Below, piece by piece: positions 1 to 64,000 of a DNA stretch of 64,000 bases; positions within the stretch are counted from its first letter, which is position 1, and every line of letters begins with the position of its first letter. The stretch is from an uncultured Clostridia bacterium (lineage in GTDB: Bacteria; Bacillota; Clostridia; TANB77; CAG-508): assembly GCA_947623595.1 (NCBI GenBank), contig CANQHC010000006.1, positions 1,005 to 65,004 of the forward strand, written 5' to 3'. Below the pieces are notes generated by a model. It was not told the origin of the DNA. It made no database searches and saw nothing but the letters and a program-made list of their open reading frames with translations. The position numbers were made by a program, and so were the translations under genes.

Positions 1-1192
1 CTATAATTTCATTTGAAAAATACATTTCATATTTTTTTACATTAATAGCAACTCCATTTTCATCTAATACAATTTTGCTTTCCGGTATATCTAAATTTAA
101 ACTTCCAGCTATATTTCTTCTTTCTTTTAAAATCCTTGCAAGTTCTTCCATTCTTTTAAAATGTTCTATATAATTTTTACATTCTTTTAATAATTTTTGT
201 TTTTCACTTTCGGAATATAGTTCTTCCCCATTAATATCTTTTTTCTGATTAACTTCATTTAATATTGCTTGCACTTCTTTATATGTCATTCTTCTAGTAA
301 CATTAATAATACTTTTTTTAATATCTGAAGAAACTACTTGTCCATTTTTATCAATTTCCATTAAAACTGTAATTGCAAATCTATCTTTTTGCTGATTTAA
401 ACTACAAATTCCATTTGATAATTCTTTTGGAAGCATTGGAATTACCCTATCTAGCATATATATGCTTGTTCCTCTTAAAATTGCCTCTTTGTCTAATTTA
501 GAGCCTTCTTTAACATAGTAACTCACATCTGCTATAGAAACATTTAATAAATAATTACCATTTTCTAATTCTTCTACTGCTACTGCATCATCTAAATCTT
601 TAGCATCTTCTCCATCAATAGTAAAAATTTCTTTTTCCCTTAAGTCCAGCCTATTAGGAATATCTTTTTTTGCAACTTCTTGCTTAATGGATTTTGCTTC
701 ATTTATTACAGGTTCAGGGAATTCATATGGCAGGTCATATTCTTTTACTAATGAAAGCATATCTACTCCAGCTTGATTTATATTTCCTAATACTTCAATA
801 ATTTTCCCTTCCATATGCTTTTTTCCCTGCTGATACTTTGTAATTTCTACTACGACTTTTTGTTTATTTTTTACTTTTTTTGAGTTTTTTTTTGAAACAT
901 AAATATCTGATCCAATTTTTCTATCATCAGGTATAACAAAACCGAAGTTTTTATTTTTTTCAAAAACTCCTACTATTTTGTTTTTTTCATGTTTTATAAT
1001 TTTAATAATTTTTCCTTCTGCATTCTCATTTTCTCTGGCATCATGTATTATTTTAACAATTACCTCGTCTCCATTCATCGCTTGATAAGTATTCTCTTTT
1101 GCTATATATATTTCGTCATCTTGATTTTCTTCTTTTACAAAACCAAATCCCTTCTGATTCCTTCTAAAAATTCCTGTAACTTCTCTTTTCAT
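1..1192 (-). CDS. rnr: Ribonuclease R, N-terminal ~397 codons (3' end lies beyond window start)
   Basis: Absent from the ORF track because there is no stop inside the window. Hand translation from the ATG at 1192-1190 gives MKREVTGIFRRNQKGFGFVKEE... (OB/cold-shock-like N-terminus), then ...FTIDGEDAKDLDDAVAV...YMLDRVIPMLPKELSNGICSLN (RNB exoribonuclease-type motifs). AAAGGAG lies just upstream. secG-rnr adjacency is common in Bacillota. Confidence 0.85.
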   Translation of the reverse strand, partial: MKREVTGIFRRNQKGFGFVKEENQDDEIYIAKENTYQAMNGDEVIVKIIHDARENENAEGKIIKIIKHEKNKIVGVFEKNKNFGFVIPDDRKIGSDIYVSKKNSKKVKNKQKVVVEITKYQQGKKHMEGKIIEVLGNINQAGVDMLSLVKEYDLPYEFPEPVINEAKSIKQEVAKKDIPNRLDLREKEIFTIDGEDAKDLDDAVAVEELENGNYLLNVSIADVSYYVKEGSKLDKEAILRGTSIYMLDRVIPMLPKELSNGICSLNQQKDRFAITVLMEIDKNGQVVSSDIKKSIINVTRRMTYKEVQAILNEVNQKKDINGEELYSESEKQKLLKECKNYIEHFKRMEELARILKERRNIAGSLNLDIPESKIVLDENGVAINVKKYEMYFSNEII

Positions 1193-1262
1193 ATTTCTCC
1201 TTTATTTAGGTAATTCTAATACCTATTTATATTATTTTAACCTGACAATATAAATTTTACTC

Positions 1263-1290
1263 AAAAAATGGCAGAAAAATAGTTTCTGCC
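1263..1290 (-). terminator. Rho-independent terminator downstream of secG
   Basis: Minus strand reads GGCAGAAA-CTAT-TTTCTGCC followed by ATTTTTTGA. A second CG-rich hairpin (ATCGCCG...CGGCGAT) lies at ~1304-1338. Confidence 0.7.
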
Positions 1291-1433
1291 AAGAAAATGT
1301 ATAATCGCCGGCATAAACTTAAAGATTACGACGGCGATTTATTTGTAAAACACTCAAAGTTTATACGAAATCTAAGATTCTTAGAATGTTATGTTTTATC
1401 CTAAGCATACATTAGCATTTTTACAACTTTGAT

Positions 1434-1682
1434 TTATACTAAATACAAAATTCCTAATACAATAGCTAACAAAGCAAACATAACTCCTAAGATAATTGTC
1501 CACTTTTTTAACTTTCCTTCCTTTGTTCTTCCTTTATTTTGCTCATAAAAATTATTGGTTGAAGAACCTGTAATTGTTCCTGAAGCTCCCTCTTTTTCTT
1601 TATGTTGTATTGTTGCTAATATGATTAATGCAACACATACAATGATATATATACCACATACAATATATTTTGCTATTTCCAT
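1434..1682 (-). CDS. secG: Preprotein translocase subunit SecG
   Basis: 82-aa ORF with two hydrophobic helices flanking a G/S/T/N-rich loop (GASGTITGSSTNNFYEQ). Size, topology and position upstream of rnr fit SecG. Confidence 0.75.
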   Translation of the reverse strand: MEIAKYIVCGIYIIVCVALIILATIQHKEKEGASGTITGSSTNNFYEQNKGRTKEGKLKKWTIILGVMFALLAIVLGILYLV

Positions 1683-1734
1683 TTTTACACTCTCCTATTT
1701 TTGCTTCTTATGAAACCCAATATTTTTAAGCAAA

Positions 1735-2259
1735 TTAAACTAGTTTTAAAATAACTACTTCTGCATTATCTCCTCTTCTTGGACCAGTCTTTAGAATTGT
1801 TGTATATCCTCCAACTCTTCCTTCATATCTAGGAGCAATATCATTAAATAATTTTGCTGTTAGGTCAATATTATTTCCTTTAGCATCTTTTACTTTATTT
1901 ATAGTTTTCATTATTTTTCTTCTAGCATTTAATCTAGATGGCATATCCTTTTGTCTTTTTTCAGTTGTTGTTTCTTTTACTACTTTTAGATATTCTTTTC
2001 CATTTTTACTTTTAACAAGTTCAGTAACTTTATTTCCTTTACTATCTAATTTTGCTTTTGAAACTTTTACATCTACCATTTCGAAATTGTCTTTTTCTTT
2101 TATAGCTAGAGCAATAATACTATCTACCATAGATTTTACTTCTTTTGCTCTTGCTTCTGTTGTTTCAATTTTTTCATGTAATATTAAATCAGTTGCTAGA
2201 GTTTTAAGCATTGCTAATCTAATATCTGTTGTTCTTCCTAATTTTCTAACTGTAGCCAA
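1735..2259 (-). CDS. rplQ: 50S ribosomal protein L17 (with ~55-aa internal insertion)
   Basis: [25 protein letters not shown]... and ...[25 protein letters not shown] are L17-like termini. TTG start follows GGAGGAG. Last gene of the alpha operon. Confidence 0.9.
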
Positions 2260-2288
2260 TTTATAGTCTCCTCCTTTTCTTCTCTATT

Positions 2289-3236
2289 TTACTCTTCTTC
2301 CTTAGCAAAATCTAAACCTAATGAATGTAATTTATTAACTACTTCATCTAAAGATTTCTTGCCAAGATTCCTTACTTTCATCATATCAGCTTCCGTTTTA
2401 TTGGTTAAATCTTCTACTGTAGAAATTCCTGCTCTCTTTAAGCAGTTAAATGATCTGACAGATAATTCTAGGTCTTCTATTGACATTTCTAAAACTTTTT
2501 CTTTCTTAGATTCTTCTTTTTCTACCATTACTTGTGTATTTTTTGTTGCCTCAGATAAGTCAATAAACAATTCTAAATGTCCTGTCATAACTTTTGCAGC
2601 TAAACTTAAAGCTTCGTCTGGTTTTAGTGAACCATTTGTCCAAACTTCTATTGTTAATTTATCATAATCTACCATTTGTCCAACTCTTGTATTTTCTACT
2701 GCATAATTTACTTTTCTTACAGGTGTATAAATAGAATCGATTGGAAGTACTCCTAAAACTTGTTCGGCTTTTTTATTTTTTTCAGCATTATTGTATCCTC
2801 TTCCTTTATTTGCTGTTAATTCCATAACTAAGTGTCCACCTTCTGAAACAGTTGCAATATGTAAATCTGGATTTAATATTTCTATTGTTCCATCAGTAAT
2901 AATATCACCTGCTTTTAATTCTCCTGGACCTTTAAAGTCAACTCTTAAAGTTTTTTCTTCAATATCCTCTTGTTTTAAACTAACATTTTTTAGATTTATT
3001 ATAATTTCAGGAACATCTTCTACTACATTTGGAATAGTAGCAAATTCATGTAATACACCGTCAATTTTTACACTTGTAATTGCACTTCCTGGAAGAGAAG
3101 ATAATAAAATTCTTCTTAAAGAATTGCCGATTGTAATTCCATATCCTCTTTCTAATGGCTCACATACAAATTTTGCATAATTTTTGTCTTCATCCATCTC
3201 TAAGCATTTAATGTTTGGCTTTTCGAATTCTATCAT
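2289..3236 (-). CDS. rpoA: DNA-directed RNA polymerase subunit alpha
   Basis: 315 aa. N-terminal domain has ...[14 protein letters not shown]...; C-terminal alpha-CTD has ...[16 protein letters not shown].... Lies between rpsD and rplQ. Confidence 0.97.
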
Positions 3237-3293
3237 TTTTTACCTCCTAATAAAACATAGAAAAAAAATATTTCTATTCTAACAATTAATTTA

Positions 3294-3920
3294 TTATTTA
3301 GAGTAAAGCTCTACTATTAAATGTTCTTCAACTGGGATATCAACATCTTCTCTTGCTGGTAGTCTTACTACTTTACCATTTAAGTTTTGAGCATCTTTCT
3401 TTAGCCATTCTGGTACTGGTCTTGCAGCATTTGCTTCAACATTTAATTTTATAACATCATTATCTTTTCTAATTTCTCTTACACTAATTACATCACCATT
3501 TTTTACTAAATATGATGGAATATCTACTTTTTGTCCATTTACTTCAAATGCTCCATGTGTAATTAACATTCTTGCTTGTGCTCTAGAAGCACCATATCCT
3601 AAACGATATACAACATTATCTAATCTTGTCTCTAAAATTTGTAGTAATACTTCACCAGTTTTTCCACGGCTAGAAGAAGCCATATCAAAATATTTTCTAA
3701 ATTGTTTTTCACTTACACCATAAAAAGATTTTGTTTTTTGTTTTTCTCTAAGCTGTGTACCATATTCTGAAAGTTTCTTTCTTTTTTGACCATTTTGACC
3801 TGGTGCATAATTTCTTCTTGAGATACTGCATTTATCTGTATAACATCTTGATCCTTTTAAGAACAATTTTTGTCCTTCTCTACGACAAATACGACATTGT
3901 TCGTCTTTATATCTTGCCAT
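3294..3920 (-). CDS. rpsD: 30S ribosomal protein S4
   Basis: [31 protein letters not shown]... zinc-type S4 N-terminus plus an S4 RNA-binding domain. Operon position fits. Confidence 0.97.
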
Positions 3921-3938
3921 TTTATTTTTTCACCATCC

Positions 3939-4340
3939 TTATACTCTTCTTCTTTTTGGTGGTCTACAACCATTATGTGGAATTGGAGTAACATCTTTTA
4001 TACTACTTATTTCCAATCCAGCTGCTTGTAATGACCTAATTGCTGCTTCACGACCAGATCCTGGTCCTCTTACAAATACTTCTACTGATTTCAATCCATG
4101 TTCCATTGCTGCTTTTGCTGCTGTTTCTGCTGCCTCTCCAGCTGCAAATGGAGTACTTTTTCTTGAACCTTTAAATCCAAGTCCACCAGCACTTGCCCAA
4201 GAAATTGCATTTCCTTGAACATCTGTAATTGTAACTATTGTATTATTAAAACTAGAATGAATATGTGCCATTCCTTTATCAATATTTTTTCTATCTCTTC
4301 TTCTAGTTACTGTTTTTTTCGTTACAGTTTTTGTTGCCAT
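3939..4340 (-). CDS. rpsK: 30S ribosomal protein S11
   Basis: ...[43 protein letters not shown]... is typical S11. Confidence 0.97.
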
Positions 4341-4361
4341 TTTTTTCTATTTCCTCCTTAC

Positions 4362-4730
4362 TTAGTCTTTCTTGCTTTTGCTGACTAATTTTCTAGGTCC
4401 TTTTCTTGTACGAGCATTAGTTTTTGTTCTTTGTCCTCTTACAGGAAGACCTCTTCTGTGTCTAATTCCTCTATAGCATCCTATTTCTGTTAGTCTTTTA
4501 ATATTTAATGCAACTTCTCTACGTAAGTCACCTTCAACGGTATAACCTTCCATAGCATTTCTGATTGCTTGTACTTGTTCATCTGTTAAATCTTTTACTC
4601 TAATATCTGGATTAACTTTTGCCTTTGCTAGAATTTTTTGAGCACTTGGTAAACCAATACCATAAATATAAGTTAAACCAATTTCTACTCTCTTTTCTCT
4701 AGGTAAATCAACTCCTGCTAAACGAGCCAT
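4362..4730 (-). CDS. rpsM: 30S ribosomal protein S13
   Basis: [26 protein letters not shown].... I place the start at the internal ATG (4730), 9 nt after GGAGGTG. The 6-codon extension in the ORF track begins inside the SD. Confidence 0.95.
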
Positions 4731-4948
4731 TTTTCTTTGCACCTCCATAGTTTTTTATTTTGCTAATTTTATTTGTAATTTTGCCTAATATTATTGGTGA
4801 AATGCATTGGTTTTTGACCAATCAATAATATTTTAGGCATATATATAAACACAAATCTGAATTATAAGCTTATGAAAACTTTTATTTTAAAAAACAAGTT
4901 TTCATAAACTTACAGCCGCTATTCTTAGACTTGTGTTATATTCTTGTT

Positions 4949-5062
4949 TTATCCTTGTCTTTGCTTATGTTTTGGGTTTTCACAGATTACTCTGATAACA
5001 CCTTTTCTTTTAATGACTTTGCATTTTTCGCATATAGGTTTTACTGATGGTCTTACTTTCAT
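4949..5062 (-). CDS. rpmJ: 50S ribosomal protein L36
   Basis: Too short for the ORF track. Hand translation: [37 protein letters not shown] (zinc-binding C-x2-C...C...H type). GAGGTG SD upstream. Lies between infA and rpsM. Confidence 0.92.
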
Positions 5063-5146
5063 TTTTTTCACCTCTTCTATTAGAACTATTTTTAACTAAT
5101 ATATTTTATAGTAAAACATTATTAATTAGCTTTTTCAATCATAATT

Positions 5147-5365
5147 TTACTTTGCTCTCCATGTTATACGACCTTTAGTTAGATCATATGGAGAAAGTTC
5201 AACTTTTACTTTATCTCCTGGAAGAATTTTTATATAATTCATTCTTAATTTTCCAGAAATATGAGCTAATATTTGATGTCCATTTTCTAATTCTACTTTG
5301 AAATTTGTATTAGGTAAAGCTTCTACAACTGTCCCTTCAACTTCAATAACATCCTCTTTTGACAT
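5147..5365 (-). CDS. infA: Translation initiation factor IF-1
   Basis: 72 aa, [53 protein letters not shown].. is canonical IF-1. Confidence 0.97.
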
Positions 5366-5480
5366 AATCTCCGAATGTTAGGTTATTCCTAACATATCTC
5401 CTTTCTTTTATCCGTTTTTTGGAAATTTAATTTCCATTTGCAACATAAACGCATAATATCTTATATAGTATACTTCAAAT

Positions 5481-6251
5481 TTATAATAATGTCAATATCT
5501 CCGGCTGTTTTTCTGTAATTAAAATTGTATTTTCATAATGAGCTGATAAGGATTCATCTTCTGTTACAATTGTCCAGCCATCATCTAATACACAAATTTT
5601 TGGCTTTCCTGCAATTACCATTGGTTCTATTGCAAGTGTCATACCTGGTTCTAGTCTTATTCCTCTACCTGCTTTTCCATAATTAGGGATCCCTGGATCT
5701 TCATGCATTTCTTCACCAATACCATGACCTTGAAATTCTTTTACTACATTATAACCATTTTTTTGAACATATTCTCCAATAGCATGAGAAATATCCCCAA
5801 TTCGGTTACCTTTAACAGCATAAGAAATTCCTTCAAAAAATGCTTGCCTTGTAACATCAACTAATTTTTGCTTTTCTGGTGACGCATTTCCAACAATATA
5901 GGTTCTAGCAGCATCTCCATTAAAACCATTTTTATAAACTACTAAATCTACACTTACAACATCTCCATTTTTAATTACTCTTCTATTAGATGGTATGCCA
6001 TGTATAATTTCATCATTTATAGAAACACATAAAGTAGCTGGGAAATTTGGTACTCCCTTTTGTCCACTAGGATAACCTTTCTGAGCTGGGATTCCACCAT
6101 TTTCTTTTATAATGTTTTCTGCAAATTTGTCTAAATCCATTGTAGTAATTCCAGGCCTTATATATTTTTCAATTTCTTGATAAACTAACGCTGTAACTTT
6201 ACATGCCTCTCGCATTTTTTCAATTTCTTTTTGAGATTTGATTGTTACCAT
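5481..6251 (-). CDS. map: Methionine aminopeptidase type I
   Basis: MVTIKSQKEIEKMREA...; metal-ligand context ..DLVVYKNGFNGDAARTY.. and ..GHGIGEEMHEDP... Start moved to the ATG at 6251 (AGAGGA SD), because the 28 upstream codons are hydrophobic junk. Confidence 0.93.
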   Translation of the reverse strand: MVTIKSQKEIEKMREACKVTALVYQEIEKYIRPGITTMDLDKFAENIIKENGGIPAQKGYPSGQKGVPNFPATLCVSINDEIIHGIPSNRRVIKNGDVVSVDLVVYKNGFNGDAARTYIVGNASPEKQKLVDVTRQAFFEGISYAVKGNRIGDISHAIGEYVQKNGYNVVKEFQGHGIGEEMHEDPGIPNYGKAGRGIRLEPGMTLAIEPMVIAGKPKICVLDDGWTIVTEDESLSAHYENTILITEKQPEILTLL

Positions 6252-6435
6252 TATTATTTCAATCCTCTTATCTATTATTAAAATCAAAAATATATAAACA
6301 TTATCTAAGTATTTTTTATTAATAAAAACATACAAAAAATACTTAGATACTTATTTTTGTAGCAGCAATCTTAAACATCAATTGATAATTTTAATATTTT
6401 TGATTTTTAATTTTATTATTTGTTTGATTTAATAT

Positions 6436-7101
6436 TTATTTTTCCATTAAGCTCATGATTTTTTCAACAACTTGTTCTGAAGCATTGTCTGCAATTGGAT
6501 TTTCTGGTTCAATTGAAATCAAAACTTCTTTTTCTTTATAGTATGAAAGTAGATCTTGTACATTTTTTCTATATACTTCTAATCTATTTTGAATAGCTTC
6601 TTCATTGTCATCTGTTCTAATTACCAACTCAGAACCACAAATATCACAAACACCTGCTTTTTTTGGTGGTTTATATTTTGTATTATATATTGCACCACAT
6701 TCTTTATTAGAGCAAGTTGCTCTATTTAAAATTCTATCTATTATTATCTTGTCTTCAATTATTAATTCTGGAACTATATCTACCTTTTTTCCTTGCTCTT
6801 TTAATATTTCGTCTAAAGCTTTTGCCTGTTCAAGTGTTCTTGGAAATCCATCTAAAATAACTCCATTTTTAGCATCTTCCCAAGTTAATCTATCTTTTAC
6901 AATATTAATAGTTACTTCATCTGGTACTAGCTCTCCTTTTGATATATAACTATTTGCTAATTTTCCAAGTTCAGTTTCCCTTTTTATTTGCTCTCTAAAC
7001 ATATCTCCTGTTGAAATGTGAGGAAGATTTGTTTTTTGTGCTAATATTTTAGCTGCTGTTCCTTTTCCGCTACCTGGGGCACCCAACATAACAATATTCA
7101 T
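6436..7101 (-). CDS. adk: Adenylate kinase (Zn-lid type)
   Basis: MNIVMLGAPGSGKGT P-loop; lid CSNKECGAIY...VCDICGSEL. Start at the internal ATG after AAAGGAG. Confidence 0.95.
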   Translation of the reverse strand: MNIVMLGAPGSGKGTAAKILAQKTNLPHISTGDMFREQIKRETELGKLANSYISKGELVPDEVTINIVKDRLTWEDAKNGVILDGFPRTLEQAKALDEILKEQGKKVDIVPELIIEDKIIIDRILNRATCSNKECGAIYNTKYKPPKKAGVCDICGSELVIRTDDNEEAIQNRLEVYRKNVQDLLSYYKEKEVLISIEPENPIADNASEQVVEKIMSLMEK

Positions 7102-7254
7102 GCTTTTTATTTCTCCTTTCACGCATTTTGGACGGAACTAGCATTTTCTATACTTAGTCCGTCCTAACCTGCTTTTTATTAATTTTACGTTATTTATATT
7201 GAAAAATAATTACACCATAACGTTTGTTATTTTATTAAACACTAATTGAACCTT

Positions 7255-8583
7255 TTAGTCCAAAAATCCTTTATAATGTCTCATTACAAGTAGAGATTCT
7301 AGTTGTTGTACCATCTCTAATGCAACACCTACTACGATTAGTATAGAAGTTCCTCCAAAAGCTAAATCTATATTTGGAATAAATCTAACTAGCATTGGTA
7401 AAATAGCAATTACTGCTAAGAACAATCCCCCAAACCATAGTAATTTTGACATTACAGCAGATAAATATTCTGTTGTTGGTTTTCCTGCTCTAATTCCAGG
7501 AATAAATCCGCCATTTCTCTTAATATTATTAGATACTTCTGCTGGATTAAATGTTGCATAAGTATAGAAAAATGTAAATCCTAGAATTAACAATAAATAT
7601 ACAATTGCGTTTGCAACTGTGTATCCCCATCCAATTCCTTGTGATGTTGAAGTTGCAATAGAAAAATTATAAATTACATTCCAGAAGCCAGTTTGACCAG
7701 CTATATCTGGTATAAACATTTGAATGATCATTGCTGGGAAAGTCATAAATGATGATGCAAAAATTATTGGCATAACACCTGCCATTGCTAGTTTAAGAGG
7801 AATATGTGTACTTTGTCCTCCCATTAACTTTCTTCCAACTACCTTCTTTGCATATTGCACTGGAATTCTTCTTTCAGCTTGTTGTACAAATACAACTCCT
7901 GCTATTAAAAGAATTGCTCCTATAATAATTCCTAAAGAGGAAAGTAAACCTGTTGTGCTGAATACTCCTCCTCCTATAATTAAGTTCCATATCATTGTAA
8001 CAGCTCTTGGTAATCCAGAAACTATACCAACAAAGATAATCATAGAAATACCATTTCCGATTCCTTTGTTTGTAATTTCATCACCTAACCACATTAAAAG
8101 TGATGTTCCTGCTATGAAAGAAATAACTATTAAAAGTGCTGTTAAAAAGCTATCATTAACGAAAATTCCAGAAGATTTATATCCTAAATATAATCCTATA
8201 CCTTGTATCAACGCTAAAAATATTGTTAATATTTTAGTATATTTGTTAATTCTATTTCTTCCTTCTTCTCCACCTTCCTTCATTAATCTTTCTAATGAAG
8301 GGATAACAAATCCTAATAATTGAATTACGATAGATGAAGTAATGTATGGAGTAATTGATAATGCAAAAATTGAAAATCTAGAAAAAGCTCCTCCTGAAAT
8401 TAAATTAATTAATCCAGTTATTCCATTACTTGAATTACTCATCGTTTCAGTTAAAGTTACTGTATTAACACCTGGAATTGTAATATAACATCCTAATCTA
8501 AAGATTACTATTAAAAGTAATGTATATAAAATTCTTTTTCTAACATCCGGTGTTTTCAATGCATTTATAATTGTCTTAAACAT
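7255..8583 (-). CDS. secY: Preprotein translocase subunit SecY
   Basis: 442-aa polytopic protein; N-terminus ..PDVRKRILYTLLLIVIFRLG..; spc-operon position. Confidence 0.97.
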   Translation of the reverse strand: MFKTIINALKTPDVRKRILYTLLLIVIFRLGCYITIPGVNTVTLTETMSNSSNGITGLINLISGGAFSRFSIFALSITPYITSSIVIQLLGFVIPSLERLMKEGGEEGRNRINKYTKILTIFLALIQGIGLYLGYKSSGIFVNDSFLTALLIVISFIAGTSLLMWLGDEITNKGIGNGISMIIFVGIVSGLPRAVTMIWNLIIGGGVFSTTGLLSSLGIIIGAILLIAGVVFVQQAERRIPVQYAKKVVGRKLMGGQSTHIPLKLAMAGVMPIIFASSFMTFPAMIIQMFIPDIAGQTGFWNVIYNFSIATSTSQGIGWGYTVANAIVYLLLILGFTFFYTYATFNPAEVSNNIKRNGGFIPGIRAGKPTTEYLSAVMSKLLWFGGLFLAVIAILPMLVRFIPNIDLAFGGTSILIVVGVALEMVQQLESLLVMRHYKGFLD

Positions 8584-9017
8584 TAAATCACCTCAGCCTT
8601 TCCTCCTAAAGCTTCAATTTTTTCTTTTGCAGCTTTAGTAAATTTTATTGCTTTGACATTTACTTTTTTCTCTAGTTTTCCTGTTGCAATAATAACTATT
8701 CCGTCATTTATTTTACGAATAATTCCATCTTTTACTAAACTTTCAGCAGTAACATTCTCATTAGTTGCTTTATTAAGCATTGTAAGAGTTACTTCTGTAT
8801 AATTGTTAGCATGAATGTTTGTAAATCCTCTTTTTGGTAATCTTCTATATAAAGGAGTTTGACCACCTTCGAAACCTCTTCTTACTCCTCCGCCAGTTCT
8901 TGCTTTTTGTCCCTTATGTCCTTTTCCAGAAGTTTTTCCAAGTCCAGAACCAACTCCACGACCAACTCTTGTTCTTGTTTTTGATTTTTGTGCTGGTTTT
9001 ATTTCGTCTAATTTCAT
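8583..9017 (-). CDS. rplO: 50S ribosomal protein L15
   Basis: [40 protein letters not shown].. is typical L15. Confidence 0.95.
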
Positions 9018-9105
9018 TTTGCGATTACACCTCCTATTTTTTATTTATCATATTCTTTTTTGTTTTTATCAGTATATCACTTTTTTAGAAAATAGGTCTA
9101 TTTTT

Positions 9106-9597
9106 TTATAAAATATCTTCAACTTTTTTTCCTCTTTTATGAGCTACCTGTTCAATTGTTCTCATATTTTTTAATCCTTCAATTGTAGCATAAACTACAT
9201 TTCTAGGATTATTTGTTCCTATTACTTTAGTTCTGATATCTTTATATCCTGCAAGCTCTAATACTGGTCTTACACTACCACCAGCAATAACTCCAGTACC
9301 TTCTGCAGCTGGTTTTAACATAACACTTGCACTTCCAAATCTACCAACAAATTCATGAGGAATTGTTGTTCCTACAATAGGAACTTCTACTAAGTTCTTT
9401 TTAGCTTCTTGAATTGCTTTTTTTATTGCATCTGGAACTTCAGCAGCTTTACCATTTCCTACACCAATATGACCATTTTCATCTCCTACAACAACAACTG
9501 CGCTAAATCTAAAGGTTCTACCACCTTTAACAACTTTTGCTACTCTGTTAATTGCAACTACTTTTTCTTTTAATTCTGATGTATTTTCTGATTGCAC
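9106..9597 (-). CDS. rpsE: 30S ribosomal protein S5
   Basis: ..[38 protein letters not shown]... Start assigned to the GTG at 9597, 9 nt after AAAGGAGGG. The 39 upstream codons of the track ORF are not S5-like and run through a hairpin-containing spacer. Confidence 0.9.
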
Positions 9598-9762
9598 TTT
9601 ACTTTTCCCTCCTTTTAAGCTATATGAGCTAATATTTTTAGTTTTTGTCCATATTAGGGGACAAATTTTAAATCTATTTTTATTCACTAGGGCTAAAATA
9701 TGTCCCCTACCCATTGTGAATTTAATCTAATTTTCATCTTTACATTATTCTAAAGAACTTTA

Positions 9763-10122
9763 TTAGAATTTTAATCCGCCTTCTCTTGCAGATTCTGCTA
9801 ATTCTTTTACTACGCCATGATATATGTATCCGCCTCTATCAAATACAACTTCTTTAATATTCTTGGCTATAGCTCTTTTGGCAATTAATGCTCCAACTTC
9901 TTTAGCTGCTTCTTTGTTGCTGTGCTTTGTTTTTACTTCTTTATCTAATGTTGAAGCCTGTACTAAAGTATTTGCATTTACATCATCTATAATTTGTACA
10001 TAAAGATTACTATTGCTTCTAAATACGCATAGTCTTGGACGTTCTGCTGTACCAGAAATTTTGTTACGTACTCTCTCATGTCTTCTTTCTCTTTCAGCTT
10101 TTCTGTCTATTTTCTTTATCAT
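9763..10122 (-). CDS. rplR: 50S ribosomal protein L18
   Basis: ..[34 protein letters not shown].. ..[28 protein letters not shown]. Confidence 0.95.
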
Positions 10123-10194
10123 TTTTTTCTCCTTTCTACTAATGTAACAGCATTAGTAATTTTATAATGTAAATAATTTATTTCTAATTAAATT

Positions 10195-10734
10195 TTATTT
10201 TTTACCAGACTTACCTTCCTTACGTCTAATATGCTCTGTTACATATTTAATACCTTTTCCTCTATATACTTCTGGTGGTCTCTTTGTTCTAACAACTGCT
10301 GCTGTTTGACCAACTAATTCTTTATCTATTCCTCTAACAGTAATATGGTTAGCATCAACTAAATCAAATGTAATTCCTTCTGGAGGATCCATCTCAACTG
10401 CATGAGAATATCCTAAATTCATTACTAGTGTATTTCCTTTTTTCTGAGCTCTATAACCAACACCATTAATTTCTAAGTCTTTTTTAAATTCATGAACAAC
10501 GCCTTCAATCATATTATTAATTAAAGTTCTTGTTAATCCATGTAAGCTTTTATTTATGCTCTCATCATTTGGTCTTGTTACAGTAATTGTATTTCCATCT
10601 ATTTTTACAGTCATATTCTTGTTAATTTCTTTTTCTAATGTTCCTTTTGGTCCTTTTACAGTAATTAGATTGTCTTTTACTGTAACATCTACGCCTTCAG
10701 GTACTGTAATAGGTTTATTTCCTATTCTTGACAT
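10195..10734 (-). CDS. rplF: 50S ribosomal protein L6
   Basis: MSRIGNKPITVPEGVDVTVKDNLITVKGPKGTL.. is typical L6. Confidence 0.95.
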   Translation of the reverse strand: MSRIGNKPITVPEGVDVTVKDNLITVKGPKGTLEKEINKNMTVKIDGNTITVTRPNDESINKSLHGLTRTLINNMIEGVVHEFKKDLEINGVGYRAQKKGNTLVMNLGYSHAVEMDPPEGITFDLVDANHITVRGIDKELVGQTAAVVRTKRPPEVYRGKGIKYVTEHIRRKEGKSGKK

Positions 10735-10790
10735 TTTGGTTTTCCCTCCTTCTTTTTATTTAATATGAAACCTCTTTCTGAGTAGTTTGC

Positions 10791-11189
10791 TTACCATACA
10801 TAAGCAAGAACTTCTCCTCCTAAACCTTCATTTCTTGCATCTTTATCTGTTTTTATTCCTTTTGAAGTAGAAATTAACGCAATTCCTAAACCATTTAAGA
10901 CTTGTGGTAATTCATCTTTAGAAGCATATACTCTTAATCCTGGCTTACTGATTCTTCTTAAACCTTCAATTACTCTGCTTCCTTTTTCATCATATTTTAA
11001 GGTGATGCGAATTACACCTTGACTATTATCATTTATTTCTTCATATGCAGAGATGTATCCTTCTTTAAATAGAATATCTGCAATTGATTTCTTTATATTA
11101 GAACTTGGTACATCTACTGTTTTATGTTTTTGACTATTTGCATTTCTAATTCTTGTTAACATATCTGCAATTGGGTCAGTTGTATTCAT
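10791..11189 (-). CDS. rpsH: 30S ribosomal protein S8
   Basis: ..[26 protein letters not shown].. ..GGEVLAYVW. Confidence 0.95.
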
Positions 11190-11267
11190 TAATCTTTTCC
11201 CTCCTTTTTATTTTTACTTCTAGAAATCTGTTATTAAATTTAATTCAAATTTTCAACAAAATTCTCC

Positions 11268-11453
11268 TTACCAGCTTGCTTTTTTTACTCCTGGGATTTC
11301 TCCTTTATGAGCTAATTCTCTAAAACAAACACGGCAAATTCCAAATTTTCTAATATATGCATGTGGTCTTCCACAGATTTTACAACGATTATATTCTCTT
11401 GTTTTATATTTTTGTTCTCTTTGTTGTTTTACTTTTAAAGATTTCTTAGCCAT
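11268..11453 (-). CDS. rpsN: 30S ribosomal protein S14 type Z (zinc form)
   Basis: 61 aa; [38 protein letters not shown]. Confidence 0.93.
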
Positions 11454-11484
11454 GAATTTCTCCTTTCTTCCTTTTACTACTTAA

Positions 11485-12024
11485 CTAGTTTTGAAAAGGC
11501 ATTCCTAATAAAGAAAGTAATTCTTTTGCCTCTTCATCTGTCTTGGCAGTAGTAACGAATATAATATCCATACCTCTAATTTTGTCAATTTTATCATATT
11601 CAATTTCAGGGAAAATCAATTGTTCTTTTACTCCCATTGAATAATTTCCTCTTCCATCAAATGAATGATTAGACACTCCTCTAAAATCTCTAACTCTTGG
11701 TAATGCTACATTAAATAGTTTATATGCAAAATCATACATCTTTCCACTTCTTAATGTAACCTTGCAACCAATATTAACACCTTCTCTAATTTTAAAAGCT
11801 GCAATTGCTTTTTTTGCTTTTGTTACAATTGGTTTTTGACCTGTAATAATTGTTAAATCATTCATTGTATTATCTAGTGCTTTTGGATTATCTTTCATAT
11901 CTCCTAAACCAACATTTATTACGATTTTCTCTAATTTTGGAACTTCCATAACAGATTTATAATTAAATTTTTTCATTAATGCTGGCACAACTTCTTTTTG
12001 GTATTGTTCTTTTAATATTTCCAT
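11485..12024 (-). CDS. rplE: 50S ribosomal protein L5
   Basis: ..[17 protein letters not shown].. ..[21 protein letters not shown].. is typical L5. Confidence 0.95.
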
Positions 12025-12046
12025 AAGTCTTATTTAGACCTCCTTC

Positions 12047-12355
12047 CTATTTTATTTTGCTTCCGCATTTTTTGCAAACACGTACTTTTGTATCTCCTTC
12101 TACTAAATAACCTATTCTTGTAGGTTTGTTACACTTTGGACATACTACATTTACTTTGCTACTATCTATACTACATTCCACTGGAATGATTCCGCCTTCT
12201 TCTCCTTGTCTTTTAGGCTTAACATGTCTTTTACGAACATTAACACCTTTTACAATTACTTTTTGCGTTTTAGGAATTACTTCTAAAACTTCACCTGTTT
12301 TTCCTTTATCATTTCCAGATAAGACTTTAACAGTATCTCCTTTTTTGATTTTCAT
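12047..12355 (-). CDS. rplX: 50S ribosomal protein L24 (C-terminal CxxC...CxxC variant)
   Basis: MKIKKGDTVKVLSGNDKGKTGEVLEV.. KOW motif. Start set to the ATG at 12355, because the GTG at 12364 sits inside the AGAGGTG SD. C-terminus CPKCNK...CKKCG. Confidence 0.92.
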   Translation of the reverse strand: MKIKKGDTVKVLSGNDKGKTGEVLEVIPKTQKVIVKGVNVRKRHVKPKRQGEEGGIIPVECSIDSSKVNVVCPKCNKPTRIGYLVEGDTKVRVCKKCGSKIK

Positions 12356-12518
12356 TTTTTTCACCTCTTCTTTTATTTGATTATAAGAGTTATCTCATTT
12401 CAAGCTTCCATCAACAGTAACCAACGGAAGCTTCGATTAGCCTATGGGCTAATCTCATTAGCTTTCGCATCTTTAATCTGTAGAGCTCAAATGTCTGCAA
12501 GACATTTTCGCTAACAGA

Positions 12519-12887
12519 TTAAAGAACTTCAGGGGCTAATGACAATATTTTCATATAGTCTCCATCTCTCAATTCTCTAGCTACAGGCCCAAAGATACGA
12601 GTTCCCCTTGGTGTTTTATCTTCTTTTATTATAACTGCTGCATTTTCATCAAATCTTAAATAAGATCCATCTGCTCTTCTAATTGGCTTCTTTGTTCTTA
12701 CTACAACAGCTTTTACAACATCACCTTTTTTAACAACGCCACCTGGTGTAGCTGTTTTAACAGAAGCAACAATAATATCGCCTATACCAGCATATTTTCT
12801 ATATGATCCACCTAAACATCTGATACACATAATTTCTCTTGCACCAGTATTATCAGCAACTTTTAAGATACTTTGTTGTTGTACCAT
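12519..12887 (-). CDS. rplN: 50S ribosomal protein L14
   Basis: [23 protein letters not shown].. is canonical L14. Confidence 0.97.
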
Positions 12888-12905
12888 TTTTGCTTTCCTC
12901 CTTTT

Positions 12906-13169
12906 TTATTTAATAACTGCCTTTTCTACTATTTCAACTACTCTCCATCTTTTATCTTTAGAAAGTGGTCTTGTTTCCATTACTTTTACTTTATCGCCTT
13001 TTTTGCACTCATTGTTTTCATCATGTGCTTTTAATTTGTATGTTCTTTTTTGAATTTTTCCATACATTTTATTCATAACATTGGTTTCTACTGTTACTAC
13101 AACTGTTTTGTCCATTTTATCTGAAACAACAGTTCCAACTGTTACTTTACGAAGATTTCTTTCTTCCAT
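12906..13169 (-). CDS. rpsQ: 30S ribosomal protein S17
   Basis: ..[18 protein letters not shown].. ..[23 protein letters not shown]. Confidence 0.95.
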
Positions 13170-13188
13170 TTTAAGTTAATCTCCTTTC

Positions 13189-13389
13189 TTATTTAACTTC
13201 GTTAAGTTCTCTTTCTCTTAATACTGTTTTTATTCTTGCAATGTCTTTTTTCACTTCTTTGATTTTCATAGGATTATCTAAGCCATGTGTTGCTAAGCTG
13301 AATCTTAACTTAAACAATTCATTTTTTAGCTCTCCTAATTCTTTTTCTAATTCTGGTGAAGACATTTCTTTTATTTTATTTATCTTCAT
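13189..13389 (-). CDS. rpmC: 50S ribosomal protein L29
   Basis: [30 protein letters not shown].. Start at the ATG at 13389, overlapping the rplP 3' end. Confidence 0.9.
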
Positions 13390-13819
13390 CACTATCACCA
13401 CCTATTTCTGTTTCTCTTTTGACAAACTTTGTTGTTACAGATAGCTTATTTCCTGCTAAACGAAGAGCTTCCTTTGCTACATCTTCTGGAACACCAGCAA
13501 TTTCAAACATTACTCTTCCTGGTTTTACAGGTGCTACCCAAAATTCTACAGCACCTTTACCTTTACCCATACGAGTACCAATAGGTTTTGCTGTCATTGG
13601 TTTGTCTGGGAAAATTTTAATCCAAACTTTTCCACCTCTTTTAATGTAACGAGTCATAGCAACACGGGCAGCTTCAATTTGATTAGATGTAATTAAACCA
13701 ATCTCTAATGATTGTAAACCATATTCTCCATCTGTAACTGTATTTCCTCTTGTTGCTTTTCCTCTGATTCTACCTTTTTGTTGTTTTCTATATTTTGTTC
13801 TTTTTGGCATTAATGGCAT
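13376..13819 (-). CDS. rplP: 50S ribosomal protein L16
   Basis: M(PL)[23 protein letters not shown]..; TAATG overlap with the rpsC stop. Confidence 0.95.
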
Positions 13820-14481
13820 TATCTGTCTCCTCCTTCCTCTTGCTTCTTTTTAGCTGGAAGAATTTCTCCTTTATAAATCCAAACTTTTACACCGATTTTT
13901 CCATAAGTAGTATCTGCTTCAGCAAAACCATAATCGATATCTGCTCTTAAAGTTTGAAGTGGAATTGTACCTTCTTTATAGAATTCTGTTCTAGCCATAT
14001 CAGCTCCACCAAGTCTTCCAGATACAGCAGTTTTAATTCCAAGTGCACCTGCTTTTAATGTTTTTTGCATACATTGTTTCATAGCTCTTCTAAAAGAAAT
14101 TCTTCTTTCTAATTGACCTGCAATATTCTCTGCAACTAATTGTGCATCTACATCAATATTTTTAACTTCTACAATATTTAGATTTACTGTTTTACCTATC
14201 ATTTTTTCAAGCTCAGCTTTTAATACTTCTGCTAGATTTCCACCTTTACCAATTACTAAACCTGGTTTTGCGGTATAAACATTTACTTTGACAAATTTAG
14301 CAGTTCTTTCTATTTCAATCTTTGAAATACCTGCAACATACAATTTTTTCTTAACATACTCACGGATTTTATGGTCTTCTACTAAATAATCTCCAAAAGT
14401 TTTCTTATCTGCATACCATTTTGAATTCCAATCTTTGATGATACCTACTCTTAATCCGTTAGGATCCATTTTTTGTCCCAT
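13819..14481 (-). CDS. rpsC: 30S ribosomal protein S3
   Basis: [24 protein letters not shown].. KH domain ..GLVIGKGG... Confidence 0.97.
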
Positions 14482-14500
14482 TTTGTTAAGTCCTCCTTTC

Positions 14501-14854
14501 TTAATCTCTTTCCTTTAACACTATCGTAATATGACTTGTTCTCTTTCTAATTCTTACTGCACTACCTTTTGCTGCTGGTCTAATTCTTTTTAGAGTTGGA
14601 CCTTGGTTTGCATAAATTTCAGCAACATATAGTTTTTCATGTGATAAATGATGATTGTTTTCTGCATTAGCAATTGCTGATTTTAACAATTTTTCAATAA
14701 TTTCACTTGATGCTTTTGGCGTATATTTTACAATTGCCAAAGCTTCATCAATATCTTTTCCTCTAATTAAATCTGCTACAATTTTTACTTTTCTGCTTGA
14801 AATTCTAGCATATCTTAGAGTTGCTTCTGCTGATTGTGTAATAACTTCTTCCAC
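14501..14854 (-). CDS. rplV: 50S ribosomal protein L22
   Basis: ..[32 protein letters not shown]... Confidence 0.95.
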
Positions 14855-14919
14855 TTTATTTTCCTCCTTCTCTCTACTATTAAGTTTTTAAATTTATCCT
14901 CTTAAGATCATTTTCTATT

Positions 14920-15201
14920 TTATTTATCTGCTGATGTTGTTTTATCTCCAGAATGACCTTTAAATGTTCTTGTTGGTGCAAATTCACCTAATTTATGACC
15001 AATCATTTCCTCTGTAATATATACAGGTACATGTTTTCTACCATCATGAACAGCTATTGTGTGTCCAACCATTTGTGGATAAATAGTAGATGCTCTAGAC
15101 CATGTTTTAAGTACTTCTTTTTTACCACTCTCGTTCATTGCTTCTATTCTCTTTAATAGTTCTGGTGCAATAAATGGTGGTTTTTTGGTTGATCTTTCCA
15201 T
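14920..15201 (-). CDS. rpsS: 30S ribosomal protein S19
   Basis: ..[51 protein letters not shown]... Confidence 0.97.
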
Positions 15202-15299
15202 TGATATTTCCTCCTTCTTTTTAATGTTACTTTTTCTCTAACTTATATAAGACTTGTTACTTTTTATTTGTATTTTCTACAAATATTTCATATAAACTT

Positions 15300-16133
15300 T
15301 TATTTTCTTCTCTTTGTTATAAATTTGTCTGTTTGTTTATTTTTCTTTCTTGTCTTGTAACCTAATGCTGGTTTACCCCAAGGAGTCATTGGTCCAGCGT
15401 GTCCTACTGGTGCCTTACCTTCACCACCACCATGAGGGTGATCTACTGGGTTCATTACAGAACCTCTAACTGTTGGTCTAATTCCCATATGTCTTTTTCT
15501 TCCGGCTTTACCTAATTTAATATTTTCATGATCTGTATTTCCAACAGTTCCAATTGTTGCTTTGCAAATAGACATTACTAATCTCATTTCTCCTGAAGGA
15601 AGTCTAACATGTGCAAATTTTCCTTCTTTTGCCATTAATTGAGCTGCTTGCCCTGCACTTCTTACTAACTTTCCACCTTGTCCTGGATTTAATTCTATAT
15701 TGTGAATCATTGTACCTACTGGAATGTTTTCAATTTTCATGCAGTTACCTGGCTTGATATCAGCTCTATCTCCAGAAACTACTTTGTCACCATCTTTTAA
15801 TCCTATTGGTGCTAGAATATATGCTCTTTCTCCATCTTCATATTCAATTAAAGCAATATTAGCAGTTCTGTTTGGATCATATTCAATTCCGATTACAGTA
15901 GCTGGCATATTTTCTTTATTTCTTTTAAAATCAATTATTCTATATTTTTTTCTATTTCCACCGCCTTGATGTCTTACAGTAATTCTTCCATAAGAATTTC
16001 TACCTGCATTTTTCTTTTTAGTAGCTAATAAAGATTTTTCTGGTTCTTTTTTTGTAATTTCTTCAAATGTAGAAACGGTCATGTTTCTTCTTGAAGGTGT
16101 ATATGGTTTAAATCTTTTTGTTCCCATTCTCAT
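15300..16133 (-). CDS. rplB: 50S ribosomal protein L2
   Basis: ..FKPYTPSRR.. ..[18 protein letters not shown].. ..[16 protein letters not shown]... The start (16133 or 16127) has no obvious SD. Confidence 0.95.
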
Positions 16134-16374
16134 TCAAAACTTTTAAAATTTCACTTTTATTAGTAAGATTTCATAAATATTTTATCTATATATAAATATA
16201 AAATATTTTTCATCTTTCTTATATGCTAACTTTTAAAAGTTTCTTCCTCTCTTTCTTTATAAATTTACGGACTTTTTCCTGTTCCGTGTACAGCTATTCT
16301 TTATTCTCCGGGTTCTTTCCCGATAATTTTCTTTAGATTCATTTGAATTTTTTATTGTATAAGCTAAAAAATCC

Positions 16375-16722
16375 TTAAGCTCCCATAAAATGTTCAATTG
16401 AATCTTTATATTTCTTAGCAACTTTAGTTTCTTTTCCGCCTTTTGCTAAATATGTCATTTCAGCTGGATTTGTATCAATTGTAACAATTGCTTTTTTCCA
16501 ATCAGAAGTTTTTCCTGTTGTTTTACCCATTCTTTTTTCTTTTCCTTTTACTGATACTGTATTAACATTTAAAACTTTTACTTCAAAAAGTTTTTCTACT
16601 GCATTACGAATATCAATTTTAGTAGCTTTTTTATTTACTTTAAAGGTATACTTTCCAGCTTGTAATCCATCATTACTTTTTTCTGTAATAACTGGAGCAA
16701 TAATAACATCTTCTGCTCTCAT
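16375..16722 (-). CDS. rplW: 50S ribosomal protein L23
   Basis: ..DVIIAPVITEKS.. ..YTFKVNKKATKIDIRNAVEKLFEVKV... Start overlaps the rplD stop. Confidence 0.9.
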   Translation of the reverse strand: MRAEDVIIAPVITEKSNDGLQAGKYTFKVNKKATKIDIRNAVEKLFEVKVLNVNTVSVKGKEKRMGKTTGKTSDWKKAIVTIDTNPAEMTYLAKGGKETKVAKKYKDSIEHFMGA

Positions 16723-17345
16723 TATGCGTACACCTCCTCTAATTTTTTAACAGTATCTACTGTTACTACAAGATTTTTATGTTTTAATAAATCATAAACA
16801 TTTATTGTTCCTACTTGAAGAGCTTTTACTCCTTCAATATTTCTTGCAGATTTTTGAATAATATCATTTTTTTCTGGTAAAAGAATGACTGTTTTTCCTT
16901 CTACTTTTAAGTTTCCAAGGATTCTTGCCATTTCTTTTGTTTTAATTTCTTTTAATGATAAGTTATCTACTACTACTAATTCATTTTCTAATACTTTTGA
17001 ACTAAGCATTGATTTAATTGCTAATCTCTTTTCCTTTTTATTTACTGTATAATTATATGAGCGTGGTTTTGGTCCTAATGCAACACCTCCACCTACCCAA
17101 TGTGGTGCACGAATGCTTCCTTGTCTTGCTCTACCAGTACCTTTTTGTCTCCATGGTTTTCTACCACCGCCAGATACTTCGCTTCTAGTTTTGGTACTTT
17201 GTGTACCTTGTCTTTGATTAGCTAGGTAGTTTACTAAAACACTATGTACCACTGCTTCATTTGGTTTTAACCCAAAGATTTCTTCTTTAAGTTCCATAGT
17301 TTTAACTTTTTTACCTTCTATATCGTATACGTCTATCTTAGGCAT
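16722..17345 (-). CDS. rplD: 50S ribosomal protein L4
   Basis: ..RQGTQSTKTRSEVSGGGRKPWRQKGTGRARQGSIRAPHWVGGG... Confidence 0.95.
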   Translation of the reverse strand: MPKIDVYDIEGKKVKTMELKEEIFGLKPNEAVVHSVLVNYLANQRQGTQSTKTRSEVSGGGRKPWRQKGTGRARQGSIRAPHWVGGGVALGPKPRSYNYTVNKKEKRLAIKSMLSSKVLENELVVVDNLSLKEIKTKEMARILGNLKVEGKTVILLPEKNDIIQKSARNIEGVKALQVGTINVYDLLKHKNLVVTVDTVKKLEEVYA

Positions 17346-17362
17346 TTGTCTTTCCCTCCTTA

Positions 17363-17995
17363 TTATTTACTTTTTACACTTGATTTTAGTTTTAAGATTG
17401 CACCTTTTGCTCCTGGTACACTACCTTTTACTAAAATAGCATTTTTGTCTAAATCTACTTTTACAACTTCTAAGTTTTGAATTGTAACTGTTTCATTTCC
17501 CATATGTCCTGGTAATTTTTTACCTTTAAATACTCTACCTGGTGTAGATGTTGGACCCATTGAACCTGGTCTTCTATGATACATAGAACCATGTCCCATA
17601 GGTCCTCTTGATTGACCATGACGTTTTATAACACCTTGGAATCCTTTTCCTTTTGAAGTACCTTGAATATCTAATTTATCTCCTACTGCAAAAGTATCTG
17701 CTTTTATCTCATCACCTACTTTTACATTTTCAATAGAATCTACTCTAAATTCTCTTAAATGTTTTTTAGGTGTTAATTTAACTTTTGTATAATGTCCTTT
17801 TACTGGTTTGTTTACTTTATGTTCTTTAACATCTCCAAACCCTAATTGAATACCATTGTATCCATCTTTTTCAGCTGTTTTTACTTGTACTACTGTACAA
17901 GGACCAGCTTCAATTACTGTTACTGGAATTACTTTTCCTTGTTCATCAAATATTTGTGTCATTCCAACTTTTTTTCCAATTAATCCTTTATTCAT
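17363..17995 (-). CDS. rplC: 50S ribosomal protein L3
   Basis: ..[29 protein letters not shown].. ..[12 protein letters not shown]... Confidence 0.95.
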
Positions 17996-18021
17996 TTTCT
18001 TTCCTCCTATACGTTTCCGTA

Positions 18022-18240
18022 TAAGTTATCCGTAACTGGCTAACTTAGCTTCGCATTGCTTGCGCTCTGCTTCATCTAAGTTATCTGTAACTGGCTAACT
18101 TAGCTTCGCATTGCTTGCGCTCTGCTTCGCCTAAGTTATCTGTAACTGGCTAACTTAGCTTCGCATTGCTTGCGCTCTGCTTCGCCTAAGTTATCCGTAG
18201 CTCGCTTTGCTTCGCACGGCTAACTTAACTATTGGCTACC
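18022..18240. repeat. 55-bp tandem repeat: 3 near-identical copies plus 1 degenerate copy in the rpsJ-rplC spacer
   Basis: Units start at 18022, 18077, 18132 and 18187. Unit: TAAGTTATC[C/T]GTAACTGGCTAACTTAGCTTCGCATTGCTTGCGCTCTGCTTC[A/G][T/C]C. Clearly richer in G+C and CpG than the flanks. Confidence 0.95.
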
Positions 18241-18289
18241 TTGTAATTTGTTTGTGTAATGGTAGCTTGGTTTTTAAGGACTTTATTCC

Positions 18290-18622
18290 TTATAGTTTGA
18301 TTTCTATGTCAACACCAGCTGGTAAATCTATTTTCATAAGATTATCTACTGTTTTTTGTGTTGGATAAAGAATATCAATTACTCTTTTATGAGTTCTCAT
18401 TTCAAATTGTTCTCTTGAATCTTTGTGCATGTGTGGAGAACGTAAGATTGTAATAATCTCCTTTTCTGTTGGTAGTGGAATAGGACCTGATACTTTAGCT
18501 CCTGTTTTTTTAGCAGTATCTACTATAATTTCAGCAGACTGTTCTAAAACAACTGAATCATAAGCTTTAAGTCTTATTCTGATTTTCTCACTTGTTACTG
18601 CATTTTCTTTTTTTGTTGCCAT
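18290..18622 (-). CDS. rpsJ: 30S ribosomal protein S10
   Basis: ..[40 protein letters not shown].. ..[10 protein letters not shown]; GAAGGAGGG SD. Confidence 0.95.
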
Positions 18623-18877
18623 CTTAAATTTCCCTCCTTCTAATTTTTTCAGGCTTTTTAGCCCTTATTTTGGTCGGAAGTTATAACGCACCCTAGTGTT
18701 TCTTTTTTTACCAATATAAAAACCCAAGCTTGCATGATAATTCTTGGGATAAGTGCTTTATTTTTAAACTTACCGCCTGGTCTAAGCCATAACATACTCC
18801 ATAAGAGTTCCCTCCAAATACTAAAAAATATGTATTTGTAGCCACATCTTACTTCATCGCTAAATACATGCTTAAAT

Positions 18878-18906
18878 ATTATACATTACTATACCAATAA
18901 AGTCAA
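18878..18906 (-). promoter_or_regulatory. Sigma-A-type promoter of the S10 operon
   Basis: Minus strand reads TTGACT-17 nt-TATAAT, about 255 nt upstream of the rpsJ ATG. Confidence 0.7.
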
Positions 18907-18949
18907 CACTTTTTATTGAAAAAGTGTTTCAATCGATATTCGTATCAAT

Positions 18950-18978
18950 TTTACAATATAAGCATTTTATGCTATAAT
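18950..18978 (+). promoter_or_regulatory. Sigma-A-type promoter of the orphan plus-strand gene
   Basis: TTTACA-17 nt-TATAAT, followed by the ACTTGG-CTTA-CCAAGT hairpin and a GAAGGTG SD. Confidence 0.6.
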
Positions 18979-19026
18979 TAAGGTAACTTGGCTTACCAAG
19001 TAATCTTATAGAAGGTGTTGGTGTTA

Positions 19027-19455
19027 GTGTTGAAACGCGAATTTCTAGTGGTTTTCCACTTGAAACAGCCCCATCGTCCGGAGCAATTTGAAAAGCTAAA
19101 AAATGCACTACAAGAAATTAATTTAGTGCACCCCGACGACGCGGTCGGAGCATACATTTCTCGCGTAGGCCAGAGCCGGGACAGGCTCATCTTGAACATT
19201 CCAAATCTCAATAAATCAGTAAAATTTTCCGTTATTGATGATCAAGAGGTCATCGAAAAAAACATTAGGTTTTGCAATGTTGCTGTCTCGCTTCGGAGCT
19301 GCATCGTAATTAACTCTCTTTACAGCGATGAAACAAATAATGGAACTTATGAAACTTTAGACATTCGCTTTTTAGTAGCGAAGAGCGATAAAAGTGAACA
19401 GTTAAAAGTGCTAGATGAGTTCTATGAATCTCTTTTTGACGGAGAGGAGGATTAA
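19027..19455 (+). CDS. Hypothetical protein with acidic C-terminus; compositionally foreign
   Basis: Long open frame (track 19015-19455). Several in-frame GTG/TTG starts occur at 19015-19030; I prefer the GTG at 19027, 9 nt after GAAGGTG. The 5' half is markedly GC/CpG-rich compared with the rest of the window. Own promoter and terminator. No family recognised. Confidence 0.6.
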   Translation: MLKREFLVVFHLKQPHRPEQFEKLKNALQEINLVHPDDAVGAYISRVGQSRDRLILNIPNLNKSVKFSVIDDQEVIEKNIRFCNVAVSLRSCIVINSLYSDETNNGTYETLDIRFLVAKSDKSEQLKVLDEFYESLFDGEED

Positions 19456-19474
19456 TAATACCCACACAACTTCA

Positions 19475-19507
19475 AAAACCCACTCACAAGTGTGAGAGGG
19501 TTTTTGT
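19475..19507. terminator. Hairpin plus T-run terminator between the convergent orphan gene and spoVG
   Basis: AAAACCCACTCACA-AG-TGTGAGAGGGTTTTTGT. Confidence 0.7.
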
Positions 19508-19524
19508 ATTATTAAAATTATTTA

Positions 19525-19812
19525 TTATTCTGCTGATTCTGTATTTGTAGGCTCTTCAGCTTCAGGAGCTTCATAAGCTTCTAAAATAGCTTTTTGAATT
19601 TTTTCTCTTGTCTCAGCATTGATTGGATGTGCTATATCCTTAAATTCTCCGTTTGGAGTTTTTCTGCTTGGCATAGCAATAAATAATCCATTTTGACTTT
19701 CGATAACTTTAATGTCATGAACAACAAATTCGTTATCAAATGTCACAGAAGCAACAGCTTTCATTCTGTTTTCTGAATTTACTTTTCTTAAACGTACATC
19801 TGTTATTTGCAT
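19525..19812 (-). CDS. spoVG: Septation/sporulation protein SpoVG
   Basis: [65 protein letters not shown].. is canonical SpoVG. Start at the ATG at 19812, after GGAAGGTGG. Confidence 0.93.
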
Positions 19813-20244
19813 TTTGCGTACCACCTTCCGAGTTTATTTTTGTACATATTTTTATGTATGTACATTTATATTATTCGCCATATTTTTCTTTTTTCCTTCT
19901 TTATTTTACAAATTTTCTTTAAAAGTTTTTATTTTTATTTTTATTATGTACCATTATTCATTTTTTATTCATATAATATAGCAGTTTTACTAAAAATATT
20001 GAAAATTTATGATATAAAGTATATAATAGCATTTGAAGTTTTTTATCACATAAAAAACTTCCTAAAACTTTTAGTTAAACTTTTAGTTTCAGAAAGAAAT
20101 TGAAAATATTCTTTTATTTTCAATAAATTTTTTGTTAGAAATTTTCGAAGTAGTAAAGTGGTTAAGCTATTTTAGTTTGCCAAATAAATAAGTAGCATCT
20201 ATATTGTTATTTTAAATATAAAAAAATTAAAGGAGTGTATTACT

Positions 20245-21633
20245 TTGGCTAATATAGAAGAATTAAAACAATATAAAAATATACATATGATAGGAATTGG
20301 CGGAGTTAGTATGAGCGGTATAGCAGAAATTTTAAAGTTCTGGGGTTTTCATGTTACAGGTTCTGATTCTACTGCTTCGGAAACAACTCAAAGATTAATA
20401 AATAAAGGTATTCCAGTTATTATCGGACATGATTTAACTAATTTAATGAATGCTGATGTAGTCATTTATAGTGCTGCAATTAGAAAGGATGATATAGAGC
20501 TTGTAAAAGCAAAACAACTTAATATCCCAACTATTGACCGTGGTACCTTTTTAGGAAAAATTACAAAAGCTTTTCGTAACAGCATATGTGTTTCAGGTAC
20601 ACATGGAAAAACTACAACTACTTCAATGATTTCTGTTTGCTTCTTAGAAGCTCATAAAGATCCATCTATTCAAGTTGGGGCTTATTTGAATTCAATTGAA
20701 GGTAATTATCGTATTGGAAATAGTGAGTACTTTATTATTGAAGCTTGTGAATATGTAGATAGTTATTTAAAACTATTTCCAAAAACAGAGGTTATTTTAA
20801 ATATTGATAATGATCATTTAGATTATTTTGGAAATTTAGAAAATATAGTTGCTTCTTTCGATAATTATGTTGAACTATTACCAGAACAAGGTTTATTAGT
20901 TTTTAATTGGGATGATCCTAATTGCCGAAAAGTTGCAAAAGATGCAAAATGTAAAGTTGTTAGCTTTGGAATTGAAAATGATAATGCTAATTTTGTTGCT
21001 AGAAATATTTCTTTTAATAAAAATGGTTTTCCTTGTTTTGATGTATATTATAATAATTATTTTTACAAAACCATTGAATTATCTATTCCTGGAAAACATA
21101 ATGTTTTGAATGCTTTAGCCTGCATTGCTACTTGTCATGAATATGGAATTGAAAAAGAAGATATGAAAAATGCACTACTTAAATACACTGGTGCACATAG
21201 AAGATTTGAATATGTTGGTTCTTTTAATCAAGGAGTTAGTGTTTATGATGATTATGGACATCACCCAACAGAAATTTTAGCTACTAGCCAGGCATTAATG
21301 AAAAAACACTATAGACAATCTTGGGTAGTTTTTCAACCTCATACTTATAGTAGAACTAAAAATTTATTAGATGACTTTGCTAAATCTCTTCTTGACTTTG
21401 ATCATGTAATTGTTACAGACATATATGCTGCAAGAGAAGATAATACTTATAACATTTCTTCTCAAGATTTAGTAAATAAACTTCGTTATTATCAAAAAAA
21501 TGCACTTTATATAAAAGATTTTAATGAAATTACTAGATATTTAAAAGATCATACTATTAAAGACGATATTGTATTAACTCTTGGTGCTGGTACTGTTACT
21601 AATATAGGCCCAATGCTTGTAACAGATCCTTAA
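20245..21633 (+). CDS. murC: UDP-N-acetylmuramate--L-alanine ligase
   Basis: ..IHMIGIGGVSMSGIAEIL.. ..VSGTHGKTTTTSMI.. Mur ligase motifs. TTG start after AAAGGAG. Confidence 0.95.
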   Translation: MANIEELKQYKNIHMIGIGGVSMSGIAEILKFWGFHVTGSDSTASETTQRLINKGIPVIIGHDLTNLMNADVVIYSAAIRKDDIELVKAKQLNIPTIDRGTFLGKITKAFRNSICVSGTHGKTTTTSMISVCFLEAHKDPSIQVGAYLNSIEGNYRIGNSEYFIIEACEYVDSYLKLFPKTEVILNIDNDHLDYFGNLENIVASFDNYVELLPEQGLLVFNWDDPNCRKVAKDAKCKVVSFGIENDNANFVARNISFNKNGFPCFDVYYNNYFYKTIELSIPGKHNVLNALACIATCHEYGIEKEDMKNALLKYTGAHRRFEYVGSFNQGVSVYDDYGHHPTEILATSQALMKKHYRQSWVVFQPHTYSRTKNLLDDFAKSLLDFDHVIVTDIYAAREDNTYNISSQDLVNKLRYYQKNALYIKDFNEITRYLKDHTIKDDIVLTLGAGTVTNIGPMLVTDP

Positions 21634-21662
21634 AATATTTTTATATTGTTTATATTTAACGC

Positions 21663-21702
21663 AAAAAATCCTAATTAAATTTTATTTTAATTAGGATTTT
21701 TT
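21663..21702. terminator. Bidirectional terminator between murC and the convergent gene
   Basis: AAAAAATCCTAATTAAA-loop-TTAATTAGGATTTTTT. Confidence 0.8.
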
Positions 21703-21780
21703 ATGAATTTCATTTTTGAAATTTTAAATATTTACTATTTTATTTTTATAATATCTATAAAATTTCTAAAGCGTTTCTTA

Positions 21781-22950
21781 TTATCTATGATCTGTTACAG
21801 ATAAAGTTGGATACTTAAATTCCATACTATTATCAGACATTGCTCCATCTTCTTTGTGGTTTGCAAAAAATGTTTGTGAGCCTTTTAAAAAGTAGCGATA
21901 TCTTATTTCTTCACCTGGCTCTCCATCTCCTCTAATAATTGGATCATCCCATGTTACATCAACTGCATACCATTCATTATCTATTTGTACATAATTCCAA
22001 GCATGCGATTCTGTTTTTCCTTCTGAATTGGTAGCTGTACCTGAAACTAAAACACAAGGAACTCCCACTTTTTCCATTAAATATTTATAAGCCCTAGCAT
22101 ATCCTTCACATACTGCTTTTCCATCATGTAATGCTCCATAAATGTGATATTCGTTTTCAGCTTTTCCTGTTGCATCATATTCAATACTAGCCACTAACCA
22201 GTCATGAATTTTTTTGGCTTTTTCTTGAGCATTGTCATCTTTTGTTTGCTCAATTACTTGCTTTGCAATATTTTGCAAATAACTTTCAGCTTGAACAACT
22301 TGAGTTTCCTCTTTAAAACTATCTTTAAAATAATTAGGATTACTTCCAGAATCAATTGAAACATAGTAAGTAGTAATTGAACCTATTGATCTATATTCTT
22401 TTACTAATGTAATTTTATTTATATCAATGTAAAACAAATCTGGCTCATCATACGAAAAAGCATTCCAAGCTGACTGAAAGGCCTCATTTAGTTCTTTTTC
22501 CCCATTCTCACTATGAAGAAGCTGATTAAACCTAGTTCCATAATCAATTTTGTGATTTCCCTTTCTTAGCTTTTCTTTATTAGCCTTTAAGCTGTCATAT
22601 ATTGCTTTACCTGTACTATTTAATTGATTATAGTAATATGAGTTAGAAATAAGTTCACTGACTTCAGCAACATTACTGTCGTTATTAGTAATATTTAAGC
22701 CTGGTTCATAAATTGGAGAACTATTTTCAATAGTATTTTCTATTTTATTAATAGTTTGTAAATTTGGCTCTTTTATTTGAGTATTTGTATCTACTTGCCC
22801 CATCTGTGTGCTAACAACCGGATTGTCTACAACTAATTCTTCAGGACATAAAAATGTATTATATACAAGGTACCCCAATATTCCGGCTAACCCAATTAAT
22901 ATTATTATTATCAAAAACTTTAATAAAAAATTTCCTTTTTCAGATTTCAT
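21781..22950 (-). CDS. Membrane-anchored transglutaminase-like protein
   Basis: N-terminal TM helix. The C-terminus ..GKAVCEGYARAYKYLMEKVGVPCVLVSG..SHAWNYVQIDNEWYAVDVTWDD.. matches the transglutaminase-core Cys/His/Asp pattern. Confidence 0.75.
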   Translation of the reverse strand: MKSEKGNFLLKFLIIIILIGLAGILGYLVYNTFLCPEELVVDNPVVSTQMGQVDTNTQIKEPNLQTINKIENTIENSSPIYEPGLNITNNDSNVAEVSELISNSYYYNQLNSTGKAIYDSLKANKEKLRKGNHKIDYGTRFNQLLHSENGEKELNEAFQSAWNAFSYDEPDLFYIDINKITLVKEYRSIGSITTYYVSIDSGSNPNYFKDSFKEETQVVQAESYLQNIAKQVIEQTKDDNAQEKAKKIHDWLVASIEYDATGKAENEYHIYGALHDGKAVCEGYARAYKYLMEKVGVPCVLVSGTATNSEGKTESHAWNYVQIDNEWYAVDVTWDDPIIRGDGEPGEEIRYRYFLKGSQTFFANHKEDGAMSDNSMEFKYPTLSVTDHR

Positions 22951-22984
22951 CTTACATTCCCCACATTTTATTTTCTTTTTGTAA

Positions 22985-24202
22985 TTAATTTACTTCTTTC
23001 ATTTGTTTTAACATAATATCTGCAAAAACTCCATACCCCATGGTTGGATCATTTACTAATACATGAGTTATAGCTCCCACAAATTTTCCATTTTGAATTA
23101 TTGGTGCTCCACTCATTCCTTGTATGATTCCCCCTGTTTTTTGTAATAATTCTTCGTCTGTAACCTTTATTAGCATACTTTTATTGTCCTCATTATTTTG
23201 TAAAAATATTTTCTGAATCTCAATATCATAATATTTACGTTTTCCATTTTCTAGTTCACAAATTATCTGAGCCCTTCCTGTTTTTATTTCTTCCCTTAAA
23301 CAAACTTCCATTTGCTTTTCAGTAGAAATATTTAAGTATGAAGGTTTATTTAAGGAACCAAAGACTCCGAATTCAGTATTCTTTGAAATTTCACCAATAG
23401 TATAACCTGATTCAACAGTTCCTTTAATTTCACCAGGACTTCCTCTTTGCCCTTTGGTTATAGATAATATATTTGTTGTTACAAGTTCACCGTTTTCTAT
23501 TTTTATCAGCTGTGAAGTATCTATATCTAGGATTCCATGCCCCAATGTAGCAAACATATTAGAAGATGGTTCATAAAATGTAAGTGTACCTACTCCTGCA
23601 GCTGCATCCCTTACCCAAAGACCTAATTTGTATTGATTATCTGCATTTTTTATTGGCGTAATGCTTGTAGTAATTGTTTTTTCATTACGAATATACTTTA
23701 TAGAGATTGAATTACCATTACTTTGATTAACTTCTTGCATTAAATCTTCTGTTGTATCTATTGTATTTTGGTTAATTTGAATAATTCTATCTCCTTCTTT
23801 AATTCCCGTATTTTCATATGGTTTCTTTCCTTCTATTTCTGACATACCTACTACTAAAACTCCATCAGTATATAATTTCATTCCAATAGCAGATCCGATA
23901 GGAACTACAGTTGTTTTTGGAATAACATTTACACTAATATCTTTTACAGGAAATAATTTAAGTACACTTAAATTAAAATCAATTTTTCCTACTTCATTTA
24001 TTCTTGTTTGATTTGCATTACTAATCGTTTGCAATGCAGATGCTTTATTTTTTTCTTGCAAAAAAAGGCCAACTAATGTATAAACATTTAATTTTTCGCC
24101 TTGCATTATAATATAGCTATTTGGCAATAATGTAATATTACATACATAAATATACAATAATAATAAGAAAAATACAATAATAACTTTTTTGAATTTTCCC
24201 AT
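22985..24202 (-). CDS. spoIVB: SpoIVB peptidase (S55)
   Basis: N-terminal TM helix, PDZ-like ..GIKEGDRIIQINQNTI.., and protease part ..GTLTFYEPSSNMFATLGHGI.. ..IIQGMSGAPIIQNGKFVGAITHV... Confidence 0.85.
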   Translation of the reverse strand: MGKFKKVIIVFFLLLLYIYVCNITLLPNSYIIMQGEKLNVYTLVGLFLQEKNKASALQTISNANQTRINEVGKIDFNLSVLKLFPVKDISVNVIPKTTVVPIGSAIGMKLYTDGVLVVGMSEIEGKKPYENTGIKEGDRIIQINQNTIDTTEDLMQEVNQSNGNSISIKYIRNEKTITTSITPIKNADNQYKLGLWVRDAAAGVGTLTFYEPSSNMFATLGHGILDIDTSQLIKIENGELVTTNILSITKGQRGSPGEIKGTVESGYTIGEISKNTEFGVFGSLNKPSYLNISTEKQMEVCLREEIKTGRAQIICELENGKRKYYDIEIQKIFLQNNEDNKSMLIKVTDEELLQKTGGIIQGMSGAPIIQNGKFVGAITHVLVNDPTMGYGVFADIMLKQMKEVN

Positions 24203-24377
24203 TTCTGGTTCTCCTTTTGCATTTTGAATAGTAAATTATTGTACTTTTATAAATTATTGTTTCATTTTATACTATTCAAAATGCAATATAAAACATTTAA
24301 TTTCTATTTTATAGGATAACCATTTTTCATTTTTTTAAACATTTGCTAATCATTTGTTATAACTGCATCTACATTTG

Positions 24378-26276
24378 CTATTGATTTGTCATAAATGCAT
24401 CTACATTTGCTCTATATAAATCATATCTTTCCCTTGCTAAAGCATGTAAATATAAATTTCTAATAGCTTTTAGTCTTCTATCTTTATCTGATCCATTTGT
24501 TACATCTGCTACTTTTTCATCTTCCCATGTTATTTCATCCTTTCTCCATACTGAACCTTTAATAATTTGATCCGCTGGATACACAGATGCTGCATTAACC
24601 ATACAGTGATAACATGAAGTAATGTTCTTATTATTTCTTGTTTGTGGATAAAAATACCTATAATTTCCTTCTGAAACACGAACAGTTTGCCTTAAAAAGC
24701 TAATGTTAGAATATGCTTCTAATATATTTAGTTTCTTATTTTCCAATAATTCTGTACAACCTGGTAAATGATATTCTCTTTCTCCTGTATCTGCATTTTC
24801 TGTAATAATATAAATACATTCCTTATTTATATTTTCCTCATTAGAATTATTATTTATTACACAATAATTATTATAATATTTATGTCCAATTGGAATTCCT
24901 TGTAAAAAAGTAAGCATTGATATATTGTTAGTGATTTTATTCCAATCTTCCTCTGTTAACACAGGTAAAGCAAACTCATAATTTACACCTGTATAATCTT
25001 TAAATTCTGAAATAGCTGTTGTTAAATTTGTTTCGATAGACTTACGAATAACTGCTATACGATTTTCATCAAATGCTGATCCAAATAGTAATGGATCATT
25101 TGTATCTGATGGCACAAAAATATCTTCATCTTTTGTATCAGAATAATATTCTATTCTGTCACCATTTTGATTTATAACACAAAATTCTAAAGGATTTCCA
25201 TTTTCATCTATTGCATGACTCTGCTTTATGCCTTTTGTTAAGTCAGCTACTTGCTTACTAAATTTTGCAGCATTATTATAATATTCTAAGGCACTAGTAC
25301 TGTGCAAGTGCCCACCCCATGTTCTTTCCTGTAAATAATCATATATTTGTGTATTAGCGTAAGTATACTTTTTATTAGTAATATATGATTTTCCATAATT
25401 TTGATAAGTAAAATATGGTGATTGTCTAGTGTTACTTTCATTATAACTTGCCGCTTTTTCTTTATCATAATAAATTTTTTGTGCATTATATTCTACATAT
25501 TCATAATCATTTTGGTCATCTTCTAAGAAAGCTAAATGTTCAGTTAATACTTCAGGCTCAATCGTTTCACCATTATATGTTAGAGACCAACTTGATGGTG
25601 GACTTGATTCAAAATCACAATTAAAATGTACTGTGTTAAAATTGATCAAATACCCGGCTAAAGTTTTATAGCCATCACCATCTCCAAAGTCTCCGTATAA
25701 GGTAATTGCATTATCTAATGTATAATTAACTACAAAATCTTTATTTTCATTTTTATAACGACATGAGTAATAAATATATGGTTTTAATCCAAAATCAGTA
25801 GTTGCAATACCTATTCCATTTGTTTCATCTTCCTCTTCTTCTTCTTCTTCAGTTTCGATATCACTTCTTATATTTGGACTTCCATCTTTTATATCAGGTT
25901 TTCCATCTTTTACACTATAAACATTATCATATTTACTATAAATATAATATCCATCATATAATGTAAATACCACTGCTGGTGCATATGCCTGCAACTCTTC
26001 TACTGTTAATCTCTTACTATTACTCAAAGAATTATAAAAAGTCTTTACTGATGCTTCAATATCTCTAATTTTTGAATTGCTGACACTAGAATAACGGTTA
26101 TTTACAGTATTTAATTGGAATGCTTTTATAGCATCATAAGTAGCATCTATAAGTTTGGCGTCATAATCACTTTGCAATTCTATACTTTTCATTTGTGAAT
26201 CAATATAAGAAAACATTGTCATAGCAATTGGCAAAATAATAATGACAAAAATAACTGCAATATGTTGTATTTTCAT
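24378..26276 (-). CDS. Large N-terminally anchored protein of unknown function (last gene of the filament-like locus)
   Basis: 632 aa. N-terminal TM helix MKIQHIAVIFVIIILPIAMTMF, a poly-Glu tract (EEEEEEEDE), and C-terminal Cys motifs (..HLPGC.. ..SCYHC..). No family recognised. Confidence 0.6.
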   Translation of the reverse strand: MKIQHIAVIFVIIILPIAMTMFSYIDSQMKSIELQSDYDAKLIDATYDAIKAFQLNTVNNRYSSVSNSKIRDIEASVKTFYNSLSNSKRLTVEELQAYAPAVVFTLYDGYYIYSKYDNVYSVKDGKPDIKDGSPNIRSDIETEEEEEEEDETNGIGIATTDFGLKPYIYYSCRYKNENKDFVVNYTLDNAITLYGDFGDGDGYKTLAGYLINFNTVHFNCDFESSPPSSWSLTYNGETIEPEVLTEHLAFLEDDQNDYEYVEYNAQKIYYDKEKAASYNESNTRQSPYFTYQNYGKSYITNKKYTYANTQIYDYLQERTWGGHLHSTSALEYYNNAAKFSKQVADLTKGIKQSHAIDENGNPLEFCVINQNGDRIEYYSDTKDEDIFVPSDTNDPLLFGSAFDENRIAVIRKSIETNLTTAISEFKDYTGVNYEFALPVLTEEDWNKITNNISMLTFLQGIPIGHKYYNNYCVINNNSNEENINKECIYIITENADTGEREYHLPGCTELLENKKLNILEAYSNISFLRQTVRVSEGNYRYFYPQTRNNKNITSCYHCMVNAASVYPADQIIKGSVWRKDEITWEDEKVADVTNGSDKDRRLKAIRNLYLHALARERYDLYRANVDAFMTNQ

Positions 26277-26300
26277 ATTTTCTCCCTTTTTTATTCAATA

Positions 26301-26330
26301 AAATCAAAAAGGAAGTGGCTTTCCACTCCC
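26301..26330 (-). terminator. Possible intra-operon terminator/attenuator
   Basis: Minus strand reads GGAGTGG-AAAG-CCACTTCC followed by TTTTTGATTTT, 25 nt before the 24378-26276 start. Confidence 0.45.
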
Positions 26331-26397
26331 TATATTTTATGTTCAATAGGGATTTATTAAAAACCCCAAAAGCCTAAGCTTTTACTAAAAATTAATT

Positions 26398-26991
26398 TTA
26401 ATTATCAAAATTGCTTCCATTAACAGTAACTACTGCTGATTTTTGTCCTGCTATTTGATATGAATCAACCCCAGAGACTTGATAGAAGAAATTTCTTAAT
26501 AATTGAGCAATTGTTTGGTTAGTATTTCTAACTGTTACTGAAACCATATCCCCTTCTTTTAGTTTAATTCTTCCAGATTCAGTTAACTTACTTTCTATTT
26601 GACTAGTATATATATTATAATATACATTTTCTCCAATCTTAGTCATTTCAGCTTGTGTTACTTTGACTCCTGGGTTTTCATCTAATTGAAAAATTTCCAT
26701 TTCAATTTCAAATGAATTTCCAGTAGCATTTATTGTTTCTACATATTGTTCATATGCATCTAATGTAATTTTTCCTGTTGTTCTAATGTTATCAACGAAT
26801 TGATCTGTTGCTGACTGAACTGCTAGTTGAGAAACATCATCAGTTCTTTCAGATATAGACATAAGAGGAAATATGAACATTAATATTGCCCCTAAAGCTA
26901 TTGCTACTACTGTAATCAAACTGTCACCCAGCTCGCCTCTTTCTGAAGCAAGCATAGCTTTTAAATTAATTGATTTTACACCATCTTTCAT
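26398..26991 (-). CDS. TadE/minor-pilin-like N-terminally anchored protein
   Basis: ..SERGELGDSLITVVAIALGAILMFIFPL.., a charged segment followed by a hydrophobic helix, like TadE/DUF4320-type pseudopilins. C-terminal ..KLKEGDMVSVTVRN... Confidence 0.5.
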   Translation of the reverse strand: MKDGVKSINLKAMLASERGELGDSLITVVAIALGAILMFIFPLMSISERTDDVSQLAVQSATDQFVDNIRTTGKITLDAYEQYVETINATGNSFEIEMEIFQLDENPGVKVTQAEMTKIGENVYYNIYTSQIESKLTESGRIKLKEGDMVSVTVRNTNQTIAQLLRNFFYQVSGVDSYQIAGQKSAVVTVNGSNFDN

Positions 26992-27013
26992 AAGACATAC
27001 TCCCTTTCACTTA

Positions 27014-27793
27014 TTAATTTTGCAATTGGTATATTATAATTCTTTTCTTTCGATTTTTTATTAAATCATTTGAAGTCTTCTTTTGACTAGATGATGGATC
27101 TTCCTCATTTTCATCTTCTTCTAAAAGATTATATGTATACTCACCTAAAAACTCTTTAAATTTTCTATCACCATATTTTGCAATAAAACCACCTCTACTA
27201 CCTTTTTTTAAATAGTTGTTAGTATAGTTATATGCTTTTATTGAACCATCTTCATTTTTAGCCCCACTAGGATATTCAAATATTCCACCTTGTAAAAATT
27301 TATCTAAATTAGCTTTAAAGTCTGAATTTTTACCTTCCCATGGTTCATGTCTAGCTTGCTCTTCATCAACATCAAATGCACATACTGGATTGTCATCACT
27401 ATTATTTGCATAATATTTTCCAATTATTCCTGCATCATCATTCGTACCATCTTCATTTAAACCTTTTCCCCAATTATCTCTGTCTGTTTGACTATCATAT
27501 AATGGTAATGGTTTATATTTTCCATCTGCCTCTACAGCATCTAAAAACAGTACTGTATAATTTTCTTTATAATATTTATAAAGTGTTGGAATAATAGTTT
27601 CTAACCCAACTATTCTTTCGCTTTCATGGTCTATTGCTAATTGATAATCATAAAAATTCGTAAAATCAGTACTTGCTAAAACAGTAGTGGATACTTGATT
27701 TAATTGTGTAAACATTGTAATAGTTATTGTTAATGCCATAACAAATACAAATACAATAAAAGATAATTGTAAAGCATCGGCTGCACTCTCCAT
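27014..27793 (-). CDS. N-terminally anchored protein, pilin-like leader (MESAADAL...)
   Basis: MESAADALQLSFIVFVFVMALTITITMF.. followed by a 230-aa D/N/E-rich extracytoplasmic part. Confidence 0.5.
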   Translation of the reverse strand: MESAADALQLSFIVFVFVMALTITITMFTQLNQVSTTVLASTDFTNFYDYQLAIDHESERIVGLETIIPTLYKYYKENYTVLFLDAVEADGKYKPLPLYDSQTDRDNWGKGLNEDGTNDDAGIIGKYYANNSDDNPVCAFDVDEEQARHEPWEGKNSDFKANLDKFLQGGIFEYPSGAKNEDGSIKAYNYTNNYLKKGSRGGFIAKYGDRKFKEFLGEYTYNLLEEDENEEDPSSSQKKTSNDLIKNRKKRIIIYQLQN

Positions 27794-27846
27794 AAATATC
27801 CACCTCGCTTAAATTAAAAGTATTTTATAAATAAAAATTTATTTCA

Positions 27847-28314
27847 CTATGGATTGTCTACTTTATCATTAACAACTACACATTTAATTTTTCCTGATTT
27901 TGCATAAACAAATGTAACTGTATAAGTTCTTCCAGCTCTTATGCTTGATTTAATAGTTGTTAAAGCTGCTGAATCAACAGGATCATCTAACCCTTCATCA
28001 GTATTTGGTGAGCCAGAACCATGATCTGCAGAATTATCACTATTAAATATGAAACCTACTTGTTCTGAAGGGTCATCTACATTAATATTATTATGATTTC
28101 TAACAACATCAAGTAAGGCCCTAACTGCTGTACCTTTTTGTGTATCAGCATATGTTAAGAATTTGCTATTATATGCATTTGCTTGTTCTGAATCAAGATT
28201 TGCTCCTCCCATAGCATCTGCTGCTTGTTGGTATATAAACATACCTAAACCTATAATTAAAATTGATAATAAAATTGCACCTGCAATAATAAGTGCTTTT
28301 GACGCGTTTTCCAT
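27847..28314 (-). CDS. Pilin-like protein, MENAS family, short (candidate major subunit)
   Basis: MENASKALIIAGAILLSILIIGLGMFIY.. then ..NAYNSKFLTYAD... 155 aa; paralog of 28952-29557 and 29776-30543. Confidence 0.6.
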   Translation of the reverse strand: MENASKALIIAGAILLSILIIGLGMFIYQQAADAMGGANLDSEQANAYNSKFLTYADTQKGTAVRALLDVVRNHNNINVDDPSEQVGFIFNSDNSADHGSGSPNTDEGLDDPVDSAALTTIKSSIRAGRTYTVTFVYAKSGKIKCVVVNDKVDNP

Positions 28315-28428
28315 AAAATTTCCTCCTTAAAACTTTACTTTTGTAATTTTTTATTTTAATTAGATTTCTCTAATAATAAAATCAATATTAATTATTTTTT
28401 ATTTATTATGTTGTAAAATTATTAGAAA

Positions 28429-28863
28429 TTAAATTTGCTCAAAATATAAACTTTTTACATAATTTGTTTTTGGATGATAGTCTATTTTGGTACATTTAAA
28501 AGTAGCTGTTGCAAAATATTTAACAAATGCTTCAGATTCTTTTTCTGCTATTGCTTCCATTTGAACGCTTTCATCTTTTTCTAAAAATTTTACTGTAATG
28601 GCTATTGAATTTTCTTGATTATCTTCATAATAAATACTATTTTCTTTTTTAGGGACTCCATTTCTTACATTAGTATCCATTGCTTTATTTATAATACTAA
28701 TTAATGTTGTACCTAATATTGACTCTTGTCTATAAACATCTTCATACATTTTATTGTTTTTCTTTGCTAAGTTCTCTGAAGTTACAAAATTATATGCGTA
28801 ATAACCAGTGATTACAAGTATAATCAAAAAAATTGTAAACATAATAATTAGTGTTTTTTTCAT
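28429..28863 (-). CDS. N-terminally anchored hypothetical protein
   Basis: MKKTLIIMFTIFLIILVITGYYAYNF... Start at the ATG at 28863, 7 nt after AAGGAAGG. The longer track ORF would overlap the upstream gene. Confidence 0.55.
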   Translation of the reverse strand: MKKTLIIMFTIFLIILVITGYYAYNFVTSENLAKKNNKMYEDVYRQESILGTTLISIINKAMDTNVRNGVPKKENSIYYEDNQENSIAITVKFLEKDESVQMEAIAEKESEAFVKYFATATFKCTKIDYHPKTNYVKSLYFEQI

Positions 28864-28951
28864 TGCCATTCCTTCCTTTATTATATCATCATTGTATCTG
28901 AAATGTAAATATTTTTTTGTTAATTTTTGTAGAAATTTCTGGTTATTTGGG

Positions 28952-29557
28952 CTATTCATGACATTCACAAAAAGTAATACCATTTTCTCTAATACGATGT
29001 TCAAATTTCATATAGCAAACTCTTTTGGTTATATCACTAATTTCTAATCTTGTACATATATAATACTTTATTTTTCTTTCTGTTGTTCTATTTCCATGTA
29101 AATCTTCTTCAAAAGTTCCATCTTTTCTTCTTTTATATTCTTTATGTAAATCATTAGTTTGAATAAATTGTAGAATTTCTGCCTCACTCCATGTTTCTAA
29201 TGCTTTATCTTCTCCTTCTACATCTATTTGAACATATGCTGTTTTTGGATCATATTCTTCCATAATATCATATAACTCATTTGTAATATTGCTTTGCTTT
29301 GCTAAATTTGCTAAACTTGCAATATCATGCGCAGTACACAAGATTCTTTGACCTTCTGAAGATGTATTACTTGTATTACTTCCATAATATTTTAAAAATT
29401 GAGCATTAAATTGGTCTAATTTTGCATCTTCTATCCTATTATACATATCTGAACTAAAATTAGAAAAAGAGGTAAACATATAAACAATTAATGATAGTAG
29501 TAAAACTCCTAATAGTACACTTGCTGCCATAATTAAAGATCGTGAAGCATTTTCCAT
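28952..29557 (-). CDS. Pilin-like protein, MENAS family
   Basis: MENASRSLIMAASVLLGVLLLSLIVYMF.. ..LDQFNAQFLKYYG... 201 aa with a Cys-containing C-terminus. Confidence 0.6.
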   Translation of the reverse strand: MENASRSLIMAASVLLGVLLLSLIVYMFTSFSNFSSDMYNRIEDAKLDQFNAQFLKYYGSNTSNTSSEGQRILCTAHDIASLANLAKQSNITNELYDIMEEYDPKTAYVQIDVEGEDKALETWSEAEILQFIQTNDLHKEYKRRKDGTFEEDLHGNRTTERKIKYYICTRLEISDITKRVCYMKFEHRIRENGITFCECHE

Positions 29558-29646
29558 TTATTGTTCCCTCCTTTACCTCTTAATGCTTATATTTACTATT
29601 TTATCAAATAAGTACTTTTTACTTTTATATTCCTAACCTTTACATT

Positions 29647-29778
29647 CTTTTATTTTTATTTCTATATTTCTTTTATTTTATATTTCTTTTGTTTTATATT
29701 TCTTTTATTTCTATATTTCTTTTGTTTTATATTTCTTTTGTTTTATATTTCTTTTATTTTATATTTCCTTTATTTTTA
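29647..29778. repeat. AT-rich 16-17-nt tandem repeat, about 7 copies
   Basis: TATATTTCTTTT[A/G]TTT(C)TA units start at 29663, 29679, 29695, 29712, 29728, 29744 and 29760, lying between two MENAS genes. Confidence 0.9.
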
Positions 29779-39209: not shown

Positions 39210-40121
39210 ATGGCAATAAAATTAATAGCTAGTGACTTAGATGGCACTTTCCTTGCAAAAGATAATTCTATTCCAGAAAGTAATTTAAGAGCAATTGAAA
39301 CAATGAAACAAAAACAGATACCTTTTGCAATTTGCACTGGAAAAAATTATGCTATATCTAAAGAAATTTGTGAACAATGTGATGCACATTATGGAATTTT
39401 CGGTAATGGCACACAAATTATAGATTTAAAAAATAAAAAGGAAATTTTTCATCATCAGTTAACCACAGATGAAGTTATATTTTGTTATAACATTGCTGTA
39501 AAATATGATCTTCACTTGCATGCATATGGCAATAATTTTATAATTACTGAAAATTTAAAATACTTAGATTTATATAATTACCTTATTTTCTTTCAATCTA
39601 AAGGTTCTATTTTTGGAAAATATGATTCTAATTTCAATCTTATTTTAACAAATCAGAACAAAAAAGATTTTTCTTTTTATATTGTAAAAAACTTTATTCA
39701 ATATTTAAAAGAAAATGAAAATTTACCTATTTTTAACGTGATTTTATCTTCTGAAGAAGGTTTAGAGGAAGTTGAAAAAGAATTGAAAGAAAAAACTAAT
39801 TTATCCATAAATCATTGCTCAAAAAAAGGCAAATACAAAGACAATGTTATAAAAAAAGAATATGAATATTTGTCAATTGCCCCTCAGAGCATTGGTAAAG
39901 GGTATGCTTTAAATATTTTAAAGAATTATTTGAATGTTGACACTAGTGATATTTTATCAATTGGAGATAACTTAAATGATATTGATCTGCTTAAAAATTC
40001 TGGTGTTGGAGTTGCAATTGCTAATGCTTATGATTGTGTAAAAAAGGTTGCAACTTATACAACTCATAATTCAGCTAGCAATGGTGGATTTGCAGAAGCA
40101 GTTTTCCATTTTATGCATTAA
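39210..40121 (+). CDS. Cof-type HAD-IIB phosphatase
   Basis: ..IKLIASDLDGTFL.. (motif I) and ..SIGDNLNDIDLLKNSGVGVAIANA.. (motif IV). Confidence 0.85.
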   Translation: MAIKLIASDLDGTFLAKDNSIPESNLRAIETMKQKQIPFAICTGKNYAISKEICEQCDAHYGIFGNGTQIIDLKNKKEIFHHQLTTDEVIFCYNIAVKYDLHLHAYGNNFIITENLKYLDLYNYLIFFQSKGSIFGKYDSNFNLILTNQNKKDFSFYIVKNFIQYLKENENLPIFNVILSSEEGLEEVEKELKEKTNLSINHCSKKGKYKDNVIKKEYEYLSIAPQSIGKGYALNILKNYLNVDTSDILSIGDNLNDIDLLKNSGVGVAIANAYDCVKKVATYTTHNSASNGGFAEAVFHFMH

Positions 40122-40166
40122 AAATTATTTAAAACTATGTTTTTATTAAAATACTATATAGGAATT

Positions 40167-40282
40167 AAAAACAGTAAAATATAATAGATTATAATACAAT
40201 TGAAAAGCTTTTTAAGTTTATTAGATTTTCCCCTTAAGTATAAAATCAATTGTACAAAAAAATATTATATTTTACTGTTTTT
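40167..40282. repeat. 19-bp perfect inverted repeat with a 78-nt loop
   Basis: AAAAACAGTAAAATATAAT (40167-40185) pairs with ATTATATTTTACTGTTTTT (40264-40282), between convergent genes. Confidence 0.85.
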
Positions 40283-40299
40283 TATATATTATTTCCGAA

Positions 40300-40392
40300 T
40301 ATTTTCTATTTTTTGAAATTATCTTTAAAATATTTTATTTTTCTATTTTTTTGAAATTATCTTTAAAATATTTTATTTTTCTATTTTTTCTG
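40300..40392. repeat. ~38-bp direct duplication (2 copies plus a partial) spanning the cdaA stop codon
   Basis: GAAATTATCTTTAAAATATTTTATTTTTCTATTTTTT occurs at 40315 and 40353. Each copy contains the reverse complement of ..KIEK-stop. Confidence 0.85.
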
Positions 40393-41356
40393 AATTTTGC
40401 TCATCACTTTTTGTAACTTTATCTTTGCTTTTCTTTTCCTTCTTCTTTAGTTTAGTTTTAACTACTTCTTTTTGTTTGTCACTTCCAAAACGTTTAAGTA
40501 CAATATGTCTCATTAAAATATTTTTTAATGTTTCTTCTTTTAAATCAGCTATTAAAGTTCCATCTTTTGCCACTGATATTTTACCTGTTTCTTCTGAAAT
40601 AATTACAGCAATGGCGTCTGATTCTTTTGATATTCCAATTCCAGCACGATGCCTTGTTCCAATTTCTTTTGCTATATCTTTATCATCTGCTAAAGGTAAA
40701 ATGCAAGCTGCTGCTGCAATTTTATTTTTTGAAATAATGACAGCTCCATCATGTAATGGGGTTTTAGGAGTAAATAAATTTACAATTAGTTGAGGTGACA
40801 CTTCTGCATCTAGCTTAACTCCAGTATCTATAATATCATTAATTTGAATATCTCTTTCTAAGACAATTAAACCACCTGTTTTTGTTTTAGCAAGTTCTGT
40901 TGCTGCAATAACTATTTTATAAATATTCTCCTTTGTTTTAGATTCTAAGTCTTTATCTAATCCAAAATATTTAGTTAATTTATTTGTTCCTAATTGTTCA
41001 AGCATTCGCCTTAATTCTGGTTGAAAAATTACAACTAAGGCAATTACACCATATGGCATAAAAAATGTTAAAATAAAATTTAGAATTCTTAATTGCAAAA
41101 TTTCACTTAAAGCCATTATTACTAAAATAAGAACAATTCCCTTTAATAATTGCCAAGCCCTTGAACTTTTAGCATACATAATAAATTTGTAAAAAATATA
41201 TATTACAATTATTATGTCCAATAATAGAGTTATCAACTTAAATGGATTTTTTGATAACTCTATCATATAATTGGCAAAAGATAAGCCTATTTCATTAATA
41301 CTCAATTTAAAATTTTCAAACATATTAAATTCCATTCCTTTCTTCTTTGCTAACAC
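40373..41356 (-). CDS. cdaA: Membrane-bound diadenylate cyclase CdaA
   Basis: Three N-terminal TM helices followed by a DAC domain ..TGGLIVLERD.. ..PLHDGAVIISKNKIAAAACILPLA.. ..GTRHRAGIGISKESDAIAVIISEETG... Start is uncertain: GTG at 41356, or ATG at 41335 or 41323. Confidence 0.88.
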   Translation of the reverse strand: MLAKKKGMEFNMFENFKLSINEIGLSFANYMIELSKNPFKLITLLLDIIIVIYIFYKFIMYAKSSRAWQLLKGIVLILVIMALSEILQLRILNFILTFFMPYGVIALVVIFQPELRRMLEQLGTNKLTKYFGLDKDLESKTKENIYKIVIAATELAKTKTGGLIVLERDIQINDIIDTGVKLDAEVSPQLIVNLFTPKTPLHDGAVIISKNKIAAAACILPLADDKDIAKEIGTRHRAGIGISKESDAIAVIISEETGKISVAKDGTLIADLKEETLKNILMRHIVLKRFGSDKQKEVVKTKLKKKEKKSKDKVTKSDEQNSEKIEK

Positions 41357-41411
41357 ATATTTCTGTATGGAAGTTTAATTATTTTCAAATTACCTTCTTT
41401 TGTTTAAAATG

Positions 41412-41534
41412 TTATGCAGAAACTAGATAGAAAATTAATGTAGTTGCAACAGAAAGTACCATCATGGCAGCTAATATAGCAGCCATAATTTTAGTTGCAA
41501 TTTTTCCAATATCTCTTTTATTATTTTTTGCCAT
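41412..41534 (-). CDS. 40-aa single-TM protein
   Basis: Below the ORF-track cutoff. AAGGAGGGAAACTT-ATG; MAKNNKRDIGKIATKIMAAILAAMMVLSVATTLIFYLVSA*. Confidence 0.6.
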   Translation of the reverse strand: MAKNNKRDIGKIATKIMAAILAAMMVLSVATTLIFYLVSA

Positions 41535-41557
41535 AAGTTTCCCTCCTTACTTAATTT

Positions 41558-42370
41558 CTATTGTACTGTAGCTCCATATTGTTGCATAATCCAATTTTGA
41601 TAATCAAACACATCATTTGTTTGTGGAATTCCATAATCTATTCCATATGTTTCTACTGTTATGCTCTTTATTACTGGTGGTTCTTTTGGTCTATCAGATG
41701 CAATTGTGTTACCATCTTTATCTTTTGGTGCCTCTTCTCCTTCTTTTAATTCATCTTCTCTATAATGAACTTCTGTGTTTGCTACTTTTTCTACAACATC
41801 CATTCCTTCTATAACTTGTCCAAATGCTGAATATAATCCATCTAATGAAGTGTTATCAGCAGTCATAATAAAGAATTGTGAACCTGCTGAATTATATCCA
41901 TAAGTAGATAGTGTAGAACTATAAGAACCATAATCTGTTCTAGCCATAGAAATAACACCTTTAGTATGTTTTAAATTATTATTTGTATACTTATTTGCAA
42001 TAAATTCTCCTGGAATGCTGTATTCTTTATCTTCAGCAACATTATCTTGAATATTGCTTAATTTAGGAGAACCAGTACCATCTCCATTAACATCTCCACC
42101 TTGAATCATAAAGTCTGGAATGGTTCTGTGAAAGGTAAGCCCATTATAAAAACCACGATTTGCTAATGTGATGAAATTTGCTACTGTATTTGGAGCTTTA
42201 TCTGGGTAAAGCTCTATTTTAACTGTTCCATATTTTTCTATTTCCATTGTTGCTACTGGATTTGGAATGTTAGTTGTATATTTTAAATAAAAACCATAAC
42301 TTACATACGCAATTCCTACTATTACTAAAATAATTGCTAAAATTAATATTAATTTTTTAAATATTTTCAT
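41558..42370 (-). CDS. Membrane-anchored cyclophilin-type peptidyl-prolyl isomerase
   Basis: N-terminal TM helix; ..APNTVANFITLANRGFYNGLTFHRTIPDFMIQGGD.. ..GSQFFIM... Confidence 0.9.
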   Translation of the reverse strand: MKIFKKLILILAIILVIVGIAYVSYGFYLKYTTNIPNPVATMEIEKYGTVKIELYPDKAPNTVANFITLANRGFYNGLTFHRTIPDFMIQGGDVNGDGTGSPKLSNIQDNVAEDKEYSIPGEFIANKYTNNNLKHTKGVISMARTDYGSYSSTLSTYGYNSAGSQFFIMTADNTSLDGLYSAFGQVIEGMDVVEKVANTEVHYREDELKEGEEAPKDKDGNTIASDRPKEPPVIKSITVETYGIDYGIPQTNDVFDYQNWIMQQYGATVQ

Positions 42371-42428
42371 GTTTCCTCCTAATTTTTTTCACAATAGATT
42401 TTTTTAATTTTCAAATATCATTATACAT

Positions 42429-43505
42429 TTACAACATTAAATTGTCAAATACAAATTGTTCCTGCATACGTTTTAAAGATTGCCTGATAGTTCTAGCTCT
42501 TACCTCGCCAATTCCATCAACATCATCTAATTGCTGTATATCTGCAATTAAAATATGTTGGAAAGATTTAAACGATTTTACTAAATTTTCTACAATATTA
42601 TTAGGCATTCTAGGTATTTTACTTAGTACACGATATCCTCTTGTATATACTCCAATTTCATCATAATTTTCGAAATCTTCATATCCTAATAATTTTGCAA
42701 TTTTATCTAAAGTCATCAAATCTTCTCTTTCTAATGCTTGAATTTCATTTAAAACTTTTTCAGCTGATTTTCTTTTACTTGGTGCTATGTAATCTTTGAT
42801 GGTTAATAGTTCTTCTTTTTCTAGATCTCCAATCAATTCTTCTAATTGCATTTGAAGAAGCCTTCCTTCTTCACCTAATTCATAAATTGCTTTTTGCACT
42901 TCTTCTACTACTTTCATTACCATTTCTGCACGTTGAATAACATGAATAACATTTTCTAAAGTAACAATATCATTAAATTCATATTCATTCAATAAATTCA
43001 ACTTATCATCAAATACCTTTTTATATTTTTCTACTGTTTGTAGTGCTTGATTTGCCTTTGAAATAACTTTTGCTGTATCCTCTAAAACATATCGATTATT
43101 TCCTTTAAAGATAGTAATAACACCTCTTCTTTGTGAAATACTTATTACTAATGCTCCTGTTTGTTTAGCAGTACGCTCTGCTGTACGGTGCCTAGTACCA
43201 GTTTCTGAAGTTGTAATTTCTGAAGATGGTATTAATTGTGCATTTGCATATAATATCTTTTTTAAATCCTCACTTAAGACAATTGCTCCATCCATTTTAG
43301 CTAGTTCATATAGCCTTGAAGAGGTATAATCAATATCAAGTTGAAAACCGCCATCTACTAAATCTAATACATCTTTTGTATCTCCAATTGCAATTAATGC
43401 TCCTGTTTTTGCCTTTAAAATGTTTTCTAAACCGTCGCGAATAGGAGTTCCTGGTGCAATCAACTTTAATACTTCTGTAATTGTATCATCCTTTTTTGCT
43501 AACAT
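42429..43505 (-). CDS. disA: DNA integrity scanning protein DisA (diadenylate cyclase)
   Basis: ..LAPGTPIRDGLENILKAKTGALIAIGD.. ..GTRHRTAERTAKQTGALVISISQRRG.. C-terminal HhH ..VDGIGEVRARTI... Follows radA. Confidence 0.92.
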   Translation of the reverse strand: MLAKKDDTITEVLKLIAPGTPIRDGLENILKAKTGALIAIGDTKDVLDLVDGGFQLDIDYTSSRLYELAKMDGAIVLSEDLKKILYANAQLIPSSEITTSETGTRHRTAERTAKQTGALVISISQRRGVITIFKGNNRYVLEDTAKVISKANQALQTVEKYKKVFDDKLNLLNEYEFNDIVTLENVIHVIQRAEMVMKVVEEVQKAIYELGEEGRLLQMQLEELIGDLEKEELLTIKDYIAPSKRKSAEKVLNEIQALEREDLMTLDKIAKLLGYEDFENYDEIGVYTRGYRVLSKIPRMPNNIVENLVKSFKSFQHILIADIQQLDDVDGIGEVRARTIRQSLKRMQEQFVFDNLML

Positions 43506-43559
43506 ATTTGCCCCCTCACAATTATTTTACTAGGTTTAATAAATATCATTCATAAAAAC

Positions 43560-44918
43560 TTATTTTAGTTTAGCTGCTTTCATTGCTTCATTTACATTTC
43601 TAACCCCTATTATATCTAACCTATACTTTTCTTTCAAGAGTTTTTTATTACTTTCTGGTATAATACAAGTTTTAAATCCTAATTTTTCAGCTTCTTTTAA
43701 TCTCTTATCTATTAAATTAACAGCTCTTACTTCTCCTGTTAACCCTACTTCTCCAATAACAACAGTAGTTGTATCTATGCTAATATTTTTAAAGCTTGAA
43801 GCAACAGCCAAAACCATTCCCAAATCGACCGCTGGTTCATTAATATGTATTCCACTTACTACATTCAAATAAATATCTTGTGCGCCAAGTGCTAAACTTG
43901 CTTTTTTCTCTAATACAGCTACTAATAAAGTAAGCCTATTATAATCAATACCATTTGCAGTTCTTCTTGGAAGCCCAAATACACTTGGAGTAGTTAATGC
44001 TTGAAGTTCAATTAATAACGGTCTTGTTCCTTCCATGCTTGCAACTATGATAGAACCTGAAGGATTATCTTCTCTTTCAGAAATTAATACTGACGATGGA
44101 TTGGTAATTTCGACCATTCCTTCACTTTGCATCTCAAACATTCCAACTTCATTTGTAGATCCAAAACGATTTTTTACTCCTCTCAAAATTCTATATGAAA
44201 AATATCTTTCTCCTTCTATATAAAGAACTGTATCTACCATATGCTCCAATACTCTTGGACCTGCTATATTTCCATCTTTTGTAACATGCCCAATAATAAT
44301 TGTAGTAATCTCATTTCCTTTACATACACGCATGATTCTTGATGTTATCTCTCTAACTTGACTTACAGTTCCTGCCGCAGAAGAAATTTCGTCAGAATAC
44401 ATTGTTTGAATTGAATCAATAATAACTAATTTGGGTTTCATTTCTAAAATAGCATTTTCTATTAACTCTATATCTGTTTCTCCTAAAAATAAAATATTAT
44501 TATTATGTATTCCTAGTCTATCAGCTCTAATCTTTATTTGTTCTGCAGATTCTTCTCCTGAAACATATAAAACTTTTCCATCTCCTTGCATCTTATCACA
44601 AATTTGTAAAATTAAAGTTGACTTTCCTATTCCTGGCTCTCCACCAACTAAAACTAGTGAACCTTTTACTAAACCTCCGCCTAGTACCCTGTCAAGTTCT
44701 CCAATACCAGTATGTGTGCGTACAGCATCTTTTCCTATAACATCATTTAATGCTTTTGGGGTAACTATTTTTTTCTCACCAGTAGAAGTATTTGTTTTTG
44801 CCTGCATTTTTTCTTCATAAAAACTATTCCACTCATTACACCCTGGACATTTTCCAAGCCATTTTGTAGATTCGTATCCACAACTACTACATACAAATAT
44901 TGTTTTTGTTTTTGGCAT
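43560..44918 (-). CDS. radA: DNA repair protein RadA/Sms
   Basis: Zn-finger FVCSSCGYESTKWLGKCPGCNEWNSF; Walker A GGEPGIGKST; KNRFG motif; Lon-like C-terminus. Confidence 0.95.
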   Translation of the reverse strand: MPKTKTIFVCSSCGYESTKWLGKCPGCNEWNSFYEEKMQAKTNTSTGEKKIVTPKALNDVIGKDAVRTHTGIGELDRVLGGGLVKGSLVLVGGEPGIGKSTLILQICDKMQGDGKVLYVSGEESAEQIKIRADRLGIHNNNILFLGETDIELIENAILEMKPKLVIIDSIQTMYSDEISSAAGTVSQVREITSRIMRVCKGNEITTIIIGHVTKDGNIAGPRVLEHMVDTVLYIEGERYFSYRILRGVKNRFGSTNEVGMFEMQSEGMVEITNPSSVLISEREDNPSGSIIVASMEGTRPLLIELQALTTPSVFGLPRRTANGIDYNRLTLLVAVLEKKASLALGAQDIYLNVVSGIHINEPAVDLGMVLAVASSFKNISIDTTTVVIGEVGLTGEVRAVNLIDKRLKEAEKLGFKTCIIPESNKKLLKEKYRLDIIGVRNVNEAMKAAKLK

Positions 44919-44946
44919 TTTATCTCCTTCTCTTTGCTTTCTTATT

Positions 44947-46890
44947 TTAACTTAAATATGCTATAAACATTGCATGTGCCCAACCTAAAGCATTTACCCA
45001 GCTTGGTGCCATTGTTTGATTGTCTACTTGTTCAGCTAAAAATCCATGTTCATTTGCAGTGTTTACAACAAATTCTAGACATTCCTTTGCTTTACGTTTT
45101 TCTCCTGCCTTTTTATAATACATTGCCATCCATAATGTTGAAATTGGCCAAGGACTTTTTCCTCCACAATAATGATCATCTTCAAATCTCAAATAGCCAC
45201 CTGTATATGTTCTTAAAGTTAAATTTATCTTTTCTACTGTATTTTGCACTTTTTTCTCTTTTGGTGAAAATATATTAAATGGCACAACAATTCCTAATTG
45301 ACTAATATCTGTTTGTTTATCATTTAGATTTCTTAAAAATGATTTTGTACTTTCATCATATAGATTGTCGTTAATATATTTCTTTATTTCTTCTTGATAA
45401 TTTACCATTTTAGCTTCTAATTTATTCATTGACTCAACTTTTAACCTATTGTTTTGTTCATAACCAGGTTTTAAAATAGCATTTATTTCTTTCATTGCTT
45501 GAAATGCTGAATAAATAGCTGAAAGAGAATATAAATGTACACCTTCGTGCATTTCCCATAAATCATAGCTTTTGGGTAATTTTGTTCTATCTTGAGTATG
45601 ATAAGTTTCTTCAATTTCTTTTTTTACAACATCTGATTGATCCCTTTTTCCTAATATGTTGTCCATATATATGCATAAAAATTTTGCTGCGTTTTCACAC
45701 ATTTTATATGTATCTTTCAAAAATTTTTCTTGTTTTACTACTTTATAATGCTCATAAACTCCATGAATTACACTTGCTGTTTCATCTATTTGATATCCCC
45801 AACATGGAGCTAATCTACAGTCTGTATAAAATCTTTGCTCCCACATTCCATTTTTACTTTGTGTTTCCTTACAAAAAATTTTGTAGAATTTTTCTGTTTC
45901 CTTGGTCATTTTTATACAGTCTAAAGCTTTTGTAACAAATACTGCATCTCTTGGCCAGCAATAACTATACCTTCCACATTTCGTCATTTGTTCATCTATT
46001 TCAACTGCAGCTACTACTCCTCCAGTATCTTCATTGATTAAAAGTGGAAATAATAAGATGCTTCTTTGATAAATTCGATTTAGCTTTTTATTAAATTCTG
46101 TAGTTTCAGGTAAAAGTGTCATTCCTAAGTGATCTTTAACAAACTTTTTCCAATATTTTTCTACTACTTGTTCCTCTTTTTCTATATCTAATTTTTTTAT
46201 TTGATTAATTTGCTTGTTTAATTCTTCTTCTGTAATTTTTTCTTCCTTTTTTCTAAAGTATAAATAAAGTACAAGTTCTTTCTTTTCTCCTGGTTTTATA
46301 GTTCCTATATCATAACTTATACTAGAATCACATGACATTCCTATATAGTCTTTGTCAAAAATTTCTCCACTAGTTATATTTTCTCTAGTATCATTTAATT
46401 GATAACTTAAAAGATTAGTTTTAGAAAATGTATATAATTCATAATCATGGCAATATTGTACTAAAGCATTATTTTTTATTTGAGACCCCACCATGTTATT
46501 AAAATTTGATAATAATTTTGCATGTACTAGAAAATTAACATTTAGATCTATATTATTTCTATTTTCAAATTGATATTTTTTTACCAAAACACTATTTTTT
46601 AATAATACAAAATCAGTTTGTTTTATCCATAATTTAAAATAAGTATTAAAAATTTCTGTATGTAAGATATTGGTATTTTCTGTATAATATTGATTATATT
46701 GGTTATTAATGTCTTGATGTAAATAAATCATACCTGAGTCATTTATTTTTACACCTGTTAAAAATTCGTCTATCCAACTTCTAAAGTCAGGCATTGGATA
46801 AATTACTCTTAATAATTCTCCTGTTTTTGTATAACTTGCTGTAATATTTTTTCCGCCAATAATTGCGTCATTATTATATTTATTTTTCAT
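44947..46890 (-). CDS. Glycoside hydrolase family 15 (glucoamylase/glucodextranase-like)
   Basis: ..RYSYCWPRDAVFVTKAL.. and ..YDLWEMHEGVHLYSLSAIYSAF.. resemble GH15 catalytic-domain motifs. No signal peptide seen. Confidence 0.75.
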   Translation of the reverse strand: MKNKYNNDAIIGGKNITASYTKTGELLRVIYPMPDFRSWIDEFLTGVKINDSGMIYLHQDINNQYNQYYTENTNILHTEIFNTYFKLWIKQTDFVLLKNSVLVKKYQFENRNNIDLNVNFLVHAKLLSNFNNMVGSQIKNNALVQYCHDYELYTFSKTNLLSYQLNDTRENITSGEIFDKDYIGMSCDSSISYDIGTIKPGEKKELVLYLYFRKKEEKITEEELNKQINQIKKLDIEKEEQVVEKYWKKFVKDHLGMTLLPETTEFNKKLNRIYQRSILLFPLLINEDTGGVVAAVEIDEQMTKCGRYSYCWPRDAVFVTKALDCIKMTKETEKFYKIFCKETQSKNGMWEQRFYTDCRLAPCWGYQIDETASVIHGVYEHYKVVKQEKFLKDTYKMCENAAKFLCIYMDNILGKRDQSDVVKKEIEETYHTQDRTKLPKSYDLWEMHEGVHLYSLSAIYSAFQAMKEINAILKPGYEQNNRLKVESMNKLEAKMVNYQEEIKKYINDNLYDESTKSFLRNLNDKQTDISQLGIVVPFNIFSPKEKKVQNTVEKINLTLRTYTGGYLRFEDDHYCGGKSPWPISTLWMAMYYKKAGEKRKAKECLEFVVNTANEHGFLAEQVDNQTMAPSWVNALGWAHAMFIAYLS

Positions 46891-47008
46891 ATGTTCTCCC
46901 TCTTTTTATGTGCCTTTATGCACATTTATTCTCTTAGTAATTTATATTTTTCTAAAATATGTTAGCCTAAAAATCCAACATATTTTATACATTATTCCCA
47001 TTTTTTAT

Positions 47009-48658
47009 CTAGTGTTTTTCTACAATTTTTACAATTTGATCTTCTATTTCATTTAGCCTTAGTTTTAATAAACTAATACTATTATCTGTAGCTTCTTTCG
47101 TCAAATATTCTTCTTTTATAATTGTTTCCATATCTTCTAATTCTTCTTTTAGAATTCTCATTTTTTCTAATACATCTCTTCTTGCTAAAATTCCAGTTGC
47201 AACTGGCTCTACAGTTTGTTCTACCTTTAACTGATCATCTAATGTATATGTTTGACCATATTCTGGTATAGTAACAGGAATGTTTACATTTTCAATAATC
47301 TTTTCCTTTAACACTTCTTGACTTTCAGGTTCTCCATGTACTAGGAAAATATGCTTTGGTTTAGTAATAAATGAATATATGAAGTTTAACAGCCATTCTT
47401 GATCAGCATGACCAGAATATCCTTCTATGTACTCAATTCTTGCAGCTACAGCAATTTCTTCCCCAAAAATTTTTACCATTTTTTCACCCTCTACTAATCT
47501 TCTGCCAAGGGTACCTGCTGCTTGATAACCTACAAATAATATAGTACTGTTTGGATCCCATAAGTGATGTTTTAGGTGATGTTTTATTCTTCCTACTTCG
47601 CACATTCCACTCGCTGAAATTATAATTGCTGACTCATTTTTCTCATTTAATGCTTTAGACTCATCTGCTGTTCTAGTAAATTGTAATCCTGGAAATTCAA
47701 GTGGATTGTCTCCACTTTGAATTAATGCCTGTGTTTCTTCATCAAAAAGATTAGCATTTTCTCTAAATATTTCTGTAGCTGATATTGCTAAAGGACTATC
47801 TACATAAACAGGAGCTTTCATTAATTTCTCGTAATTTTTTTGAAATTGTTCATCATCCTTTTTTTCTTTTATTCCATTTAATTCATATAAAATCTCTTGA
47901 GTTCTACCTACTGCAAATGATGGTATTACAACTGTTCCACCTTTATCTAAAGTTTCAGCAACAATATTTAAAAATAAACTTGCTTTGTCGTCATTTCTCA
48001 TATGTAACCTTGATCCATATGTAGATTCCATTACTAAATAATCCGTGTTATCTATCATAGTTGGAGAAGAAAGTAATGGAATATCATTATTTCCAAGATC
48101 TCCAGTAAATACAGCTTTTGTTTGTTTTCCATCTTCTTCTACCCAAATTTCAATGATTGCAGAACCTAACATATGACCTGCATCATTAAAACGAACATGA
48201 ATATTAGGAGTTACTTCCACAATTTCATCATAATTTACTGGTTTAAAAATTTCCATTGTTCTAATAGCATCTTCTGCTGTGTAAAGTGGAGGAAGTGGAT
48301 CTTTTCCTTCCCTCATTCTTTTTCTATTTCTCCATCCAATTTCTTGTTCTTGAATATGTCCACTATCTGGTAGCATTATAGAACATAAATCTCTAGTTGC
48401 TTTAGTTGTAATAACAGGGTTTCTGTAACCTTCTACATACATTCTGGGAATTCTTCCAGAATGGTCAATGTGTGCATGTGTTAATAGCATAAAATCAATT
48501 TCTTTTACATCATATGGAAATGGTTCATGATTTTTATTTTCTTCTTTGCTACTACCTTGATACATTCCACAATCTACTAAGAATTTTTTTCCAGCACCTT
48601 CTACTAAAAAGTTTGAACCCGTTACAGTTTTCGTTGCACCCAAAAACGTAATTTTCAT
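47009..48658 (-). CDS. MBL-fold beta-CASP family RNA-metabolising hydrolase
   Basis: MKITFLGATKTVTGSNFLV..DCGMYQG.. ..LLTHAHIDHSGRIP.. ..HASGH-like ..GYSGHAD... Start at the ATG at 48658. Confidence 0.75.
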   Translation of the reverse strand: MKITFLGATKTVTGSNFLVEGAGKKFLVDCGMYQGSSKEENKNHEPFPYDVKEIDFMLLTHAHIDHSGRIPRMYVEGYRNPVITTKATRDLCSIMLPDSGHIQEQEIGWRNRKRMREGKDPLPPLYTAEDAIRTMEIFKPVNYDEIVEVTPNIHVRFNDAGHMLGSAIIEIWVEEDGKQTKAVFTGDLGNNDIPLLSSPTMIDNTDYLVMESTYGSRLHMRNDDKASLFLNIVAETLDKGGTVVIPSFAVGRTQEILYELNGIKEKKDDEQFQKNYEKLMKAPVYVDSPLAISATEIFRENANLFDEETQALIQSGDNPLEFPGLQFTRTADESKALNEKNESAIIISASGMCEVGRIKHHLKHHLWDPNSTILFVGYQAAGTLGRRLVEGEKMVKIFGEEIAVAARIEYIEGYSGHADQEWLLNFIYSFITKPKHIFLVHGEPESQEVLKEKIIENVNIPVTIPEYGQTYTLDDQLKVEQTVEPVATGILARRDVLEKMRILKEELEDMETIIKEEYLTKEATDNSISLLKLRLNEIEDQIVKIVEKH

Positions 48659-48701
48659 ACAAATTTCCATCCTTCCATAAATATTTATTTGCTAATTTAC
48701 T

Positions 48702-50288
48702 TTATATAAAAAGCTTTGTTTTTTTCTTTAATTTTACTGTTTGATTACTTTGTACTTCAAAAGAATTTTCTAATATATTTGTATCATAACATTCTACTAT
48801 CAATTTTCCATCTTCAACTTTGGTTTCAATAATTAAATGATTTAAGTCTATCATTTTACTTTCGAATATACTGCTGAGAATTTTTAAGTTTATTTCTTCG
48901 TTATCAGTAACCTCATCAATCACATACATCTTTTTAGCTTTTACTAATAATAGCTCTATAGTTTTGTTAAAAGGTTGTTTTAATTTTTCAATTTCTTTTA
49001 GAACAATTCCTTCTTGATTAAAAATTAGTAAATGATAATATCTTAATATATGAAAATATGACATTATTTCCTGTCTAGTTTGAGCCTTTGCTATTTTTAT
49101 CTGAAAACATGATAAAAATAGCAAACAAAGTTCTATTAATACATTAGCGTTTTCTTGTTTTTTCCCTACTAAATTTAATTCATTTAAAAATTCAGCATTT
49201 TTACTTATTTTATCTTTTCTGTCTATATAACCTTTTGGATCAATTAATATGTTATATTTTTTCATTTCATCAACATATTCTTGTCTTTCTATTTCTAGTT
49301 TGTTCACTAGATGCCTAATACTAAAAATTTTTTCTTTGTTAGGTAATTTTGCATTTCTTTGCTCATATTCTTTTGCTAATGCATCTGTATTATTTACTAT
49401 TTTATCTATTTTTTGTATTTTTTTTGTTATTTTTTTCTTTTCTTCTGTAACTTCTTCTAAGAAATTCTTCTTATCATTTAATTTTTCAAGTTCTTTATTA
49501 GTTTCCTTTTTTAAGTTTTCCCATTTATCTCGTTGTTCTTCATTTTGTTCTGTTACCATTTCTATTGATATTCTACATAATAACCTTATAAGCCTATCTG
49601 CTTTTTCTTGACCAAACTCTTCCTTTAATTTTTCATGTGCTAATGATAAATAATCAGCTAAATTACTATCATTTTCTATCCATTGTACAATAAAGTTATA
49701 ACCTAATAAATAAATAAAATTTTGAAAAGCTAAATTTAATCTTATATTTTTAATATCTTTAAGAATTATATCCCATGACCATCCATTAAAATCTCTAATA
49801 ATTTCTGCCTCATTCATTCTTTGACCTAAATTCAAAAAATAATCTATAGCTTCTTGTAATACCGTTTCTTCTTCTGGTAAACATATTGATTCTTCATCCA
49901 TTTCTAAAATAGCATTTAATGCTGTAAATTCGTTTCCTAATATTGTAATTTTCTTATTCTGTTTATCTATAATATAACCTTGTTCATTCTTTTCTGTTTT
50001 CTTTGCTTTTTTGGGTTCTTCATCTTCTATTAAGTAAGTATTTCCTATTTCTATTTCAGAACATTTATCTTCAATAATGCTAAGTAAACGTTCTAGGAAA
50101 TCGCCTTTGTCATAAACATCTTCTTTTGTTTTATGATAATCTGGATATGCATTTTCAATTTTATAAAACATACTTAAAAGAAGATTTTTAGTTTGTAAAG
50201 AAAAATTCTTTTTTTCTAAAATCTTTTCTAATTGATTTGTATAATCTTTTAAATGAATTTTATGCATTTTCTTTTCTTTCTTTTCCAT
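48702..50288 (-). CDS. Hypothetical K/E-rich coiled-coil protein
   Basis: 528-aa ORF with no recognisable motif, a central K/E-rich helical stretch and no TM helix. Confidence 0.5.
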   Translation of the reverse strand: MEKKEKKMHKIHLKDYTNQLEKILEKKNFSLQTKNLLLSMFYKIENAYPDYHKTKEDVYDKGDFLERLLSIIEDKCSEIEIGNTYLIEDEEPKKAKKTEKNEQGYIIDKQNKKITILGNEFTALNAILEMDEESICLPEEETVLQEAIDYFLNLGQRMNEAEIIRDFNGWSWDIILKDIKNIRLNLAFQNFIYLLGYNFIVQWIENDSNLADYLSLAHEKLKEEFGQEKADRLIRLLCRISIEMVTEQNEEQRDKWENLKKETNKELEKLNDKKNFLEEVTEEKKKITKKIQKIDKIVNNTDALAKEYEQRNAKLPNKEKIFSIRHLVNKLEIERQEYVDEMKKYNILIDPKGYIDRKDKISKNAEFLNELNLVGKKQENANVLIELCLLFLSCFQIKIAKAQTRQEIMSYFHILRYYHLLIFNQEGIVLKEIEKLKQPFNKTIELLLVKAKKMYVIDEVTDNEEINLKILSSIFESKMIDLNHLIIETKVEDGKLIVECYDTNILENSFEVQSNQTVKLKKKTKLFI

Positions 50289-50332
50289 AAAATTACCTTT
50301 TCATTCGTTTTTTTAATTTTCCAATATGTATT

Positions 50333-52843
50333 TTATTCTTCTTTTGGCTCTGTTGGCATCATTTTTAATTCCTGCCATCTTTCTTTTGACATTAATACTT
50401 CTCTTGGCTTACTTCCCTGATATCCTGAAATAATACCTCTTTCTTCCATTTGATCTATAATTCTACCCGCTCTTGCATAACCAACTTTAAATCTTCTTTG
50501 AATAAATGATGTTGATGCTTGCCTTGTTTCTATAACTACATCAATTGCTTCATTTAAAAATGGATCTGTTCCATCGTCATCTACTGATTGTTCGGCTTCT
50601 AGCTCTTTTTCTGTTTTGTTAGAATTTTCTATTTGTTCCATTATGTCTTCATTATATTTTACTTCACCATTTGCCTTAATAAAATCTACAATTTTTTCAA
50701 CTTCTTTATCTGAAACAAATGCTCCTTGTATTCTTGTAGGCTTTGGTGCGCCTGCTGGATAAAATAGCATATCACCCTTTCCCAATAATTTTTCTGCACC
50801 TGTCATATCTAGAATTGTTCTAGAATCTATTTGAGAAGATACAGCAAAAGAAATTCTAGATGGGATATTTGCTTTAATAATACCAGTAATAACATCAACT
50901 GATGGTCTTTGTGTTGCAATAACTAAATGCATTCCTGCTGCTCTTGCTTTTTGAGCTAAACGGCATATTGAATCTTCTACATCTTTTGAAGCAACCATCA
51001 TTAAATCTGCAAGCTCATCTATAATAATAACAATTTGAGGTAAAACTCCAGATTCCTCTTGTTTTGCGGTTTCATTATAACCTTTTAAATCTCTCACACC
51101 TTTACCTGCAAATAATTGATAACGATTTTCCATCTCTTGCACTGCCCATGCTAAAGCTCCAGCCGCCTTTTTTGGATCTGTAACAACTGGTATTAATAAA
51201 TGTGGTATTCCGTTATATACTGAAAGTTCAACTACTTTAGGGTCTACCATCAATAATTTTACTTCACTAGGCTTTGCCTTATAAATAATACTAGAAATTA
51301 ATGTATTTATACATACACTCTTACCAGAACCAGTAGCACCTGCAATTAATACGTGTGGCATTTTTGCGATGTCTGTTACAATAGGTTCTCCAGCAACATC
51401 TTTTCCTAGACCAAATGCCAACTTAGATTTATGCTCTTGAAAATTACTAGATTCAATAATTTCTCTAAAATGTACCATTTCATTTTCTTTGTTAGGTATT
51501 TCAATTCCAACAGCTTGCTTTCCAGGAATTGGAGCCTCTATACGAATGCTTTCTGCTGCTAAATTTAAAGCAATATCATCTGATAAATTTGCTATTTTAC
51601 TAACGCGAACTCCTTCTGCTGGTTTTAATTCATATCTTGTAATTGCTGGACCAACAGATACATTCTCTACCTTTGCTGAAACACCAAAGCTATATAACGT
51701 TTTTTGTAATTGAGTAGCCGTATCTGCTACATTCTTTTTACTGCCTTTATTTGCTCTTTTTTCTGGTTCACTTAATAATTGTACTGGTGGAAATTCATAA
51801 TTTTCATCTTCAATTGTTATAGTATGTTCTAGTTGTAAAACTTCTTTGGTTTTATCTTCCTTTTTTTGTTCTTCCTGTTTGAATAAGTTTGCTTCTAATA
51901 CATTTGGAGAAAATTGCTCTTTTTCTTCTTTTACTGTCATCTCTTTTTCTGGTTCTACTTCTCTCTTTGGTTCAACTTTTACAGGTGCTTCATCAGCCAT
52001 TAAATCTATTGTTTGCATTTTCGAAGTTTTTTTCTTGCCAAAGAATGGAATTTCTAATTCATCATCATCATGTTTATATTTTTGTGCATCATTTTCATCA
52101 TCATCTAAATCAATAGTTAGTTGGTTAGCAAATTGAGATGCCAATTTTTCTGCCTCTTCTTTCTCTCTTAAACGTTTCTCACGTTTTGTTTCTCTTCTCT
52201 CTGTTTCTATTGGCATAGCTCTTTTATTAGTTTCTTCAACATGTTGTTTACGTCTTCTTTCTTCTCTTGGTCTTACTTCTTCTCTCTCTTCTTCTCTTCG
52301 CTCTTCTAATGTATCTAAGAAATCACTTATCATTTCAGCTGGTCTAATTCCAAAAATAAATACCAAAAGAATAAATGAAACACCTACAGTACAAATTGCA
52401 GCTCCAGTTGACCCTAGCATATGAATAAGTGGTACTGCAATAAGTCCTCCTATAACTCCTCCACCTTGATCTCTTGTACCTGCATCATATGATAGATCTA
52501 ATATTTCAGAGAATTCTTGTTCTATAGAAATATTTCCCTTGCTAATTTGAAAAATGCTTAACAAGGCTGCAATACAAACAAGAAAAAAAACATATTGCAT
52601 CAATTTGTGTGTAAGATATTCCTTGTCATTATGGGTCATATATATAGCAATTAAAAGCATACCTATAGGTATAACATATTTTATAAATCCCATAAGTCCA
52701 CCTAACATTGGGCTAAGTGCTTCTCCAAGACTTCCTGACTTTGTATATATCAAAATCATAAGCAAAATACTAAGCAGTACTAAAACAACTACTGCTACAT
52801 TTATATCTATTTTATTCTTTTTCTTCTTACTTCTTTTTGCCAA
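50333..52843 (-). CDS. ftsK: DNA translocase FtsK/SpoIIIE
   Basis: N-terminal TM helices, a charged linker, a motor with ..[11 protein letters not shown].. and ..[11 protein letters not shown].., and a gamma winged helix ..[23 protein letters not shown]... Confidence 0.95.
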
Positions 52844-52953
52844 AATAATTCCTCCTCACAATCACTTATGTGGTATTTTTATGCGCAAATTAAAAGTCAG
52901 TGGTTTCGGAAATCCCATTTTTTTGACCTCCGACCACTGACTTCCCGAAAACA

Positions 52954-53391
52954 TTATTGTAATTCTCTTCTATTTTCTTGTATAATTTTAAGTGCATCTT
53001 GTAATGCAGTTTCTATTCCACTTAAAACACCATCTGCATAATCTTTTGTTCCTTTGGAAATTTCTCGTGACATTTCATTAGCTGTTTCTATAATTTCTAC
53101 TTTCTTTTCATATGCTTTTCTTGTAATTTCATGTTCATCTATCATTGAAATAATTCTATTTTCTGCTTCTTTGATTATTTCATCAGCTTCATTTTGAGCT
53201 TCAACTAAAATTCTTTGTCTTTCTTCTTTTACCCATTTTGCTTGTTTTAATTCTTCTGGTAATTTTAATCTAATTTCTTTAATAATATCTAATATTTCTT
53301 CTTTGTCAACTACACATTTACCTGAAAAAGGCACACTTCTGCTTTTTTCTAACATATCTTCTAATGTTTCTAATAAGGTGAATATTTCCAT
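52954..53391 (-). CDS. Coiled-coil protein (ATPase subunit H/b-like)
   Basis: MEIFTLLETLEDMLEKSRSVPFSGKCVV.. followed by a long charged helix. Start at the ATG at 53391, after GGTGGAAAGGGG. Functional call is weak. Confidence 0.45.
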   Translation of the reverse strand: MEIFTLLETLEDMLEKSRSVPFSGKCVVDKEEILDIIKEIRLKLPEELKQAKWVKEERQRILVEAQNEADEIIKEAENRIISMIDEHEITRKAYEKKVEIIETANEMSREISKGTKDYADGVLSGIETALQDALKIIQENRRELQ

Positions 53392-53419
53392 TGTTTTACC
53401 CCTTTCCACCTACAAAGCA

Positions 53420-53992
53420 CTATTTTTTATAGTTACTTTTATCTGCTAAGAATATAAGACTTACTCTACCGTACTTTCTTATATCATAAACATCTATGTC
53501 CAATTCTCTTAATTCGAGTAATTCTCGTTTCTCATCATCGGTTTCTATGATTAGGTTTCCTTCTTCTTTTAGTAAATTTAGTGACAAAATTCTACTTACT
53601 GAGTTAACTGCAATATCAGCAGCATACGGAGGATCAATATACACAAAATCAAACTTGATATTTTGATTTGCCAAAATTTCTAATGCCTTTTTATAATCTT
53701 TTCCTATAATAACCGCATCTTTTTCTAACTTCGTTTTTTCTAAATTTTCATATATCATTTTTATAGCAGAATAATTTTTCTCACAAAGATATGCCTTTTG
53801 TGCTCCTCTGCTTAAAAATTCTATTGCAATAGCACCACTACCTGAAAATAAATCTAATATGGTAGCATTTGCTATTTTTGATTGTATAATATTAAACAAA
53901 GACTCTTTTACTCTATCTAAGGTTGGTCTAGTTGAAATATTATCAATCGAATTCAATTTTGTTCCTCTTGCGGTTCCACTAATTACTCTCAT
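53420..53992 (-). CDS. rsmD: 16S rRNA (guanine966-N2)-methyltransferase
   Basis: MRVISGTARGTKLNS..STRPTLDRVKESLFNII.. ..LDLFSGSGAIAIEFLSRGA.. ..YIDPPY. Confidence 0.9.
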   Translation of the reverse strand: MRVISGTARGTKLNSIDNISTRPTLDRVKESLFNIIQSKIANATILDLFSGSGAIAIEFLSRGAQKAYLCEKNYSAIKMIYENLEKTKLEKDAVIIGKDYKKALEILANQNIKFDFVYIDPPYAADIAVNSVSRILSLNLLKEEGNLIIETDDEKRELLELRELDIDVYDIRKYGRVSLIFLADKSNYKK

Positions 53993-54201
53993 AGTCCCTC
54001 TATATGATATACATCTATTTTATAGATTTCTGCTAATATGTCAATATCTTTTACGCAAATGTAATATTATCTTAACTTGTCTGTAACAATGTTAATATTT
54101 CTGTAATATACATGGTTATTATATAGCAACTTAAATTAATTGTAAATACTTCTGGATAAAAAAATAATAAGTTCTCATATATTATAAGAACTTATTTTAT
54201 A

Positions 54202-54651
54202 TTATTCTTTATTAACATCTTTTAATAATTCTAACTGAGATATTAAAAGTGATTCCATTTTAGCTTTATAAACATCAAATTGTTTTTGTAAATCTTCCAT
54301 TTCTTTTTTCTTAAGTAATAATTCTTGTTCTAATTCGGCTATTGCCTTTTTAGCATCTGCCTGGGCTTCTGTAATTATTTGCTCTGCTTGTTGCTTTGCT
54401 AAACTTCTTACATCTTCTGCTGCTGATTGTGCCATAACCAATGTATTTTGTAAAGTGCCTTCTATATTCTTATACCTACCTAAACTATCTTCTAATTCAC
54501 CTAATTTTGTTCTAGAATCTGCAACCTCTTTGTATAACTTTTCATAGTCTTTAGTTAGCTCATCTAAAAAATCATCAACTTCTTCTACACTATAGCCGTT
54601 CATCATTTGTTTTGAAAATTTCTTATTTTCTATATCCAAAGGTGTAAGCAT
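54202..54651 (-). CDS. divIVA: DivIVA-family cell-division protein
   Basis: MLTPLDIENKKFSKQMMNGYSVEEVDDFLDELTKDYE.. followed by a coiled coil. Confidence 0.88.
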   Translation of the reverse strand: MLTPLDIENKKFSKQMMNGYSVEEVDDFLDELTKDYEKLYKEVADSRTKLGELEDSLGRYKNIEGTLQNTLVMAQSAAEDVRSLAKQQAEQIITEAQADAKKAIAELEQELLLKKKEMEDLQKQFDVYKAKMESLLISQLELLKDVNKE

Positions 54652-54710
54652 AACTTTTCCTCCTATATTACGAATTCACAAAACAAATTACTTTCATAGA
54701 AGTAATTCGT

Positions 54711-55196
54711 TTAGTTTCCATTTCTTAACCATGAAACAGATAATTTATTTTTTATTTCATCTCTTGCAATTTCATTTTCAATGTCATAATTAAATGGTGC
54801 AATTAATACAATAGAATTAGAAATTTTTTGCATATGTCCATCAAGTGCATGAACTGCTCCAGAAACAACATCAATAATTCTTCTTGCAACATCTTTATTA
54901 ACATATTCAAGATTTACAATAACTGATCTTTTTTGTTTTAGTAAATCGCATATATTTGCAGCTTGTTCAAATGTTGTTGGCTGAGAAATTACCATTCTAA
55001 CTTGTTGTACTTGTGGCATATTTACCACTTTACTATTGTTTCTTCTTCCCCAACCTCTTCTTTCATCTTGCTCTTCATCTTCATTTTCTATTTCATCGAC
55101 TTCGTATCCTCCATCGAATTCATCATCTTCTTCTCTATTTTCTGCAGTATCCATTCCAAATAGTCCCCAAACTTTTTCCATAATAGCTCCTGCCAT
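54711..55196 (-). CDS. sepF: Cell division protein SepF
   Basis: ..VRMVISQPTTFEQAANICDLLKQKRSVIVNLEYVNKDVARRIIDVVSGAVHALDGHMQKISNSIVLIAP... Start is the ATG at 55196 or the GTG at 55202. Confidence 0.88.
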   Translation of the reverse strand: MAGAIMEKVWGLFGMDTAENREEDDEFDGGYEVDEIENEDEEQDERRGWGRRNNSKVVNMPQVQQVRMVISQPTTFEQAANICDLLKQKRSVIVNLEYVNKDVARRIIDVVSGAVHALDGHMQKISNSIVLIAPFNYDIENEIARDEIKNKLSVSWLRNGN

Positions 55197-55330
55197 TTTC
55201 ACACAACCTCCTAATAAATATTTGTCTTTCGTTTTATTTGTATTTAGTATCTAACTTTTTAATCTTATTGTCAATACTTTTTTTGTTTGTAATTATAATT
55301 TAACATTGTTGTAATGTTTTTGTAATATTT

Positions 55331-56620
55331 CTATGTCGGTTTTTTTAGTATTTCGTCATATAATGTTAAAGTTTTGATTTTTTTACTTTCTTCAGCAGAA
55401 AAGCCCAATTCTTCTATTTCTTGTCTTGTATAATTTTCTACTATAGAATATTTATCGTTATTTCTTAACACTTTTATCCAAATTTTATCTTGATAGTCAG
55501 CTCTTATTCTAATAACATAATTTAATGTTTTTTCTCCTATTACTTCTGTTCCAATTGCATCATTTGGTACCTTTTTTCCACTGTCACTCCACCAAATAAT
55601 ATCAAATGATATTTTTCGATAACTTGTTAAATTTTGAACTTGCTTATCTATTTGAAAAACTAGTAAAACATTATCTTCTTCTTGGGAACGATATACAATC
55701 TCACTAGTAACTTCTGTATCATTTGGCAATCTAAGCTTTACCGTATCTCCAACTTCAGCTTGCTCTGCCTGCGTAGAGTTCAAGCTACAAGCAATATAAC
55801 ATTCAAAATTATTAATAATTTTTGCTTCTTCTTTGCTGTCTACAATTACTTGACCAGTTTTTAAATTCAAACCTTCTAAAAACTCTGTATTTATTTTGCT
55901 AAAATCTGTTGGTGCAAGAATTTCTTCATATCCATCTACCTTGTAAGAAACTACCCCACTAATTGGTGCTTTTAAATATTCTGCTCCTTCATTTAACTCA
56001 TTTTCATATTTGCTTCTTTCATTTATTAGTTTTTTTAAATATGATCCTGATGGACTTAGTTCTCCTGCAATTTTTGCTTTTTTAGTAATATTACTTGATA
56101 TTTCTTGTTTAATTTCTTTTATATTTTGCAAATTATTTTCTTGATATAAAGAGTTGATTTGTGTTTCTATTTGTTTTTCCAGTGCTTTTATATCGCTATT
56201 AGGAAGTTGCTCTTCATCTGACATAGCTTCATCTATTTTTTTATCTAGATCTTGAATTTTCTTTATTAAATTATTTTCTCCGTTTGTATAATATCGAAAA
56301 ATTGCTTCTTTTTTGGCTACTCTTTCACCTTCTGATTTAATTTGTTCCATACCATTTTTATAATTAGAACCTTTTACAAGAGTTTCTTCTCTCATTATAT
56401 ATCCAATTGCTCTTTCCTCTTGATAAATTTTGCCTTGTTCTACACTAAAAATATCTGTAGGATTTTGGATAAATATAACCACTTTGTAGATGCAGAAAAT
56501 AACTAGTAAAAGCAACAAAAAAAATATTATAAAAAAAGGTTTGAAATTTGTTAAATTTTTCAATTTAACTTGCTGAGCTTTATTTTTTCTTTGCGCTACT
56601 ACTTTCTTTTTATTTTCCAC
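55331..56620 (-). CDS. Membrane-anchored coiled-coil protein, HlyD/membrane-fusion-like
   Basis: N-terminal TM helix, a long coiled coil, and ..LKAPISGVVSYKVDGYE.. (barrel-sandwich-like). Confidence 0.45.
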   Translation of the reverse strand: MENKKKVVAQRKNKAQQVKLKNLTNFKPFFIIFFLLLLLVIFCIYKVVIFIQNPTDIFSVEQGKIYQEERAIGYIMREETLVKGSNYKNGMEQIKSEGERVAKKEAIFRYYTNGENNLIKKIQDLDKKIDEAMSDEEQLPNSDIKALEKQIETQINSLYQENNLQNIKEIKQEISSNITKKAKIAGELSPSGSYLKKLINERSKYENELNEGAEYLKAPISGVVSYKVDGYEEILAPTDFSKINTEFLEGLNLKTGQVIVDSKEEAKIINNFECYIACSLNSTQAEQAEVGDTVKLRLPNDTEVTSEIVYRSQEEDNVLLVFQIDKQVQNLTSYRKISFDIIWWSDSGKKVPNDAIGTEVIGEKTLNYVIRIRADYQDKIWIKVLRNNDKYSIVENYTRQEIEELGFSAEESKKIKTLTLYDEILKKPT

Positions 56621-57539
56621 TGTATTCCTCCAAAATAAATTGTATATTTTCTTGAATAGGTGCTAAACCATCTATCCATTTTATCGTTTTATCTTTTCGA
56701 AACCAAGTAAGTTGCCTTTTGGCATATCTCCTTGTTTCCATTTTTAGTTTTTCTATCATTTCTTCTTTTGTACATTCACCACTTAAATATGTAACAACTT
56801 CTTTATACCCAAGCCCTTGCATTGCTGTTGGAAATTCTTCGTATTTTTGTAGAAGTTCTTTTACCTCTTCTATAAGCCCTTGCTCTATCATTTTATCGAC
56901 TCTCTGGTTTATACGTTCATAAAGCTTTTGCCTATCCATATTAATAGCAAAAACTATGTAATTATATGGTGGCGGATTTTTCTTAGATTCGACTTCTAAT
57001 TGTGTTTTAGTTTTCCCTGTTTGATGATAAATTTCAAGAACTCTCATAATTCTTTTTTTGTCATTGGCACTAATTGTTTTCATTGCTTCCATATCAACTT
57101 TTTGTGCTTCTTCATAAAGTTTATCTAAACCTTCTTTTTCAGCTCTTGTTTCTAACATTTTTCTATATTTTAGGTCAATTTCTATTGTAGGATAACAAAT
57201 ATTTTGTGTCAAGCTATCTACATATAAACCTGTTCCTCCTACAACAATCGGTACTTTTCCACTATTTAAAATTGTTTTTATTGCATCTAAGGCCTGCTTT
57301 TGAAATTCTGCCACACTATACCTTTGATTTGGTTCTATAAAATCTAATAAATAATGTTTTATCCCTTGCATTTCTTCTTTTGTTGGCTTCGCAGTTCCAA
57401 TATTCATATCTTTATATATTTGCATAGAATCACAAGAAATAATTTCTCCTTGCATTTTTTTTGCCAATTCTATGGACAAACCGGTTTTTCCAGATGCTGT
57501 TGGACCACATATCACAATTACCTTCGGCTTATGTTCCAT
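56610..57539 (-). CDS. miaA: tRNA dimethylallyltransferase
   Basis: ..VIVICGPTASGKTGLSIELAK..EIISCDSMQIYKDMNIGTAKPT... Confidence 0.95.
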   Translation of the reverse strand: MEHKPKVIVICGPTASGKTGLSIELAKKMQGEIISCDSMQIYKDMNIGTAKPTKEEMQGIKHYLLDFIEPNQRYSVAEFQKQALDAIKTILNSGKVPIVVGGTGLYVDSLTQNICYPTIEIDLKYRKMLETRAEKEGLDKLYEEAQKVDMEAMKTISANDKKRIMRVLEIYHQTGKTKTQLEVESKKNPPPYNYIVFAINMDRQKLYERINQRVDKMIEQGLIEEVKELLQKYEEFPTAMQGLGYKEVVTYLSGECTKEEMIEKLKMETRRYAKRQLTWFRKDKTIKWIDGLAPIQENIQFILEEYSGK

Positions 57540-57588
57540 ATTATTTCATTCCTTTCTTAAGGTAGATAAAAATTATTGTTACAAGCTT

Positions 57589-58017
57589 TTAGCTTCTTGC
57601 TTGTATCATACTTAAAATTCCATTTTGAATATCTTTAAAATAAAAATATTCTATTAATAGTAAAATAACTAACAACACACCTAATATGATACAACGTTTT
57701 TTAAATGTTTCTTTTTTTAAATTTCCCTGTTTTAATTGACGATATGAAATTGCTAAAAATGGTAAAATCAATAATCCATTTACAGGTACAAATGCAAAAG
57801 TAATTAAATTCTGTGCTGTACCTGCAATTTCTCCTAGTTCAATACCACTAGTGCTTATCCAATAAACTCCTGTCACCATTACGTAAAGAAGTGCAAACCC
57901 AACTGCTATCGCAATTATTTTATCTTTCTTTTCTAATTCACTACCTAAGAATTTGTATGTAAGTAACATTGTAACTACATTTAATACTAAAATACAAGCA
58001 TAAATAAATAACTTCAT
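57589..58017 (-). CDS. Four-TM membrane protein, unknown function
   Basis: 142-aa hydrophobic ORF between mutL and miaA. Confidence 0.5.
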   Translation of the reverse strand: MKLFIYACILVLNVVTMLLTYKFLGSELEKKDKIIAIAVGFALLYVMVTGVYWISTSGIELGEIAGTAQNLITFAFVPVNGLLILPFLAISYRQLKQGNLKKETFKKRCIILGVLLVILLLIEYFYFKDIQNGILSMIQARS

Positions 58018-58045
58018 TATTTTTCTCCTTTTTATGTTTTAACTA

Positions 58046-64000: not shown

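Follow-up and report, generated by a model that had tools for sequence, protein, structure and literature searches.

The stretch of DNA analysed here, 64,000 nucleotides in length and referred to as the window, comes from a rabbit-gut bacterium belonging to the CAG-508-like Clostridia. Its ribosomal protein L3 shares 88% identity with the L3 of Clostridium sp. CAG:508 and 91-94% with those of its nearest neighbours, which are gut MAGs. The S10 operon is encoded by the minus strand in the order rpsJ, rplC, then rplD, rplW and rplB, and a spacer of 294 nt (17996-18289, minus strand) separates rpsJ from rplC. The features that frame this spacer are:

17363..17995, minus strand: rplC (ribosomal protein L3, 210 aa), start codon at 17993-17995
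18003..18008, minus strand: Shine-Dalgarno (SD) sequence AGGAGG of rplC, read directly from the sequence and invariant across all leaders
18290..18622, minus strand: rpsJ (ribosomal protein S10, 110 aa), Pfam PF00338 on an identical product
18878..18906, minus strand: sigma-70-like promoter match TTGACT-17-TATAAT (11/12), upstream of rpsJ

Because the operon occupies the minus strand, its RNA is obtained by reverse-complementing the letters from which an earlier note on this DNA was made, and the boxes reported there as GCTTCGC are GCGAAGC boxes in the transcript. The match at 18878-18906 is the sole strong minus-strand match to the promoter consensus within 17800-19100; it is likely to represent the S10-operon promoter, with a predicted 5' UTR of about 250 nt. 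Neither a promoter nor a terminator match was found within the rpsJ-rplC spacer, in agreement with the earlier proposal that the array described below would be part of the S10 operon transcript. The array is non-coding; the spacer holds no sense-strand ORF reaching 30 aa, each repeat unit shows stops in all of its frames when read by eye, and the 55-nt period shifts the frame. No public RNA run with this organism was found, the maximum share of words being 0.09.

The three near-identical 55-nt units that had been described within the 294-nt spacer were recovered. TRF reports a 55-nt period with 3.4 copies and 95% matches at 18022-18206, and a repeat search places copies at 18022, 18077 and 18132, the three units spanning 18022-18186 (3 x 55 = 165 nt). 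Pairwise identities between the units are 52/55, 52/55 and 55/55, and a 38-nt core, searched with up to three mismatches, gives three matches against none expected in shuffles. The reported richness in GC and CpG is also borne out: the GC content of the array is 46.7% versus 29.0% window-wide, its CpG observed/expected ratio is 1.13 versus 0.40, and only 0.016% of equal-sized segments are as GC-rich. GCGAAGC words are similarly concentrated, six of the seven present in the 64 kb falling within the spacer. As claimed, every unit contains the inverted repeat TAAGTTA..TAACTTA. The accompanying claim of two GCTTCGC boxes per unit does not hold throughout, since one box, the second of the unit nearest rplC, is degenerate and reads GCTTCATC.

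The array is embedded in a set of hairpin elements, termed P1, P2 and P3, which recur in related Clostridia. In the window they are placed as follows.

18235..18270, minus strand: P1, CCAA-GCUACC-[20-nt loop]-GGUAGC, conserved in all relatives, in long and short forms of the leader
18228-18234, minus strand: the invariant CAAUAGU, directly after P1
18187..18227, minus strand: H0, the canonical P2, UAAGUUA-G-CCGU, loop GCGAAGCAAAGCGAGCU, ACGG-A-UAACUUA; its arms are the invariant P2 arms of 13 related loci
18008..18023, minus strand: P3 mini-hairpin UAUACG-GAAA-CGUAUA, whose last A is the first SD base and whose pairs are the consensus pairs of the relatives

H0 occupies the place to which a decayed fourth copy of the unit, at 18187, had been assigned. 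Only 28 of 55 positions in register are common to this sequence and the unit, and it is not a decayed unit but an older, distinct element, the canonical P2, from which the units would be derived. H0 folds at -14.2 kcal/mol (z -3.3) and reaches a pair probability of 0.92 in the whole spacer, and P3 folds at -6.1 kcal/mol (z -7.0). In the relatives P3 reads UAU(R)CG-GU(S)AAA-CGUAUA, with a G-U to A-U change at one pair. The 165-nt array is placed exactly between P2 and P3, dividing the leader motif into two locally intact halves. Accordingly placed are the two window matches of a model of the full leader (R1), one at 18164-18270 that comprises P1 and H0 (58.7 bits) and another at 17993-18118 that comprises the last hairpin, P3 and the SD (42.8 bits). 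A model of P2-P3 alone (R2) scores 53.2 bits at 18169-18233, which contains H0, and 42.0 bits at 18003-18051, which contains the hairpin of unit c, P3 and the SD, while the two middle copies score only 16 bits. In a pairwise alignment to the leader of a related locus, L046, the long gaps (146 + 17 nt) fall after P2; the H0 loop and the P2 loop of L046 (UCGAACGAACGUGAGUU) have 11 of 17 positions in common by hand comparison and are homologous. The whole spacer is highly structured (-87.1 kcal/mol, z -6.15). A single stable fold was considered and rejected, as the ensemble is mixed (MFE -81.9, all-local hairpins -74.7 and a P2-closed cloverleaf -75.1 kcal/mol).

In the RNA sense, the units themselves have the following anatomy.

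18132..18186, minus strand: unit a, linker GGCGAAGCAGAGCGCAAGCAAUGCGAAGC (18158-18186) followed by a truncated P2, UAAGUUAGCC-AGUUAC-AGAUAACUUA (18132-18157)
18077..18131, minus strand: unit b, 55/55 identity to unit a
18022..18076, minus strand: unit c, 52/55 identity to units a and b, linker start GAUGAAGC

Each unit thus consists of a truncated P2 copy of 26 nt (UAAGUUAGCC-AGUUAC-(A/G)GAUAACUUA) and a purine-rich linker of 29 nt, the latter being composed of three ~10-nt GCG(C)AAGC sub-repeats (GCGAAGCAGA, GCGCAAGCAAU and GCGAAGCUAAG). The first 14 nt of the linker match the H0 loop at 13 positions, the common sequence being GCGAAGCA[A/G]AGCG by direct reading. The linker folds as GC-[GAA/GAA]-GCA-[GA/AA]-GC-GCAA, capped by a GCAA tetraloop, at -8.3 kcal/mol and in 90% of the ensemble. 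In the two middle truncated P2 copies ACAG replaces ACGG, producing a C.A mismatch; the inner CCGU/ACGG pairs are missing and the fold is weak, at only -2.7 kcal/mol. The hairpin of unit c, which adjoins P3, still has ACGG and the canonical 3' arm ACGGAUAACUUA; its folding energy is -6.4 kcal/mol (z -2.8). The outer stem is kept in all four window copies. The array can consequently be read as four tandem modules, each made up of a P2-like hairpin and a GNRA-capped hairpin, the first and last of which provide the canonical 5' and 3' contexts. Since the parts of the unit match the P2 loop and the leader's own sequence, the material is leader-derived rather than foreign DNA, and the GC richness is explained by the same origin.

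The distribution of the leader among related bacteria was examined by scanning metagenome contigs for the P1/P2 junction CCAATAGTTAAGTTA(N)CCGT. The scan returned 15 matches, 13 of which are rpsJ-rplC spacers, from relatives at 73-83% L3 identity. All 13 carry a long-form leader, CCA(A/U)GCUG-[P1]-CAGCCAAUAGU-UAAGUUAGCCGU-[variable 10-20-nt loop]-ACGGAUAACUUA-U(R)CGGU(S)AAACGUAUA-GGAGG-AUG, in which P1 is followed by CAAUAGU, P2 (UAAGUUAGCCGU..loop..ACGGAUAACUUA), P3 with a GUGAAA or GUCAAA loop, and AGGAGG. The non-loop core is invariant across these 13 leaders and the loops vary freely, in a sample chosen by an exact 19-mer that covers the P2 5' arm, and hence biased by that pattern. In the window and in the 13 related loci alike, P1-P2-P3 terminates at the rplC SD on the coding strand. 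The eight nearest lineages examined (87-94% L3 identity) have spacers of 80-170 nt from which P2-P3 and the repeat are absent; these short forms read CCA(A/U)GC-[hairpin P1]-GCCAAUAGU-UAGGAGG, with L037 and L027 slightly different at the SD end. The earlier assumption that this spacer is normally very short does not apply to the clade, where it is never so and always includes a conserved hairpin in the relatives. As P2-P3 is missing from the eight closest relatives, the module must be dispensable. For P1, three of the six basal pairs covary in a hand-made alignment, with 96.7% of cells paired and a score reached by 0 of 500 shuffles. Since P2 and P3 show no variation across the sampled leaders, the case for their pairing is made by sequence conservation and thermodynamics instead of covariation.

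Taken at the level of sequence, P1-P2-P3 would constitute a conserved and uncatalogued RNA leader of rplC in CAG-508-like Clostridia. At gathering thresholds, Rfam 15 yielded no leader family and only a group II intron elsewhere in the window; in E-value mode, the window spacer and the canonical leader returned only noise (E 0.38-9). A Firmicutes S10 r-leader was reportedly placed upstream of rpsJ by Yao et al. in 2007, and a Firmicutes rplC leader was not found in the literature searched. In the r-leader surveys consulted, an L4 candidate leader upstream of rplC is described only in Archaeoglobi, and the Firmicutes S10 r-leader is not tied to rplC (PMC7247131, PMC3616713). Mimicry of rRNA by the leader was not significant in local alignments to the 16S and 23S rRNA of E. 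coli, used as the reference in place of the host's own rRNA. The best match, GCGGUGAAA..CGUA.AG at E. coli 16S 688-705 (690-loop region), scored 20 (z ~1.9), and shuffles gave a mean of 16.3, an sd of 2.0 and a maximum of 24. The leader may serve in the binding of an r-protein with feedback on rplC-rplD translation, or in the protection of the downstream mRNA.

An L3 tree places the window within a set of lineages that lack P2-P3, with the long-form taxa more distant, which implies either several independent and precise losses or a re-acquisition. No recombination signal was found in the flanking coding DNA, and the flanks are closest to short-form relatives. Some relatives have a 25-nt duplication inside the P1 loop. 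In L046 and L037 a second, diverged module lies right after the rpsJ stop, its 5' arm overlapping the stop codon, and a further module is located upstream of the S14 gene in L044; the outer stem and UAU(R)C are kept in all of these paralogous modules. Several different alleles occur at the array site in other rabbit-gut strains, as seen in Logan unitigs, from which fragments with loose ends of up to 30 nt were read. Among these fragments, one variant keeps H0 next to another linker that nevertheless ends in GCGAAGC on both sides, and another is without 193 nt. The rpsJ-rplC spacer of these bacteria is thus generally unstable and prone to slippage.

Tandem repeats are often mis-sized in short-read metagenome assemblies, and the identity of units a and b makes the array a natural suspect for a repeat collapsed or expanded by the assembler, as had been cautioned. 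The agreement among sources renders such an artefact extremely improbable. The identical 294-nt spacer occurs in at least two ENA assemblies of different samples, and array-specific 31-mers are found in rabbit-gut metagenomes only. Logan unitigs from a separate rabbit-gut study of 2022 match 17943-18061 and 18166-18338 with no mismatches, including both junctions. The depth of unitig words is 10.7 for one-copy words (the unit a/b junction), 18.6 for two-copy words and ~30 summed for three-copy words, with 11-14 in the flanks; such proportions, close to 1:2:3, are those expected of three units at a single locus with no additional copies in that metagenome. By our own arithmetic, the unit-specific variants that flank the identical units are ~121 nt apart, a distance that a 150-nt read could span. 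A second origin to be weighed is insertion of a mobile or dispersed repeat of the REP, MITE or BIME type into the operon, a REP/MITE-like family having been offered as one possibility in the earlier note. The unit is palindromic and GC-rich within an AT-rich genome, related bacteria have paralogous modules in other r-protein spacers, and TA..TA bounds the P2-P3 module relative to the short forms, although a deletion at microhomology explains the last observation equally well. Against these points, no further copy of the 55-mer was found in the 64-kb window with exact and 3-mismatch patterns or with a fuzzy search allowing 5-6 substitutions, and in a filter-off covariance-model scan of the same 64 kb only the array was credible, the remaining match being a chance one of 22 bits in the coding region 41220-41280. 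Among 185,579 GTDB species-representative genomes searched with one linker pattern, GCGAAGCNNNGCGCAAGCNNNGCGAAGC, there was no relevant match; all 20 matches are unrelated and lie in coding sequence, mostly of GC-rich genomes, or in a Prochloron (cyanobacterial) repeat. Three patterns gave no match in IMG/VR viral contigs. The k-mer depth of the unit in the rabbit-gut metagenome, a method that sees near-identical copies only, corresponds to a single 3-unit locus. The ends of the P2-P3 module (AAGUUAGCCGU.. and ..GAAACGUAUA) are not inverted repeats, the known hairpin copies are all in r-protein operon spacers, and the parts of the unit match the leader's own sequence. The mobile-repeat reading is thus very improbable and has already been largely refuted. 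A CRISPR array was likewise rejected, in line with the earlier note, as there are no unique intervening segments: the three 29-nt segments are identical or differ by 2 nt.

The array is probably the product of a recent, lineage-specific tandem amplification of a two-hairpin module from the conserved rplC leader. A threefold tandem copy of a piece of the leader bespeaks local expansion, as opposed to a mobile or CRISPR-like element, and the 55/55 identity of units a and b, together with the 52/55 identity of unit c, argues that the amplification was recent. The perfect a/b identity and the high GC and CpG content could instead reflect selection or concerted evolution. The units may have arisen by slipped-strand mispairing or by unequal recombination, and either process would be helped by strong local hairpins and by the GCGAAGC boxes and arms acting as short direct repeats. 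The sequence d(GCGAAGC) forms an unusually stable mini-hairpin in DNA. The array would be transcribed as part of the S10-operon mRNA, starting from the promoter match at 18878-18906, and its RNA would fold as a chain of hairpins, with the P1-P2 half at the 5' side and the P2-like-P3-SD half beside the rplC start. It may be tolerated because both of these halves stay locally intact, and its effect on the leader's role is probably small.

Two functional readings, an RNA-protein binding array and a processing site, had been put forward in the earlier note and compete with such an amplification. The array may be a selected multi-site operator, in which the outer P2 stem (UAAGUUA-G-CC / GG-A-UAACUUA, with a G.A mismatch) is the recognition site for a trans-acting protein, e.g. 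the operon-encoded L4 or L3, and four tandem sites would make the feedback on rplC and the genes after it more or less sensitive or cooperative. The invariance of the P2 arms and P3 at 73-83% L3 identity, combined with free loops, is typical of sequence-specific recognition, and the persistence of the outer stem in the four window copies and, along with UAU(R)C, in the paralogous modules points in the same direction, as would the a/b identity if it means selection or homogenisation. Nevertheless, the middle copies, having lost their inner pairs, are the weakest in both fold and model score, the closest relatives manage without P2-P3, and the resemblance to rRNA is not significant, which together make the operator array unlikely. 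Alternatively, the hairpin chain upstream of a strong SD may be an mRNA stability or processing element. It could act as a roadblock to a 5'-3' exonuclease of the RNase J type once the transcript has been cut between rpsJ and rplC, more hairpins giving more protection, or as a target for an endonuclease, whereby expression of S10 would be uncoupled from that of L3-L4. Stem-loops at the 5' end and strong SDs stabilise Firmicute mRNAs, and both the intercistronic location directly 5' of AGGAGG and the pronounced folding of the spacer are in keeping with this role, as are similar hairpin-plus-SD modules in other intercistronic spacers of relatives. A generic roadblock, however, should tolerate compensatory drift, and the arms are invariant instead; close relatives, moreover, are without the module. 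This second role is accordingly judged improbable.

Beyond these readings, the module sites in the r-protein cluster of CAG-508-like bacteria, namely downstream of rpsJ and upstream of rplC and of the S14 gene, invite a broader and doubtful conjecture. The module of P2 and GNRA-capped hairpin might be an operator for an r-protein of the S10 cluster or for another RNA-binding factor, copied across the cluster's intercistronic sites, and the window would then hold a natural four-site array that retunes rplC-rplD feedback. Were the operator-array reading true, it would define a new class of r-leader with a naturally variable number of sites.

Considered alone, the array is a curiosity, being a strongly structured 165-nt expansion that is tolerated a few nt before the start of a gene that is essential and highly expressed. 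Of greater use is the putative three-element rplC leader, sequence-invariant in a family of uncultured gut Clostridia and absent from Rfam and from the literature searched. Natural variants exist in which the leader is present, deleted, duplicated or amplified four-fold. If it is a feedback operator, these would supply a ready allelic series relating operator number and integrity to r-protein balance; otherwise, the locus would be an example of RNA structure being built up and worn away by slippage in the spacers between cistrons.

Several known systems share some of these properties. Like a CRISPR array, the locus shows a 26-nt palindromic element alternating with 29-nt segments, yet these segments are nearly uniform and lie inside an r-protein operon transcript, and the 55-nt period is shorter than usual for CRISPR arrays. 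With REP, BIME and MITE sequences it has in common an imperfect palindrome, an intercistronic position and a GC content that is high relative to the genome; it differs from them in being confined to a single locus, in lacking terminal inverted repeats and in its local origin from the leader. We know of no r-leader with a tandemly amplified internal module. The r-protein leaders, such as the L4-responsive S10 leader of E. coli, the Firmicutes S10 r-leader and the Archaeoglobi L4 candidate (PMC7247131, PMC3616713), resemble the present one as structured RNA 5' of an r-protein SD in the S10 cluster, with a small hairpin abutting the SD, an invariant core and variable loops, whereas the leader described here lies between rpsJ and rplC, has no match in Rfam 15 and is dispensable in close relatives. 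The array itself is closest in form to the intergenic VNTRs or minisatellites of bacteria, with which it shares head-to-tail 55-nt units of 95-100% identity, a lineage-specific occurrence (no unit is found in the relatives examined), variant alleles at the site in related strains, and short direct repeats and hairpins that would favour slippage. What sets it apart is its location inside a highly expressed essential operon and within a conserved RNA motif, and the nature of its unit, which is a structured two-hairpin module.

Some rpsJ-rplC spacers of related Clostridia metagenome contigs (L026, L028, L029-L032, L034 and L035 were compared) hold a 25-nt tandem duplication (ACAGCATATTA.TTTT.CAATTTAAA) in the loop of P1, the first hairpin of the conserved rplC leader (P1-P2-P3-SD). 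Among close relatives this duplication separates spacers of 167-170 nt from those of 143 nt, and it provides independent evidence that the spacer is prone to slippage. In the rabbit-gut metagenome runs X1-X4 and X17, a joint between positions 18009 and 18300 (window coordinates) skips 290 nt, so that the end of rpsJ is almost directly joined to the SD of rplC. This joint belongs to a relative that is abundant in the same samples, with a depth of 34-40 in X1-X4; within a single gut community the spacer thus varies in length from about 10 to 294 nt.

Further modules resembling P2/P3 of the leader were found in three related contigs:

L046:10400-10520, minus strand: second P2/P3-like module, diverged, directly 3' of the rpsJ stop codon
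L037:2347-2440, plus strand: second P2/P3-like module, diverged, directly 3' of the rpsJ stop codon
L044:8065-8160, plus strand: P2/P3-like module, UAAGUUAGACGUU..UUACGAAUAACUUA-UGCAAC..GUUGCA, between the end of rplE and the SD of an S14-like gene

In L046 and L037 the 5' arm of the second module (AUUAAGUUAUA) overlaps the final rpsJ codons and the stop; a UAU(R)CAAC..GUUG hairpin comes next. Duplication of modules within the spacer has therefore also occurred in other lineages. The L044 module is flanked upstream by an L5-like C-terminus (rplE) and downstream by an S14-like gene beginning MAKK, and hence the hairpin occurs beyond the rplC leader. On contig L036, the source of L3 variant P0040, the place expected for rpsJ (positions 1-223) is taken by GC-rich, coding-like sequence, probably through chimeric assembly or rearrangement; the SD is still preceded by a hairpin and CCAAUAAC.

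The pattern scan of representative genomes, based on one linker pattern of the 55-nt unit, also matched five loci in a single cyanobacterial genome (L003-L006 and L009; Prochloron sp. MAG OZ240666.1). All five contain GCGAAGC(TTT/AAA)GCGCAAGCTTTGCGAAGC, and short tandem repeats (e.g., GGTAACT, CCCTTGGCG-rich) adjoin several of them. They have the look of a repeat family dispersed in this one genome, bearing no relation to the window.

Other repeats and a ribozyme domain were located elsewhere in the window:

24339-24425: tandem repeat, 32-nt unit, 2.3 copies, 90% matches
29654-29796: tandem repeat, 16-nt unit (TTTTATTTTATATTTC), 8.8 copies, 89% matches
40302-40394: tandem repeat, 38-nt unit, 2.4 copies, 96% matches
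62832-62950, minus strand: group II intron catalytic domain (Rfam RF00029, 59.2 bits, E 4e-9)

The intron domain is the sole Rfam match at the gathering threshold in the whole window. Few other CpG-rich spots are present, one of them near this domain (about 62440-62680).

Three additional regions lie within or beside the S10 operon:

16134-16374, minus strand: rplW-rplB spacer, 241 nt
18623-18877, minus strand: predicted 5' UTR of rpsJ, about 250 nt, from the promoter match (18878-18906) to the gene
19015-19455, plus strand: 146-aa ORF, flanked by spoVG and the promoter of rpsJ

The 146-aa ORF has no Pfam match and is in part of 43-45% GC, compared to 29% for the window; in relatives a gene of 127-144 aa, likewise lacking a Pfam match, is called at this position. 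The rplW-rplB spacer, 98 to 224 nt in relatives, is unusually long here and may be a site of variable insertion or a further structured leader. Immediately after rplW, L036 and L060 have a 145-aa ORF without a Pfam match. The rpsJ 5' UTR, in which Rfam gave no match, lies where the Firmicutes S10 r-leader would be expected.
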